Shown: one piece after another, positions 1 through 64,000 of the stretch
Position numbering within the stretch: position 1 is the stretch's first letter
How the letters are laid out: the number at the start of each line of letters is the position of its first letter
DNA from: Escherichia coli
Lineage (GTDB): Bacteria; Pseudomonadota; Gammaproteobacteria; Enterobacterales; Enterobacteriaceae
Length of the DNA stretch: 64,000 nt
Reading direction: 5' to 3' (one strand)
NCBI RefSeq assembly: GCF_009931435.1
Contig: NZ_CP043414.1
The notes under the pieces: generated by a model
The model's database searches: none
Seen by the model: the letters and a program-made list of their open reading frames with translations, nothing else
Told to the model about the DNA's origin: nothing
Translations under genes and position numbers: made by a program

Positions 1-10021: not shown

Positions 10022-11005
10022 ATGGAAGGTAAGTTAATTTTTTGTTCCGATGCAATACTACGGTTTCAGTCCGATTACGATGAAACCGCTGCCGTTCCAT
10101 TGCTATCCATCCAGAACGTCATAGCCGATACCGATCCGTTCTTTCTTCTCCGTTTCTTCCACCATACCGTTCTGATTGAAGAAGGAACAACGCTGGCAAG
10201 TATCTTTCTGGCAATAGAACCGTGGAAGGCTTTGTTAGCGGCTTATCTGGACAGAGATGTTGGTGCTTATATAGATGAGGTAAGAAAACCGTCCGGGCCA
10301 ACGACATGGGATATTGAATGGATTGGGATTGATCGTCGTAGCATGGTTTACCGCGCTTATAAACGTCAGGAGATGCAGGATGGAGAGGATTTTTCTGACT
10401 ATTTAAACCGGGAACGCGTTCTGACCGATGAATTTGAAATTGAAAGTGGCTGTGAGGCTTCTGGCTACATTAAAGGTGATAAAGAACGCTGGAGCATCAG
10501 TGGTGATGTTCACGAGATAAAGAATCTGCCTGTAATCCTCTATAGCAAACAGACATTGATGACTTCACCGAAAGACGGTTTGCTGAAGAAAAACGTATCG
10601 GGTGTGAAGAGTTCCAAGCACAGTTGCTTCGTTTATGGCGATACCTCGTTTTCATTGAGAGAGGTTATGGAAGCCATCTACATTAGCGGGCTGTTCTTCT
10701 ATGCGCCAAGAGACGCCGCCAGTAGTCTTGATGCGCTGAAAGCGAGTGTGGCTGGACTGGAAGACGAACTGACCGAGGTGCCTGAAACAGAATCGGATAA
10801 TAATGAAACAGATGAAGAACCTACCATCGTCGTAGCCGACGGTGCTTTTGATTCGCTCGCTGCTCACATGGAGTCTGAAAAAGCGGAGTGGCAATACATT
10901 AAGAAGTTGTGCCAGCAAGATAGCGAGCTGCCCATACGTATTGGTAGTATCAGAATAGCTGAGCCTGCGGAGCTATGTATTGGCGGGAAAATCTTACATG
11001 AATAG
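10022..11005 (+). CDS. Hypothetical protein (327 aa) with acidic C-terminal region; higher GC than neighbours
   Basis: Very strong RBS (AGGAGGAGGA) upstream of ATG 10022. Confidence 0.6.
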   Translation: MEGKLIFCSDAILRFQSDYDETAAVPLLSIQNVIADTDPFFLLRFFHHTVLIEEGTTLASIFLAIEPWKALLAAYLDRDVGAYIDEVRKPSGPTTWDIEWIGIDRRSMVYRAYKRQEMQDGEDFSDYLNRERVLTDEFEIESGCEASGYIKGDKERWSISGDVHEIKNLPVILYSKQTLMTSPKDGLLKKNVSGVKSSKHSCFVYGDTSFSLREVMEAIYISGLFFYAPRDAASSLDALKASVAGLEDELTEVPETESDNNETDEEPTIVVADGAFDSLAAHMESEKAEWQYIKKLCQQDSELPIRIGSIRIAEPAELCIGGKILHE

Positions 11006-11171
11006 GTACAGGCAACAGTTAGCATTGTGGTGAAAGGATATGGTGTATGTTTGCTCACTTTTTTGTGTTATCTCCTGATCAACCCTATGTCGACTATGGT
11101 AAAATTCCCAACTTTAACACCAACGTAGCAAGTGTTTTATGAGCGCGTAGTCAACCAGTAAGGACATTGAA

Positions 11172-12089
11172 TTGAACATTAACGCAACACCAGTATTAAT
11201 TACACTTGTCTACGAAGCGCTTTTAAGATCCTTTTGGCGTAAACCCGCACTCAAAAAATTTTTGTTATCGTCGCATATTTCTGAAAGCTTCATTTCAACT
11301 TGGAGAGAAGATGAATCAAAAAGAAATTTTTTAGATCGTTTGTTCCCTAAATTACAAAGTAGTGCAAAAGGAAAAAATGTTATCTGCCATATGGCAGTTA
11401 ATCTTTCTGAACAGACTTCTTTTCCTGATTTAAAAGGCTGGGAAGATTCTCTACAAATGATTCAATCTGCAACTGATGCCATAAAAGATTTAAAAAACTA
11501 TATAACAAAACAAAATGAAGAACATCAGACTGAAAAAGAAAAACAAGAGTTCAGAGCACGAGCAGAAAAAGAGAGAACTGAAATAAAACGCTCTGAGACG
11601 GATTTGATGAAATTAAAGAATGAATTTGAGTGTTTGCATAATGAAATAGGAACTCAAAATGGTGGCTACGCATTTGAAAAGTGGTTTTTTAAACTTGTAG
11701 ACTACTGTGAAATTGTCTGTAAAAAACCATATAAAACTAATGGTAGGCAAGTAGATGGAGCCATAACTATTGAAGGCACTACGTACCTTGTTGAATTAAA
11801 ATTTCAGAAAACACAGGCTGACGCCATCGACATCGACTCATTAAAAGCTAAAGTGAGTAAAATGGCTGATAACACGATGGCTGTAATGATTTCTGTATCA
11901 GGTTATTCCTCTGTTGCCATAACTGAATCATCGGGTAGTCGAACCCCTTTATTATTATTAGATTATAGCCATTTATATTTATTCTTGAGTGGTGGAATGA
12001 GATTTGATGAAATAATTACACGGATAAGACGCCATTCTTCACAAACAGGAGAATCTTACCTATCTGTAAATTCATTTGGTGGATTTTAA
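11172..12089 (+). CDS. Putative nuclease: N-terminal domain plus coiled coil plus C-terminal Mrr-like PD-(D/E)xK restriction-endonuclease fold
   Basis: C-terminal GYAFEKWFF...RQVDGAITIEGTTYLVELKFQK fits the Mrr G-x-x-FE / D / E-x-K pattern; apparent TTG start at 11172 with AGGA 7 nt upstream. Confidence 0.55.
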   Translation: MNINATPVLITLVYEALLRSFWRKPALKKFLLSSHISESFISTWREDESKRNFLDRLFPKLQSSAKGKNVICHMAVNLSEQTSFPDLKGWEDSLQMIQSATDAIKDLKNYITKQNEEHQTEKEKQEFRARAEKERTEIKRSETDLMKLKNEFECLHNEIGTQNGGYAFEKWFFKLVDYCEIVCKKPYKTNGRQVDGAITIEGTTYLVELKFQKTQADAIDIDSLKAKVSKMADNTMAVMISVSGYSSVAITESSGSRTPLLLLDYSHLYLFLSGGMRFDEIITRIRRHSSQTGESYLSVNSFGGF

Positions 12090-12149
12090 ATAAACAATAA
12101 TGCTGTATGAAGTAATCTCAGCATTATTGTTTCCAATAATTAATGTTGG

Positions 12150-12527
12150 TTAATCCATCAAGCCGCGTGAAGTCTTACTTGCAGTATGACGAAAATCATA
12201 ACGTTCCACAACATCACCCTTAAACCAGATATCCAGTGATTTAATATGTGCTGTGCTGCTATTGGTCAACAGAGCAAGGCCCGGTATGTAGTTAGATAGC
12301 TGGCTTTCTCCCGTCATACTTGAGTAGTTCCACATCTCCTGTCCATCATTCGTAGCGCGTGTCTGAGGCTCTCCAAAGGCAGCAAGAATTTCTTGTTGGG
12401 TTGTTTTTCCATTGACGATTTTAACTTTAACCGTCTGATGATTTTCATCAGTTAGGGATTTATTACCATGAACGGTACAGCCACTAAGTGGTAATATGAT
12501 AAAAATAGCAAATAACAATTTTTTCAT
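12150..12527 (-). CDS. Lipoprotein, BamE/SmpA-OmlA-like fold (putative)
   Basis: Lipobox MKKLLFAIFIILPLSGC; GKTTQQEILAAFGEPQ resembles the BamE core motif. Confidence 0.55.
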   Translation of the reverse strand: MKKLLFAIFIILPLSGCTVHGNKSLTDENHQTVKVKIVNGKTTQQEILAAFGEPQTRATNDGQEMWNYSSMTGESQLSNYIPGLALLTNSSTAHIKSLDIWFKGDVVERYDFRHTASKTSRGLMD

Positions 12528-12558
12528 TTTAGTTCCATAAATAGATGATAGATGAGAC

Positions 12559-13032
12559 TCAGAAAACATACTTTTTGAATACCAGCATCCATCGCTCGCA
12601 AAGTTCGTGATTTGAAGTGCTTTTATTTTTTAGGGGAACATTAACTTTCCACATGGGATTTTTAATATCATCGGTTAAAATATTGAGGCCAGACCGTTTA
12701 TTCGCTGAAAGTTGTTCTCTCCAGTTAGCAATAGCCGCATTATTCATACCTCGTAATGTTCCATTGCCGTAAAACTTACCACCCTCTGAAAGCGTGTAAT
12801 TTATTTCCCGGATTTCATCAAAAGTATATGTGCTGTCTTTATCTTTATTGAAAATACGGACAGTATGTTTTTGAGTATCAATTACAATACCTGTCTGCTG
12901 GCATTCATAAGAAAGAATGTCGCCGTCCAGAACTTCCGTAAAGCTGTTGTAGTGCTTTTTCTTCTGTATATCTGCTGCGGTCATGATAATGACGAAGAGC
13001 ACCACTAAAAATACGATACCTGTTGCTTCCAC
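12559..13032 (-). CDS. Membrane-anchored hypothetical protein (N-terminal TM helix)
   Basis: GTG start at 13032 preceded by GGAGGAA RBS gives an N-terminus running straight into a hydrophobic helix (IVFLVVLFVIIMTAA); the ORF track's upstream ATG at 13047 lacks an RBS. Confidence 0.5.
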   Translation of the reverse strand: MEATGIVFLVVLFVIIMTAADIQKKKHYNSFTEVLDGDILSYECQQTGIVIDTQKHTVRIFNKDKDSTYTFDEIREINYTLSEGGKFYGNGTLRGMNNAAIANWREQLSANKRSGLNILTDDIKNPMWKVNVPLKNKSTSNHELCERWMLVFKKYVF

Positions 13033-13166
13033 TCTTACTTCCTCCATGTAAATGAGTTAAAGAGACTGAACCCGCTCACAGAGCTTTGCTTCGTTTTATA
13101 CGTGCTACAGCACCAAACTCATGGCGTCGGTCTCGGCGTTGCAAGGCTATCAGAACTTGAAATTAT

Positions 13167-13392
13167 GATCGATATAAAAGATCGATAATTTGTTATTGAT
13201 AGATAATAACGATTGAAAGCGCGATATCGATCGGTGCTTAATTGTTATTATCGATCGAATATCTATTTATGATAGTTGTAAGCTATCGTGCGGTCGTTTT
13301 TGATCGTTTTAAACGATATGACGAGACGCTAAAAGAATTGAATCCTATCAATTGGTTAAGCGGTGGTTTTGCCATGTGATATCAGCCGGATC
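13167..13392. promoter_or_regulatory. Divergent intergenic region with six GATC (Dam) sites and several short palindromes
   Basis: GATC at 13167, 13180, 13229, 13253, 13302 and 13389 within ~225 bp, between divergently oriented envelope-protein genes. Confidence 0.5.
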
Positions 13393-13464
13393 CCGCAACA
13401 ACTCTAGCCCTGACCGGATTAGGTCAAAAATTTAGGCACTTTGATTATCAGGATGGATAAGCAG

Positions 13465-13995
13465 ATGAAGAAGATTTTACTCGTTGCTGGCGCAGCTCTG
13501 GCACTGGCGGGATGTGGTGAGAAAGGTGAGTTTGAGAAAGCGATTAATGCCAAGATTGGGCAAGACAAATACTGCTTCTCGCTGGATAACAATAACACCA
13601 GCTTCCCTATCCGTCTTGCCAAGCCACTACTTGATTCGACTGGCACAGGGACGAATTCAGTGATCCTCGATGGTTTTATTGAGCAGGGCCTGATGGTTTT
13701 TGAGCAGGGTTATGATTCGAATGTATTAGGGATAACAGAGGAAGGCAAAAAAGCCAAAGTCTGGAGCACAACAGACGGTGCCTGTGTTGGTCGTCGTGCT
13801 GTTGACGATATTAAGGAATGGACTGAGCCGGGCAACGGTAATCAGAAAGTCGTTCGCGTGTCTTATACGTGGAAGCTGGTTGACGTTCCGGGCTGGATTG
13901 ACAAAAAAGCGTTCGCCAACGTCAAAGGAATGAATGAACCTGCTGATGGTGCAATAAATCTCGTTAAAACCAGTAATGGCTGGAGAGCTAACTAA
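13465..13995 (+). CDS. Lipoprotein, hypothetical (176 aa)
   Basis: Signal/lipobox MKKILLVAGAALALAGC. Confidence 0.6.
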   Translation: MKKILLVAGAALALAGCGEKGEFEKAINAKIGQDKYCFSLDNNNTSFPIRLAKPLLDSTGTGTNSVILDGFIEQGLMVFEQGYDSNVLGITEEGKKAKVWSTTDGACVGRRAVDDIKEWTEPGNGNQKVVRVSYTWKLVDVPGWIDKKAFANVKGMNEPADGAINLVKTSNGWRAN

Positions 13996-14087
13996 AAGGA
14001 TGCTGGATCGTTAAATGCCCCTGCTACGCTGTGGAAAGTGACAGAAGGGGCATGAATTGTATTTCATTTAATGTAGTGAATGATATT

Positions 14088-14663
14088 TTATTGTATCGAT
14101 TTGTTAGATACTTTCATCAATTTCTCTTGAATTTTTCTTATTCTTTCAAGTTCTTCAACAATGGGATTTTTCTCGCCTTCACTTTGCATGAAAGGGCTTA
14201 AGTCTATATTGTTTTTTTCAACAACTTCTTTATTCATATAACTGTACGTTGCGGTTATTGTAAATTGTTGTGGTAACGGATTTTTCGATTCTCCAAAAAT
14301 AACCCAACCTTGACCAAGGGCGAAGAATAACTCTTGATTGGGCGCTAAGCTATCAATAGTCGATGTAAAAATACTTGTTTCTTTTAGGTTTTTAGTTGGC
14401 TCATCGAACTGATAAAAATCCTTATCTAATTCTAATTTTACATTCAGGGCTGGTGTCTTACCGCTATTATAAATTTTCAGGTATAGGAATTGCGAGTGAG
14501 GTCTTACCATTGGCTGGATTATTATATAAGGACGAGACATTGCCTCGGTTTGCTCATTCATTATCTGAGCTGTTCGTTCGCTTATTCTCGACATCTTGTA
14601 TGTCAAAAATGCATAAATTCCTGTAATGATAACAAGAATTGCTGTAAGTATTTCCATTGTCAT
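14088..14663 (-). CDS. Single-pass membrane protein, hypothetical (191 aa)
   Basis: AGGAG RBS 6 nt upstream of ATG; N-terminal TM helix ILTAILVIITGIYAFLTY. Confidence 0.6.
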   Translation of the reverse strand: MTMEILTAILVIITGIYAFLTYKMSRISERTAQIMNEQTEAMSRPYIIIQPMVRPHSQFLYLKIYNSGKTPALNVKLELDKDFYQFDEPTKNLKETSIFTSTIDSLAPNQELFFALGQGWVIFGESKNPLPQQFTITATYSYMNKEVVEKNNIDLSPFMQSEGEKNPIVEELERIRKIQEKLMKVSNKSIQ

Positions 14664-14709
14664 GATTAACTCCTAAGTATAATGATTCATACCAGTAAGG
14701 TATAATATT

Positions 14710-15204
14710 TTAACTATTATTGCATTTTTTTCTGTTGAATAGTTGATTATATCCAAGTTCCATTTCTTCAATAAAATCTTCATTAAATGTTGGAAATCCA
14801 CACGCCAGTGGTTCTTTCCCTCGAATTTTGAATAAGTTATAAAGATAACTACTTTCTTTATATGCGACATGAATGGCAGGATATGGCCTATTTTTTATAA
14901 TCTTATTGTTTAGTTCCTTATCATTGATAATGTTATATTGATCCCCCGTTATATCAACTACAATATTATCTATCTCAAGCCAGTAATGGGTTATTTGACT
15001 ATTTTTTCCGGTAGTTGCGCTAACTCCTTTTAGCTCACATTCAGGCCATAGGGTCAGAAAATGGTAAGAAAGAAGCATTGAGGTAAGCTTACAACTCATA
15101 ACAGGAAAACAGTCTATAACAAGACTGGTGTTCTTTTTATCACAACTTTCAATTAATCTACGAAGCTTAACTGCTTCTTCTTTTATTTCGATAATGGTTG
15201 GCAA
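14710..15204 (-). CDS. Hypothetical cytoplasmic protein (164 aa), TTG start
   Basis: AGGGAG RBS 6 nt upstream of TTG 15204; no family recognised; contains one R-x5-H (RPYPAIH), a weak HEPN-like hint only. Confidence 0.5.
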   Translation of the reverse strand: MPTIIEIKEEAVKLRRLIESCDKKNTSLVIDCFPVMSCKLTSMLLSYHFLTLWPECELKGVSATTGKNSQITHYWLEIDNIVVDITGDQYNIINDKELNNKIIKNRPYPAIHVAYKESSYLYNLFKIRGKEPLACGFPTFNEDFIEEMELGYNQLFNRKKCNNS

Positions 15205-15282
15205 GATCAGCTCCCTAACTACATGATGTGCCGAGCATTTAATATATACGATACATAGGTCATTAAAAAGTATGTTCTAAAT

Positions 15283-16764
15283 TTAGTGTTTCTTATGGCT
15301 CGGTGGACTCAGTTTTGGCGCGCTTCCTTGCCTCATGTGTTCTGGTGGCATTGAAGGTGTGAGATTTATGCTTCTATTAACTTCCGGCTGTTCCTGATTA
15401 GGACGGCTTGGTAAACGTTTGATTTCATCAGGTGTTAATTTATAGTCACCATTGTTAAATTTGGTACGTTTTTCAAACTCCGAGCGTGGAACATTGACAC
15501 CCAGCACTTCATCATAGACATAGTTCTCTGCGATACGCTTATCATGGTCAGCATCAATGGTATCGGGTTTCCTTCTGGCCCATACAAATCTCTCTTTGAA
15601 GAAGCCCACCACAAGCAGTGTGAAACGCTTAAACAAACCATTTTGTCGTGGCTTAGTCTGTTTCCTACTTCTCATCGGAGCACGGTTTATCGCTCTGGTG
15701 TTTCGAGAAGAAGGGGTTTCCAGTTTAGTGGATGCAGTTGGTTCAGGAACAATCAGAACGGGAGATTTCTTCCCTGAAATACTTACTTTACTGACCTTAT
15801 TAGGATTACGGTATGATTTTGCTGCTGGTCTTCTGCTTGTAGTTGCTGTTGCCACAATCGGCTGTTGTTCTACTGTTACCGGGTCGTCTGGAAGAACAAT
15901 CTCTTCGGGGTCAGGAAGAATTGTTATCTCAAAGCTTCTGACATCAACAACGATCTCCAGTGGTAGCTCACTGAATGTGGTGTAGACCTTCTTGGCCTCT
16001 TCAATTTGATGATCGCGTTGAGCTTGTTCAACAGATCGCTGTTCCTGAGACTCTTTGTCATTCCATTTAGCACGATGAACACGTTGCATTGCCGGGCGGT
16101 TAGTTTCCGTTGCTTTGGCAAGCCAGAACGCTTTTTCTTCAGCGCTGAATGCTTCTTCTGCCTGAGCAAGGGCATCAGCACATTGAGTTCTGAGAGAACG
16201 GTGATCGATACGTTCTTCACTGCCTGCAGTCTCAAGGTAGCTGTTTGACATCGTGGCCCATGACTCACGCCACTGAACAACCATCTTCTTATCATTCCAG
16301 CTTCTGTCTTTTTTACCGAAGCCTTCGGGACCGATAGTTTTCAGGGTTAACATGACGTGAGCATGGGGATTCTTACCATCTAAATCGTGGAATGCGATAT
16401 CAGCAATCATTCCTTTATCAGCAAAGTTCTTCTGGCAGTATTCGGCAACTAATTTTTTCTTGTCATCATTGCTGAGTTCTACGGGAATAGCGACATCAAA
16501 ATAACGGGCTGTTTGACCATTGTTCTGGCGTTCCACTCTTTCAACTTCATTCCAGAGTGCTGACGAGCTTTCAACAATATGAGCAGGTGCGGAAACAGGG
16601 GCTAATATAATATGACCATGAAGATCTGTTCTGTGGCTGAAATCAAATGTCTCGCCAATGCGATCATCTTTAATACGTGTACGGGCATGGTAGGCAGCTT
16701 TCGCAACAGAAGTCATGCCTTCGCTTCGTTTCACAATTTTAAAATCCAGATGAAAAATCGCCAT
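15283..16764 (-). CDS. mobA: MobA/MobL-family (MOBQ) conjugative relaxase
   Basis: N-terminus MAIFHLDFKIVKRS...AKAAYHAR with candidate catalytic Tyr; three-His motif HDLDGKNPHAHVML (H-x-D-x4-N-x-H-x-H). Confidence 0.85.
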   Translation of the reverse strand: MAIFHLDFKIVKRSEGMTSVAKAAYHARTRIKDDRIGETFDFSHRTDLHGHIILAPVSAPAHIVESSSALWNEVERVERQNNGQTARYFDVAIPVELSNDDKKKLVAEYCQKNFADKGMIADIAFHDLDGKNPHAHVMLTLKTIGPEGFGKKDRSWNDKKMVVQWRESWATMSNSYLETAGSEERIDHRSLRTQCADALAQAEEAFSAEEKAFWLAKATETNRPAMQRVHRAKWNDKESQEQRSVEQAQRDHQIEEAKKVYTTFSELPLEIVVDVRSFEITILPDPEEIVLPDDPVTVEQQPIVATATTSRRPAAKSYRNPNKVSKVSISGKKSPVLIVPEPTASTKLETPSSRNTRAINRAPMRSRKQTKPRQNGLFKRFTLLVVGFFKERFVWARRKPDTIDADHDKRIAENYVYDEVLGVNVPRSEFEKRTKFNNGDYKLTPDEIKRLPSRPNQEQPEVNRSINLTPSMPPEHMRQGSAPKLSPPSHKKH

Positions 16765-17409
16765 TAAAAATATAACCTCAAATAAAAGTAATGCTGTTAG
16801 TTTTTCGTAAGAAAAACTTCGGGGTTGACGTTGACCTTGGTTTTACTTTTAGCCTGCGGCAGCAACCGTCGGTAGACCCCACACACTGCGTAGCAGTGTA
16901 TAGGTGGGCATTGTCTTTAAGAAAATAAGCCAATGTAAAATGCCCCTCTTATTAATTAATACGAAATATATGTATGGTTGTAAAATAATACGCCGGAATA
17001 AGCGGCGCAAACTGGATTAAAGGTGTAGGTTTCACGTCCACAGAACAAAAAGAGTAAAGAAAAGGCCCGTAAGGGCAAAAGAAATATTAATTATTCCCGC
17101 CGTAAGGCGGGATAGCTAAATTTGATGGAAAAAAACCAATAAAACAGAGAGTGTTATGTGTTGCACAATTCACAGGTTGAGATTGGAAAATAGAGTTTAA
17201 AATTGACAGGTGAAAATAAAAGCACAAATGCGCAAAAATAAGTAACGCGGAGAGTGCCAGATGTTTTTGGTTAGTGAATACTATCATATGCGTTGCACAT
17301 ATTTATAAAGAAATGTATCAGAATCATTCTCTCTGACAAAACAGACTAAATTTGACGTTATTTATCTTTGTGATAATTAAAATAAGATATAATAATAGAA
17401 GGAGGTAGT
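16765..17409. other. Candidate oriT region between divergent relaxase and mobC-like genes
   Basis: Hairpin acactgc-gta-gcagtgt at 16883-16899; two GTAA(G)-loop hairpins (gccc-gtaa-gggc, cccgcc-gtaa-ggcggg) at 17064-17108; geometry mirrors RSF1010 mobC-oriT-mobA. Confidence 0.4.
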
Positions 17410-17715
17410 ATGGATAATGAAAGTAAAAGACCAAGAACAGAAAAAACATTAAAGCAAAAGGTTGCTTTTGCTCAGCTTGAACTTAATCGTCTTAAGTCTC
17501 TGGAAAAATCAGAGCGAAAGAAAGTTGAAACAAGACTCAAGATTATACTTGGTGCGGAAGTGGCTAAGGCTATGAATTGTAGTGTCGAACAGGTGGATAA
17601 AGAGCTTGTTATGGGGATTTTGCTTTCAGCATCTGACCTGAATGATATTGAAAAAATAACATATATAAAAGCAGGCAGTAAGTTTCTCGCGCAAATGGAG
17701 GGAAGACAAAAATAA
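17410..17715 (+). CDS. MobC-like relaxase accessory protein (putative)
   Basis: 101-aa charged coiled-coil protein transcribed divergently from the relaxase; assignment is by position and size only. Confidence 0.35.
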   Translation: MDNESKRPRTEKTLKQKVAFAQLELNRLKSLEKSERKKVETRLKIILGAEVAKAMNCSVEQVDKELVMGILLSASDLNDIEKITYIKAGSKFLAQMEGRQK

Positions 17716-17976
17716 TAATATTTAAATTTATTTTGATTCAGGTATTGATATCTGATTATTATCTGTTATCTATATAAAAGAACAGAACGCAGGATCATCC
17801 TTTATTAATATTTTTTCCTTTTCAATCATGCGTTCTGTTCGACCAGTAATCTGTTAATTTTTATCTTTATGTAGTGAACGTTATTATTACTTTTTTATCA
17901 GATATGATAAATATCCCATGAGGAAGTAATAATAACAGTAGTAGTGATAACAAATGTTGTTTTTAAATCTCCCGGA

Positions 17977-18002
17977 AGGCAAAGAGAAATCTTTGCCTTT
18001 TT
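17977..18002 (+). terminator. Rho-independent terminator (ggcaaaga-gaaa-tctttgcc + TTTTTT)
   Basis: Perfect 8-bp stem, tetraloop and U-tract, about 110 bp upstream of pilS. Confidence 0.6.
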
Positions 18003-18112
18003 TAATTCATCCGTCTGTCAGATAGAATTAAATATATCTTTCTATTTCTATTGCCAGATATGAGAGAAGCGTTATAACAGGAGTTATCATTAAAACAAAA
18101 AAGGAGATGATA

Positions 18113-18670
18113 ATGGTTTTATTAAATAACAAAAGAAAAGGCAAGAAAGGTTTCTCACTACTCGAGCTATTACTTGTTTTAGGCATCATTGCTGCATTAG
18201 TGGTAGCGGCTTTTATCGTTTATCCCAAGGTTCAGGCTTCACAAAGAGCACAGGCCGAATCCAATAACATTGCCACCATACAGGCAGGTGTTAAAGCGTT
18301 ATACACATCGGCTTCAAGTTTTACTGGCCTGACAAATACTGTGGCTGTTCAGGCAAAAATCTTCCCTGACAATATGTTAAGTGGGTCAGGAACGGCTGCT
18401 AAACCCATCAATGCCTTTAAAGGTAATGTGACGCTGGCTGCTACAGCTACAGGACCATCATCAGCGGCTGGCTCTTCTTTCACTATCACATACGATAATG
18501 TGCCAGCAGCGGAATGTGTGAAGATTGCGACAGCGGCAGCAGGTAATTTCTACATTACCACGGTTGGAACCAAGGTTGTTAAAGCCGCAAGAGGAACACT
18601 TGATGTGGCAGCTACGGCAGCGGCCTGTAATAACGCCACAAGTAATACATTAGTTTTCACGTCTATCTAA
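18113..18670 (+). CDS. pilS: Type IV prepilin, PilS-like major pilin (type IVb, IncI-thin-pilus-like)
   Basis: Long basic leader then G-FSLLELLLVLGIIA (prepilin peptidase motif with Glu+5); AAGGAG RBS 6 nt upstream of ATG 18113. Confidence 0.75.
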   Translation: MVLLNNKRKGKKGFSLLELLLVLGIIAALVVAAFIVYPKVQASQRAQAESNNIATIQAGVKALYTSASSFTGLTNTVAVQAKIFPDNMLSGSGTAAKPINAFKGNVTLAATATGPSSAAGSSFTITYDNVPAAECVKIATAAAGNFYITTVGTKVVKAARGTLDVAATAAACNNATSNTLVFTSI

Positions 18671-18722
18671 TGAAGAGGGCGCAGGCCCTTTTCTTTCTTA
18701 TTGCTAAAACAGGGAGATAATT

Positions 18723-20186
18723 ATGATAAAGAATAAAGGATTTACCTTACTGGAAGTCAGTATTGTGTTAGGCATTGGAACACTTATCGCTTTTATGAAG
18801 TTTCAGGATATGAGAAACAATCAGGAAGCGGTATTGGCTGATAATGTTGGAACACAGATTAAACAGCTTGGCGAAGCTGTTAACCGCTATATCAGTATTC
18901 GCTATGACAAGATTTCCACACTGTCATCATCCAACAATCAAAGTAGCGATCCGGGGCCAAGAACATGTTCGGCTGCTGGTTGTGAAATCACTTACCAGAC
19001 GTTAATTAATGAAGGTCTGTTGCCTGTCGGCTATACAGGAACTAACGCGCAAAAAGCATCTTACAAGATTGTGTTAAAGCGTTCAGGAACAGCGCCTGAT
19101 TACGTTATTAATGGTCTTATAACAACCGCTAGCCCGTGGGAAGAAGGTGGTCGTATTCGTTATGATCTATTAGGTAAAGCGGTTCAGGCGGCAGGTGTTG
19201 ATGGTGGTATGAGCAGAAACACCAAGATAGCTTCCGGCTATGGTGGTCAGTGGAGTGAGAACTCTAATAGCTACAGCAATATCACGGGTGGTGGATTGCT
19301 GGCTTACCGCGTGGGGTATAACTCTTCAATGTATTCTGTTTATCTGCGTCGTGATGGAACGTTGCCAATGACGGGTGATCTGAATCTTGGTGGGAAGAGC
19401 ATCAAAAACATCAAAGATATGACAGCATCAGGGACAACAACAACCGGAGCACTTAAGACAACGGGTAATGCGTCTGTTGCGTCAGATCTGAGTGTGGGTG
19501 GAACCTCGACCCTTAATGGTCCTGTAAATATCAACAACAACCTGAAAGTAAAATTTGATACCTATCTTAATACGCTATCAACAACAGGTCTGGCGAAGTT
19601 TGGTAGCCGTATTGCGACGAACGGACTTAATCCAAACGATCTGCCCGCTGGCTGGGCTGGCGGTGTTCGCACCTATGATTTGTATGCGTCGGGGACTGTT
19701 GGTGTTGGAACCGGTAAAACAGTTAAAGCTTACATGAACAATGCGGGTAATATTTATGCGTCAGGTAATCTTACCGCCGGGACGATAAAATCCAACGGAA
19801 CAATTGAATCAACAGGCAGAATCAAAGCAGGTGAATATCTCCACCTGAATGGTCAGGCAACGTTGAATGCGAAATGTACGCCTAATGGTTTGGTGGGACG
19901 AGACAGTACAGGTCGAGTGTTATCGTGTGTTAACGGTAAATGGCAGACAGCAAGTGGTGATGGCCTGAAAGGTATTTTTATAACGATAACAGATCAAATC
20001 TCTGGTTATAAATGCGTTATACCGAATAGTGATACTGGAACATGTGCCTGTCCGGGATCAACGTATAGTCCTCAGTTTGGTTATATATCTGGAACCCTTA
20101 TTGCAGAATATAATGAGGAGCGTTGTAGTGGTGGTAGGAATACACATTGTTATAGTAATTTCAGAAGGTTATATGCATGTCGGTAA
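18723..20186 (+). CDS. pilV: Type IV prepilin-like minor pilin/adhesin, PilV-like (487 aa)
   Basis: N-terminus MIKNKG-FTLLEVSIVLGIG (prepilin motif) followed by a large G/T/S-rich, Cys-containing domain. Confidence 0.7.
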   Translation: MIKNKGFTLLEVSIVLGIGTLIAFMKFQDMRNNQEAVLADNVGTQIKQLGEAVNRYISIRYDKISTLSSSNNQSSDPGPRTCSAAGCEITYQTLINEGLLPVGYTGTNAQKASYKIVLKRSGTAPDYVINGLITTASPWEEGGRIRYDLLGKAVQAAGVDGGMSRNTKIASGYGGQWSENSNSYSNITGGGLLAYRVGYNSSMYSVYLRRDGTLPMTGDLNLGGKSIKNIKDMTASGTTTTGALKTTGNASVASDLSVGGTSTLNGPVNINNNLKVKFDTYLNTLSTTGLAKFGSRIATNGLNPNDLPAGWAGGVRTYDLYASGTVGVGTGKTVKAYMNNAGNIYASGNLTAGTIKSNGTIESTGRIKAGEYLHLNGQATLNAKCTPNGLVGRDSTGRVLSCVNGKWQTASGDGLKGIFITITDQISGYKCVIPNSDTGTCACPGSTYSPQFGYISGTLIAEYNEERCSGGRNTHCYSNFRRLYACR

Positions 20187-20221
20187 TCTCGCTATGGATG
20201 ATTTCATAAATTACAGGTAAG

Positions 20222-20239
20222 AAGGGCCGATAGGCCCTT
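20222..20239. terminator. Hairpin between convergent pilV and Lamassu-like operon (aagggcc-gata-ggccctt)
   Basis: Perfect inverted repeat in the 60-bp convergent gap. Confidence 0.45.
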
Positions 20240-20246
20240 TCAGCTA

Positions 20247-21998
20247 TTATGAGGTTTGTAATAAAGAGAAGGCGTCATCCAATAGAATTTTCTCGCTATT
20301 GTTTATCTCTTTATTTAATAGAAATGATCTCACTGATTTTGCATTACCGATACAAATTTGTTTCGCTTTTCCTGCGAAATATTTCTTATTTATTTCATTG
20401 ATATCAAAAAGTGGATTGTCATTAATTTCGTTTTTTTTATATTCTGCTACGGTAAATAGCATTTGCTCATTATTACCAGATTCATTTCCTAAGAACTTAA
20501 AAATAAGATCTCTATTTCCAATATCTATATCTTCTTTGAATATAGCATCTAACAAAAATGGAAATTTATGGATTGTTTTTCTTTTATTGATTAATTTAAT
20601 AAAGGAAAAATGATAAGCCATGATTATTTTATGTAATTCAACCCCTTGGAAGGGGAAGGATGTAATGGAATAAAGATTTTGATACCTTGGATTATTAGGT
20701 ATTATTATCTTCAAAGCTTTTGCTTTTTCGCTGAAAATAGTTAAAAATTCCTTGTCAATGTTGTTTCGGAGAGAGTTAATTTGTGAATCTGTGAGTAGGT
20801 TGTCAATTTGGGTGTTAAGGTTTGATATTTTTTCGACATAATTAGCTTCTTTAATTTTAATATCATTTAAAATGGTGATATTTGCACGGTGATTAACCCA
20901 ATGGTCAAAGTCAATATTTTCGATTCTCGATTCTTTTAACACCTCATACTCAAGCTTTATTTTTTCACTATCGTGTTTGATCTTTCTTTCAACAGAATTT
21001 AATGATGACGAAACATTTTTAATTTCTTCAGTTATACGTTCTTTTTCTCGTAACGCATCGTTAATATCTTGAGTATAGATATATAATTGTCTAAGATCGC
21101 CGGGTAGCGTTTGTTCGCATACAGGACATGTGTCAACGCTGGGTTTTTGAAGTTTTAAATTTCGAATAGTTTGTAAAAGTACTTTTTGACGCCCACGTAA
21201 CATACTGAGTTTATTGCATAGTTTTTCATAATTAGCTTCTTCCGTAATCAGATTTTCTGCTAATATGTTGTATTTTTTTAAGTAATCAATTGCTTCCCCT
21301 TTGAATCGAGACTCTAATATCTCAGAGATTTTAAGAGAGCTATCTTTTGTTTTGTATTGAATTAATTGCTCTCTTTCATATTCAATTTGTTGTTTTTCTT
21401 TTTGCAACATATATTTTTGCAATCTGTCCGTACGATCTTTTATGCCTGCGTAGTAATCAAGGTAGTCATATTTGAAGTCTTTATAAAATCTATAATCACC
21501 TATTGATTCTCTTAGATAAACCCAACCAACAGATTGAGATATATAGAATGGCAAGAATGCAGCTTCTATCGGTGCATCAGTAAACTTAGTTTGGTTCTGT
21601 AATGTTAGATTAAAGTCAAATAAGTGGTTAAATAATTTTTTGTATCTTGCATATTCATATGAGTTATTTCCATTAATGCCATCAAACCGTAGGGGGACTC
21701 TATCATCAATGCGAACGACGAGAGTATCATCAAATCGAACAAATACAACCGTATGAGATGATTTTACTTTTATTATTTCACACTCAAGACGAAAGAGTAC
21801 TCTTTCTGTAAGAATGTCGTGCAAATTTTCTTTGGAATCATTAACACCCATTGTGTACAAAATTGATTGCATTAATGTACTTTTCCCTGATGTGTTCCTC
21901 CCGTGAATAATATTGACTGAGTCACCAAAATCAGTGCAAAAAAAACCTTTATTATTCATAGAGTATGCTAAAATGCTTTTCAGAATTAATTTAGACAT
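20247..21998 (-). CDS. SMC/Rad50-like ABC ATPase with coiled coil and CxxC hook (Lamassu LmuB-like)
   Basis: Walker A GRNTSGKST near N-terminus; long heptad-rich middle; CPVCEQ in mid-protein; start ATG 21998 with GAGGAA RBS overlaps upstream stop (ATGTCTAA). Confidence 0.65.
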   Translation of the reverse strand: MSKLILKSILAYSMNNKGFFCTDFGDSVNIIHGRNTSGKSTLMQSILYTMGVNDSKENLHDILTERVLFRLECEIIKVKSSHTVVFVRFDDTLVVRIDDRVPLRFDGINGNNSYEYARYKKLFNHLFDFNLTLQNQTKFTDAPIEAAFLPFYISQSVGWVYLRESIGDYRFYKDFKYDYLDYYAGIKDRTDRLQKYMLQKEKQQIEYEREQLIQYKTKDSSLKISEILESRFKGEAIDYLKKYNILAENLITEEANYEKLCNKLSMLRGRQKVLLQTIRNLKLQKPSVDTCPVCEQTLPGDLRQLYIYTQDINDALREKERITEEIKNVSSSLNSVERKIKHDSEKIKLEYEVLKESRIENIDFDHWVNHRANITILNDIKIKEANYVEKISNLNTQIDNLLTDSQINSLRNNIDKEFLTIFSEKAKALKIIIPNNPRYQNLYSITSFPFQGVELHKIIMAYHFSFIKLINKRKTIHKFPFLLDAIFKEDIDIGNRDLIFKFLGNESGNNEQMLFTVAEYKKNEINDNPLFDINEINKKYFAGKAKQICIGNAKSVRSFLLNKEINNSEKILLDDAFSLLQTS

Positions 21999-23079
21999 AC
22001 ATTCCTCTTGTCTCAACATATGCAGCTATTATCGCAAATGCAATCATGTGTTTTTCTAACCTTGAATTATATGTGTTAATATAAGTTTGATATAATTCAG
22101 TAATACAATCTGCTTCATCTGTATGTTTATAATCTATTTGTGTGTTTTCTGATACAAATTTATAAATCTTTTTGTATTCTACTTGTTGAAAATCTTTAAA
22201 AAAATCGAAACAGTTATCTAATAATTCTTGCGCTCTTCTTTTTATAGGGAGCTTAATTGATAATCCTTTCGCCAATTTATCTGCATGAGAACGCCAAAAG
22301 TTGAAAGCTTTTTTACTTTCTTGGAACATACTGAATGTTGCATCAATTTTTTGTTTGGTCAAACGCTTTGACCTATCTGTAAGTAAAGCATATCCAGCAT
22401 TATTATATGTTAACTCAACATCTTGCAATAAAGCCATTAGAGTTGTTATTACAGCGTCATGATCACTAACCTTACAACCTAGAACCTCAGTAGATAAACC
22501 TGTTAGCGTTCTTCTCCACCCTTTATAAGTTTGAGGAAGGTCAATGAAACTAAATTTTACATTAGAGAGTTGCTTAAAATCTGCAATTTCTCCATCTATT
22601 AGTTTTGATTGAATGTTTTCTTTGATTTCATCATGTAGATCAGAATAATTTTTAGAGATGTTTGTTACTTGTATTTTTTCTACTTTGCATTTTTTACCTT
22701 TTTCTTTCTTACCCTGAAGTATAATATTTCGATTTGTCAAGAAAGATAGAGTGTGTTTGTAATCATCAGATTTGGGGTGTTTATCGTTGATAAGTTCATT
22801 TCCAACAAGCGATATTTTTCCGATGATCTCACAAAATTTTTGATCCGTTTTCCAGTCATCTCTTGATTTTTTAGCTTGATAAGTATCAATGCGACTAATG
22901 TCACCATTTTCATCAACAAAGGCAAAAAGAAAATCTTCATGGTGTTCAACACATATAAAATAATCTAGCAATGGAGAGTTTAGTTTTTCGTAATCATCAA
23001 AAAGAAGGTATACAACACAACAACGTTGGAATGTATATCCTGAGCCTCCCTCAACTCCTGAGTTGACGCTTTCTGACAT
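21991..23079 (-). CDS. Mrr-like PD-(D/E)xK nuclease-domain protein (Lamassu LmuA-like effector, putative)
   Basis: N-terminal GYTFQ ... VEHHEDFLFAFVDENGD ... IDTYQAKK fits the Mrr-type G-x-x-FE / D / (Q/E)-x-K pattern; translationally coupled to the downstream ATPase. Confidence 0.5.
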   Translation of the reverse strand: MSESVNSGVEGGSGYTFQRCCVVYLLFDDYEKLNSPLLDYFICVEHHEDFLFAFVDENGDISRIDTYQAKKSRDDWKTDQKFCEIIGKISLVGNELINDKHPKSDDYKHTLSFLTNRNIILQGKKEKGKKCKVEKIQVTNISKNYSDLHDEIKENIQSKLIDGEIADFKQLSNVKFSFIDLPQTYKGWRRTLTGLSTEVLGCKVSDHDAVITTLMALLQDVELTYNNAGYALLTDRSKRLTKQKIDATFSMFQESKKAFNFWRSHADKLAKGLSIKLPIKRRAQELLDNCFDFFKDFQQVEYKKIYKFVSENTQIDYKHTDEADCITELYQTYINTYNSRLEKHMIAFAIIAAYVETRGMYV

Positions 23080-23348
23080 TTTTTGTTGCCCCTGTTAATC
23101 AAATCATAGCGTAAATCTATTAATACATATTTAACATTGGCTTTATGTATGAAATACGCATTCTCCTTAGCTAAAGGATATTATAAAGTGGACTAAAAAT
23201 CATCTAACACCTTGCAAAATGTGAAGTTTTTCTTCATGTAAAACTCATAAATAACGTTACTATTCTGTTAGTAACGAAATAATCGGGAAACTTGCTATTT
23301 ACGGTTTACAGGAATCTTAATCAAAGTTGTGTAAAAGTTTAATCTTAC

Positions 23349-23606
23349 TTATTGAGCAAATTCAAACTGCCTGACCATCCCATCCCGGTTAGCATCAAGA
23401 AAATCTGCCCACCACTGTAGCATTAACCTTCGCTGCTCAAGATGCTTGGCCTTATGGGTATAGGCAGCACGAACACTGTTGCTTTCCTTGTGGATCATCT
23501 GGAGTTCCACCGCATCTTCAGACCATAGCCCTGATTTAATCAGAGCACTACATGCCAGTGTGCGGAAACCATGACCAGAGATGTCCTGTGTGGTGTCATA
23601 GCCCAT
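23349..23606 (-). pseudogene. C-terminal remnant of a second P4-type tyrosine integrase
   Basis: 85-aa ORF aligns with the last ~80 residues of the adjacent intact integrase (…RxxYxHK…LxxRRxMLQWW…) but is divergent from it and lacks everything upstream. Confidence 0.6.
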
Positions 23607-23624
23607 TTATGCATTCTCTTGTTA

Positions 23625-24854
23625 TCAAGCAGCCATAGCCCTATACTTTTGCGCCTTAACGTAATCTCCCCACCATTGCATAAGCACTTCTCGCTCCCCT
23701 AAATATTCAGCTCGATTGTAGGCTGCTATGATTTCAGTGCTTTTGGTATGGGCCAATGCTGCTTCAAGAACTTCTGTTCTGAATTTGCCACTCTCTTCGG
23801 CGGCTGTTCTGGCAATAGAACGCATACCATGAGCTACCAGTTCACCACCCAACCCCATACGAATCAATGCGGCGTTGGCTGTCTGCTCATGCATGTGGGC
23901 CAATGGTGTTTTTATGCTGGGAAATACCCATTCACGATGACCGCTGATAGGCTGCATGTTTTCCAGAATGCGAAGTGCCTCTTTGCTTAATGGCACTTTA
24001 TGAGGCCGTTTCATCTTCATAAACTCTGGTGGGATGTTCCAGATTTTATTCTCTGTATCGATGTCAGCCCAACGAGCACGAACAGCCTCACCGGGGCGAA
24101 CCCATGTCAGCAGTTGCCATTCAATCAGCATACGGGTTTCCAGACGGATGGATGCGTTTGCCAGTGCAATCATAAACCGGGGGATTTCGCTTGGTGGTAA
24201 TGCTGGCATATTTTGTTTTTTGGGCTTACTGAAACGTTGACCAAGGTTGTCGGCTGGGTTGAACTCAATGAGTTCTTCTGTGGCAGCATAGCGAAAAATT
24301 TCATTCAGGCGGGAAATGATGCGACGTAGAGTTTCAAGCACACCCCGTTGTTCAATTGGGTCGAGATGCTGCTTGAGCATTTTGGGGCGGATCTCTTTGA
24401 TAGGGACATCACCCAGAGTGGGAAAGATGTTCCGTTCAAGGCTACGCCAGATGTCTTCTGCATGATCTTGGGATATACCGGAAGTCTTAATCTTTTCATC
24501 CAACCACTTTCTTGCAACAGCCTGTAGCGTGTTTTCAGTCGCATCTTTTAGTGCATTGGCTTTTTCGTTGTTATGGACTTGAGGATCGATACCGTTGGCA
24601 AGTAGGGAGAGATACTCATCCCGCAAAGTTCGTGCCTTAGCCAAGGTAAGGTGAGGGTAGGTTCCAAGACTCATTTTTGTGCGTTTTTTGGTCACTGGCA
24701 CTGAATACCTGAAATACCAGTTTTTCTTCCCTCCTTTTGTGTCTGGCGCTATGCGTAGCAGTAATCCATCTCCATCAAAGAGGTTGATTTCCTTATCGCC
24801 GGGTTTGGTATTTTTGATTTCAGTATCAGTAAGTTTTTTTGCGAGCTTTGCCAT
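23625..24854 (-). CDS. intA: P4-type tyrosine integrase (IntA-like) adjacent to ssrA
   Basis: 409 aa; C-terminal catalytic region ...VAHGMRSIARTA...ALAHT...AAYNRAEY; sits directly downstream of the tmRNA 3' end as in CP4-57. Confidence 0.9.
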   Translation of the reverse strand: MAKLAKKLTDTEIKNTKPGDKEINLFDGDGLLLRIAPDTKGGKKNWYFRYSVPVTKKRTKMSLGTYPHLTLAKARTLRDEYLSLLANGIDPQVHNNEKANALKDATENTLQAVARKWLDEKIKTSGISQDHAEDIWRSLERNIFPTLGDVPIKEIRPKMLKQHLDPIEQRGVLETLRRIISRLNEIFRYAATEELIEFNPADNLGQRFSKPKKQNMPALPPSEIPRFMIALANASIRLETRMLIEWQLLTWVRPGEAVRARWADIDTENKIWNIPPEFMKMKRPHKVPLSKEALRILENMQPISGHREWVFPSIKTPLAHMHEQTANAALIRMGLGGELVAHGMRSIARTAAEESGKFRTEVLEAALAHTKSTEIIAAYNRAEYLGEREVLMQWWGDYVKAQKYRAMAA

Positions 24855-25018
24855 TTGGGACCCTCAAGTTTTGGACCCTTTCCGTTGGGTCCCAAAAAGG
24901 GTGCCATAAGTTGTGGTTCTCAGCAATTCTCCCTGAACTATAGTGAACGTAAAAAAGCCCGCAGAGCTTGTGCTGTGCGGGCTTAGTGAACTTCACTGAA
25001 CGTTAGTGTATCAATATT

Positions 25019-25381
25019 TGGTGGAGCTGGCGGGAGTTGAACCCGCGTCCGAAATTCCTACATCCTCGGTACTACATGCTTAGTCAGTCTTTACATTCGC
25101 TTGCCAGCTGCGGACGGACACGCCACTAACAAACTAGCCTGATTAAGTTTTAACGCTTCAACCCCAGGCAGGGCTTCCACGCGATCTCTTTTGGGTTTGA
25201 CCTCTCTTGATCCCCGTCCTAAGAGCGGAGGCTAGGGAGAGAGGGCTCTAAGCAGGTTATTAAGCTGCTAAAGCGTAGTTTTCGTCGTTTGCGACTATTT
25301 TTTGCGGCTTTTTACGAGGCCAACCGCCCCTCGGCATGCACCTTGGGTTTCGCAAATCCCGTCGAATCCAGAATCAGCCCC
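25019..25381 (-). ncRNA. ssrA: tmRNA (SsrA), 363 nt
   Basis: Reverse complement reads GGGGCUGAUUCUGGAUUCGACGGG ... GCAAACGACGAAAACUACGCUUUAGCAGCUUAA (tag reading frame) ... GGUUCAACUCCCGCCAGCUCCACCA. Confidence 0.97.
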
Positions 25382-25595
25382 AATGTGTAACGGTAAGTAT
25401 ACCAGATTCATGAGTGCCATGACCAGCCTCAATGGCGTTATCGTTAAAGATTTAGCACCCGTGTAGCCTGATTTTTATTCGATTAAGCAATGGGATGGCA
25501 ACATTTGGGTCGGATGTGATAGCCAATAAGATGTTCATTCGCGCCGCCGGAGAGGGTGGCGCGGTGAGGAACCGGTCAATAATTGGAGTGCAGAT

Positions 25596-26078
25596 TTAAC
25601 GGTGGGCGTTTTTCATGATACGCGCTTTATCCACCTGCCATTCGCGTTCTTTGATGTCTGAACGTTTATCGTGCTGTTTCTTACCTTTAGCGACGCCGAT
25701 TTTCACTTTGCACCAGGCATTTTTCCAGTACAGGGAGAGCGCCACTACGGTATAGCCTTCTCGATTGACGCGACCGTACAATGAGTCCAGTTCGCGCTGG
25801 TTGAGAAGTAACTTGCGGGTACGGGTAGGATCGCACACCACATGCGTGGATGCCACAGCCATTGGCGTGATGTTAGCGCCAAACAGAAATGCTTCTCCAT
25901 CACGTAGAAGGACGTAGCTGTCGCTGATATTGGCTTTTCCTGCGCGCAGGGATTTAACCTCCCAGCCTTGCAGGGCAAGTCCCGCTTCGAACTCTTCTTC
26001 GATAAAGTATTCGTGACGGGCGCGCTTGTTAAGCGCGATGGTCGCTGAACCAGGTTTATGTGCTTTTTTCTTCGTCAT
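25596..26078 (-). CDS. smpB: SsrA-binding protein SmpB
   Basis: 160-aa product [43 protein letters not shown]... Confidence 0.97.
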
Positions 26079-26209
26079 AAGCGTTGTGAATCATCGGTAA
26101 TCTGAAATCGAAAACACCCCATATCAATCCTGCGGGGGACAAGGCTCTATCTTAGCATGAACCCGATGTTACCCAGCGCCGGGATAGCGTTTTTTTTACA
26201 GCAGGATAA

Positions 26210-26686
26210 ATGATATTATTTGTTGGATTTTTGTTGATGGAAATTGTTATGCCTCAGATTAGCCGGACCGCACTGGTACCCTACAGCGCGGAGCAAATGT
26301 ATCAGTTAGTGAATGACGTTCAGTCTTATCCTCAGTTTTTGCCGGGTTGTACCGGAAGTCGGATTCTGGAGTCCACTCCTGGGCAGATGACCGCGGCGGT
26401 AGATGTCTCTAAGGCTGGGATCAGCAAAACGTTTACTACCCGCAACCAGTTGACCAGTAACCAAAGTATTCTTATGAATCTGGTGGATGGGCCGTTCAAG
26501 AAATTGATCGGTGGATGGAAGTTTACGCCGCTGAGCCAGGAGGCGTGTCGTATCGAGTTTCATCTCGACTTTGAGTTTACCAATAAGTTGATTGAACTCG
26601 CCTTTGGCCGCGTGTTTAAAGAGCTGGCGGCTAATATGGTCCAGGCTTTTACGGTTCGTGCGAAAGAGGTTTACAGTGCCAGGTAA
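26210..26686 (+). CDS. ratA: Ribosome association toxin RatA (YfjG)
   Basis: Product matches the K-12 RatA N-terminus and length (158 aa). Confidence 0.9.
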
Positions 26687-26966
26687 AATTGCCGTTGAGG
26701 TGGCTTATGCTCTACCTGAGAAGCAGTACCTGCAGCGCGTGACGCTGCAGGAGGGCGCGACGGTTGAAGAAGCTATTCGCACCAGTGGCTTGCTGGAATT
26801 GCGTACCGATATCGATTTAACTAAAAACAAAGTCGGCATTTACAGCCGTCCGGCAAAACTGAGCGATACCGTGCATGATGGCGATCGGGTGGAGATTTAT
26901 CGTCCTCTCATTGCCGATCCGAAAGAGCTTCGCAGGCAACGAGCAGAAAAATCAGCGAATAAATAA
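26676..26966 (+). CDS. ratB: RatB (YfjF), GTG start overlapping ratA 3' end
   Basis: Product (M)[31 protein letters not shown]... 96 aa. Confidence 0.85.
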
Positions 26967-27028
26967 CAGACGTTAAAAAAGGTGCTCATTGAGCACCTTT
27001 TTTAACGTCTTTGAGAGCAACTTTATTA

Positions 27029-27370
27029 TTAGTTACCACTCAGCGCAGGTTTGTTATCAATGTTGGTCAACACCCCGCTACTGTTAAAGGTCAGCGTCAG
27101 CGTTTGCTGCGTTACACCTTCATGACCTGGTTGCTGGCGGAAGACATAGAACCAGGTATTCGTACCAAATGGATCGGACATCAGCGGTGTACCCAATGCG
27201 TACGCAACTTGTTGTTGCGTCATGCCAACACGTATTTTGGATACGTCGTTAGCGGTCAGATAGTTCCCCTGGTTGATGTCAGGACGGTAAACCACTCGCT
27301 CCAGAGTGGAACAGCCTGCGGTCAACATCAATAGTACTGCTGCTGCAGCAGTCAGCGTTTTACAGCGCAT
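27029..27370 (-). CDS. bamE: Outer membrane protein assembly factor BamE (SmpA)
   Basis: 113-aa lipoprotein [38 protein letters not shown]... Confidence 0.95.
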
Positions 27371-27518
27371 AGTGATTTGATTCCTTTTCGGGCCCGAGCA
27401 GTACGTGGCTCATCTGTAATATGCCGATGATAATAGACCTTTCATCACTTTAAAACCTTTTGCTTTCCGGTCTTACGGCGTTTTGCTGTTTACTCTGACC
27501 GTGAAGCAGGAAAAAAGT

Positions 27519-29180
27519 TTACGCCGCAAGCAGTTCTTTCGCATTCGCCAGTGTGTTACGTGTGACTTCACTGCCACCAAGCAGGCGCGCCAGCTCTTGT
27601 AACCGCGCTTTTTTGTCCAGCGACTCCATATGCGTTTCTGTCATCGCACCATCGGTTTCTTTGCTGACAAAATAGTGTTGATGACCACATCCCGCGACTT
27701 GTGGCAGGTGGGTAACACACATCACCTGAGTTGATTCGCCGAGTTGACGCAGCAGTTTGCCGACAACTGCCGCTGTTGGACCGCTAATCCCTACATCCAC
27801 TTCATCAAAAATCAGTGCCGGGGTTTCCATTTTACGCGCTGTGATGACCTGAATTGCCAATGCGATGCGGGACAATTCACCACCAGATGCGACTTTGGCA
27901 ATAGGCTGCATTGGCTGACCTGGGTTGGTGGTTACCCGAAACTCAATACGATCAGCGCCGTCAGCGCCCAAGTGATGCTCGTCAAATTTAACATCAATCG
28001 TAAACTGCCCATGCGGCATAGAGAGTGCATGCATACTATCGGTGATCAGCTGTGCCAACTCATTTGCATAATGCTGGCGTTGCTGGTGTAACGCGCGTGC
28101 CGTTTCCAGTGCTTGCTGATGATGTTTCGTTACCGCCAGCGCGAGCGTTTCTTGTGAGTCGGCCTGATCGTCCAGTTGCTGCTGTTCTTCCAGTAGCGAC
28201 TGGTAATACTGTGGCAATACCTCAGGGCTGACGTGATGTTTACGTGCCAGCGAAATCTGTTTTGAGATGCGCTGTTCAAGTTCAAACAGTCGGTTGGGAT
28301 CGAGATCCAGACGATCGCAGTAGTGGCGTAGTTCGTCGCTGGCTTCAACAATCTGGATGGTAGCTTCTTCCAGCATATCAAGTACGCCGGACAGTTTGCT
28401 ATCCATGCCAATCAATTCGCTCACCAGTTGTTTAGCCGTGTAAAGCTGGCTTTGCAGGTTTGCGTCTTCGCCGTCGGCCATTAATGCCAATGCATTCTGG
28501 CTGGTGGTCAGTAATTGACCGCTGTTCGCCAGACGTTTGTACTCTTCGTCGATTTGCTCAAACTCTCCGGGCTGCGGATTAAATTCGTTAAGTTCTTTTA
28601 ATTGGTATTGCAGCAGTTCCGCACGAGCGGCGCGTTCCTGACTTAACTGTTGATGATGCGCGAGGTCACGGCAGCTCTGATGCCACAACTGATAACGTGC
28701 GGTCATTTCCTGGAGCAGAGAGGTTTCATTGGCATAGCCATCAAGCAGGAATTTTTGGTGCTCGGGTTTGGTGAGTAATTGATGGGCGTGCTGACCATGG
28801 ATCTGAATGAGCAACTGGCCCAGTTCGCGCAGTTGTGACAGTGGAACAGCTGTACCGTTGATAAAACCACGAGAGCGACCATCGCTACTGATTACGCGAC
28901 GAAGCAGGCATTCACGGCCATCTTCCAGTTGGTTTTCTTCCAGCCAGCGCAGTGCTGCGGGTGTATCTTTCAGAGAAAAACGGGCGCACAGATCTGCGCG
29001 AGCAGCTCCGGTACGCACCATGTCGGCTTCAGCGCGACCGCCGAGACAAAGGCCCAGGGCATCTATTGCAATAGATTTACCCGCGCCAGTCTCGCCGGTG
29101 ATTACGGTCATGCCGCTGTGAAAATCAATCTCAAGCTCACGAACGATAGCAAAGTTGCTGATGGTCAGTTGTGCCAACAT
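27519..29180 (-). CDS. recN: DNA repair protein RecN
   Basis: 553 aa; Walker [12 protein letters not shown]-like coiled coil. Confidence 0.97.
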
Positions 29181-29209
29181 AGTTGTTTTCCTGTATGAAA
29201 AACCATTAC

Positions 29210-29247
29210 TGATATTGTGTACAGTATAAACTGGTTTTATATACAGT
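29210..29247. promoter_or_regulatory. Two LexA (SOS) boxes in the recN promoter
   Basis: CTGATATTGTGTACAG (29210-29225) and CTGGTTTTATATACAG (29232-29247) fit CTG-N10-CAG. Confidence 0.8.
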
Positions 29248-29265
29248 AAAGAGGCTGGCGTAAAA

Positions 29266-30861
<1,596 letters not shown>

Positions 30862-30915
30862 TTTCTGCTTTCGTAATAAATCACGGCCCAGCATGCGAAT
30901 GCCGGGCCGTTTTCG

Positions 30916-32178
30916 TTACTCCGCCACACTCTCACGCAGCGGTTTTACAGGAAAAACTTTTACCTGTTTAATCATATTGTCCTGTACGTCGAGAATATCG
31001 ATATCGTACTCGCCAATACGCACGCGAGTTCCTGCGACAGGAATCTCTTCCAGTGCCTCAAGAATGACGCCATTAACCGTTCGTGCATCATCTTCCGGTA
31101 GATGCCAGTTAAAGGCTTTGTTGATTTCCCGCACGTTGGCAGTGCCATCGATAATCACCGAACCGTCGTTTTGCGGCGTGACCTCTTCGGCGAGCGTTGG
31201 CGACATCGACGTGGTGAAATCACCAACAATCTCTTCGAGAATATCTTCGACCGTCACCAGCCCCTGAATATCTCCATACTCGTTGACGACCAGGCCGACT
31301 TTCTTTTTGTTGCGCTGAAACTTCACCAGCTGCGTGCTGAGCGGCGTACCTTCCGGGACAAAATAGATTTCGTCCGCGGCGCGTAGCATGGTTTCTTTGG
31401 TGAACTCTTTTTTCTCCGACATCAACCGCCAGGCTTCACGCACACGCAGCATACTGATGGCATCGTCCAGCGAGTCACGGTAGAGCACGATGCGTCCGTG
31501 AGGTGAGTGGGAGAGTTGGCGGAGAATCGATTTCCAGTCATCGTTGATATCAATACCGATAATTTCACTGCGCGGCACCATGATGTCATCGACAGTCATT
31601 TTTTCCAGATCGAGTACCGACAACAGCATATCCTGATTGCGACGGGAAATTTGTGACCGCGATTCGTGCACAATGGTGCGTAATTCTTCTTTGCTTAAAG
31701 AGCCACTAACCACGATATCGGTTTTGATGCCCATCATGCGCATTAACATGCGGGTAATAGCGTTTAGCAACCAGACCAGCGGCATCATCAAAATTTGCAG
31801 CGGTGCCAGCAGAAAACTACTTGGATAGGCGACTTTTTCCGGGTACAGCGCGGCAATGGTTTTCGGCAATACTTCAGCAAAAACCAGTACGACAAAAGTA
31901 AGCACACCAGTCGCAATTGCCACGCCCGCATCCCCGTACAAACGCATCCCCACAATAGTGCCGAGCGCGGAGGCAAGAATATTGACCAGGTTATTGCCGA
32001 TTAACACCAGGCTTATCAGGCGGTCTGGCTTACGCAGCAATTTTTCGACACGTTTGGCCGAGCGATTACCCTGTTTCGCCATATGCCGCAGACGATAGCG
32101 GTTGAGGGTCATCATTCCGGTTTCGGACCCGGAAAAATAGGCTGAAATGACCACCATGATGATCAGAATAATGATCAA
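30916..32178 (-). CDS. yfjD: Inner membrane protein YfjD (DUF21-CBS-CorC/HlyC family)
   Basis: 420-aa multi-TM N-terminus plus CBS pair plus CorC C-terminus. Confidence 0.9.
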   Translation of the reverse strand: MIIILIIMVVISAYFSGSETGMMTLNRYRLRHMAKQGNRSAKRVEKLLRKPDRLISLVLIGNNLVNILASALGTIVGMRLYGDAGVAIATGVLTFVVLVFAEVLPKTIAALYPEKVAYPSSFLLAPLQILMMPLVWLLNAITRMLMRMMGIKTDIVVSGSLSKEELRTIVHESRSQISRRNQDMLLSVLDLEKMTVDDIMVPRSEIIGIDINDDWKSILRQLSHSPHGRIVLYRDSLDDAISMLRVREAWRLMSEKKEFTKETMLRAADEIYFVPEGTPLSTQLVKFQRNKKKVGLVVNEYGDIQGLVTVEDILEEIVGDFTTSMSPTLAEEVTPQNDGSVIIDGTANVREINKAFNWHLPEDDARTVNGVILEALEEIPVAGTRVRIGEYDIDILDVQDNMIKQVKVFPVKPLRESVAE

Positions 32179-32222
32179 CGTGGTAGTAGATATGTGTTCC
32201 AGGGGAAACTCCTTTTCTGGGG

Positions 32223-33014
32223 TTAGCTGATTAACTGCTGGACAATTCGGCTACCGAAGTAGGCCAGTGTCAGAATGACCGCACCCGCAACGTTAAACCA
32301 GACGACGCGGCGTCCACGCCATCCTTCATGATAATGTCCCCACAGCAGCACAATATAGACAAACCACGCCACGATAGAGAGCACGGCCTTGTCGATATTT
32401 TCCATGCTAAATAAGTTGTGCATGTAGAAGAGACCAGTGCAAAGAGTGAGCGTTAACAGCACCACGCCAATCTGCGTGATGTGGAACATTTTACGCTCGA
32501 TACTCATCAACGGCGGCATTTCCTGGTTAAACGCCAGCTTCTTGTTCTTCAGTTGGTAATCAATCCACGCCAGTTGTAATGCATACAGAGCGGCGATAAT
32601 CAGCGTGGCATAGGAAAAGAGCGATAAGCCAATGTGAACCAGCATCCCAGGCGTTGCTTCCAGATGGGTGATGTATTCATTGGGCATAAAGGTGGCCAGC
32701 GCCAGGTTGATAAGCGCAAAGGCATAGACAATGGGTAGCAGTAACCAGCCACGATTGCGGGAAGCCACGATGGTCATTACCGTACAGATCATCAAACTGA
32801 CCAGCGAACCAACGTTCAGTAAGCTGAGGTTTTGTCCGCTATCACCGTCGGGCAGGATGCGGGCTTCCAGAGCGATTGCGTGGCAGACCAGCGCGATGAC
32901 CGCAGAAATAATAGCCATGCGCCGCCAGCCGCCGTTTTTTTGCAGCAGACCGGGAACAATCAGCGCAAGACTGACGGAGTAGGCGACAAGCGCGAGCAGA
33001 GCAAAAACGGGCAT
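32223..33014 (-). CDS. ypjD: Inner membrane protein YpjD
   Basis: 263-aa polytopic membrane protein starting MPVFALLALVAYSV (internal start of the 288-codon ORF). Confidence 0.85.
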   Translation of the reverse strand: MPVFALLALVAYSVSLALIVPGLLQKNGGWRRMAIISAVIALVCHAIALEARILPDGDSGQNLSLLNVGSLVSLMICTVMTIVASRNRGWLLLPIVYAFALINLALATFMPNEYITHLEATPGMLVHIGLSLFSYATLIIAALYALQLAWIDYQLKNKKLAFNQEMPPLMSIERKMFHITQIGVVLLTLTLCTGLFYMHNLFSMENIDKAVLSIVAWFVYIVLLWGHYHEGWRGRRVVWFNVAGAVILTLAYFGSRIVQQLIS

Positions 33015-33180
33015 AGTAATGTCGACAGTTTGAGCAATAAGAAAGAGAAGCAGTATAGCGTCAGGTGAACGCTGCTCCAACCGTTGCATAACAACAAAGA
33101 CGCCTTCATGTTATACTGCGGCAAAATACTGATGATGTGTCGCGATTGCGGCCAACCGTTTCCACCCCAGGCGAGAGACA

Positions 33181-34542
33181 ATGTTTGATAATTTAACCGA
33201 TCGTTTGTCGCGCACGCTGCGCAATATCAGTGGCCGTGGACGCCTCACTGAAGACAACGTAAAAGATACGCTGCGCGAAGTGCGCATGGCGCTGCTGGAG
33301 GCGGACGTCGCCCTGCCGGTAGTGCGTGAGTTTATCAATCGCGTAAAAGAGAAAGCGGTTGGTCATGAAGTTAATAAGAGCCTGACGCCGGGGCAGGAGT
33401 TCGTCAAAATCGTCCGTAACGAACTGGTTGCGGCGATGGGCGAAGAGAACCAGACCCTGAATCTGGCTGCGCAACCGCCAGCGGTGGTACTGATGGCGGG
33501 CCTGCAAGGTGCCGGTAAAACAACCAGCGTGGGCAAGCTCGGTAAGTTCCTGCGTGAGAAGCACAAGAAGAAAGTGCTGGTGGTTTCTGCTGACGTCTAT
33601 CGCCCGGCGGCAATCAAACAGCTTGAGACGCTGGCAGAGCAGGTGGGCGTTGATTTCTTCCCTTCTGATGTTGGTCAGAAGCCGGTTGATATTGTTAACG
33701 CGGCGCTGAAAGAAGCCAAACTGAAATTCTACGACGTGCTGCTGGTGGATACCGCTGGTCGTCTGCACGTTGACGAAGCGATGATGGACGAGATCAAACA
33801 AGTCCATGCGTCGATTAACCCGGTTGAAACCCTGTTTGTGGTTGACGCCATGACCGGTCAGGATGCGGCCAATACGGCAAAAGCATTCAATGAAGCGTTA
33901 CCGCTGACCGGTGTGGTACTGACTAAAGTCGACGGCGATGCTCGTGGCGGTGCGGCGCTCTCTATTCGTCACATTACGGGCAAACCGATCAAGTTCCTCG
34001 GTGTTGGCGAGAAAACCGAGGCGCTGGAGCCGTTCCATCCGGACCGCATCGCTTCCCGTATTCTCGGCATGGGCGACGTGCTGTCGCTGATCGAAGATAT
34101 CGAAAGTAAAGTTGACCGCGCGCAGGCAGAGAAATTAGCCAGCAAGCTGAAAAAAGGCGACGGCTTCGATCTCAACGACTTCCTTGAGCAACTGCGCCAG
34201 ATGAAAAATATGGGCGGCATGGCTAGCCTGATGGGCAAACTGCCGGGCATGGGGCAGATCCCGGATAACGTCAAGTCGCAGATGGACGATAAAGTGCTGG
34301 TGCGTATGGAAGCCATCATCAACTCGATGACGATGAAAGAGCGCGCTAAGCCAGAAATCATCAAAGGTTCGCGTAAACGCCGTATCGCTGCCGGTTGCGG
34401 TATGCAGGTGCAGGACGTTAACCGTCTTCTGAAACAGTTCGACGACATGCAGCGCATGATGAAGAAAATGAAGAAGGGCGGAATGGCGAAGATGATGAGA
34501 AGCATGAAAGGGATGATGCCGCCGGGATTTCCTGGTCGCTAA
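33181..34542 (+). CDS. ffh: Signal recognition particle protein Ffh
   Basis: 453 aa; GTPase motifs GLQGAGKTT, DTAGR; Met-rich C-terminal M domain. Confidence 0.98.
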   Translation: MFDNLTDRLSRTLRNISGRGRLTEDNVKDTLREVRMALLEADVALPVVREFINRVKEKAVGHEVNKSLTPGQEFVKIVRNELVAAMGEENQTLNLAAQPPAVVLMAGLQGAGKTTSVGKLGKFLREKHKKKVLVVSADVYRPAAIKQLETLAEQVGVDFFPSDVGQKPVDIVNAALKEAKLKFYDVLLVDTAGRLHVDEAMMDEIKQVHASINPVETLFVVDAMTGQDAANTAKAFNEALPLTGVVLTKVDGDARGGAALSIRHITGKPIKFLGVGEKTEALEPFHPDRIASRILGMGDVLSLIEDIESKVDRAQAEKLASKLKKGDGFDLNDFLEQLRQMKNMGGMASLMGKLPGMGQIPDNVKSQMDDKVLVRMEAIINSMTMKERAKPEIIKGSRKRRIAAGCGMQVQDVNRLLKQFDDMQRMMKKMKKGGMAKMMRSMKGMMPPGFPGR

Positions 34543-34600
34543 ATGACCTTATGCGACAGAGTTATTAACTGCTGATTGCATTTTCTCCAGAAATCAGTAA

Positions 34601-34927
<327 letters not shown>

Positions 34928-34945
34928 TCTGTCACGGTGGTCATG

Positions 34946-35494
34946 ATGAGCAAACAACTCACCGCGCAAGCACCTGTTGATCCCATCGTTTTGGGAAAAA
35001 TGGGTTCGTCTTACGGTATTCGTGGGTGGCTCAGAGTGTTTTCTTCCACCGAAGACGCCGAAAGCATTTTTGACTATCAGCCCTGGTTTATCCAGAAGGC
35101 GGGTCAGTGGCAGCAAGTCCAGCTGGAAAGCTGGAAGCACCACAATCAGGACATGATCATCAAGCTGAAAGGCGTTGACGATCGTGATGCGGCGAACCTG
35201 CTGACGAATTGTGAAATTGTCGTGGATTCATCGCAGCTGCCTCAGCTTGAAGAGGGTGACTACTACTGGAAAGACCTGATGGGCTGCCAGGTAATAACCA
35301 CTGAAGGCTACGATCTCGGTAAAGTCATCGATATGATGGAAACCGGATCTAATGACGTTCTCGTCATTAAGGCAAACCTGAAAGATGCGTTTGGTATCAA
35401 GGAACGTCTCGTACCGTTCCTCGATGGGCAGGTTATCAAGAAAGTCGATCTCACTACTCGTTCAATCGAAGTAGATTGGGATCCTGGTTTTTAA
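34946..35494 (+). CDS. rimM: Ribosome maturation factor RimM
   Basis: Product [35 protein letters not shown]... Confidence 0.95.
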
Positions 35495-35524
35495 ACCACC
35501 GGATAAACGGTAAAAGACGGCGCT

Positions 35525-36292
35525 ATGTGGATTGGCATAATTAGCCTGTTTCCTGAAATGTTCCGCGCAATTACCGATTACGGGGTAACTGGCCGGGCAG
35601 TTAAAAATGGCCTGCTGAGCATCCAGAGCTGGAGTCCTCGTGACTTCACGCATGACCGGCACCGTACTGTGGACGATCGTCCTTACGGCGGCGGACCGGG
35701 GATGTTAATGATGGTGCAACCTTTACGGGACGCCATTCATGCAGCAAAAGCCGCGGCGGGTGAAGGCGCAAAGGTGATTTATCTGTCACCGCAGGGGCGC
35801 AAGCTTGATCAAGCAGGCGTCAGCGAACTGGCAACGAATCAAAAATTGATTCTGGTGTGCGGTCGCTACGAAGGTATAGATGAGCGCGTGATCCAAACCG
35901 AAATTGACGAAGAATGGTCAATCGGCGATTACGTTCTCAGTGGTGGTGAGTTACCAGCAATGACGCTGATTGACTCCGTTTCCCGGTTTATTCCGGGAGT
36001 ACTGGGACATGAAGCTTCGGCAACGGAAGATTCCTTTGCTGAAGGATTGCTGGATTGCCCGCACTATACACGGCCTGAGGTGTTAGAAGGGATGGAAGTT
36101 CCGTCAGTGTTACTGTCGGGCAACCATGCTGAGATACGTCGCTGGCGTTTGAAACAGTCGCTGGGCCGTACCTGGCTTAGAAGACCTGAACTTCTGGAAA
36201 ACCTGGCTCTGACTGAAGAGCAAGCAAGGTTGCTGGCGGAGTTCAAAACGGAACACGCACAACAGCAACATAAACATGATGGGATGGCGTAA
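35525..36292 (+). CDS. trmD: tRNA (guanine37-N1)-methyltransferase TrmD
   Basis: 255-aa product [31 protein letters not shown]... Confidence 0.97.
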
Positions 36293-36330
36293 GCCCCCGA
36301 GATATCAGTTTACCCAGGATAAGAGATTAA

Positions 36331-36681
<351 letters not shown>

Positions 36682-36711
36682 GATTTCGCTTAAGCGACAT
36701 CCTGTTAAGAA

Positions 36712-36740
36712 GGGCTGGCCAATTGGCTGGCCCTTTTTTT
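36712..36740 (+). terminator. Rho-independent terminator of the rpsP-rimM-trmD-rplS operon
   Basis: GC-rich palindrome gggctggccaattggctggccc followed by TTTTTTT. Confidence 0.8.
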
Positions 36741-36757
36741 ATCTGTTTGCTCGTGTT

Positions 36758-37240
36758 TTAAGGGGTAGTAATCACTACTGCGACGCGGCGGTTCTCGGCG
36801 CGGCCCTGGGCGGTCTTGTTACTGGCTATGGGATATTTTTTTCCTAAACCCTGTGTGGTGAGGTTGCTGCGCGGAATTTGTCCACCTATAGCCCATGCAT
36901 CGGCCACAACATTCGCCCGTTTCAATGATAAGGCTTCGTTGTAACTGTCTTCACCATAGTTGTCGGTGTGTCCATCCATACGGGCATGCGTTAGCCCTGT
37001 CGAGGCCAATTTGGCTGCCATGGTTTGGATCTGTTGCTGGCTTTCCGGGAGCAATTTGTAGTCATTTTTTGCGAACAGAATGGCATCTGATAATCCCAGC
37101 GACCAGTCGCCGGCGGATTCAGTAAATCCATAAGATTGCATAGCGGCAACTTGCTCAGGAGTAAACTTTCCCTGAGGGGACTGGCAGCCAGTCAGTACTA
37201 GCGAGGTGAAAATCAGGGGTGCTACCAGGTGCTTTATCAT
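36758..37240 (-). CDS. yfiB: OmpA-family lipoprotein YfiB
   Basis: 160 aa; lipobox LTGC; C-terminal OmpA-like peptidoglycan-binding region. Confidence 0.92.
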   Translation of the reverse strand: MIKHLVAPLIFTSLVLTGCQSPQGKFTPEQVAAMQSYGFTESAGDWSLGLSDAILFAKNDYKLLPESQQQIQTMAAKLASTGLTHARMDGHTDNYGEDSYNEALSLKRANVVADAWAIGGQIPRSNLTTQGLGKKYPIASNKTAQGRAENRRVAVVITTP

Positions 37241-37255
37241 ATCGATATATCCTTG

Positions 37256-38482
37256 TTATCTCACCAGCTTTTCGGCACGCTGGTGTTTGGCCTGATACAT
37301 ATTGTGATCGGCCAGCTCTTGTAATTTTTCCGCAGAGGCATGCTCAATGGTCATCGCGTAACCAATGCTTAATGTCATGGTGGTCTGATGACCATTATGA
37401 AGATCAAACGGGCGATTAAAGATTTGTGTCAGTGCTGAGCATATCCGCTGCACTTCAGATTCCGACTGTACACCATAGAGCACCATCGCGAATTCATCGC
37501 CGCCTATGCGGTATGCTTTATGTTGCAGCCCGCCAAATTCTGCTAACCGTTTTGCTACCTCAATCAAGACCCGATCGCCCGTCGCATGACCCCAGGTATC
37601 GTTGATATATTTAAAATTATCGCCATCAAGAAACAGTAACGCCGACGTTTTTCTGGCATCGGAACTGCTCATCAACGTGTTGATGCCGCTACGAAACGCA
37701 GCCCGGTTCGCCAGCCCGGTTAATGGGTCATGTAGCGCGGTACGTAGAAGCTGCGCATTTTTGGCCTGTAAACGAAGCTGCCACTCTTCCATTTCATCCA
37801 GCAGACTGTTGAAGTCGAGAGCGAAGCGGTGAAACTCAGCGATACGTTCTTCCGAAACTCGTCGGGAAAAATTGCGGTTGGAACGCACATCATGTACGAC
37901 ATCGGTGATATTTTTCAGCGCTTCCACCAGGCCATTGTGCAAATGGCGGGTGAGGGTAATTGCGATGCCTGATGCCAGCAGAATACAACCGGTCAGGACA
38001 GCGAGCGAAAACCAGATAAAATGGCTGATCGAGCTGTCGCGAGCGGTTAAGCGTACTTCGCCAATGGTTTCACCATTGTGACGAATCGGCTGAGTGATGG
38101 GGGCAGGGAAGAGCCAGTGGCTTATGAAATTGCTGAAAGTATCGCCTGGATCCTTACGGGTGTAATGCCAGGATGCCAGAATATTTTGCTGCTTATCACG
38201 CACTTCTGCAGTTGAAAATTGCCCTTGCTTCCCCAGCGCTGCCAGTGTTTGAGTTGCTGCAGGGCCATCGGCAAAAACGACCGCTGCTTCCAGACTGTAA
38301 GTCATTGTTGCTGCTGTCAGTGCCAGGTTTTTTTGCGCGTACTGTTTCAGGGTCAGCACCGAGGTCACGGAAAGCAGCAACCAGATCAGCATCATAGTGA
38401 TAAATATGCTGGTCATACTGATGTTGCGTAATGCTCTTTTAAACGTGGGGCGCTTATTAAGAGAATTATCGTTATCCATCAT
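37256..38482 (-). CDS. dgcN: Diguanylate cyclase DgcN (YfiN)
   Basis: 408 aa; TM/HAMP N-terminus plus GGDEF domain (RIGGDEF). Confidence 0.95.
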
Positions 38483-38990
38483 TTTTCTTCCGTGCGAGCA
38501 TTAAGACATCTGGGTTCACCTTTACACCGCTACGCGATAAGGCATCCAGGTTTACGGCAAATCTGACGTCATTATTGTGGATGATCAGACAAAAGGCGCT
38601 GCCAATAATGCACTCGGCATTTTGTTCGGCAATTAATAATAACGCCTTTGACGGATATTGTTCGGTTAATTCCATCTGGAATGTTGGTGACTCGTTGCCA
38701 AAATAAAAACCATTGCAGCCTGATATCATCGCCTCTTGTTGAGAGTGAATGATGACAGGCAGATAAGGCAAAGATGTCGCGCCATTCTCTTGTAGGGCGG
38801 TACTAAAACGTGAAGATGAAAAGATACATAACTTTGGTAGGCCTGATAGCGCAGGCCAGCGAGTGTAACTGACAATACCGGAAACCATCGTACGCACGTT
38901 TTTCGCAACGTCTGAAGGTTCCTGAGCGAGTATTGGTGCTCCCGTCAGGAGGAGAATCAGCAGTAAGAACAGACGATGAGAAAAACGCAT
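38472..38990 (-). CDS. yfiR: Periplasmic DgcN regulator YfiR
   Basis: 172 aa with signal peptide [22 protein letters not shown]. Confidence 0.92.
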
Positions 38991-39139
38991 TCAGGGATCC
39001 TCACCATCTTCGCTTGCAATGCATCGATAATTTTTCAGAATGCTCATTAAAATATCATTCTTTCATGCGGTCGTCATCAATGTGAGAAATAAAACACAAT
39101 GAGTAGAATCTCATGTTTAATTTATTTGTGGGGGGTTAA

Positions 39140-39505
39140 TTAATTTAATCGTATTGTGCTGGCATTTTCATCAGCCCCTTTTTGCCATACTTCATGCAGT
39201 TGGCTGGCATTTTCAACATTGTTGCAGCTGGCAGGAAAGCTTTTACCGGAAAGTCCTCGGGCATAAGTAAAATCGGTCTGGCAAGTTTTCTTTTGTCCTT
39301 CGGCATATCCTTTAAGGTATAGACCGCGATCCGCCTGTGAATCGCTAAATGCATCGTCATCTTTTATGGCGTTGCCCGATATCGCATCTTCCATACCAAC
39401 ATCATACCAGTCGGTGCTGGTCAAGGTTGGCGCGTGAGTATAAGGATCAATCTGACATCCGCTAACCAGTAAAGCCAACAAGGGGGCGATAAACTTTTTC
39501 ATCAT
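39140..39505 (-). CDS. yfiL: Lipoprotein YfiL
   Basis: 121-aa product MMKKFIAPLLALLVSGC... (internal start of the longer ORF). Confidence 0.85.
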   Translation of the reverse strand: MMKKFIAPLLALLVSGCQIDPYTHAPTLTSTDWYDVGMEDAISGNAIKDDDAFSDSQADRGLYLKGYAEGQKKTCQTDFTYARGLSGKSFPASCNNVENASQLHEVWQKGADENASTIRLN

Positions 39506-39550
39506 TTCTTTCTCCTTTTTCAAAGCATAGCGGATTGTTTTCAAAGGCGA

Positions 39551-39643
39551 TGTAAATTTATTTATACATAAACAAGGATTAAAAGCGCGAATAAATTGCT
39601 TGTGTAAAGAAAAATGTACGAAATATGGATTGAAAACTTTACT
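39551..39643. promoter_or_regulatory. TyrR-box cluster in the aroF promoter
   Basis: TGTAAA-tttatt-TATACA at 39551-39568; two weaker TyrR-like boxes at 39603-39620 and 39626-39643. Confidence 0.65.
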
Positions 39644-39714
39644 TTATGTGTTATCGTTACGTCATCCTCGCTGAGGATCAACTATCGCAAACGAGCATAA
39701 ACAGGATCGCCATC

Positions 39715-40785
39715 ATGCAAAAAGACGCGCTGAATAACGTACATATTACCGACGAACAAGTTTTAATGACTCCGGAACAACTGAAGGCCGCTTTTCCATT
39801 AAGCCTGCAACAGGAAGCCCAGATTGCTGACTCGCGTAAAACTATTTCAGATATTATCGCCGGGCGCGATCCTCGTCTGTTGGTAGTATGTGGTCCTTGT
39901 TCCATTCATGATCCGGAAACTGCTCTGGAATATGCTCGTCGATTTAAAGCCCTTGCCGCAGAGGTCAGCGATAGCCTCTATCTGGTAATGCGCGTCTATT
40001 TTGAAAAACCCCGTACCACTGTCGGTTGGAAAGGGTTGATTAACGATCCCCATATGGATGGCTCTTTTGATGTAGAAGCCGGGCTGCAGATCGCGCGTAA
40101 ATTGCTGCTTGAGCTGGTGAATATGGGACTGCCACTGGCGACGGAAGCGTTAGATCCTAATAGCCCGCAATACCTGGGCGATCTGTTTAGCTGGTCAGCA
40201 ATTGGTGCTCGTACAACGGAATCGCAAACACACCGTGAAATGGCCTCCGGGCTTTCCATGCCGGTTGGTTTTAAAAACGGCACCGACGGCAGCCTTGCAA
40301 CGGCTATTAACGCTATGCGTGCCGCCGCCCAGCCGCACCGTTTTGTTGGCATTAACCAGGCAGGGCAGGTTGCGTTGCTACAAACTCAGGGGAATCCGGA
40401 CGGGCATGTGATCCTGCGCGGTGGTAAAGCGCCGAACTATAGCCCTGCGGATGTTGCGCAATGTGAAAAAGAGATGGAACAGGCGGGACTGCGCCCGTCT
40501 CTGATGGTAGATTGCAGCCACGGTAATTCCAATAAAGATTATCGCCGTCAGCCTGCGGTGGCAGAATCCGTGGTTGCTCAAATCAAAGATGGCAATCGCT
40601 CAATTATTGGTCTGATGATCGAAAGTAATATCCACGAGGGCAATCAGTCTTCCGAGCAACCGCGCAGTGAAATGAAATACGGTGTATCCGTAACCGATGC
40701 CTGCATTAGCTGGGAAATGACCGATGCCTTGCTGCGTGAAATTCATCAGGATCTGAACGGGCAGCTGACGGCTCGCGTGGCTTAA
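39715..40785 (+). CDS. aroF: DAHP synthase, Tyr-sensitive (AroF)
   Basis: 356-aa product [30 protein letters not shown]... Confidence 0.97.
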
Positions 40786-40795
40786 GAGGTTTATT

Positions 40796-41917
40796 ATGGT
40801 TGCTGAATTGACCGCATTACGCGATCAAATTGATGAAGTCGATAAAGCGCTGCTGAATTTATTAGCGAAGCGTCTGGAACTGGTTGCTGAAGTTGGCGAG
40901 GTGAAAAGCCGCTTTGGACTGCCTATTTATGTTCCGGAGCGCGAGGCATCTATGCTGGCCTCGCGGCGTGCAGAGGCGGAAGCTCTGGGTGTACCGCCAG
41001 ATCTGATTGAGGATGTTTTGCGTCGGGTGATGCGTGAATCTTACTCCAGTGAAAACGACAAAGGATTTAAAACGCTTTGTCCGTCTCTGCGTCCGGTGGT
41101 TATCGTCGGTGGTGGCGGTCAGATGGGACGTCTGTTCGAGAAGATGCTGGCACTCTCGGGTTATCAGGTGCGGATTCTGGAGCAACATGACTGGGATCGA
41201 GCGGCTGATATTGTTGCCGATGCCGGAATGGTGATTGTTAGTGTGCCCATCCACGTTACTGAACAGGTTATTGGCAAATTACCGCCTTTACCGAAAGATT
41301 GTATTCTGGTCGATCTGGCATCGGTGAAAAATGGACCATTACAGGCCATGCTGGCGGCGCATGATGGTCCGGTGCTGGGGTTACACCCGATGTTCGGCCC
41401 GGACAGCGGTAGCCTGGCAAAGCAAGTTGTGGTCTGGTGTGATGGACGTAAGCCGGAAGCATACCAATGGTTTCTGGAGCAAATTCAGGTCTGGGGCGCT
41501 CGGCTGCATCGTATTAGCGCTGTCGAGCACGATCAGAATATGGCGTTTATTCAGGCACTGCGCCACTTTGCTACTTTTGCTTATGGGCTGCACCTGGCAG
41601 AAGAAAATGTTCAGCTTGAGCAACTTCTGGCGCTTTCTTCGCCGATTTACCGCCTTGAGCTGGCGATGGTTGGGCGACTGTTTGCCCAGGATCCGCAACT
41701 GTATGCCGACATTATTATGTCGTCAGAGCGTAATCTGGCGTTAATCAAACGTTACTATAAGCGTTTCGGCGAGGCGATTGAGTTGCTGGAGCAGGGCGAT
41801 AAGCAGGCGTTTATTGACAGTTTCCGCAAGGTGGAGCACTGGTTCGGCGATTACGCACAGCGTTTTCAGAGTGAAAGCCGCGTGTTATTGCGTCAGGCGA
41901 ATGACAGTCGCCAGTAA
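40796..41917 (+). CDS. tyrA: Chorismate mutase / prephenate dehydrogenase (TyrA)
   Basis: 373-aa product [30 protein letters not shown]... Confidence 0.97.
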
Positions 41918-41924
41918 TAATCCA

Positions 41925-41952
41925 GTGCCGGGTGGCGTGTTTCACCCGGCAC
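41925..41952. terminator. Bidirectional terminator hairpin between convergent tyrA and pheA
   Basis: Perfect 10-bp inverted repeat gtgccgggtg ... cacccggcac. Confidence 0.8.
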
Positions 41953-41959
41953 GATTTCA

Positions 41960-43120
41960 TTATGCCGGATCGACTGGTACCACATTCTCGCTTGGGTAAC
42001 AGCCCAGGACTTTCATCGAGCGAGTGATTTCACCTAGCTCTTTCAACGCCTGTTGCATTTCCGCTGATTCCAGATTGGCCTGAATATCCAGATAAAACAT
42101 CTCTTCCCACGGGTTTCCGTGAATCGGGCGTGATTCCAGACGGGTCATAATCAGATTGTGGTTGCGCAGTACCAGCAACGCTTCAACCAGCGCACCAGCT
42201 TGTTGTCCGGTCGCCATTAACAACGTCGTTTTCGCCGGAACCTGGTCAGAAACGTTAATGGCTTTACGTGCCAACACCACAAATCGGGTGAAGTTTTGTC
42301 GCTGATTCGCTTCAATATGCTCCAGTACCTGCAAACCGTACAAAGTGCCGCCAGCTTCGCTTCCCAACGCAGCAACATGCGGTGATTTTGCCTGTGCAAC
42401 CTTTTCCATTGCCGCAGACGTACTTTCGGTATATTCAATCTTCCAGTGCGGATAACGATTAAGGAATTTGCTGCATTGCTGGAATGGCTGCGGATGGCTG
42501 TAGACCGTATTAATGGTGGATAAATCAGTAGTGCCGGAGACCAACAAACAATGATCGATAGTTAACGTCATCTCGCCAACAATCGACAAACTGGTATGTT
42601 GCAGCAGATCGTAAACGTCGTTTATGGCACCGGAGCTGGTATTTTCAATCGGTACGACGGCATAGTCGGCCTGGCCGGTTTCCACCTGATTAAAAATATC
42701 GGCAAATTTGGCGCAGCCACTTTCAATGAATTGCTCAAAGTGACGCGCAGCGTACTGACGAGCGGCAAGATGTGAATAGGAGCCTTTGGGGCCGAGAAAA
42801 GCGATGCGTGCTGAGTGCGGATTAATTTTATTGAGATGTTGCTGGAGCAGTGCCTGCTGAGTTAATACGGAATCTTCAATGATGAGTTGGAACAGGCGAG
42901 TAATGTAATGGGCGTCCAGATGGTGCACTTTACCGAGCGTAATTAATCTTTCCAGCAAATCGCGTTCGCGATCAATATCACGTACCGGGCGATGAGAGAG
43001 CAGTTTGGCTTTTCCCACCTCGACGGCCAGTTCGCGCCGCTCTGCCAGTAATGCTAATAATTTTTCATCCAGCGCGCTGATTTTCTCTCGCAGCGCCAGT
43101 AACGGGTTTTCCGATGTCAT
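41960..43120 (-). CDS. pheA: Chorismate mutase / prephenate dehydratase (PheA)
   Basis: 386-aa product [40 protein letters not shown]... Confidence 0.97.
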
Positions 43121-43141
43121 AGTGTTGCCTTTTTGTTATCA

Positions 43142-43172
43142 ATAAAAAAGGCCCCCCGGTTTGGGAGGCCTT
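43142..43172 (-). terminator. pheL-pheA attenuator terminator
   Basis: GC hairpin plus U-tract (minus strand: ggcctcccaaaccggggggcc ttttttatt) between pheL and pheA. Confidence 0.8.
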
Positions 43173-43218
43173 ATTGTTCGTCTTCGCATTCTGTTTCACA
43201 CGACGAAACGCCTCCCAT

Positions 43219-43266
43219 TCAGGGGAAGGTAAAAAAGAATGCGAAGAAAAACGGCGTGTGTTTCAT
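43219..43266 (-). CDS. pheL: pheA leader peptide PheL (MKHTPFFFAFFFTFP)
   Basis: 15-codon ORF with seven Phe codons immediately upstream of the attenuator. Confidence 0.9.
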   Translation of the reverse strand: MKHTPFFFAFFFTFP

Positions 43267-43349
43267 GTTTGTTTCCTTAGGTGACTTCAGTACAGTACCC
43301 GTACTGTTTTCTCGCTGTCAACAAAAAACGCGCCCGAAGGTGCGTTGTA

Positions 43350-43396
43350 AAACCCACTGAATTCAATGTTTTCCCTTTGTTTTCAGTGGGTTTTGT
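43350..43396. repeat. 13-bp perfect inverted repeat AAAACCCACTGAA / TTCAGTGGGTTTT just downstream of int; third AAAACCCAC copy at 43424; candidate int terminator and/or att arm site
   Basis: Seen directly in sequence at the prophage-chromosome junction. Confidence 0.5.
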
Positions 43397-43433
43397 TATT
43401 GGTGGGGGTTACTGATTACCCTATAAAACCCAC

Positions 43434-44456
43434 TTATGTGGATGAAATGTGGATGCCTCCTTTTAACGGATTAAGTGAAATTGCATCCTGGAGGAAATCA
43501 GGAGCGAGGTGCGCATAGGTCATAGTTTGCTGGATCGTGGCGTGCCCCATAATTCGCTGGAGCGTAAGTATATTTCCTCCATTAATCATAAAGTGAGCAG
43601 CAAAGGTATGGCGTAGAACATGTACAGCCTGTCCTTTTGGTAGGTCTGGCTTAACACTGCGAAGCACCTTGCGATATTCCTCATAATTGACGTCAAACAA
43701 AAGGCCGGATTTCTTTGTTTTGATCTCACTAACAACTTCATCAGAGACAGGAATAATTCGAACTTTTCCGTTTTTAGTTTTGTTAAACGTCACGCGATTA
43801 TTGATGATGTGTTCCGCGCGCAGATTTTTCGCTTCTCCCCATCTCGCCCCAGTACTGAGACAAAGTAGCGTAATCCGCCGGGCATCACCGCTTACTGCAT
43901 CCAGTAATTTGGCGATTTCTTCCATGGTGAGATACGTCATTTCGGGTGATTTTCGTTTCAAAGAGGGGAGGGCGCGGAGCGGATTTTCTCCGTGAAATTC
44001 CCCGGCATTTGCCAGGAGTGTAAACATTCCTCCGAGATCCGACTCATCACGCCGAACAGTAGACTCTTTTACTCCCAAAGATAAACGGGAGCTTCGATAA
44101 GCGGCCATGAAACGAGCATTAATCTGGCTAACCCTTGGATCATTCATTTCTTTGATGATTTTTTTCAACCTGGTTAGAACGCCGTTAGCATATGGCTTAT
44201 TGCGTCCACCCAATTCCCACCATAACGGAAGCAGATCTGAGAGATGACGTTGCTCTGTTGGCTTTTCAAGCCATTCCTTATCGTGCATGTGGCTGAGAAC
44301 ATAACGCTCAAAGGCCACTGCATCTGCCTTTTTCTTAAAAATCCGCTGAATCCGACGTCCACTTCGGCCACGCGGTCTAACATCCACTTTATACCGTCCA
44401 CCATCGAGCGCTTTAATTGCCATTGGCAAGCCCTCCGGTGAAACGAGGAAAGACAT
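43434..44456 (-). CDS. int: Phage tyrosine integrase (P2-type)
   Basis: 340 aa; catalytic region ...HVLRHTFAAHFMINGGNILTLQRIMGHATIQQTMTYAHL (R-H-x-x-R...Y). Confidence 0.9.
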   Translation of the reverse strand: MSFLVSPEGLPMAIKALDGGRYKVDVRPRGRSGRRIQRIFKKKADAVAFERYVLSHMHDKEWLEKPTEQRHLSDLLPLWWELGGRNKPYANGVLTRLKKIIKEMNDPRVSQINARFMAAYRSSRLSLGVKESTVRRDESDLGGMFTLLANAGEFHGENPLRALPSLKRKSPEMTYLTMEEIAKLLDAVSGDARRITLLCLSTGARWGEAKNLRAEHIINNRVTFNKTKNGKVRIIPVSDEVVSEIKTKKSGLLFDVNYEEYRKVLRSVKPDLPKGQAVHVLRHTFAAHFMINGGNILTLQRIMGHATIQQTMTYAHLAPDFLQDAISLNPLKGGIHISST

Positions 44457-44489
44457 TTCCAGTTTGTAAAACGTAAGAATAATAAAGGG

Positions 44490-44792
44490 TTAGCCAATTT
44501 TCCTTTCGGATGGGGGTAAGTCCGTTGGCTCTTGCCCATAGTGTGCGAGAGCCGGAGCTATCTGCCCGGATTCAGGCGCAATTTTCCCAGTCATAAACCA
44601 CAACGCATATTTCTCAAATCTGGGGTTGTTTAGTATTTGCTCAATTACTTCAGCATTAGGGATAGTTTTACCGCTTTCATATCTCCACAGAGCATCACGG
44701 TTTAAACCAAGCATTTTTGCTGTATCCGGGAGGCTAGTAAGTCTCTCGCTTTCACGCATGATTTTTATGCGCTCTCCAATAGTCATACGCAT
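44490..44792 (-). CDS. Phage immunity repressor (C/CI-like, XRE-type HTH)
   Basis: Product MRMTIGERIKIMRESERLTSLPDTAKMLGLNRDALWRYESGKT; divergent from the cox-like gene. Confidence 0.75.
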   Translation of the reverse strand: MRMTIGERIKIMRESERLTSLPDTAKMLGLNRDALWRYESGKTIPNAEVIEQILNNPRFEKYALWFMTGKIAPESGQIAPALAHYGQEPTDLPPSERKIG

Positions 44793-44887
44793 GTTGCAAT
44801 TCTCCAACGTCTGTATTAATGTTTATACAAATGAGTTTGATTTGGGGCATCCGTCGCAAGAAATACCCCAAACAGGGAGATTATCAC
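44793..44887. promoter_or_regulatory. Lysis-lysogeny switch region (face-to-face repressor and early promoters expected)
   Basis: ~95-bp gap between divergent repressor and cox-like genes, as in P2/186. Confidence 0.5.
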
Positions 44888-45214
44888 ATGAATGAAGAAC
44901 TATTGAGGGCATTGTTTAAGATCCCAGACCCCATCACCGTCGATGAGTTTTCCCGCCGTACAGGTAAGACCGAATCAGCCGTAAGAAAGTTGGTAGAGCG
45001 TCGACTCATCCCTCTAACTACTGAGCGCGAGGTTTTAGGCGAGGAAGGGAGTTCGCGCCGTCTTCTCATCCTTTGGAATGAGTGGCTCGAAATGGTCTAT
45101 GACGCAACGAAACAGCTTCCTCCTGAGCGTAAAGATTGGCGCAATCACTGGCTTAAGAAAGCCAAGAAGCTGGCGGAAGATTTGGGATTAGGCTTTCTTA
45201 ATTTTGCTGCATGA
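44888..45214 (+). CDS. Cox-like early regulator/excisionase (putative)
   Basis: First early-operon gene, 108 aa, AGGGAG RBS; assignment mainly by position. Confidence 0.45.
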   Translation: MNEELLRALFKIPDPITVDEFSRRTGKTESAVRKLVERRLIPLTTEREVLGEEGSSRRLLILWNEWLEMVYDATKQLPPERKDWRNHWLKKAKKLAEDLGLGFLNFAA

Positions 45215-45232
45215 GATGCAGGGAGTTTTGAT

Positions 45233-45574
45233 ATGAAACAGCAACGTAATTCACGCTTTCGTAATGGTGCTGAACGCCACGCTAACCGTTTCGCTACCAG
45301 TGCATCACGCAGCAACATCCGCTACAGCCTGAGTGATACACACGCAACGCCGGATGGCTACCCAGTAAAACAAATCGGCGAGCACGCTTGGCTGATTGAG
45401 AAAGCTGGAATCGTGATCCACAAATGCCCACGCAATCCGTTTACCGGAAACCGCATTTTTGCATTGAGCTGTGGCGACAATCAGTTTGGGCAGGATTTCA
45501 CATTATACGAAGCACTTCGCACGGTTGATCGTCTGCTTCGCGGGCAAAGTTTTATTAAACAGGCTGATTTATAA
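45233..45574 (+). CDS. Hypothetical phage protein (113 aa)
   Basis: Early-operon ORF. Confidence 0.5.
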   Translation: MKQQRNSRFRNGAERHANRFATSASRSNIRYSLSDTHATPDGYPVKQIGEHAWLIEKAGIVIHKCPRNPFTGNRIFALSCGDNQFGQDFTLYEALRTVDRLLRGQSFIKQADL

Positions 45575-45584
45575 CGGGTGCTTT

Positions 45585-45872
45585 ATGACCAAAGACCATG
45601 CACAAGGTGTATTTATCCGCTTTATTGATTTTCGCGGTGAACTGTTATTACGTGCATCCGCTATTGACGGAGTGACTCCGGCGGGTAAAAACGGAGCCGA
45701 CGAAGCCACTTACGTTTATCTGAACGGCACGCGACTGCTTGTGGAACTTCCGTACCAGACCGTACGAGAAATCATTAGCGAAGCTGAAAAGGCACGCCAA
45801 GTTAATGGCGATGAACCCTATATCGAAATTATTTGTATGGATTCAGAAGCTGAAATACAGAAAGCAGATTAA
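45585..45872 (+). CDS. Hypothetical phage protein (95 aa)
   Basis: ATG at 45585 inside the longer ORF; early-operon position. Confidence 0.45.
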   Translation: MTKDHAQGVFIRFIDFRGELLLRASAIDGVTPAGKNGADEATYVYLNGTRLLVELPYQTVREIISEAEKARQVNGDEPYIEIICMDSEAEIQKAD

Positions 45873-45880
45873 AGGGCGTT

Positions 45881-46126
45881 GTGATGGGCAAAGAATATAA
45901 AACTCTCATTAACAAAGCACTTGAGCGTTTTTATTTTCGCTTAAGTGCATCAGGCGCTCATGCTGAACGTGCAGCCCGTGACTCATTGACCAGGGCAATC
46001 CGGAGTTTGTATGACGTCGCTTTTTACGCTGATGATCTGGATGCACTTAACGAACTTTCCGAGCTGATCTGTGCCGCAGAATGCGGGGAACATATTGAAC
46101 CGTATAAGCTGGGGAATATCGCATGA
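45881..46126 (+). CDS. Hypothetical phage protein (about 80 aa)
   Basis: Early-operon ORF. Confidence 0.45.
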   Translation: MMGKEYKTLINKALERFYFRLSASGAHAERAARDSLTRAIRSLYDVAFYADDLDALNELSELICAAECGEHIEPYKLGNIA

Positions 46127-46329
46127 GTATATTTATCTCATGGCTTGTTCTGATTATTTCGGTGGCCTGCGCCATTGGAATTATGCGAATTATTCATTCA
46201 GTAAAAAAGATTGAACGTTTTTTCACTGGTGAATAACGATACAAATAAAACATCAAATTAAATAAGAAAACGTGAAAACCATCCGTATTAACGGAGGTAT
46301 TCGCACACGCAAATAACGGAGATACAAAA

Positions 46330-46740
46330 ATGCACGCAAAAGAAGAAGGTATCATCAGAGCACTGAAAGAAATTTCAAAGACAGAAAACGAAGTAGCGAA
46401 AAAAGCCATAGCAAATAATCATATGGACGTCGCAACCCACACACTGATAGTCGCAAGAGTCACGGCAGAAGCAGCCGAAATTATCGCAAAACAGGATGCT
46501 GAACTGGCGGTTCTCAGAACACAACCAGTCACCGGACTGGATTTGTCTAACACCGGACGCCTTATTTACACAATTGGCTCGGAGCTACAGCGATACACCA
46601 TTATCGCCGGGTTACAGGATAAATACCTGATCACTCCTCACCCCATAAGGGAATCAGAAATTCTGACAAATCTCCGCCTGATAGAGCGCTCTCAAGTCGC
46701 ATTCATTGATGACGCACAGTGCACCGTATTTAACGCATAG
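46330..46740 (+). CDS. Hypothetical phage protein (136 aa)
   Basis: Early-operon ORF. Confidence 0.5.
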   Translation: MHAKEEGIIRALKEISKTENEVAKKAIANNHMDVATHTLIVARVTAEAAEIIAKQDAELAVLRTQPVTGLDLSNTGRLIYTIGSELQRYTIIAGLQDKYLITPHPIRESEILTNLRLIERSQVAFIDDAQCTVFNA

Positions 46741-46763
46741 AGTTACTGGACAAAGGGGGCGCA

Positions 46764-46967
46764 ATGGCAATTAAGCATTTTCCCGTCGTTCGCTTTACCT
46801 CCAGAGGGCGCGAATACGAGGTCGACGAACGCCTGATTACCACTATCGACAAACATCGTTCGGAAAAGGATGCACACCACATCTACCTCACTGACGGCAC
46901 TTACTTCTGCGCCACTAATGTGGCGCGGGTAAACCTTATCCGACAGGTACAGGAGCCACGCAGATGA
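46764..46967 (+). CDS. Hypothetical phage protein (67 aa)
   Basis: Stop overlaps next start (ATGA). Confidence 0.45.
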   Translation: MAIKHFPVVRFTSRGREYEVDERLITTIDKHRSEKDAHHIYLTDGTYFCATNVARVNLIRQVQEPRR

Positions 46968-47230
46968 CCATTCTGGACTACATCGCTACTCATCCGGGGT
47001 GTAGCGGCGGAGAGATCGCCGCAGCACTGAATACTCCAACCACAGCCATTAATGCTGAGTTACGCCAACTTTGGCGCGGCGGCTTAGTCATCAGAACAAA
47101 CCGCAGCACAGGTGGTCGCGCTCGCAAAACTGGAGGCCAGGCTTCTTACCACGTAAACCCGATGCCGTTCGGGTGTAGCAATCCACTTACTCACATGTTT
47201 AACCAGCTACTGAAGGAAGCCAGAACATGA
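46964..47230 (+). CDS. Hypothetical small protein, possible winged-helix DNA-binding (88 aa)
   Basis: Translationally coupled small ORF. Confidence 0.45.
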   Translation: MTILDYIATHPGCSGGEIAAALNTPTTAINAELRQLWRGGLVIRTNRSTGGRARKTGGQASYHVNPMPFGCSNPLTHMFNQLLKEART

Positions 47231-47526
47231 GCACCATCAACCACCAGAAGCTACGCGAACTGGCATTTGCCCTGCAACGAATGGCAACACCTCAAAAATT
47301 ACTGGCATTTCGCGCAATGCTCTCGCCGTCTGCTGTGCTGGCACTGCTGGATGAGCTGGAGCACGCCAGAACCATGGCTCCAGCCATTCGCCTGACGCTC
47401 CATCATGAAATCGCTGATTTCTGCGCACCACTGGGTTCGCCTGGTGAACCAGAAACGCCGGAAACAATGCAACGAGAGCTACTGCAACGCATCGACAAGG
47501 TTTTTGATTTTTTCCTTAACCAGTAA
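47227..47526 (+). CDS. Hypothetical phage protein (99 aa)
   Basis: Translationally coupled small ORF. Confidence 0.45.
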   Translation: MSTINHQKLRELAFALQRMATPQKLLAFRAMLSPSAVLALLDELEHARTMAPAIRLTLHHEIADFCAPLGSPGEPETPETMQRELLQRIDKVFDFFLNQ

Positions 47527-47537
47527 AGGACCGCGAT

Positions 47538-47750
47538 ATGAACAAAAAGACCTGGTTTCGCGCATACATGTGGGCGCTGGTATGCGTCCTCGTTTCTCTC
47601 ATTCTGTATGTGGGGCTACTTCCCAGAATGATTTCATCAGACAGCTCCTTCCTGGTATTGCTGGGCATTTTTGTCGCCTTGCTGTACCCGGCGGGCGTTG
47701 TTCGCTTTTTCAGTAACTACATCAAAGCAATTATGGAAACCAAACAATGA
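47538..47750 (+). CDS. Small membrane protein (70 aa, two hydrophobic helices)
   Basis: WALVCVLVSLILYVGLL and FLVLLGIFVALLYPAGVV segments; stop overlaps next start. Confidence 0.5.
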   Translation: MNKKTWFRAYMWALVCVLVSLILYVGLLPRMISSDSSFLVLLGIFVALLYPAGVVRFFSNYIKAIMETKQ

Positions 47751-48571
47751 AAAAACTATTACCACTCATCCCTCTCCTGATGACCACACTTCTGGTTGGC
47801 TGTGACCGCGTGGAGCCGGGCAATGTAGGCATCAAAGTCAACAAACTGGGCGACGATAAAGGCGTCGGTGAAGTAGTTGGCGTTGGCCGCTACTGGACAG
47901 GCTGGAATACAGAGGTTTACATCTTCCCGACTTTCAAACAAATGAAGACTTACGATGAGCCGTTCAACTTCCAGATGAGTGACGGCACAACCATCGGCTA
48001 TCACATCGGCGTGGCCTACAAAGTTGATCCATCCAAAGTTACCACTGTGTTTCAGACCTACCGCAAAGGCGTGGATGACATTACCGACACTGACCTGCGC
48101 CAGAAGATCGCCGATGCACTCAACCGACTGGCCAGCAAAATGACCACCGATAAGTTTATCGACGGTGGCAAGTCTGAACTGCTGGATTCAGCACTTAAAG
48201 ACATTCAGTCAGAAATGACACCTATCGGCATTCAGGTCATGAGCCTCTCTTATGTCGGTAAACCGGAATATCCGCCAACCGTTATCGACAGCATTAACGC
48301 CAAAGTCACGGCAAACCAGAAAACCCTGCAACGCGAACAGGAAGTCAAGCAACGCGAAGCAGAAGCCAACATGTTGCGCGCAGAAGCTGCCGGACAGGCT
48401 GATGCCATTCGCACAAAAGCCCAGGCTGAAGCCGACGCCATTCGTTTACGCGGTGAAGCTCTGCGCCAGAATCCCGGCGTTATGGAGCTGGAAGCAATCA
48501 ACAAATGGAACGGCACGCTGCCGCAATACATGACCAGCAACACCGCTGTTCCGTTTGTTCCGGTGAAGTAA
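47747..48571 (+). CDS. SPFH/band-7 (prohibitin/HflC-like) domain lipoprotein
   Basis: Lipobox LLVGC; central band-7-like region; C-terminal Ala/Glu/Gln-rich coiled coil (REQEVKQREAEANMLRAEAAGQADAIRTKAQAEADAIR). Confidence 0.65.
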   Translation: MKKLLPLIPLLMTTLLVGCDRVEPGNVGIKVNKLGDDKGVGEVVGVGRYWTGWNTEVYIFPTFKQMKTYDEPFNFQMSDGTTIGYHIGVAYKVDPSKVTTVFQTYRKGVDDITDTDLRQKIADALNRLASKMTTDKFIDGGKSELLDSALKDIQSEMTPIGIQVMSLSYVGKPEYPPTVIDSINAKVTANQKTLQREQEVKQREAEANMLRAEAAGQADAIRTKAQAEADAIRLRGEALRQNPGVMELEAINKWNGTLPQYMTSNTAVPFVPVK

Positions 48572-48577
48572 TTAAAC

Positions 48578-48623
48578 CCGGCCAGTGAAAATCGCTGGCC
48601 GGAGCAGTATCAGGATTTTTTTT
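48578..48623 (+). terminator. Hairpin (ccggccag-N9-ctggccgg) with distal T8 tract after the SPFH gene
   Basis: 8-bp perfect stem; U-tract starts 13 nt after the stem so terminator function is uncertain. Confidence 0.4.
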
Positions 48624-48741
48624 AGTATGCCGTTCTCACAAAAAAACCGCTTGCCATGCCGCAATCAGTCAGGTTACATTTCCGCTGCACCTCATAAAAC
48701 GGGTGCCGGGTTTCGCAGCCTGCTGACAACCAAAGCGCACA

Positions 48742-48761
48742 ACCGCGCCAGCGGTTTTTTT
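48742..48761 (+). terminator. Rho-independent terminator (accgc-gcca-gcggt + T7) in a non-coding gap
   Basis: Stem, tetraloop and U-tract; flanked by cgcaca/tgtgcg outer complement. Confidence 0.55.
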
Positions 48762-48802
48762 GTGCGTACTGTATTGCCACGTCTTTTTCGCACACGAATT
48801 AT

Positions 48803-48878
48803 GGCGGGGCGTACGGGGCCGACTTCGGTCGGGCCGGGTTCTTTGGTTGCCGGTACTGCGAACCCCGTACGTCTCGCC
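48803..48878 (+). ncRNA. Candidate structured RNA: 16-bp stem (14 Watson-Crick + 2 G-U on the plus-strand transcript) enclosing a UUCG-tetraloop hairpin
   Basis: ggcggggcgtacgggg pairs with ccccgtacgtctcgcc; inner ccgac-TTCG-gtcgg; the two G-U pairs would be C-A mismatches on the opposite strand. Confidence 0.35.
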
Positions 48879-48940
48879 ACCCACAGTTTCGCAGCTCTGG
48901 ATGGTGAGTTTTCAAAACTTACAACCAAAGAGGCTACACC

Positions 48941-49171
48941 ATGGCAAACCGCAAACAGCACCGCGCTATCGCGGAGCGTCGTCACATCCAGACTGAAATC
49001 AACCGCAGACTTTCCCGCGCATTCCGCGTCGCTAAAATCATGCACATCAATATGCTGCATGAGCGTAGCTGCGAACTTTCAAACCTCTACTCATCCGCTG
49101 TTTTCAGTTATCTGGCGGATGATCTGCGCGAGCTTCAGCAGCTCATCCAGCAGCAAAACAAACTCCATTAA
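48941..49171 (+). CDS. Hypothetical small basic protein (76 aa)
   Basis: ORF preceding the replication gene. Confidence 0.4.
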   Translation: MANRKQHRAIAERRHIQTEINRRLSRAFRVAKIMHINMLHERSCELSNLYSSAVFSYLADDLRELQQLIQQQNKLH

Positions 49172-49243
49172 TTCCTGTTCCGGGCCTTTCCTGCACCTTG
49201 CGGCGGGAGGCCTTCGCACATCTGTAACAAGAGGATTGCCGCA

Positions 49244-49609
49244 ATGATTCTCGCCAACGACTTTCTTGAATACCTGCTCAACACAGAGCGTGATCTTGCC
49301 GCTCGCGTGCGTGATCGTTATGACATGTACCTGAAATCCCTGCCTGTACCGCAGCTCGCTGACGGAAAGATTGTTATTGATGGTCGCTACATGATTGACA
49401 GCCACGAGGGAAATTACAGGCTTTCCCGCATTGAAGGTGGCACCCCGTCCGTTATTGGCATTTACCAGCGCCCATCCTCTGCAATCGTCGATGTGATTGC
49501 CGACAGCATCCGCATCACACATCGCCATGCCGACACAGAAGACACCGTGCTGGAAATTCAGCGGCTGGCTACAGTCTGCCGCGACACCCTGAATGGCATG
49601 ACGAAGTAA
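49244..49609 (+). CDS. Hypothetical phage protein (121 aa)
   Basis: ORF immediately upstream of rep. Confidence 0.5.
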   Translation: MILANDFLEYLLNTERDLAARVRDRYDMYLKSLPVPQLADGKIVIDGRYMIDSHEGNYRLSRIEGGTPSVIGIYQRPSSAIVDVIADSIRITHRHADTEDTVLEIQRLATVCRDTLNGMTK

Positions 49610-49615
49610 ATCACT

Positions 49616-52438
49616 ATGACGGCAGAGTACATCAGGGACTGGCAACAACCGCGCCACGCAGTGGGGCGTGAAGGAACGGGGATCCCCGCTCCTGAATCCG
49701 CGCTTTCCTCCTGGCTGGATGCCTACCGGGTAGAGAACGAGCGCCGCCAGGAAATGGCTGATGCGGCGTTCTCCGCCACGCCGCTGGGCAACCTGATTAA
49801 TAAAAGCCTGGACGCACAGGAAAAACAGGACAAAACCATCACACTGGCAGGAGACGCCAGAAAACAGGCACGCGGCGCAGTGGATGAAGCCATGACCTCG
49901 CTGCGCCTGCTGCCGTCCTATCTGCGCGATCCGCTTATTCGCCACCTCTCCTTCCTGCGCAAAAAACAGGAAGCCGATCGCCGGAAAGGCAAAAAGAGCT
50001 GGCAGGCGGAACGCTATGCACGCGGAACCCTGCGCAAAATATTCGAACGTCTGGACCGCACCGATCACCGCTGGCTGACACCGGGTTATCGCTCCCTTGC
50101 CGGACGCGAACGCCTGGACGATTTGCTTTACCTGCCGCAGCTCAACAAACACCAGATACAGACGCTGGCCACCATGACGGCGGCGATGTTCAGCAGCACC
50201 TTCGAAAAACTCTGCGATGGCTTTGGCGCGACTGATGGCGAACTGACCATGGATGTAACGCTGAAGGCGTATCAGATGCTGGCCCGCATGGCGTTACACC
50301 TGCACGCCATGCCTCCACATTATGACGCACTGACAACAGACAAAGACCGGAGGAACGAACCGGACACAGAGCTGCTGCCGGGCGCAATCCTTCGCCTGAC
50401 CTGTGCGGAATGGTGGAAACGCAAACTGTGGCTGTTACGTTGCGAGTGGCGGGAAGAACAACTCCGCGCCGCCTGTCTGGTTTCCAGAAAAACATCGCCC
50501 TATCTGAGCCAGGACGCGTTAAGCGAGTTTCGCGCACAGCGCGAGAAAACACGCGATTTCCTGAAAAGTTTCATGCTGGAAAACGAAGACGGGTTCACGA
50601 TTGATCTCGAGACAGTGTATTACGCGGGAGTAAGTAACCCGGTTCACCGTAAGGCAGAAATGATGGCCACCATGAAGGGACTGGAACTTCTGGCCGAAGC
50701 CCGTGGCGACAGAGCGGTGTTTCTGACTGTCACCTGCCCGTCAAAATACCACGCAACAACGGAGAACGGTCATCCGAACCCCAAATGGAACGGGGCCACC
50801 ATGCGCGACTCCAGCGATTACCTGGTTAACACGTTTTTTGCGGCGGTCCGCAAAAAACTGAACCGCGACGGCCTGCGCTGGTATGGCATCCGCACGGTGG
50901 AGCCTCACCATGACGGCACCGTGCACTGGCATATGATGGTCTTTGCTCATCCGGAAGAAATCGACAGCATCGTGGCCATCACCCGCGATATTGCCATTCA
51001 GGAAGACCGCCACGAGCTGGGCAATGATATTACTCCGCGCTTTAAAGTGGAGTATGTCGACGGCTCAAAAGGCACACCAACCAGCTATATCGCGACCTAC
51101 ATCGGGAAAAACCTGGACAGCCGCGCCGTGGATGGCATCGACCCGAAAACGGGCAAACCACGCGTTGACCACGAAACCGGAAAGTCAATGGCCGAGAGCG
51201 TGGAACGCGCCATCGGCTGGGCGCGCCTTCACCGTGTCCGCCAGTTCCAGTTCTTTGGTATCCCCTCCCGTCAGGTGTGGCGTGAACTGCGTCGCCTTGC
51301 CAGCCAGATGGCACGCAACCCGGAAGGCCCGCAACAGCTGAAGGATGACGCAATGGATGCGGTACTCGCTGCCGCTGATGCCGGATGTTTTGCCACCTAC
51401 ATAGAGAAACAGGGCGGCGTTCTTGTTCCACGCAAAGACTACCTGATTCGCACCGCCTACGACCTCGCAGATGAGCTGAACGATTACGGCGAACAGAGCG
51501 TACAGATTTACGGGATCTGGTCGCCACTCATCGGGGAATCCTCCCGTGTGTGCACGCATCCGGATAACTGGAAGCTGGTAAGACGTAAACCGGAAACGGA
51601 AGACAGCGCCCGCGAAAATGGTTTTGACCTTCAGGGCGGCCCTGCCGCCCCTTGGACTCGTGGCAATAACTGTCCCCGTGTACAGGAAACGGACAACAAC
51701 GGGACAGAACAGCCGGAAGAACGGCCAGCACCGTGGCCGCAGCTTCCTGACAGCGTTGACGTGAATGAATGGATGCGCTCACTGAAACGGCACGAACGCC
51801 GGGCGCTGATGCGTTCGCTGCGTGACAAACAGGCAAAAAACAGCAGTGATGAAATGCAGAACTGGACACAGAGCCGCAAACAGCCACGGCCTTTGCCTGA
51901 TAACCACGAGTTACTCGCTAAAGAATGGCGGGAGTCTGCTGAATCTCTCGGCCTGCATATTGGTGAACAGCAGATGCAGCACCTGTTACGGGGCGGCAGT
52001 CTGTACGTTGACGGCAGCATCATTGCACCGCAGGGATTTGAAATTGTACGCAAACCGGATACCCGCCCGGACAGCCGAATCACGCAGCTCTGGCAGCGCC
52101 TGAGCCGTAATCACGGCGTAAGCAGCACGGGGATCCGCCATAACCCGGTCGCCAGCTATCTGGAACAGCTGGGGGCATCAGACCCCGAAGCCGCCGCACG
52201 CCTGGCATCCACACTTCAGCAGGACCAGAACACCATGAAAACCCCCGTTACCGTGCTTTCTGACATGCTGCGCGCCATCCGTGACGCAGAGCACGCACAG
52301 AGAATCAGTGAAACAACTGAACGCGCCCGCCGCAAAGCAGACCTGCTGCGGGGTGGCCTGACCAGTGGAAACAAAAAACAGACAAAAACAGGATTCACAA
52401 ATCCCGTAAATGAGCAAAAAACGCGCCGTGATATATGA
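49616..52438 (+). CDS. Phage replication initiation protein (P2 gpA-family rolling-circle endonuclease), 940 aa
   Basis: HUH-type motif region VEPHHDGTVHWHMMVF; position after the early operon. Confidence 0.8.
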   Translation: MTAEYIRDWQQPRHAVGREGTGIPAPESALSSWLDAYRVENERRQEMADAAFSATPLGNLINKSLDAQEKQDKTITLAGDARKQARGAVDEAMTSLRLLPSYLRDPLIRHLSFLRKKQEADRRKGKKSWQAERYARGTLRKIFERLDRTDHRWLTPGYRSLAGRERLDDLLYLPQLNKHQIQTLATMTAAMFSSTFEKLCDGFGATDGELTMDVTLKAYQMLARMALHLHAMPPHYDALTTDKDRRNEPDTELLPGAILRLTCAEWWKRKLWLLRCEWREEQLRAACLVSRKTSPYLSQDALSEFRAQREKTRDFLKSFMLENEDGFTIDLETVYYAGVSNPVHRKAEMMATMKGLELLAEARGDRAVFLTVTCPSKYHATTENGHPNPKWNGATMRDSSDYLVNTFFAAVRKKLNRDGLRWYGIRTVEPHHDGTVHWHMMVFAHPEEIDSIVAITRDIAIQEDRHELGNDITPRFKVEYVDGSKGTPTSYIATYIGKNLDSRAVDGIDPKTGKPRVDHETGKSMAESVERAIGWARLHRVRQFQFFGIPSRQVWRELRRLASQMARNPEGPQQLKDDAMDAVLAAADAGCFATYIEKQGGVLVPRKDYLIRTAYDLADELNDYGEQSVQIYGIWSPLIGESSRVCTHPDNWKLVRRKPETEDSARENGFDLQGGPAAPWTRGNNCPRVQETDNNGTEQPEERPAPWPQLPDSVDVNEWMRSLKRHERRALMRSLRDKQAKNSSDEMQNWTQSRKQPRPLPDNHELLAKEWRESAESLGLHIGEQQMQHLLRGGSLYVDGSIIAPQGFEIVRKPDTRPDSRITQLWQRLSRNHGVSSTGIRHNPVASYLEQLGASDPEAAARLASTLQQDQNTMKTPVTVLSDMLRAIRDAEHAQRISETTERARRKADLLRGGLTSGNKKQTKTGFTNPVNEQKTRRDI

Positions 52439-52514
52439 AGCGCGCACAAAACAGGCGAAAACGGGATTTAAAAATCCTGTAACCGATTAATTAATCAACA
52501 TAAGGAAAAGCGAC

Positions 52515-53474
52515 ATGAAAATTTGTATCGACGACGGATCCACCAACATCAAGCTGGCATGGACTGAGAACGGCGAACGCCGCAACGCCATCAGCCCGAA
52601 CAGCTTCAAGTCAGAATGGTCTGCGCCGTTCGGTGGCACGCAGCCCGCGAACTACATGCTTGATGGCGTGCGCTATGGTTTTGATCCGGTCAGCGATCGC
52701 TTTGTCCAGACGACCGACACGCAATACCAGTACAGCGATGTGAATGTCATTGCCATTCATCATGCGCTGGTCAAATCAGGCATCACGCCACAGGAGGTGG
52801 ATGTGGTTGTCACCCTGCCACTGAGCGAGTATTTCGACACAAACGCACAGCCGGACATGGCCAACATCAACCGCAAAAAAGCGAACGTTATGCGCCCGGT
52901 GGAGTACCAGAACGGCGAGGCATTCACTATCCGTAACGTGCGGGTTATGCCTGAATCCATTCCGGCTGGCTTTAAAGCACTGGCTGACATGAGTCCGTTT
53001 GAATCCCTGCTGATTGTGGATTTGGGCGGAACCACGCTGGATGTGGCAAAGGTTCAGGGGCAACTGGCAGGTATCAGCCAGGTGTTTTGCGATCCACACG
53101 TAGGCGTTTCCCTGATGGCCGATGCCGTACTGTCGGTAATGGCCACTAACGGTATGCGCACCAGTCACCACATCGCCAATACCATTATCGAACATCGCCA
53201 CGATGAAGCCTGGCTGCGCCAGCACATCCACAATAACGCACATTACGCCAGCCTGATGGCTGTTATTCGTGAAAAGGAAGAAACACTGAAACAACGCGTG
53301 ATCCGCGCGCTGGCGGGTTTTTCGGGTTACGGGCGGGTGATGGTTGTAGGTGGAGGGGCAGAGATTGTGGCACCCGCTATCCGCGAAGCCTGCGGAGTTA
53401 ATGCGACTTTCATCGCGGACGGGGTGCCACAGTTTGCTCTGGTTAATGGGCTGTACGCAATGGACAAGGAGTAA
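52515..53474 (+). CDS. parM: ParM/StbA actin-like segregation ATPase
   Basis: Colinear similarity to plasmid R1 ParM: IDDGSTNIKL, ISPNSFK, YSDVNVIAIHHAL, RKKAN, VMPESIPAG, LLIVDLGGTTLD, GGGAE, LVNGLY. Confidence 0.85.
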   Translation: MKICIDDGSTNIKLAWTENGERRNAISPNSFKSEWSAPFGGTQPANYMLDGVRYGFDPVSDRFVQTTDTQYQYSDVNVIAIHHALVKSGITPQEVDVVVTLPLSEYFDTNAQPDMANINRKKANVMRPVEYQNGEAFTIRNVRVMPESIPAGFKALADMSPFESLLIVDLGGTTLDVAKVQGQLAGISQVFCDPHVGVSLMADAVLSVMATNGMRTSHHIANTIIEHRHDEAWLRQHIHNNAHYASLMAVIREKEETLKQRVIRALAGFSGYGRVMVVGGGAEIVAPAIREACGVNATFIADGVPQFALVNGLYAMDKE

Positions 53475-53478
53475 ATCA

Positions 53479-53793
53479 ATGACGACACCAACCAGACGGA
53501 TAAGTTTCTATCTGAAGCCCGCCGTCGTCAAGAGCGAACGGGAGGCGTGCAGTTACCTCGACAGCCTGCCAGCCTCCGAACGCAGCCGCGCACAACGCGC
53601 GGCTTTTCTGGCCGGACTGGCTCTTATAAAACGCACCCCCGCGTTGGCGTATTCGCTGGCAGAATGGTCAGAAGACGAAATACGGATGCCACCGCTACCA
53701 GTACAGCCTGAAAAACCGGCGCAACCAGCAGCAGACAGCGCCCCCCATATGCAGCAGGTGAAAAAGAATATTCAGGCGTTTTTCCCGAAGTGA
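53479..53793 (+). CDS. parR: ParR/StbB-like centromere-binding protein
   Basis: N-terminus RRISFYLKPAV...SYLDSLPASERSRAQRAAFLAGLALIKRTP resembles R1 ParR; immediately follows parM. Confidence 0.7.
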   Translation: MTTPTRRISFYLKPAVVKSEREACSYLDSLPASERSRAQRAAFLAGLALIKRTPALAYSLAEWSEDEIRMPPLPVQPEKPAQPAADSAPHMQQVKKNIQAFFPK

Positions 53794-53807
53794 AAACAGG
53801 AGTAACT

Positions 53808-54095
53808 ATGTCCACCATTACCAAAGAATGGTTACAACGTAAAATCACAGAGTTTAAATCGTGGCGCGAAGACATCCCGTTCGGTCTTGATGAAGACGAT
53901 CACAATATGTTAATCGCACTGGAAATCGCACTTGCATCACTGGAAGCAGAGCCAGTGGCATGGATGCACGCAAATAATCCTATTGGAATACCGGCGATAA
54001 CAAGAAGTAAAGATGTTGCAGACAGCTGGCGCTCTAAGGGATGGAATGTATTGCCTCTTTATTCACTGACCCGCTCCATCAATTTATGCCATTAA
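53808..54095 (+). CDS. Hypothetical protein (95 aa)
   Basis: ORF between parR-like and Rrf2-like genes. Confidence 0.45.
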   Translation: MSTITKEWLQRKITEFKSWREDIPFGLDEDDHNMLIALEIALASLEAEPVAWMHANNPIGIPAITRSKDVADSWRSKGWNVLPLYSLTRSINLCH

Positions 54096-54106
54096 TGGAA
54101 GTAATC

Positions 54107-54466
54107 ATGATGAAAGATAATTCCGGAAGCCAGCGTGCATCAGTTGCAGTTATGGTAATGATTAAATTTGTGAAACAGTACACCGGAAAGCCAATCTCGC
54201 TCCGGCAATTAAGCAAAGAAACCGTTTCACTGTCATATCTGGAGCAAATATTCAGATATTTACGGGAAAGTAGCCTGGTAAAAGCCACACGCGGCCCGGG
54301 TGGTGGATATATCCCGACAAAAGAAAATTACAGTGTTGGTGATATTGTCCGGGCAATGAAATGTTCCGGATTATATACACAGCACGTTATTCTGGCTGCA
54401 CTGGATAATATTTCTTTAACCAGCCTGCAGGAAGACACAAATTATCAGTTGTCTGCCATTGAATAA
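54107..54466 (+). CDS. Rrf2-family (IscR/NsrR-like) transcriptional regulator, apparently lacking the cluster-ligating Cys triad
   Basis: VSLSYLEQIFRYLRESSLVKATRGPGGGYIPTKENYSVGDIVRAM closely parallels the IscR core ISLSYLEQLF...GLV..VRGPGGGY; only one Cys in the C-terminal region. Confidence 0.7.
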   Translation: MMKDNSGSQRASVAVMVMIKFVKQYTGKPISLRQLSKETVSLSYLEQIFRYLRESSLVKATRGPGGGYIPTKENYSVGDIVRAMKCSGLYTQHVILAALDNISLTSLQEDTNYQLSAIE

Positions 54467-54534
54467 GAAAACCCGGAACGGGTGCGCAAATTCTTTGTGC
54501 GCCCGTTCCGGGTTGGACAAGCGAAGCGCGTCAG

Positions 54535-54792
54535 CTATCCGGCCTGCAACAACTCCAGAGCCATTTGTTTTTCTTCCGGACGCATCCGCTCAATCAACAG
54601 CTTTAACACACCATTCTCCAGCCCGCTGGGCACCAGTGTGTGCGAGTAGGTCAGATTCATCACCCAGGTATGTCCGCACTCGAGACGGGTGCAACGGTAA
54701 TACACATCAGCAAACTGATCGGTTTTCCAGGCTGTTTTCTCAATCACTGCATGTGCACCGCAGCAATGACATCGCGCTTTCTGTCTGCGCAT
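54535..54792 (-). CDS. Ogr/Delta-family zinc-finger late-gene activator (putative)
   Basis: CHCCGAHAV...YYRCTRLECGHTWVM (C-x2-C ... C-x4-C); GGAGG RBS upstream of ATG 54792. Confidence 0.6.
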   Translation of the reverse strand: MRRQKARCHCCGAHAVIEKTAWKTDQFADVYYRCTRLECGHTWVMNLTYSHTLVPSGLENGVLKLLIERMRPEEKQMALELLQAG

Positions 54793-54857
54793 TTTCCACC
54801 TCCCGGAACAGCGTTTTACTGCCACCGATTTTACCCGCTCTTTCCCCATACCGCACA

Positions 54858-55892
54858 TCACTCCATGGGTTCATCAAAATCAAGAATAAATTTCACCTCC
54901 CCCAGTCGTCTGATATCCGGGTCGCTGTTGATCCCCTCCATAATCAGGCGGCGCATCGGGATAACCTCATCCCTGTAATATGCCTCGCGGGATTTCAGTG
55001 GGTCACCAAGCCCGGCCGTATTTGCGGGAATGATGCCGGCAAGCCCGGGTGGAAAACGGTGCGCAACGAGCTGATCCTGGGCACTGATAGTTTTTATATT
55101 CAGGAACTCATCTTTTGTACCTGAATCTCCGATAGGGATCACCTTAACGCCTTCTTTGTCTCCGCCAGGTATATTGATAAACATGGATTTAAAATTGCCC
55201 GCCCCTTTTGACGCCTCTATCTTTTTACGGAATTCCGCCTCGAGCTCGGGATCCATGTCCGGGTCAGTGGAATACAGGATATAACCAAGATGTGCGCCGT
55301 TCTTGTAATACTTGCGGCGAAAGCGGGTGGCATCCACATTCAGCATGGCAGATTCCATCCCGTGAATATAATCCGGGACACCGTAAACCTGCTGTTGCGG
55401 GTCATAAATGGCCACGAACACTACTTCGCCTGGCGGGTAAACGAGATCTTCCAGTGCCGCCTGCACAATCACCGTGCCACCCTCGTTGTTACGCCGCAGG
55501 TACAGAGAAGGTAACGTATGCAGGCGCACCACTCGACCGAAGCCATTGCGCACTTTAAGCAACCCCATATCCCCGAATATCAGCAGATTGGTTACTGCTG
55601 CCGCCATGGCGGCGTGTGTCATACCACCACCCCCCCGAAAACCCTGCATGATCATATTGACGCGCGCACGCAATACCGCGCCGTGATACGGTGCGATATT
55701 GGACAACATGGCGAGATCCATGCGCTCAATGGGCGGCGTGTACCAGCCGTTATAGCCATCCCAGAGCGAGCCGTAATAACAGCCCCATGCAGCGACCGGT
55801 TCCGGGTCACCAAATTCAATAAAAGTCATTTTGCTGGCTGTTTTTTTTGCCACGCCATCGTGTAACACGGGGTATTTTTTCTTTTTACTCAT
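54858..55892 (-). CDS. Phage portal protein (P2 gpQ-like)
   Basis: 344 aa, same length and position as P2 Q, translationally coupled to the terminase gene. Confidence 0.75.
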   Translation of the reverse strand: MSKKKKYPVLHDGVAKKTASKMTFIEFGDPEPVAAWGCYYGSLWDGYNGWYTPPIERMDLAMLSNIAPYHGAVLRARVNMIMQGFRGGGGMTHAAMAAAVTNLLIFGDMGLLKVRNGFGRVVRLHTLPSLYLRRNNEGGTVIVQAALEDLVYPPGEVVFVAIYDPQQQVYGVPDYIHGMESAMLNVDATRFRRKYYKNGAHLGYILYSTDPDMDPELEAEFRKKIEASKGAGNFKSMFINIPGGDKEGVKVIPIGDSGTKDEFLNIKTISAQDQLVAHRFPPGLAGIIPANTAGLGDPLKSREAYYRDEVIPMRRLIMEGINSDPDIRRLGEVKFILDFDEPME

Positions 55893-57672
55893 CTGACAGG
55901 ATCCATGTTGATTTGCGCTTGTGCTTATAGTTCAGGGGTTCATTACTTGCGGCATGAGCTATGGCAAAGAAGATGTCAGCGTGCCCGGTTTCTTCGCTAC
56001 GTTCGGCGGTGAAAGTGACTTTATTGCCGCTGTTGGTGGATTCCTGACGAATGGCCAGGAACGATGCCGGAATATCCGTGGCTTCTTCATCCCACTCAAT
56101 ACGGTTGGCGTAAATCAGATCCAGCATCTTCATCACCAGGCGGTTTTTGGATTCCACGCTGTAATGAATGGCCACTGTTTCACGGCGGGCAAATCCCTGA
56201 ACCAGCTCAAAGACACCGTAGCCAAGACCGGTGACGTCAATGCCGATAAATGTCATGTTATAGCGCGCCTTAATGCTGCGGATACGCTCTGCCATAAACT
56301 GGAATGACATGCTGCGCCAGTGGTGTTTTTCCAGCACGCGGAATCGTTCTGCCGCAACCAGCGGCGGTGCCAGCACAACAAATGTGGCGTTATCGCCGGA
56401 GCGCGCAGGGTCAAAGCCGCCCCACACTTCACGGTTACCAAATGGCATGGGCTCTTCCGGGTGAAAATCCTCCCACGTACTGACATCAACACCACAACGC
56501 ACAAGATCATCGAATTTAAAGACGCTCTCTTTGTCATCCACAAACACACACATAAACAGCATATTGAACGCTGTTTCGTTGTATCGCTCGCGCAGCTCGT
56601 TGATGTCAGCAAGGTTAAAGCCGCCGGCAATGGCATCTTCCAGCGTAACCACATAGCGCCACTGACCATCCGGACATTCACGCCCACCATCGCGCAGCTC
56701 ATCAAAGGACGGAAACTCAACCCCTTTTCGTTTCGGATCGCCTTTGCGCCATTCATCGCCAGACCAGAACGGGTAACCCTGGTGTGTTTTGGATGACGGC
56801 GTGGAGAAATAGGTAATGCGCCAGTGTTTATGGGTGGCCATCCCTGATGCCACTTCATTGAGACGGCGAAAACCGGGGATCCACAGGTATTCATCAATAT
56901 ACAGGTGGCCGCTGTTTGACTGCGCTGTGTTACTGTTGGTCGCCAGAAAATACAGTTCAGCCAGATTACTTAACTTAACCGGATTGCCTTTAATGGGAAT
57001 GCCAAACTCTGTTTGTGCAATTTTTACAATATAAGTACGGAACACTTCGGCCTGACGTTTTGATGCCGATAAAAATATCTGTGTGTCGCCGGTTAATACT
57101 GCATCTTCAAATGCCTCAAACGCGAAGTAATACGTCGCCCCAATCTGGCGGGATTTAAGCAGGTTGCGTACACGGCGGAATTTGTTTTCACGCAGATGCA
57201 ACTGATAAGCAAACAACTTTTTCGTAAACGGCTCAAAACTTTCAGCAGTCAGTCCGGAAACGTCATTAGCTTTGCGGGGGCGCTCTTTCTTACCTGCACC
57301 TTTTTCTCCGCGTTCTTCTTTTCCATAACGACCAGACTGGGGAATATCCGCTCCCATTCGTTCAATCTCGGCCATTCGTTCCGTGTGCTTGTTCCTGACC
57401 GACATCAGTTTGACATGATGACCAATCAGGCGATCGAGTTCATCGTGCTCTTCCGGCGTTTTATGATCACGCTCCGCCAGTACAGCGAGACGACGGGCGA
57501 TAACATCCTCCACGCCTTCAGTATTAAGCTGTGTGTACCACTCAAACTTTGTCGCCCAGTAATAAACAATTCGCGGGCTGTTCAGTCCGAGCTTCTTTTG
57601 TATTTCTTTTGGTGTGTGTCTTTTCAGATAGAGCGATTTTGCAGCAGCAATCACCTCATCAGAATACGCCAT
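55885..57672 (-). CDS. Terminase large (ATPase) subunit (P2 gpP-like)
   Basis: 595 aa; position divergent from scaffold/capsid genes. Confidence 0.8.
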   Translation of the reverse strand: MAYSDEVIAAAKSLYLKRHTPKEIQKKLGLNSPRIVYYWATKFEWYTQLNTEGVEDVIARRLAVLAERDHKTPEEHDELDRLIGHHVKLMSVRNKHTERMAEIERMGADIPQSGRYGKEERGEKGAGKKERPRKANDVSGLTAESFEPFTKKLFAYQLHLRENKFRRVRNLLKSRQIGATYYFAFEAFEDAVLTGDTQIFLSASKRQAEVFRTYIVKIAQTEFGIPIKGNPVKLSNLAELYFLATNSNTAQSNSGHLYIDEYLWIPGFRRLNEVASGMATHKHWRITYFSTPSSKTHQGYPFWSGDEWRKGDPKRKGVEFPSFDELRDGGRECPDGQWRYVVTLEDAIAGGFNLADINELRERYNETAFNMLFMCVFVDDKESVFKFDDLVRCGVDVSTWEDFHPEEPMPFGNREVWGGFDPARSGDNATFVVLAPPLVAAERFRVLEKHHWRSMSFQFMAERIRSIKARYNMTFIGIDVTGLGYGVFELVQGFARRETVAIHYSVESKNRLVMKMLDLIYANRIEWDEEATDIPASFLAIRQESTNSGNKVTFTAERSEETGHADIFFAIAHAASNEPLNYKHKRKSTWILSDE

Positions 57673-57866
57673 AAATAAACCTCACCTGCTGATGCAATTT
57701 TAATTTATGCATTTTCAGCAAAGGATTTTTTAAAAACGAATATCGCTTTTCGGTATTTTTCGGATATATACGCATATCCGAAAGTACCGGAAATTAATCA
57801 GATGACGACATTTTTATTTCTCCGTTAAATAACGCCAGTTTAATTTTTATCAGCGGGTTAATTCAG

Positions 57867-58757
57867 ATGTCGAAACTGAAAACAGACTGGGTGGTCGTAG
57901 CCACTTCAGGCCCCACCATCGACGGTCGGGAAATTGATCCAAAGTGGCTGACGGATGCCGCCGAGGTTTATAACCCGGACGAACACACCGCCATGCTCTG
58001 GCCGTTTCATGCCAGCGCCGGCTGGCGTGCTTTCACCAATAACTATGGTCTTGTTGATGCACTGAAGGCGGAAAAAGTCGGTGATAAAGTGCAGCTGAAA
58101 GCCCGCCTGATACCCAACCGCTTTCTGACCGAAGCCAACGAGGCTGGACAAAAACTTTTCACCTCCATAGAGGTAAAGGAAAACTACCTGGGAACAGGCA
58201 AATTCTTTGTATCCGGTATCGCTGTGACTGACACACCGGCCAGCATCAACACCACCCGCCTGCAATTTTCGCAGGGAGATTCCATTCACATGGGGAATGC
58301 AGAAGAACTGAATTTCACGCTGCAGTCTGACGACGAGCAGGCCAAACGCAGTTTCTTTTCCGGCCTTTTCTCCGTGGGACGCAACAAACAGGAAAACGAT
58401 ATGAACGAAAAACAGTTCGGCCAGTTGATGGACGCTATCAACAAAACCGGCGAACGCCTGGACAAACTGGAAGAAAACGTCGCGCAGTTCAGCGCGAAGG
58501 ATGCCCCGAAAGATACCAGTGATAACAAGCCGGAAGGCAGCACCGGCGATCAGGGGCAGGACAACGCAGAACAGAACAACAAGGACGACAAAACCTTCAC
58601 GCTGACCACCGAGCAGGGCGAAAAGCTGTTCTCCACAGTGAACGCCATCGCGGAGAAGGTTACCAGTATGGAAACCGCATTTGCTGAACTCAGCAAGGAC
58701 GCCACGAAGCTGCCGGGCAACAATCCGGCCGGTGGCGAAACTTTTAACCTGGTGTAA
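57867..58757 (+). CDS. Capsid scaffolding protein (P2 gpO-like)
   Basis: 296 aa, acidic/coiled-coil C-terminal half; precedes the major capsid gene. Confidence 0.7.
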   Translation: MSKLKTDWVVVATSGPTIDGREIDPKWLTDAAEVYNPDEHTAMLWPFHASAGWRAFTNNYGLVDALKAEKVGDKVQLKARLIPNRFLTEANEAGQKLFTSIEVKENYLGTGKFFVSGIAVTDTPASINTTRLQFSQGDSIHMGNAEELNFTLQSDDEQAKRSFFSGLFSVGRNKQENDMNEKQFGQLMDAINKTGERLDKLEENVAQFSAKDAPKDTSDNKPEGSTGDQGQDNAEQNNKDDKTFTLTTEQGEKLFSTVNAIAEKVTSMETAFAELSKDATKLPGNNPAGGETFNLV

Positions 58758-58771
58758 CCGGAGAGAACGCA

Positions 58772-59785
58772 ATGAACATGACACCAGAAGCACAAAAGCT
58801 GGTTAATCAGTACATCAGCGAACTGCAAAAAACATTCAGTGACTGCGGGAAATCAAGCGATCGTTTCTTTTCGCTGACCGAGCCACGCAGTATTGCTCTG
58901 CATAAAGCCCTGCTGGAAAGCACGGAGTTTCTGAGTTTCATCACCTGCATGGACGTTCCGCACCCGCAGGGGCAGGTCGTCACCGTGGGCGAATCCACAC
59001 TGCGCACCGGTCGCGTGAAAAGCGGTCGTTTCGCTAAAGGTTCGGGCATCAAAGGCAACGAATTTAAACTCGTTGAAACTGATTCCTGCTGCGTGATCAC
59101 CTGGGAACAACTCGCCATCTGGGCGAATGCCGGCAGCCCGCAGGAATTTTTCAACCTGATGAACTCCGCCGCCGTCACCAACTTTGCGCTGGATATGCTG
59201 CGCATTGGCTTTAACGGTAAAACAGCAGCGGAAAACTCTGACCCGGAAAGTCACCCGAACGGCGAAGACGTCAACATCGGCTGGCATGAAATCGCCAAAA
59301 AGTGGGGAGAACAGCCCGGCAATACCTCCCGTATTCTGACAGACGCCGTTACCCTGGGCGAAGGCGGCGATTATGTCGGTCTTGATGCCATGGCCTCAGA
59401 CCTGATCCGCACTTACATCCCGGCACAGTATCACAACGACCCACGACTTACCGTACTGGTCGGCGCAGACCTTGTGGCTGCTGAAGAACTACGCCTCTAC
59501 AACAAAGAGGATAAGCCTACCGAAAAAGTGGCCGCACAGTTGCTGACGAAGAACATTGCAGGCCGCAAGGCCATCATTCCGCCGTTTATGCCGGGCAAAC
59601 GTATGGTGGTGACCATGCTGCCAAACCTGCAGATCCTGACGCTGAAAGGCTCCCGCCGCCGCAAGGCAGAAGATGTGGGCGATCGCAAACAGTTCGAAAA
59701 CTCATACTGGCGTTACGAGGGGTACGCCCTGGGCGATCCGGATTTATATGCTGCCGTAGATGAGTCTGCGGTCACCATCGCCTGA
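58772..59785 (+). CDS. Major capsid protein (P2 gpN-like)
   Basis: 337 aa at the N position of the O-N-M-L cluster. Confidence 0.75.
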   Translation: MNMTPEAQKLVNQYISELQKTFSDCGKSSDRFFSLTEPRSIALHKALLESTEFLSFITCMDVPHPQGQVVTVGESTLRTGRVKSGRFAKGSGIKGNEFKLVETDSCCVITWEQLAIWANAGSPQEFFNLMNSAAVTNFALDMLRIGFNGKTAAENSDPESHPNGEDVNIGWHEIAKKWGEQPGNTSRILTDAVTLGEGGDYVGLDAMASDLIRTYIPAQYHNDPRLTVLVGADLVAAEELRLYNKEDKPTEKVAAQLLTKNIAGRKAIIPPFMPGKRMVVTMLPNLQILTLKGSRRRKAEDVGDRKQFENSYWRYEGYALGDPDLYAAVDESAVTIA

Positions 59786-59802
59786 TAAACGGAGCGCACG
59801 GT

Positions 59803-60513
59803 ATGCCAACGCCAATGCAGCGACAACGTGCCCGACAGATGGATGAGCGCCGTGCGGCGCTCATGACCAGAACGGACGGGAGCGCCATCAGCACAGAGAG
59901 TCAGCACATTAAGCTGCTGGCACTGGATAACGACATCAGACAACTGCACAACATGGAGCTGCTGTCTGACAAGCTGGAATTCAAACGGAACACGCTGCTG
60001 CCCCGCTGGCTGCCACACGCACAGGCTTATCTGGAGGGGGAACGCGTCTATCAGAATCCCATTCTGGTGTACTGCATCATCTGGCTGTTCGATACCGGGC
60101 AGTTTGAGATGGCGCTGCGGTGGGCTGACATTGCCATTGAGCAGGGGCAAAAGACGCCGGAGAACTTCAAAAGCGAGCTGCCAACGTTTGTGGCCCATTT
60201 CATTCTTGAATGGGCAGAAACCGAAGCTGAACGTGGGAACAGTATCGCGCCATATTTTCAGCAGGTGTTTGAAAAAATCCGTGACAAATGGCGCGTGAAT
60301 GAACGCCTTGCTGCCCGCTACTGGCGCTTTGCAGGCGTCCTGCTGCTGCGCGGCGATGACGGTAAACCGCTGGCCAGTGCAATTAACGATCCGGAGAGAC
60401 TGCAACAGGCCGACCAGTGTCTGGAACAGGCTGCCTGGCTGCATCCAAAAATTCAGGTGAAAACCCTGCGCCAGCGCATTGCCGCAAGACTGCGCGCGTT
60501 GCAGGGCACGTAA
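59803..60513 (+). CDS. Terminase small/endonuclease subunit (P2 gpM-like)
   Basis: 236 aa at the M position. Confidence 0.7.
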   Translation: MPTPMQRQRARQMDERRAALMTRTDGSAISTESQHIKLLALDNDIRQLHNMELLSDKLEFKRNTLLPRWLPHAQAYLEGERVYQNPILVYCIIWLFDTGQFEMALRWADIAIEQGQKTPENFKSELPTFVAHFILEWAETEAERGNSIAPYFQQVFEKIRDKWRVNERLAARYWRFAGVLLLRGDDGKPLASAINDPERLQQADQCLEQAAWLHPKIQVKTLRQRIAARLRALQGT

Positions 60514-60612
60514 ACGACTCCCAACAACCGGGCGGGCGCGGTGGAGGTGTGCCGGCAAAAGCCATCAGCACACTGCGGAAACCGGTCAGCCCGCCTTTCC
60601 CCGGAGTGAGCA

Positions 60613-61106
60613 TGTTTGACGGGAAAAGCATTCACTATCAGCAGGCCATTATTCAGAACGATGGATTCTGGCCGGATATTGATGCCGGCGATTTTGAAAA
60701 GAGCCGCAGCATCTCCGCCGTCACGTCACACGAAACGGTGCTGACGGCGCTGCTTTGCGCGGTAACAGAGATTAACACTGAACTGGCTGCACGCCGTGAA
60801 TACTGGCAGGAACAGGGCCACATCCGGGCCGCTGATATTCCGGGTTACACCGTGTTGCAACCAGAGCCGCGCAATACGGATGCACAACCTGAACGGATGC
60901 AGAACCACATTACAGCACTGTACACCAAGGCTGTATATGCCCGCGCAAAGGCCGATCTTTTGCCGGAATCTGCCAGCGTGGGGCGGCGCGAGGCGCAGCC
61001 ATCATCAGAAGCCAGCGAAAGCCGCCGGACGTTGCTGGCTGAAGCGGCCATGGCGGTGCGGGCGCTGCTGGGCCGACCGCGTGCATCCATCGCGCTGATT
61101 GATTAA
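60613..61106 (+). CDS. Head completion/stabilisation protein (P2 gpL-like)
   Basis: Internal ATG of the longer ORF gives ~164 aa at the L position. Confidence 0.6.
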
Positions 61107-61115
61107 GGAAATGGT

Positions 61116-61589
61116 ATGACGCAACTCGCCAGCCTGACGGCATTCATTGAAAACAATCTGCCGGCACGCGCACGCATTCCGTTCACCAGTGACATGGATG
61201 ACATCACGCTCGTTCCGTTTACGAAGTCGCTGGGGCACGGGCAGTTATGTACGCAGGTCCGAAAATATACGGCTTTTCTGCGATGGGACGCATGGCCCTA
61301 TCGTCAGCTCAATCCGGATTTGGTGTTTTCTCTGGTTGAAGCCTGGCTGGCAGACAACGGCGGCGACCTGCGCCAGCGCCTGGCACCGGATGCGCCAGCC
61401 GTTGACGTCGAAGTGGATGATGAAAATGAAGTGGCATGGCTGGAAATCAGTCTGCCGCTGGTTGATCCCATCACCCTGGTTGAGGACGAAAACGGCCCCA
61501 TCCCCAGAGGCGGGAAACGTTACCAGCTGGAAAAGCCTGAAATCTGGGTGGCTCAGGCGCATCAGCTTCACTGCCAGGTGATGCCATGA
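61116..61589 (+). CDS. Phage tail completion protein (gpR-like, putative)
   Basis: 157 aa immediately after head completion gene; assignment by size and position. Confidence 0.4.
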   Translation: MTQLASLTAFIENNLPARARIPFTSDMDDITLVPFTKSLGHGQLCTQVRKYTAFLRWDAWPYRQLNPDLVFSLVEAWLADNGGDLRQRLAPDAPAVDVEVDDENEVAWLEISLPLVDPITLVEDENGPIPRGGKRYQLEKPEIWVAQAHQLHCQVMP

Positions 61590-62299
61590 CGCGCCCCGTG
61601 ATTAACGAGTCACAACTCCGGCAGGTTCGTCGCGCCATCAGAGAGGCAGAACTTCCGCCGGCAAAGGCCAGAAAGCTGCTGGTTCGCATTGCGAAATACG
61701 GCCTGATACCGGCTGCACGACGCAATGTGAAAGCACAGCGAACACCGGAGGGGGCAGCCTGGGCACCACGAAAAAGACCGGATAAAGCCGGCGGCAGGTA
61801 TAAAAACAAAATGCTGCTGGGACTGCCGAAACTGCTGGCCATCAGGGTTGACGGCAGCGGGAAAAGTGTCCGCCTTTTCTTCAAAAAAGGGGATTACAAC
61901 ACCGGCTCTCATGGTGGGGCGGTCGCGTGGGTGCAACAGCACGGCGCAACCATCAAAGGCCGCGCCACAAAACGCCGGGACAGCGAAGCCATGCGCACCC
62001 GTCCCGCCACACGACGGCAGGCAGAACGCCTTCTTTCTCTGGGCTTTCGCGCCCCCGTCGGCGCAGTCAACAAAAAAAACGGACGCAGGGGACGCAGAAA
62101 GCCTTCTCTGAAATGGATTATGGAAAACATGAGTATGGCGCAGGCCGGACTGGTGATCAGCATTCTGAAAGGCGAGCAGAAAAAACGTGTATGGGAAATC
62201 AAAATCCCCTCCCGCGCATTTCTGGGAGCCAGCGATGCTGAATTTGCCCGCATTCTGGAAGCGCAGCTGCGCAGCCTGCATTACGGCGGCACGAGATAA
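61586..62299 (+). CDS. Phage virion morphogenesis protein (gpS-like, putative)
   Basis: 237 aa, basic, overlapping start; assignment by position. Confidence 0.45.
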   Translation: MTRPVINESQLRQVRRAIREAELPPAKARKLLVRIAKYGLIPAARRNVKAQRTPEGAAWAPRKRPDKAGGRYKNKMLLGLPKLLAIRVDGSGKSVRLFFKKGDYNTGSHGGAVAWVQQHGATIKGRATKRRDSEAMRTRPATRRQAERLLSLGFRAPVGAVNKKNGRRGRRKPSLKWIMENMSMAQAGLVISILKGEQKKRVWEIKIPSRAFLGASDAEFARILEAQLRSLHYGGTR

Positions 62300-62319
62300 C
62301 AAAATCAGGAGACAAACCA

Positions 62320-64000: not shown

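Follow-up and report, generated by a model that had tools for sequence, protein, structure and literature searches.

The stretch of DNA analysed here (the window, 64,000 nt in length) is a piece of Escherichia coli chromosome with a P2-family prophage adjoining pheA. Just ahead of the replication genes of this prophage lies a segment for which an initial annotation, made from the letters alone, had described a long stem around a UUCG hairpin, and for which it had offered several functions, among them an antisense immunity RNA and a replication or packaging cis element. We asked what kind of element this is, from which strand it is read, and which genes it would control. The structured segment is a known type of phage regulatory RNA, namely a C4/CI antisense immunity RNA with an IsrK/SeqA-like leader, and the antisense immunity RNA was the right choice among the functions offered: the Rfam matches, the covariation of the stems and the antisense sites described below all point to it.

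The prophage and the setting of the segment

The early region of the prophage is ~94% identical to phage P88 (Peduoviridae, Xuanwuvirus), and at the sequence level we regard the prophage as a P88-like member of the P2 family. The locus itself is common: of 5426 complete E. coli genomes, about a quarter (1282) carry it. The features on which the following sections draw are collected in Table 1.

Table 1. Features of the RNA locus and its surroundings, in order along the window.
Feature	Position	Strand	Basis and remarks
pheA	41960-43120		
Phe leader	43142-43267		
Integrase	43434-44456	-	
P2-type C immunity repressor	44490-44807	-	52% identical to P2 C, E 4e-34; Thr67 and Ile70 conserved
SPFH-domain lipoprotein gene	47747-48571		Flanks the RNA segment upstream
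Predicted cassette promoter, equivalent of P4 P_LE / P_isrK	48651-48680	+	TTGCCA (48651-56), 18 nt, TACATT (48675-80); consensus scan
IsrK/SeqA-like leader RNA	48687-48761	+	Two hairpins, then the intrinsic terminator; Rfam RF01394
a1 target	48712-48718	+	TTCGCAG; loop of CGGG...CCUG hairpin; exact a' complement, 7/7 nt
b1 target	48727-48735	+	CAACCAAAG; 9-nt complement of hairpin-2 loop
Intrinsic terminator	48741-48761	+	AACCGC-GCCA-GCGGTT and T-run; terminator scan; 3' hairpin of isrK model
C4/CI-type antisense RNA core	48802-48879	+	Rfam RF01695 and covariation; Rfam match spans 48797-48884
b' antisense element	48838-48849	+	Hairpin-2 loop GUUCUUUGGUUG; complementary to b1 (9 nt) and b2 (10 nt)
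a' antisense element	48856-48862	+	CUGCGAA in single-stranded junction; complementary to a1 and a2
Alternative hairpin	48873-48908	+	Outer-stem 3' strand CUCGCCA with UGGUGAG (48902-48908); a2 in loop
a2 target	48888-48894	+	TTCGCAG; a' complement, 7/7 nt
b2 target	48922-48931	+	CAACCAAAGA; 10-nt complement of b'; feature including Shine-Dalgarno extends to 48933
76-aa epsilon-like ORF	48941-49171	+	First gene after the RNA; PF25738, BLASTP to P4 epsilon
121-aa ORF	49244-49609	+	PHROG/annotation; downstream of 76-aa ORF
940-aa P2 gpA-type replication nickase	49616-52438	+	PHROG; 'replication endonuclease' annotation in homologs

The segment folds as a C4 antisense RNA on the plus strand

Inspection of the sequence showed that GGCGGGGCGTACGGGG (48803-48818) pairs with CCCCGTACGTCTCGCC (48863-48878), an arrangement of 76 nt end to end, and that an additional U48802-A48879 pair lengthens this outer stem to 17 bp (48802-48818 with 48863-48879), so that the stem already described from the letters is even longer than had been claimed. 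Its two non-Watson-Crick pairs, G48807·U48874 and G48809·U48872, are G·U on the plus strand and C·A on the minus strand, as the initial annotation had pointed out. The hairpin that it had placed inside the stem, CCGAC-UUCG-GUCGG (hairpin 1, 48819-48832), is likewise there; what it had overlooked is a second enclosed hairpin (hairpin 2, 48833-48854), built from GCCGG, a 12-nt loop and CCGGU and followed on its 3' side by an 8-nt single-stranded junction (48855-48862). The plus strand folds at -54.8 kcal/mol (z -3.46), a value equalled by none of 200 shuffles, as against -44.4 kcal/mol (z -1.84) for the minus strand, and the strand asymmetry of the fold is real.

The Rfam/Infernal scan that had been suggested as a check identified the family. 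The C4 antisense RNA model (RF01695) matched 48797-48884 on the plus strand over its full length (model positions 1-87) with 87.1 bits against a threshold of 45 (E 1.3e-16), and this was the one C4 match within the 64-kb window. Upstream of it, the isrK model (RF01394) matched 48687-48761, also on the plus strand and over its full length, with 65.9 bits against a threshold of 50, the 3' end of the match being the terminator. The c4-a1b1 model (RF03163), at 20.5 bits, fell below its threshold of 46.7; this match overlaps that of isrK, by which the same bases are covered. Above-threshold C4 and isrK matches were found on the plus strand only, which, together with the stem covariation and the co-varying antisense sites, bears out the earlier proposal of an RNA read from that strand. 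On the basis of its long closing stem enclosing two hairpins, which is supported by covariation, we assign the element to the C4 antisense RNA family, in which it resembles the CI RNA of P4.

Covariation of the stems among homologs

We collected homologs with a pattern that fixed only the UUCG hairpin and one strand of hairpin 2, which returned 120 loci. About half of these pattern matches were unrelated GC-rich sequence and were excluded by demanding the enclosing stem, and this filter together with the removal of duplicates left 52 distinct homologs. When the structure of the window was imposed on a plain MAFFT alignment of these 52, the UUCG loop and one strand of hairpin 2 being fixed by the collection pattern, 92.7% of the cells were paired, compared with 36.8-48.9% when the partners were slid by 1-3 columns, and 191 cells had changed on both sides, compared with 20-46 in the slid controls. 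Compensatory changes were seen in 14 pairs, of which 10 belong to the 17 of the outer stem and 4 to the 5 of hairpin 1, G-U intermediates occurred among the covarying pairs, and none of 500 shuffles reached the observed pairing or covariation score. Helix 1 was only 88% paired, because the plain MAFFT alignment shifts the 3' strand of a subfamily with a 7-nt junction by one column. The stems therefore covary among the homologs, as the initial annotation, which had named covariation as a way to check the pairing, would have expected.

Promoter, leader and terminator

Immediately upstream of the leader we found a candidate promoter (Table 1); its predicted start, ~48687, coincides with the base at which the isrK match begins. 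In 33 of the 35 homologs that could be assessed, a TTGnnn/-10 pair recurred with its end 31-33 nt 5' of a1, despite otherwise divergent sequence. Two TTGCCA hexamers, at 48652 and 48774, had been put forward as possible -35 elements; the first in fact starts at 48651, and it alone belongs to this position-conserved promoter. The second, combined with AATTAT (48797-48802), was considered as a promoter for C4 and rejected: its start would fall within the stem, its -35 element reads TCGCCA in P88 and in the close relative L120, and the site is missing in other subfamilies. Consensus scanning and homolog comparison yielded no conserved promoter directly 5' of C4.

The intrinsic terminator placed by the initial annotation at 48742-48761 is present. 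It is not a separate feature, as had been assumed, and forms the 3' end of the IsrK/SeqA-like leader, which carries the upstream target sites. A T-run precedes C4 in 47 of 52 homologs. From its sequence, the terminator is predicted to end a short leader RNA, and since C4 sits behind it, the C4 precursor would require read-through. In the homolog alignment, C4 displays an acceptor-like stem followed by a near-invariant CCACC, features that, by analogy, are consistent with 5' processing by RNase P.

Antisense elements and their target sites

The single-stranded parts of the C4 fold are complementary to sites on both of its sides, so that each of two antisense elements, a' in the junction and b' in the loop of hairpin 2, has one target in the leader (a1, b1) and one downstream (a2, b2). 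The downstream b2 overlaps the Shine-Dalgarno sequence AAGAGG (48928-48933), which lies 7 nt before the ATG at 48941. The a-site duplex comprises 7 bp only. Among the 52 homologs, the a' 7-mer occurs in 27 variants that co-vary with their own targets, and the b' loop in 45 variants, each matching its own flanks. A cognate a-complement was found downstream in 48 of 52 homologs, compared with 1 of 2554 non-cognate combinations, and upstream (a1) in 47 of 52, compared with 19 of 2554; for the b sites, the median complementary run was 8 nt for cognate and 4-5 nt for non-cognate combinations (b1: 8 vs 5). The position of a2 is also constrained, falling inside the first 25 nt 3' of C4 in 48 of 52 homologs and mostly 6-12 nt downstream. 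Even between the window and P88, which are 92.5% identical here, there are matched differences at a and b in all three copies, a pattern that would be expected, by analogy, of heteroimmune antisense systems such as those of P1 and P7.

Two alternative pairings bear on how these sites are presented. The alternative hairpin at 48873-48908 and the C4 outer stem are mutually exclusive; an equivalent hairpin presenting a2 was obtained in local folds of 47 of 52 homologs, and it also appears in the minimum-energy fold of the read-through transcript. In that fold (48687-48950), a1 and b1 pair in cis with a' and b', and the C4 cloverleaf is lost.

Genes downstream of the RNA

The first downstream ORF begins 47-62 nt past C4 in 48 of 52 homologs. 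The family to which it belongs varies, being epsilon-like in the P88 group, a protein of 180-300 aa at several loci, and a ~64-aa protein in another group. In the window, the 76-aa product of this ORF matched the Pfam family Derepression (PF25738; E 6.9e-7, 29.4 bits) and phrog_3688 (E 3.5e-45), was 29% identical to P4 epsilon over 66 aa in BLASTP (E 1e-8), and is labelled 'derepression protein' in RefSeq and in P88. For the genes behind it (49244-52438), the PHROG matches were phrog_3237 and phrog_91, 'nicking at origin of replication'. Neither the 76-aa, 121-aa and 940-aa proteins nor the read-through ORF could be assigned to an NCBIfam family. The 121-aa ORF and the nickase gene are assigned to the same transcription unit as the 76-aa ORF and may be subject to polarity.

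Mutation of Thr67 or Ile70 of P2 C impairs binding by the P4 E protein (PMC2995052). The C repressor of the prophage, which shares 52% identity with P2 C and in which both residues are retained, is the presumed target of the epsilon-like protein; by inactivating it, the protein would probably act as an anti-repressor.

Proposed mechanism

Taken together, these results make it likely that the segment serves a P88-like prophage of the P2 family as a secondary immunity cassette based on RNA, homologous to P4 P_LE-seqA-cI-seqC and to P1/P7 immI (c4), in which C4 would block translation of the anti-repressor. By analogy with those systems, transcription, processing, repression, Rho polarity and the binding of the anti-repressor to the prophage C would proceed as follows. 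A constitutive promoter at 48651-48680 would initiate transcription at ~48687, and the majority of transcripts would end at the terminator (48741-48761), giving an IsrK/SeqA-like RNA of ~75 nt with a1 and b1. Transcripts that read through would hold the C4/CI fold (48802-48879), to be excised as a stable RNA of ~78 nt. P1 C4 and P4 CI RNA are processed by RNase P, and by analogy the 5' end of C4 might be generated in the same way; this route fits because of the conserved acceptor-like stem and the CCACC that follows it. On transcripts extending further, a' (CUGCGAA) and the b' loop (GUUCUUUGGUUG) would pair with a2 (48888-48894) and b2 (48922-48931), and this pairing would hide the Shine-Dalgarno sequence of the 76-aa epsilon-like gene and block its translation. 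The untranslated RNA would probably become a Rho substrate; as in P1 and P4, transcription would then end prematurely and the genes behind would be expressed less. The a1 and b1 copies of the leader would act as competitors for a' and b', either in cis or on the free short RNA, so that the ratio of leader to C4 would set the switch, as for IsrK in Gifsy-1. Once released from this block, the epsilon-like protein would probably inactivate the prophage C repressor. Points that weigh against this reading are the short a-site duplex, the c4-a1b1 score below threshold, the position of C4 behind an intrinsic terminator, and the results obtained on Gifsy-1.

Alternative readings

The study of Gifsy-1 assigns the roles differently: there the short leader activates rather than represses, and a CI-like terminator role of the C4-like RNA was not demonstrated (PMC4825925). 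Transferred to the window, this model would make the short IsrK-like leader the key regulator, which opens in trans a read-through mRNA locked in cis, with C4 serving mainly as the structural lock; the opened mRNA would allow translation of the anti-repressor and hence induction. We regard this as possible, though somewhat doubtful. The minimum-energy fold described above, in which a1/b1 pair with a'/b' at the expense of the cloverleaf, and the above-threshold isrK match are in its favor, as is the trans-activation by IsrK shown experimentally at the homologous Gifsy-1 locus (PMC4825925). However, the Gifsy-1 switch acts via translation of orf45, which ends beside anrP, whereas the ORF from the conserved AUG in the window has 148 codons and runs out of frame through the anti-repressor gene, and among the homologs the length of this ORF ranges from 14 to 335 codons. 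Being strictly conserved and covarying, the C4 cloverleaf and the a2/b2 sites over the ribosome-binding site instead suit a trans-acting repressor like those of P1 and P4. The two readings are mutually compatible. It is also conceivable, if unlikely, that the CI RNA of this helper-type prophage serves primarily to shut down incoming P4-like satellites, or phages sharing its a/b specificity, with self-regulation being secondary. Barquist et al. raised such an idea for lambdoid prophages (PMC3632133), the cassette is the immunity module of P4 and is absent from P2, and the a/b specificities are highly diversified, as the 27 a' and 45 b' variants attest. Against this, the window a' (CUGCGAA) and b' are unlike those of P4 (UUCUCAC and UAUCCUGUGAAG), both target copies lie in the prophage's own transcript with b2 on the ribosome-binding site of its own gene, and no satellite of the same specificity was found in the window, which has a single C4 match.

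A protein-coding origin of the signal has some appeal in the databases. The claim that no convincing ORF lies in the segment held in that no reading frame is conserved, but mechanical ORFs do overlap the RNA, among them one of 220 aa (48585-49247). In Pfam, the translation of 48585-49244 matches Phage_ASH (PF10554, E 3.2e-7); in PHROG, it matches several 'transcriptional regulator' families, with E values as low as 5.5e-18. RefSeq, too, places an 'ash family protein' pseudogene at this position, and from all this one might conclude that the segment codes for an Ash family protein or transcriptional regulator and that the stem is incidental. We consider this very improbable: besides the 14-335-codon range, the conserved AUG is absent from 6 of 52 homologs, 4 stop within the RNA, and the close relative L120 has 64 codons where the window has 148. 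Compensatory substitutions in helices and matched changes at three distant sites are not predicted by coding constraint, RefSeq itself marks the ash feature as incomplete, and the P88 annotation has a different ORF on the opposite strand. These protein families, Ash and the PHROG ones alike, probably arose by translation of a conserved RNA gene. Still less credible, to the point of being negligible, is a cis-acting DNA element, such as a replication origin or a packaging or recombination site, and the 'replication or packaging cis element' entertained at the outset found no support. The segment does lie just 5' of a replication gene, and its long inverted repeat could make a cruciform; yet the G·U pairs and fold energies are strand-specific, G-U intermediates occur in the covariation, the match is to an RNA covariance model, and the origin nick site of P2-type phages is inside gene A.

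Significance

The RNA family is already curated in Rfam and has been studied in P1, P7, P4 and Gifsy-1 (PMC3632133, PMC4825925, PMC12197685), and a literature search on P88/Xuanwuvirus returned no paper on this RNA. Both family and mechanism being long established, the locus is a well-resolved example and offers no new principle. Its main value lies in annotation, since loci of this kind are routinely labelled as protein ('ash family protein', 'transcriptional regulator', 'Rha protein') though they are an RNA switch. By this analysis, P88-like prophages of the P2 family stand out as possessing a second layer of immunity, made of RNA and placed ahead of an epsilon-type anti-repressor; this layer could explain the induction of such prophages and their interplay with P4-like satellites.

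The only aspect that we would call mildly new is the setting, in that a module of the satellite type, together with an epsilon homolog, resides in a P2-family phage of the helper type. We suggest, tentatively and with some reserve, that such a phage took up the P4 module (leader, CI RNA and epsilon) and turns it on itself, or else that it derepresses related P2-like prophages and P4-like satellites whose a/b codes match, or is immune to them. P2-type C repressors are normally non-inducible. If the suggestion is true, an RNA-gated epsilon-like anti-repressor would give a C repressor of this type an induction route set by the leader/C4 ratio, and the many a/b variants would amount to an RNA 'immunity code' common to helpers and satellites.

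Comparison with known systems

The closest counterpart is the cI region of P4, in which the Rfam models for C4, isrK and c4-a1b1 scored 74.9, 60.8 and 44.1 bits, respectively, the last just below its threshold of 46.7. These three matches have the same order and strand as in the window (c4-a1b1 being below threshold in both). The two loci also share a promoter right before the leader, an antisense RNA (seqB in P4) flanked on both sides by complementary copies of its targets (seqA and seqC in P4), and an epsilon-family derepression gene and then a replication gene after the RNA; in P4, the genes that come after the cI region are epsilon, ORF151, ORF106 and alpha. IsrK-C4 has been equated with seqA-CI of P4 (PMC3632133). 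An old P4 annotation, 'cI gene product (AA 1-137)', spans the RNA. The differences lie mostly in the setting. P4 is a satellite, whereas the element in the window is a full phage of the P2 family, equipped with a C repressor and Cox of its own; 36 nt separate the leader terminator from C4 in the window, compared with ~107 nt in P4; the window has a gpA nickase as its replication protein where P4 has the alpha primase; and the a/b specificities differ. No similarity was found between the 121-aa protein and P4 ORF151, and in the P4-like homologs that we sampled, a ~64-aa ORF came first after the RNA, where the window has its epsilon-like gene. The early region of P2, for its part, gave no C4 or isrK match in Rfam, and the window therefore presents a P4-type module (leader, CI RNA and epsilon) within a P2-type phage.

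The immI locus of P1 and P7 (c4-icd-ant) shares with the window the Rfam family and the fold, the a' and b' elements with targets before and after the RNA, the placement of the downstream target over a ribosome-binding site, and an anti-repressor as cargo. There, c4 blocks the ribosome-binding site of the ant mRNA, and immunity specificity shifts by matched a/b changes (PMC12197685), just as the a/b sites differ in matched fashion here. Unlike P1/P7, the window has a leader with a strong intrinsic terminator of the isrK type, its cargo is the 76-aa epsilon-like protein instead of Icd/Ant, and its primary repressor is of the P2 C type instead of P1 C1.

The IsrK-STnc1160/orf45-AnrP locus of Gifsy-1 resembles the window in having IsrK with a promoter and terminator, a C4-like stable RNA from read-through, and an anti-repressor gene (PMC4825925), and the cis pairing between leader and C4 predicted in the window is reminiscent of the inactive 'structure A' of the Gifsy-1 isrK locus (PMC4825925). 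A Hfq-associated IsrK acting in trans on its own read-through mRNA is known only for Gifsy-1 (PMC4825925). The window differs from Gifsy-1 in having neither an antQ partner nor a short ORF that, like orf45, ends where the cargo gene begins, and whereas Gifsy-1 is a lambdoid prophage with AnrP as its cargo, the window pairs the same kind of RNA with an epsilon-like protein in a P2-type prophage.

Antisense codes of closely related prophages

The a/b codes, that is, the matched sequences shared by the antisense elements of the C4 RNA and their upstream and downstream targets, were found to differ between near-identical P88-like prophages, here the window prophage and phage P88 (L002). The a code is altered (Table), the b loops differ by 2 nt, and these changes are matched in all three copies, which implies, as judged from sequence, that the window prophage and P88 would be heteroimmune at the RNA level.

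Table. Features of the cassette and its surroundings (window positions unless stated).
Feature	Position	Strand	Details
tmRNA (ssrA) gene	25019-25381	-	295.8 bits
SPFH/HflK-HflC-like lipoprotein gene	47747-48571		Weak HflC/HflK similarity; phrog_200 'lipoprotein'
Hairpin past SPFH stop codon	48573-48625		CCGGCCAG...CTGGCCGG
RNA locus labeled as protein	48585-49247; L001 6066-6329	+ (window)	'ash family protein' pseudogene, 'transcriptional regulator', 'Rha protein' (public records)
Region compared for a/b codes, window vs. P88	48640-48945; L002 4983-5290		a code: CUGCGAA vs. GUGGAAA (sequence comparison)
Second promoter-like site	48774-48802		TTGCCA, 17 nt, AATTAT; 9/12 match
Conserved alternative hairpin	48873-48908		a2 target in loop; stem uses C4 outer-stem 3′ strand
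ParM and partition protein genes	L001 9955-11230; window equivalent downstream of 52438		P88-like phages, immediately 3′ of replication gene

Structures and signals around C4

An equivalent of the alternative hairpin, which in unprocessed transcripts is mutually exclusive with the C4 fold, was present in 47 of the 52 homologs, and this predicted structure could act as a processing switch or aid target presentation. Upstream of it, the AATTAT of the second promoter-like site overlaps AAUUAUGG, the conserved 5′ flank of C4, and the predicted transcription start falls within the C4 stem; sequence comparison showed that the -35 hexamer of this site is not kept in P88.

The SPFH lipoprotein gene lies within the phage early operon, immediately 5′ of the cassette (the isrK leader RNA, C4 and its targets), and might conceivably be connected with control of the lysis-lysogeny decision through FtsH. 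The T-run of the hairpin past its stop codon comes only ~13 nt after the hairpin, and because our terminator scan did not call this hairpin as a terminator, transcription of the early operon may continue past it and enter the cassette from upstream.

Protein annotations and neighboring genes

Public records label the RNA locus as protein. Family searches with its translation returned matches to Pfam Phage_ASH (PF10554) and to PHROGs 6928, 995, 821 and 3960, which suggests that the conserved isrK/C4 RNA genes, read as if they were coding, may have given rise to these families as artefacts.

Elsewhere in the window, the tmRNA gene and pheA are 17 kb apart; ssrA is a common integration site of islands and prophages.

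At loci of other phage groups (L006, L039, L074, L118, L024, L037, L112 and others), the gene immediately 3′ of C4 encodes a protein of 180–300 aa, several of these beginning MQTAKVIPFQFD..., or, in another group, a ~64-aa protein (MATxLTxxHPxFxFxFAAVRR...). The ParM and partition protein genes of the P88-like phages, for their part, hint at a P2-family phage with plasmid-like maintenance functions.

Follow-up and report, generated by a model that had tools for sequence, protein, structure and literature searches.

A putative actin-type partition cassette with paired palindromes in a P2-like prophage of Escherichia coli

Why would a prophage, whose integrated lifestyle makes partition apparently dispensable, carry partition genes resembling those of the low-copy plasmid R1? 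The question is raised by a P2-like (P88-type) prophage found in a 64-kb stretch of E. coli DNA, hereafter the window. The prophage is integrated, as the tyrosine integrase gene at its left end (43434-44456, minus strand; phrog_1, E 8.8e-71) adjoins the host genes pheL and pheA. The original prediction placed a parM/parR pair between the gpA-type replication gene and the portal gene, which we could confirm, and both proteins belong to the R1 family.

The parMR interval and its gene products

The left neighbor of the pair, rep (49616-52438, plus strand, stop codon at 52436-52438), encodes a 940-aa protein of the P2 gpA family, which matches phrog_91 (“nicking at origin of replication”) with an E-value of 1.4e-276 and which a near-identical genome lists as a replication endonuclease. 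This rolling-circle endonuclease of the early operon is the only replication gene annotated in the prophage, where no plasmid-type replication initiator is annotated. parMR starts 76 bp downstream from rep on the same strand and is followed by two variable cargo ORFs, also on the plus strand. The one at 53808-54095 (95 aa) matches phrog_660 and phrog_60, both of unknown function, and had no match in Pfam. The other, at 54041-54466 (119 to 141 aa depending on the start codon; phrog_24072), carries an Rrf2-type winged-helix N-terminal domain with a score of 53.5 bits against NCBIfam rrf2_super, which is under the cut-off of 73.3, and its product is labelled an RrF2 family regulator in the near-identical genome. 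A long inverted repeat at 54471-54515, read directly from the sequence, separates the rep-parMR-cargo genes from the convergent terminase-portal-ogr genes and is likely a bidirectional terminator; the terminator scan gave a match on the minus strand at 54483-54471. Beyond it lie an Ogr/Delta-like zinc-finger late activator gene (54535-54792, minus strand; PF04606, E 1.2e-12), which bounds the variable interval on the right and has the same place in the Plesiomonas and Hafnia loci, and the portal gene of P2 gpQ type (54858-55892, minus strand), assigned from the annotation of the near-identical genome. Syntenic loci of other genera show the Pfam Phage_portal domain at this position.

The parM gene (52515-53474, plus strand; phrog_691, E 2.3e-90) encodes a 319-aa actin-like segregation ATPase, in which residues 1-157 match Pfam StbA_N (E 2.5e-82) and residues 159-316 the ParM C-terminal domain (E 2.5e-68). 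The predicted colinearity with R1 ParM was borne out by an end-to-end alignment to PDB entry 1mwk (residues 2-316 versus 2-318, E 1.9e-92). The motifs IDDGSTNIK, MPESIPAG, DLGGTTLD, and GGGAE are all intact, and the nucleotide-binding motifs are identical to those of R1. parM is under strong purifying selection, with an omega of ~0.04 (dN 0.003, dS ~0.08), an intact 319-aa ORF in 81 of 82 related loci and 99% conservation of the protein.

The 104-aa product of parR (53479-53793, plus strand) had been described as ParR-like, which holds: it is a clear member of Plasmid_stab_B (PF10784, E 2.7e-24) and is 45% identical to the N-terminal domain of R1 ParR (residues 6-63, E 7e-16). A profile of this protein and its relatives matches the pB171 ParR structure 2JD3 over residues 6-85 (E 8e-13). 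The fold of 2JD3 (ParR/StbB) is of the ribbon-helix-helix dimer-of-dimers type, and the prophage protein is a predicted ribbon-helix-helix, centromere-binding adaptor. An N-terminal β-strand (RRISFYLKP) is followed by a variable linker rich in Pro and Gln and by a C-terminal motif (KKNIQAFFPK), of which KKNIQAFF lines up with KKNAMKLI of R1 ParR, the Asn being invariant. Essentially no variation is seen in RRISFYLKP, the DNA-reading strand (dN 0.007), and the remainder of the protein falls into allele classes sharing only 57 to 63% identity, the allele found here belonging to a minority class, “A1”. ParM is truncated once among the related loci, and so is ParR.

Palindromes and transcription upstream of parM

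A duplicated palindromic element had been predicted upstream of parM and is present within a few bases of its predicted position. It consists of two 38-nt units on the plus strand, at 52372-52409 (repeat family D1, inverted pair I1) and at 52445-52482 (found by repeat and palindrome search and conserved in position), which are 82% identical, start 73 bp apart and contain one 20-bp palindrome each. Dyad 1 (52388-52407, ACAGGATT-CACA-AATCCCGT) falls in the first unit, which is located inside the 3' end of rep, so that the last ~65 nt of the gene overlap it, and dyad 2 (52461-52480, ACGGGATT-TAAA-AATCCTGT) falls in the second. The repeats are not due to chance, since the 20-bp consensus ACGGGATT-N4-AATCCCGT with at most three mismatches has three matches in the window against 0.16 expected (0 of 100 shuffles reach three), and the only two perfect matches to GGATT-N4-AATCC in the 64 kb are both found here. 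The third consensus match, outside this region, is single and weak and probably a chance occurrence.

Dyad 1 is found at -127 from the parM start codon in ~78 of the 82 related loci, and together with dyad 2, 73 bp away at -54, it is kept in almost all of them regardless of the ParR allele. The arms and the spacing (72 to 73 bp) are also kept in Plesiomonas and Hafnia despite diverged flanks, with the GGGA/CCC arm columns invariant across E. coli and these two genera. In a locus with a different rep C-terminal region (L041) the homology to the window restarts where the first repeat begins. This boundary is only suggestive, because a P88-like prophage devoid of parMR (L095) retains dyad 1 inside rep. 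Judged by position and conservation, the palindromes are the best candidates for the parC-like sites that the original prediction suggested they could be.

A scan of the rep-to-parM interval revealed no plus-strand terminator and no promoter with at least 9 of 12 consensus matches. Below this threshold, with 8 of 12 matches, a weak promoter candidate is found on the plus strand at 52467-52498 (-35 TTTAAA at 52467-52472, a 17-nt spacer, and -10 ATTAAT at 52490-52495). Its -35 element falls inside dyad 2, and three genera have kept the motif ATTAATCAA at 52490-52498. From this weak negative evidence we infer that most transcription of parMR would probably be read-through from the early operon of rep, which would also set the timing of its expression. 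The candidate promoter could possibly add to the transcription of parMR and be occluded by ParR.

Distribution and relation to known systems

The module had been called unexpected in a P2-like prophage, which does not hold. It is present in 1303 of 5426 complete E. coli genomes (24%), has 93 to 96% nucleotide identity to phage P88 and its relatives, and is also carried by phiSM and 520873; the NCBI annotation pipeline already assigns names to parM and parR. About a quarter of P2-like phages have a putative partitioning system at the gpA-gpQ hotspot (Rousset et al. 2022), and P88 has been flagged as possibly both episomal and integrative (Pfeifer et al. 2021). Approximately 97% of the matching E. 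coli records cover at least 80% of a query from the end of rep to parR, and the cargo downstream from parR varies between 1.36 and 3.44 kb. The module is thus a common and fixed feature of the lineage, a possibility that the original prediction had allowed for; a literature search for experiments on the parMR cassette of P2-like phages returned none. The gene order gpA-ParM-ParR-cargo-portal is retained in Plesiomonas, Hafnia, Serratia, and Enterobacter, with ParM identities of 63, 62, 58, and 54%, respectively. In a tree the ParM proteins of the five genera form a single clade, which is specific to P2-like phages; the closest plasmid ParM is at most 53% identical and the closest plasmid ParR only ~43%. 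Among 50,697 phage records, ParM matches were found only in P88-like phages and in D6.

The ParM proteins of P88 and other Xuanwuvirus phages (Peduoviridae), Citrobacter phage phiSM and prophage 520873 share 98 to 99.7% identity with ours, and the P88 family carries the module at the same site between the replication endonuclease and the portal gene. The prophage belongs to the P88/Xuanwuvirus family in its early and head region. It differs from P88 in its tail module, which is unlike the P2-type tail of P88, in its cargo (P88 carries a ClpX-zinc-finger-like ORF and others) and in ParR, which in P88 is of class “B” and 57% identical to class “A1”.

With the type II, actin-like parMRC (stbAB) system of R1/R100 (IncFII) the cassette has in common the order centromere-parM-parR, the C-terminal KKN-x3-hydrophobic motif of ParR and a similar ribosome-binding context (ATAAGGA). 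The candidate centromere is different: R1 parC has ten direct iterons of 11 bp, arranged as two blocks of five on either side of a strong promoter, whereas the prophage has just two palindromes of 20 bp at a spacing of 73 bp, the first of which lies within rep, and no strong promoter. The centromeres of pB171 likewise contain many short repeats. Furthermore, ParR is 104 aa compared to 116 aa in R1, and the replicon is an integrating rolling-circle phage rather than a low-copy theta plasmid.

The D6 locus is a second instance in a tailed temperate phage, with an R1-family ParM (StbA) and a StbB-type ParR. The P1-like D6, 91 kb in size, is a true plasmid prophage. In the tree its ParM is placed outside the P2-like clade, and its upstream repeats are TCTCA-type direct repeats. 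The annotators of D6 remarked on the likeness to the P88 StbA protein.

An analogous case is SrpMRC of the SXT/R391 ICEs, likewise a type II system on a normally integrated element, which was shown to stabilise that element while it is transiently excised and whose expression occurs only together with the excision functions (Carraro et al. 2015, PMC4489591). Its centromere, located upstream of the M gene, is built from a small number of repeats, both direct and inverted. SrpR differs from the prophage ParR in having no recognisable ParR domain, and the carrier is a conjugative element, not a phage. By analogy, partition of a transient circle as in SrpMRC is the most likely role of the prophage parMR.

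What the cassette may act on

We regard it as somewhat better than an even chance that the module is a functional type II (ParMRC) partition cassette of the P2-like phage lineage acting on a transient circle. ParR would bind each 20-bp palindrome, probably as a dimer of dimers, and the 73 bp between them equal about seven helical turns and therefore place both on one face of the DNA. The resulting complex would capture growing ParM-ATP filaments via the conserved C-terminal tail of ParR, and the filaments would push sister circles apart. Because these phages have an integrase and are almost always chromosomal, a transient extrachromosomal circle is the most likely substrate, be it in the interval from infection to integration, following excision or induction, or during rare episomal carriage. 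Several points count against partition. Characterised type II centromeres have far more sites than two. Phages of the P2 type replicate in cis by the rolling-circle mode; partition would seem superfluous with the many copies of lytic growth, and a lone unreplicated circle cannot be partitioned. Moreover, there are co-resident prophages that share ParR class and palindromes, and these are evidently not limited by the system.

Instead of serving inheritance, ParMR might position or spread replicating phage DNA as a lytic-cycle cytoskeleton that aids replication or packaging, a role we consider unlikely. The location just behind rep across a terminator-free gap and the strong purifying selection on a gene that would idle when integrated are both consistent with it, and the actin-like AlpC and its adaptor AlpA of prophage CGP3 are reported to be needed for efficient viral DNA replication (PMC4446434, PMC5539076). 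However, the closest relatives of the ParM family are true plasmid partition motors, and most other P2-like phages (P2, 186, and others) replicate well without the cassette. Somewhat less probable still is that the cassette gives P88-type phages a long-term, low-copy plasmid prophage state as an alternative to integration, as put forward by Pfeifer 2021 and Rousset 2022. D6 uses an R1-family ParMR (with 47.8% ParM identity), and the record NZ_CP148288.1, a “plasmid” circle of 34,461 bp, contains an entire P88-like genome in which rep, parMR, and the integrase gene are present. Yet no other stand-alone circle was found in a set of 72,556 plasmid records, and this one could be phage DNA, excised or in the course of replication, that was assembled in circular form. 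Of the 1443 module copies in complete E. coli genomes, 1441 lie in the chromosome and two on plasmids, and at least one of these two is part of a prophage integrated in a 129-kb plasmid. The gpA-type endonuclease is the only annotated replication gene, and the P2 gpA-type early operon is repressed in lysogens. Prophages of the same ParR class also share one genome. We disfavour a stable plasmid state.

The suggestion that the module does something other than partitioning, such as defence, fared poorly. The interval houses old and tin in P2 and is the site of many defence systems (Rousset 2022), and the diversity of ParR alleles, unusual beside a 99% conserved ParM, could reflect an arms race in which incoming plasmids or phages are harmed, e.g. 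by partition-mediated incompatibility or by ParR binding to foreign DNA. Against this, neither ParM and ParR nor the two ORFs that follow them had a match in PADLOC; unlike the variable hotspot cargo downstream from parR, the module has a fixed place beside rep in five genera and is under purifying selection. Neither the palindromes nor the strand with which ParR reads the DNA differs between ParR classes, the palindrome consensus is absent elsewhere in the window except for the one weak match, the nearest plasmid ParR is distant, and the R1 centromere sequence is unrelated. We find this role very improbable. Hardly credible, and strongly disfavoured, is a non-functional relic of an old plasmid-phage recombination that is passively carried. 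Partition seems dispensable to an integrated phage and loss variants do occur (L095 and the two truncations), but the selection on parM, its intact ORF, the conserved palindrome spacing and a gene order retained across five genera, down to 54% protein identity, all speak against decay.

Partition of a transient phage circle is thus the reading we prefer. The presence of parMR in a P2-like prophage is real, and it is common and already remarked upon in the literature. What the present analysis adds for this phage family is a ParM clade specific to P2-like phages, a gene order shared by five genera, purifying selection on parM, palindromes fixed in position, and a strong bias towards chromosomal carriage.

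The parM and parR genes

The original prediction of an R1-type parMR module was correct with respect to both genes, and the identity of the feature as a ParMRC-type cassette is secure. The cassette follows the gene of a 940-aa replication endonuclease of the P2 gpA type (rep; 49616-52438, plus strand; phrog_91, E 1.4e-276) and starts with parM (52515-53474, plus strand), whose 319-aa product combines the Pfam StbA_N domain (E 2.5e-82) with the ParM C-terminal domain (E 2.5e-68). Residues 2-316 align with the R1 ParM structure 1mwk (E 1.9e-92). In this alignment the motifs for nucleotide binding, IDDGSTNIK, DLGGTTLD, and GGGAE, are either identical to those of R1 ParM or carry conservative changes; the phosphate-1, phosphate-2, and adenosine motifs of a type II ATPase are intact. 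The adaptor gene is adjacent, as in type II systems, with the start codon of parR (53479-53793, plus strand) located 4 nt past the parM stop codon. The 104-aa ParR/StbB adaptor belongs to PF10784 (E 2.7e-24) and shares 45% identity with R1 ParR across residues 6-63, and a profile of ParR and its relatives matches the pB171 ParR structure 2JD3 (E 8e-13).

Selection on the two genes was analyzed in a sample of 82 related loci, 80 of them from IMG/VR. An intact 319-aa ParM was found in 81 of the 82, and parM shows a dN of 0.003 and a dS of 0.08, corresponding to an omega of about 0.04. ParR is split into clearly separate allele classes, A1 (the window, 53479-53793), A2, and B (phage P88), with a mutual identity of 57-63% among the comparison loci L006-L085, while the ParM proteins next to these divergent ParR alleles are 98-100% identical across the same loci. 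For codons 1-64 of parR the omega is 0.29 and the dS is 0.39, compared to the dS of 0.08 for parM. This pattern suggests that the ParR classes are old alleles that have been shuffled by recombination.

The N-terminal strand of ribbon-helix-helix proteins reads DNA, and in ParR this strand (RRISFYLKP) is essentially invariant with a dN of 0.007. It is followed by a variable Pro/Gln-rich linker and, at the C-terminus, by the pattern x-x-N-[IA]-x-x-[FL]-[FI], which all allele classes share and which recurs in four other genera. The C-terminus, x-x-N-I-[QR]-A-[FL]-F-P, aligns with the R1 ParR C-terminus KKNAMKLIN, and from this alignment and the conservation we consider the C-terminal peptide a candidate ParM-docking motif. 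A conserved strand, a variable linker, and a conserved C-terminus together make up the layout expected of a ParR protein.

Paired palindromes and transcription upstream of parM

The paired repeats that had been predicted upstream of parM were also confirmed, with slightly wider coordinates. A 38-nt element occurs twice, at 52372-52409 and 52445-52482, with the copies being 82% identical and 73 bp apart from start to start, and each copy contains a 20-bp palindrome (dyad 1, 52388-52407; dyad 2, 52461-52480). A perfect GGATT-N4-AATCC is present at these two sites only in the whole 64 kb window, and the 20-bp consensus, when up to 3 mismatches are allowed, gives 3 matches in the window versus 0.16 expected. 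A match on the host chromosome at 25343-25362 (TTGGGTTTCGCAAATCCCGT, 3 mismatches) is probably due to chance.

In the E. coli loci the palindrome consensus is ACGGGATT-N4-AATCCCGT with four variable central bases, and the two copies are found at positions -127 and -54 relative to the parM ATG in nearly all of these loci. CGGG-N10-CCC(G) dyads are located at the equivalent positions in Plesiomonas and Hafnia, with spacings of 72 and 73 bp and diverged surroundings, and the invariant columns of the cross-genus alignment concentrate in the palindrome arms. Since 73 bp is close to seven helical turns, both sites would be on the same face of the DNA. We take the two conserved palindromes as a candidate parC, or centromere, on the basis of sequence conservation and position. 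The parC of R1 consists of ten direct 11-bp A-rich/CCC iterons as opposed to the two 20-bp palindromes of the present cassette, and a subclade from Serratia and Enterobacter carries a different pair of inverted repeats of 14-20 nt; the architecture is therefore a variant and not of the R1 type. Homology to the R1 centromere was considered and dropped, with only A-richness and the ribosome-binding context being common to the two regions. A co-variation between the palindrome sequence and the ParR allele class was not found either, the same consensus being present in all classes.

Three comparison loci differ in this region. In L082 (around 3925-4000) exactly 73 bp between the repeat units have been lost naturally, leaving a single hybrid palindrome and an altered rep C-terminus next to intact parM and parR genes. 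L041 carries another rep C-terminal region, and its homology to the window resumes where repeat 1 starts. L095 (NZ_CP115358.1), a P88-like prophage devoid of parMR, retains dyad 1, which lies within the rep coding sequence; its homology to the window stops a few bases past the rep stop codon, and a frameshifted ead/Ea22-like gene (L095 3501-4250) takes the place of parMR and dyad 2. Because L095 retains dyad 1 inside rep without having parMR, the L041 junction is suggestive at most of a module boundary at repeat 1.

With respect to expression, parMR is co-oriented with rep and located 76 bp downstream from it. Between rep and parM we found neither a sigma-70 promoter with at least 9 of 12 matching positions nor a plus-strand terminator. 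The best promoter candidate, with 8 of 12 matches, has its -35 sequence TTTAAA inside dyad 2 and its -10 sequence ATTAAT at 52490-52495. The motif ATTAATCAA (52490-52498), which includes this -10 sequence, recurs across three genera. Transcription of parMR might accordingly arise by read-through from the early operon, possibly supplemented by a weak promoter that ParR would occlude. Read-through expression, which we infer from this gene arrangement, is the weakest link in our interpretation. No ParM entry was found in the supplementary data examined from a transcriptome and proteome paper on ciprofloxacin-treated EHEC, which mentions CP-933T.

Prophage context and distribution of the cassette

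The prophage starts with an integrase gene adjoining the host pheL/pheA genes (43434-44456, minus strand; phrog_1, E 9e-71) and continues beyond the window boundary. The closest complete genome, E. coli 7_33_46A (NZ_CP074819.1, locus L002), carries a prophage at this integration site to which the window shows 98-99.3% identity. There, a 2.5-kb ISEc23 insertion of the IS66 family (L002 3699-6232) interrupts a DUF4761 gene of the early region; the window prophage is without ISEc23 (45454-45461) and its DUF4761 gene is intact. The early region also encodes a 274-aa SPFH-domain lipoprotein (47747-48571, plus strand; phrog_200), and a comparable gene in the P88 early region is annotated “lipoprotein / serine protease”. 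The tail module (window 61116-63919; L002 21895-38060) encodes a phrog_907 sheath (DUF2586) and contains a separate tape-measure gene as well as reordered baseplate genes. It is not of the P2/P88 type, so the prophage joins a P88-like early, replication, and head region to another contractile-tail module. The P2 cos sequence GGCGAGGCGGGGAAAGCAC had no match in the window with up to 3 mismatches.

Directly after parR follows orf95, encoding 95 aa with no assigned function, and a plus-strand ORF (54041-54466) that overlaps it by 55 nt and comprises no more of an Rrf2/IscR-type regulator than its N-terminal winged-helix part (NCBIfam score of 53.5 bits against a cut-off of 73.3). A near-perfect inverted repeat of about 18 nt (AACCCGGAACGGGTGCGCA ... 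TGCGCCCGTTCCGGGTT; 54471-54515) separates the convergent gene sets and is probably a bidirectional terminator. Beyond it, the Ogr/Delta-like, portal, and terminase genes are found on the opposite strand. The Ogr/Delta-like zinc-finger gene (54535-54792, minus strand) lies directly downstream from the portal gene and delimits the variable interval on the right, as it does in the Plesiomonas and Hafnia prophages (L087 8126-8386 and L088 7843-8109); in P2 itself, ogr is located elsewhere.

The stretch from the rep end through parM and parR is 93-96% identical to P88, other Xuanwuvirus records, Citrobacter phage phiSM, phage 520873, and others, and the matching phage records annotate the gene as ParM or partition protein. 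The cassette is present in 1303 of 5426 complete E. coli genomes (24%), at 1441 chromosomal places versus 2 plasmid places, and at the plasmid place examined the prophage has inserted into a 129-kb plasmid. Of the 1304 matching records, 1261 retain 80% or more of the module. In PLSDB this ParM lineage, at an identity of at least 95%, occurs in six records only and each time beside the phage rep gene; five of these are very large replicons, and the sixth is a 34,461-bp circle comprising an entire P88-like genome including the integrase.

Outside E. coli the closest ParM proteins are those of Plesiomonas (63% identity), Hafnia (62%), Serratia (58%), and Enterobacter (54%), all encoded in the same order of gpA, ParM, ParR, short cargo, and portal. 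A ParM from Mangrovibacter with 50% identity is located in a plasmid-like region, and among true plasmid ParMs the identity does not exceed 53%. In a rough neighbour-joining tree without bootstrap the five P2-like ParMs form one clade, apart from those of R1, IncK, D6, and others. Depending on the locus, 1357 to 3440 bp lie between parM and the portal gene, which places the variable hotspot cargo after parR and makes parMR behave as a near-core gene pair of the lineage. This deep conservation of gene order and the strong purifying selection argue against the cassette being a relic. A Dickeya chromosome (L093 5001-6373) carries an R1-family ParM/ParR pair with 49% ParM identity inside an apparent integrative conjugative element (TraG_N, TraU, integrase), a further case of a type II partition locus on integrated DNA.

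The cassette as such is already known: it is annotated in RefSeq and has been discussed with the same hypothesis in two papers (Rousset 2022; Pfeifer 2021), and our literature search found no experimental study of it. According to Rousset et al., roughly one in four P2-like phages has a putative partitioning system at this hotspot. What is added here is the phage-specific ParM clade, the two-palindrome centromere candidate with its fixed spacing, the diversity of ParR alleles, and the 1441:2 split between chromosomal and plasmid places.

Possible roles of a partition cassette in an integrating phage

One reading is that the phage is maintained extrachromosomally like the phage-plasmids P1, N15, SSU5, and D6, and P88 has been flagged as a phage that may exist in an episomal as well as an integrated state (Pfeifer et al. 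2021). The 1441 chromosomal versus 2 plasmid places do not show such a maintenance, and the prophage annotation contains no initiator of the Rep_3, RepA, or RepFIB type but only the gpA-type endonuclease (Phage_GPA in the relatives). The near-exclusive chromosomal location, the integrase, and the lack of an annotated plasmid-type initiator all speak against the idea that the phage normally persists as a stable plasmid. The position between rep A and portal Q, where P2 carries the accessory defence genes old and tin, had led the original prediction to consider a role other than plain partitioning. The evidence speaks against a defence cargo: PADLOC gave no match for ParM, ParR, orf95, the Rrf2-like ORF, or the Ogr-like ORF, and the turnover characteristic of hotspot cargo is not seen, with at least 80% of the module in 1261 of 1304 records, one gene order in five genera, an omega of 0.04, and the variable part located downstream from parR. 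Avoidance of incompatibility between co-resident prophages was also considered; the class pairs observed (B/B, B/A1, and A1/A1) give it no support, three pairs being too few for an exclusion.

The prophage has an integrase, a chromosomal site, and its own parMR, and is in this respect an integrative element with a type II locus like those carrying SrpMRC, which partitions the transient extrachromosomal form of the SXT/R391 elements (PMC4489591). By analogy, partitioning of a transient extrachromosomal phage circle would fit the observations best. The main rival is a positioning role in the lytic cycle, similar to that of the actin-like AlpAC system of prophage CGP3 (PMC4446434, PMC5539076). 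A more far-reaching reading, which includes both lysogeny establishment and the period after induction, is a tentative one that we hold to be somewhat improbable as a whole: P2-like phages of Enterobacterales may keep their own ParMRC clade with a minimal two-palindrome centromere, serving not plasmid life but as a cytoskeletal device for the extrachromosomal genome at either of these stages. Such a device could ensure that each daughter cell receives copies before integration takes place, or it could space the replicating circles.

Roughly one in four E. coli genomes contains the cassette within an integrating prophage, where it is under strong purifying selection. If the more far-reaching reading is true, the cassette would represent a small and tractable temperate-phage “spindle” together with a minimal type II centromere. 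The two candidate palindromes, always 73 bp apart or nearly so, would offer a compact system for studying the capture of ParM filaments by ParR. Should it be the transient circle that is segregated, the idea from SXT/R391 that integrative elements also partition would extend to tailed phages, with a bearing on the establishment of lysogeny and on the boundary between prophages and phage-plasmids.

Follow-up and report, generated by a model that had tools for sequence, protein, structure and literature searches.

The question raised by this locus is what a short protein with the DNA-binding core of an iron-sulfur regulator, and without the cluster ligands of that regulator, would be doing at the end of the early operon of an Escherichia coli prophage. 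The window (the whole stretch of DNA analysed here, 64,000 nt) contains two Peduoviridae prophages, that is, a P2-like prophage at ssrA (position 1 to ~22,300) and a P88-like prophage (Xuanwuvirus) next to pheA, which begins with an integrase at 40892. The window is identical in sequence to record NZ_CP074819.1 of E. coli strain 7_33_46A, whose positions minus 1,325,778 give those used here. The gene, which will be named hereafter mini-Rrf2, belongs to the second of these: it follows rep, parM, parR and an ORF of 95 aa, and it precedes the ogr and portal genes (Table 1). An earlier note on this DNA had described it as prophage-encoded and lying in the interval between rep and portal, and this location is borne out by its position after parM/parR and before the ogr/Delta-like gene.

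Table 1. Positions of the genes and elements discussed in the text, counted from the first nucleotide of the window
Feature	Position	Strand	Basis or remark
Replication endonuclease gene	49616-52438	+	P88-like early operon
ParM-like gene	52515-53474	+	PHROGs phrog_691/phrog_2515 partition proteins (ParM/ParR) and PGAP names
ParR-like gene	53479-53793	+	PHROGs phrog_691/phrog_2515 partition proteins (ParM/ParR) and PGAP names
95-aa Ea22/EaA-like mosaic ORF (WP_000104418)	53808-54095	+	AGGAG 6 nt upstream of ATG
mini-Rrf2 gene	54107-54466	+	119 aa from ATG 54107 (120 codons including stop)
Predicted recognition helix codons, residues 42-54, LSYLEQIFRYLRE	54230-54268	+	Helix 42-54 in AF2 model
Beta-wing codons, residues 58-70	54278-54316	+	AF2 model strands 58-61 and 67-70
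Deletion site relative to IscR, between G88 and L89	54368-54373	+	Alignment with IscR, CymR and NsrR
Hairpin with 21-bp stem between the convergent mini-Rrf2 and ogr genes	54470-54514		Inverted repeat
ogr/Delta-like zinc-finger gene, right flank next to portal	54535-54792	-	phrog_603, PGAP name
Portal gene	54858-55892	-	Terminase beyond

The product had been given as a 120-aa protein. The ORF is real, but the protein has 119 aa, a count of 120 being reached only when the stop codon is included. Its start at ATG 54107 is the RefSeq choice in four other genomes (WP_000974052) and fits the N-termini of the relatives in the family alignment. Two alternative starts lie upstream: one at 54041, which is the PGAP call in the present genome and falls inside the 95-aa ORF, would give 141 aa, and another at 54095 would give 123 aa via a TAATG stop/start overlap at 54093-54097. 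Depending on the start chosen, the 95-aa ORF and mini-Rrf2 are either separated by 11 nt or overlap in that TAATG. The gene is already annotated in RefSeq as an Rrf2 regulator, and the motifs SLSYLEQIF and TRGPGGGY are both found in its product. Since undisrupted copies with at least 99.3% identity are present in 36 complete E. coli genomes, and since the gene has a family of relatives, mini-Rrf2 is a genuine gene and no chance ORF.

mini-Rrf2 is the last gene of the early operon and has no convincing promoter of its own, a promoter scan of positions 53300-55000 having returned a single weak sigma-70-like match (2.1 would be expected by chance), which falls within the 95-aa ORF. In the present genome the early operon is broken upstream of mini-Rrf2 by an IS66 element (ISEc23). 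On the other side, the hairpin between mini-Rrf2 and ogr has an RNA folding energy of -43.3 kcal/mol (z = -5.4) and is likely a terminator with a T-run on the minus strand only. The terminator-like match on that strand consists of just the inner 13 nt of the hairpin (54483-54471, with a 5-bp stem), followed by TTTCTTATTC.

The slot between the replication protein and the portal is the gpA-gpQ hotspot of P2-family phages, which is rich in defence systems; the supplementary table of Rousset et al. 2022 lists the exact arrangement seen around mini-Rrf2, which is not among the systems tested in that study as far as its text shows (PMC9122126). In P88, an O104:H4 prophage and strain MNCRE44 this slot is filled by three other sets of genes, so that four contents are seen when the present window is included. 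The parM-parR/rep backbone occurs in 1302 of 5426 complete E. coli genomes, and 36 of those 1302 continue into the mini-Rrf2 cargo; in these genomes the mini-Rrf2 gene is found in the cargo module and nowhere else. The GC content over the two cargo ORFs is 43%, as against 55-58% in the flanks. When five genomes were compared, the 740-bp cargo module showed 0-4 differing sites, 0-3 of them inside the mini-Rrf2 gene, where the changes amounted to three synonymous substitutions and one I-to-V replacement, the ORF remaining undisrupted in all five of these related prophages. Rep, ParM, Ogr and portal, by comparison, differ by about 1.5-11% (Ogr by 0-11%), and ParR, which abuts the cargo, by at most 1.6%. 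A near-invariant module on a diverged backbone indicates that the module moves between diverged backbones. mini-Rrf2 is optional cargo, placed last in a phage early operon.

Membership of the Rrf2 family, which had been proposed from the helix-turn-helix motifs, is supported at the domain level by a match to Pfam PF02082 (Rrf2; E 6.1e-13) that covers residues 8-88 of the protein and positions 2-85 of the 132-position model, and PF02082 is present in the precomputed annotation of all relatives. Scores against the curated families are lower. The best NCBIfam match is the IscR model TIGR02010, with 59.3 bits (below its cut-off of 207.55), while the IscR equivalog NF008110 gives 46.3 bits (cut-off 275) and the Rrf2 superfamily model TIGR00738 gives 53.5 bits (cut-off 73.3), the latter match stopping at profile position 87 of 132. 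mini-Rrf2 falls under the TIGR02010 and TIGR00738 cut-offs because the match ends at about profile position 85, and the TIGR00738 scores of 10 clade members, at 43-63.5 bits, are below the cut-off as well. In PHROGs the protein corresponds to phrog_24072 (E 1e-47; function unknown). Over 77 residues, all within the winged helix-turn-helix (wHTH), it is 40% identical to E. coli IscR, and the closest PDB sequences are the E. coli IscR entries 4hf0, 4chu and 4hf1.

The predicted structure points the same way. An AF2 monomer model built from the 23-member family alignment reached a pLDDT of 90.2 and a pTM of 0.81, and in a Foldseek search of this model against the PDB the top 36 matches were all Rrf2 proteins, the best being apo-IscR 4hf0 (E 2e-7, TM 0.72). 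BFVD held a single structural twin, M4M9K8 (111 aa, rmsd 2.2 Å). Judging from the profile matches and the model together, mini-Rrf2 is an Rrf2 protein at the level of domain and fold, and not a full-length member of the family. One feature that counts against an IscR-like reading is helix 1, which has diverged from that of IscR. The earlier note had seen in the protein an IscR/NsrR core. The IscR half of this description holds, in view of the top NCBIfam match and the same recognition-helix residues, whereas the NsrR half does not, with either no match or, among relatives, one of E ~3e-4. That is, NCBIfam searches of mini-Rrf2 gave zero matches to NsrR models at E <= 0.01, and an NsrR-like identity was rejected because the recognition helix differs from VSRNHMVKII, the three Cys for a [4Fe-4S] cluster are absent and there is no NsrR match.

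In an alignment of mini-Rrf2 and its phage homologues with IscR and NsrR of E. coli and CymR of B. subtilis, a gap of ~24 residues separates helix 4 of mini-Rrf2 from the last third of the dimer helix, and the same gap is found in its three closest phage homologues. The absent stretch corresponds roughly to residues 87-111 of IscR, which comprise the cluster ligands C92, C98, C104 and H107 together with the first half of the dimer helix. The numbering of the C92QGKGGC98 segment of IscR is confirmed by published work (PMC5411485). Beyond the gap, the tail of mini-Rrf2 (...LAALDNISLTSLQ) aligns with that of IscR (...LTGFLNNITLGEL). This IscR-like tail after the gap suggests that mini-Rrf2 is internally deleted and not C-terminally truncated. 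The protein had been described as lacking the Fe-S triad and retaining a single Cys, which is correct, and it has a single Cys because the ~24 residues that hold the cluster ligands of IscR are missing. The remaining one, C86, has a Cys counterpart in 5 of 23 clade members. Going by the alignment, mini-Rrf2 cannot bind a cluster in the manner of IscR or NsrR, the ligand loop being deleted and not mutated, and since the ligand-bearing residues are absent no holo form of it should be possible.

Set beside IscR (PDB 4HF0/4HF1/4CHU), mini-Rrf2 has the same wHTH fold and an identical wing (RGPGGGY), and the recognition helix reads SLSYLEQIF in the phage and SLSYLEQLF in IscR; the alignment also extends over helix 6 and the last part of the dimer helix. 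The phage protein differs in its length (119 versus 162 aa) and in being phage-located without an iscSUA neighbourhood. CymR of Bacillus and Staphylococcus (PDB 2Y75, 3T8R) resembles it in having the Rrf2 fold without an Fe-S cluster, and appears among both the sequence and the fold matches. However, the recognition helix of CymR reads SEHYLEQL, and mini-Rrf2 scores lower on CymR models than on IscR models. Full-length CymR has ~138 aa with a long dimer helix, and works with its partner CysK on genes of cysteine metabolism.

A word-indexed sequence search returned near-identical E. coli copies of mini-Rrf2, one relative of 104 aa at 51% identity, and, after these, ordinary IscR proteins whose ~40% identity is limited to the wHTH. 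An exhaustive profile search covering 1.84 billion representatives gave two tiers. The first consists of ~25 clusters at 50% identity, with proteins of 91-135 aa whose matches, scoring 84-152 bits, span all 112 positions of the profile; one of the first-tier calls has 160 aa, with an N-terminal extension of 30 residues. The second is a plateau of ordinary Rrf2 proteins, which match positions ~9-85 only, with at most 83 bits. By these scores, the mini-Rrf2 clade is a distinct and conserved group that stands above the ordinary Rrf2 plateau, and a conserved C-terminal motif is shared across it. TIGR02010 (IscR) was also the top NCBIfam match for 10 of 10 other clade members tested, and NsrR matches among those 10 were absent or, in three of them, at E ~3e-4.

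In the family alignment of 23 members, S41, S43, Y44, E46, G63, G66, G67, Y68 and L99 are invariant, and P29, L52, V58, P64, G65, V77, A98 and V102 nearly so. Residues S43, Y44, E46 and Q47 correspond to S40, Y41, E43 and Q44 of IscR, and the wing segment R62-G-P-G-G-G-Y68 corresponds to IscR R59-Y65. Q47 is kept in 20 of the 23 members, and position 62 is R in 19 and K in 3. The Cys triad occurs in none of the 23. After the wing no member has more than two Cys, 12 have none, and in 7 the whole protein is Cys-free.

All clade contexts examined are early regions of temperate phages or integrative islands of enterobacteria. In Citrobacter phage Chris1 the gene, annotated as an IscR-like "iron-sulfur cluster regulator", lies between the immunity region and recE/int, and in Klebsiella phage Kp4865-4 it adjoins int. 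Another member lies between the immunity region and xis/int of a prophage at icd, one in a metagenomic prophage is found two genes after a Band_7 protein and before int, and one on a small island follows a GhoT-like ORF. Further members sit in lambdoid replication modules, after DnaC-like and phrog_630/DUF1627-like genes. A search of phage records returned none with the mini-Rrf2 cargo at the DNA level. At five of the loci (L003, L005, L014, L018 and L021) the genes upstream and downstream show no relationship with the 95-aa ORF or with one another. The exception is a phrog_630/DUF1627-like protein found upstream in L003, L020 and probably L015, the last of these by gene size and position only. 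Since the neighbours are unrelated in these other contexts, the 95-aa ORF, which had been put forward as a partner of the regulator, is a neighbour and not a conserved partner. For the same reason an obligate two-gene system made up of the 95-aa ORF and mini-Rrf2 was rejected.

In IscR, residues S40, E43, Q44 and R59 contact type-2 DNA, and E43 makes a bidentate contact with CC dinucleotides that keeps apo-IscR off type-1 sites and sets the choice between type-1 and type-2 (PMC5411485). Because the base contacts of mini-Rrf2 equal those of IscR and the protein would never be holo, it should behave like a permanently apo IscR. An AF2 model of two copies of mini-Rrf2 in tandem, joined by a linker, had a pTM of 0.76, with 223 of 268 residues ordered and 45 disordered (linker and termini); this model was judged by its scores. 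As such a pTM would be hard to reach otherwise, the two halves appear to pack confidently, which would be consistent with a dimer. With half of the dimer helix gone, however, the two recognition helices may be spaced differently than in IscR, and the site that is read may therefore differ as well.

Taken as a whole, the reading that we tentatively favour, to which we give somewhat less than an even chance, is that mini-Rrf2 is a cluster-free, IscR-derived DNA-binding protein that acts on type-2-like sites, probably in the host. An IscR-like ancestor would have lost the Fe-S ligand loop and half of the long dimer helix, giving a small DNA-binding protein that keeps helix 1, the HTH, the wing and a short C-terminal helical tail. 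A mini-Rrf2 homodimer, which is probable, would then read IscR type-2-like sites (CC...GG) whatever the iron, sulfur or oxygen status of the cell. Its targets would most likely be host promoters under IscR control, e.g. for activation of suf or for repression of hya/hyb/nap-type promoters. It would act once the prophage is induced or a cell is infected, or else in the lysogen, should the gene have its own promoter. The suggestion of the earlier note that the protein could tune host IscR-regulated genes is thus plausible in view of the conserved contact residues.

Operators were sought with two literature consensus patterns only. The IscR type-2 pattern (ANNNCCNNANNNNNNNTANGGNNNT, with at most one mismatch) had 6 matches in the window against 11 expected, and the type-1 pattern had none in the window. 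The type-2 scan of the P88-like prophage and of six phage loci revealed no enrichment, and no match near mini-Rrf2-type genes. Since type-2 sites are not enriched in the phage DNA, and since the cargo is dispensable, we would place the targets in the host chromosome, with modest confidence.

The best placed of the alternatives, though an unlikely one, is that mini-Rrf2 is anti-phage or exclusion cargo, i.e. that it prevents early transcription in incoming phages, in competing ones or in satellites of the phage by binding to their DNA. Its slot is a documented defence-rich hotspot for which the exact arrangement has been listed (PMC9122126), the content of this slot differs among P88-like prophages, and the low-GC module moves between diverged backbones. 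The known cargo of the hotspot (tin, old and others) has the same position beside cos, with the replication protein on one side and the portal on the other, and likewise has foreign GC and variable content. Unlike that cargo, however, the present module matches no known defence system and consists of an Ea22-like ORF and a small protein resembling a transcription factor: PADLOC-DB 2.0 gave no family match at E <= 0.01 for either cargo protein, nor for ParM, ParR and Ogr. Moreover, the clade is found elsewhere in ordinary early-left or replication modules and not in defence hotspots, and the strict conservation of the IscR-type contacts argues for a fixed, cellular-type target and against fast-evolving phage targets. 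Should mini-Rrf2 nevertheless be an exclusion gene, it would add an unusual, transcription-factor-only cargo to the P2-family hotspot.

It is quite unlikely that mini-Rrf2 is a local regulator, which autoregulates or controls only the Ea22-like ORF, or else the phage early operon and parMR. In the Rrf2 family, regulation of adjacent genes is common, the two cargo ORFs are as tightly linked as described above and travel together in 36 of 36 genomes, and a 10-bp palindrome (CCATTAATGG) lies at the junction of the 95-aa ORF and mini-Rrf2. Against this, clade members have different neighbours in all other contexts, and the 95-aa ORF does not recur next to them. The early operon is also the same in P88-like phages that lack the module, so mini-Rrf2 is not a core regulator, and no IscR-type operator was found near the cargo module. 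The suggestion of the earlier note that the protein might control adjacent cargo thus gains nothing from the operator search of the prophage, which showed no enrichment of IscR type-1 or type-2 sites.

A little less likely again is an action at the protein level, in which mini-Rrf2 would pair with host IscR or a different Rrf2 protein in mixed dimers, or titrate a partner, and so poison a regulator without reading DNA. A dimeric regulator can be inhibited in dominant-negative fashion by a small truncated copy of itself, and the C-terminal tail can still be aligned with helix 6 of IscR and with the final part of its dimer helix (LAALDNISLTSL versus LTGFLNNITLGEL). A pure poison subunit, however, would not need invariant DNA-contact and wing residues, the 40% identity to E. 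coli IscR is low and does not extend beyond the wHTH, and the dimer helix lacks its first half. Finally, that mini-Rrf2 is merely a decaying, functionless fragment of a captured Rrf2 gene is very improbable: although it is shorter than all cellular Rrf2 proteins, below the curated family cut-offs and rare (36 of 5426 genomes), the same short architecture and C-terminal motif recur in ~25 clusters that share less than 50% identity, no copy examined has a disrupted ORF, the changes being three synonymous and one conservative, and the fold is confidently predicted.

To return to a cluster-free, IscR-derived protein acting in the host, its strongest form would be a phage-borne apo-IscR mimic that forces the host into a low-cluster programme (Suf on, Fe-S-rich respiratory enzymes off) at induction or in lysogeny. 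This further step is more doubtful than the general reading. IscR couples the supply of Fe-S clusters to ~40 E. coli genes, and to virulence programmes in several pathogens, and a phage gene that copies the DNA-reading surface of IscR without its sensor would be a simple override of the IscR circuit. If the mimic were real, it would be the first phage-encoded hijacker of the bacterial control of Fe-S homeostasis, and it could affect phage yield, Fe-S-dependent defences, virulence-gene control and the aminoglycoside tolerance of lysogens. The mini-Rrf2 clade also represents a naturally minimised Rrf2 scaffold of ~105 structured residues, which could be used for studies of apo-type dimerisation and site choice.

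Some of this was known before, in that the gene was annotated as an Rrf2 regulator, its arrangement in the hotspot was catalogued, and cluster-less Rrf2 regulators such as CymR had been described. What is new, as far as the searched literature shows, is a mini-IscR architecture that is restricted to phages, has an internal deletion and keeps the contact residues of IscR invariant; literature searches for Rrf2 or IscR in phages or prophages returned nothing relevant. The mentions of IscR met in the course of these searches concerned a control strain only.

The 95-aa ORF, for its part, had been called unknown. It has indeed no Pfam or NCBIfam match, and its matches in PHROGs (660, 60, 5117 and 3323) are all of unknown function, but it appears to be a mosaic relative of the lambdoid Ea22/EaA proteins. 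By tblastn it shares 55% identity over 85 aa with the 84-aa 'Ea22' of phage PhiR57_1, and piecewise its N-terminal part resembles P22-like EaA and its C-terminal part Ea22 of Stx/lambdoid phages. It may be compared with the small ORFs of the lambdoid ea/exo-xis region, and relatives of mini-Rrf2 are also found in such early-left regions; unlike those ORFs, the pair formed by the 95-aa ORF and mini-Rrf2 sits in a P2-family phage. The possibility that the 95-aa ORF is a paralogue of the prophage's own ead/Ea22-like gene was rejected, as the two show no similarity. The ORF is identical in the five genomes aligned, and its 5′ part recombines widely in E. coli, with partial matches in 664 genomes.

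Across the clade of the mini-Rrf2 gene, the phage-borne Rrf2/IscR-like gene lacking the Fe-S ligand loop, a single type of neighbour was seen to recur, a phrog_630/DUF1627-like protein (232-262 aa, with an N-terminal wHTH). Its gene lies directly upstream of mini-Rrf2 in three lambdoid replication-module contexts, the loci L003, L015 and L020, of which L003 and L020 were tested for phrog_630 membership while L015 was assigned from gene size and position. The P88-like prophage has a gene for an SPFH/Band_7-domain protein in its early operon, and another (4905-5627) lies two genes upstream of mini-Rrf2 in L018, an unrelated metagenomic prophage; this may be a coincidence. In L014, an icd-integrated prophage with the mini-Rrf2 protein P0127, two DndB-family (PF14072) genes (489-1514 and 6697-7806) stand on both sides of the early region; DNA sulfur modification could conceivably be linked to IscS/IscR biology.

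Features of the window and of related loci (coordinates are those of the sequence named)
Feature	Sequence	Coordinates	Strand	Context
P2-like prophage	window	1-22300		at ssrA
Acyltransferase-family gene	window	13181-14287	-	P2-like prophage
ogr of P2-like prophage	window	21516-21734		
P88-like prophage	window	40892-64000		beside pheA
ISEc23 (IS66 family: tnpA, tnpB, transposase)	window	43007-45423		P88-like prophage
SPFH/Band_7-domain protein gene	window	47747-48571		P88-like prophage, early operon
Actin-like ParM and ParR-like partition cassette	window	52515-53793		within integrated P2-family prophage
ogr/Delta-like zinc-finger gene	window	54535-54792	-	directly upstream of portal and terminase
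phrog_630/DUF1627-like gene	L003	1304-2032		upstream of mini-Rrf2
phrog_630/DUF1627-like gene	L015	1749-2537		upstream of mini-Rrf2
phrog_630/DUF1627-like gene	L020	2952-3650		upstream of mini-Rrf2

The start of mini-Rrf2 differs between public annotations, the candidates being positions 54041, 54095 and 54107. The window's own genome carries a 141-aa call (WP_231233101) that overlaps the 95-aa ORF, the Ea22/EaA-like upstream neighbour, while other genomes have the protein at 119 aa (WP_000974052), and the metagenomic call P0001 gives it 123 aa. At the junction of the two ORFs, a TAATG overlap (54093-54097) suggests that translational coupling would be possible. The first 160-200 nt of the 95-aa ORF (53808-53990) recur with 83-100% identity in hundreds of E. 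coli prophages, including those of O104:H4 and STEC306-308 (L006 4914-5345; hits H178-H197). Because this shared 5′ part is joined to different downstream sequences, the comparison shows that recombination breakpoints lie inside the ORF.

On the other side of mini-Rrf2, among the P88-like relatives compared, an ogr/Delta-like gene next to the portal and terminase genes was found only in the sub-lineage carrying mini-Rrf2; it was absent from this place in P88 and in the O104:H4 and MNCRE44 relatives. The end of this gene is marked by an unusually long, near-perfect 21-bp hairpin (54470-54514). The ParM/ParR-like cassette is common to 1302 of the 5426 complete E. coli genomes.

The 64-kb window holds two Peduoviridae prophages, separated by about 18 kb of core genes from smpB to pheA. 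In the P88-like one, close to the beginning of the early operon, ISEc23 has inserted into a DUF4761 gene, whose fragments remain on either side (42691-42918 and 45455-45574). Since the insertion may be polar on all downstream genes, including rep, parMR and mini-Rrf2, this prophage copy may be defective. In the P2-like one, the acyltransferase-family gene lies between the tail-fibre assembly and tail sheath genes in the opposite orientation, which is a typical moron position, and its role may lie in surface modification or lysogenic conversion.
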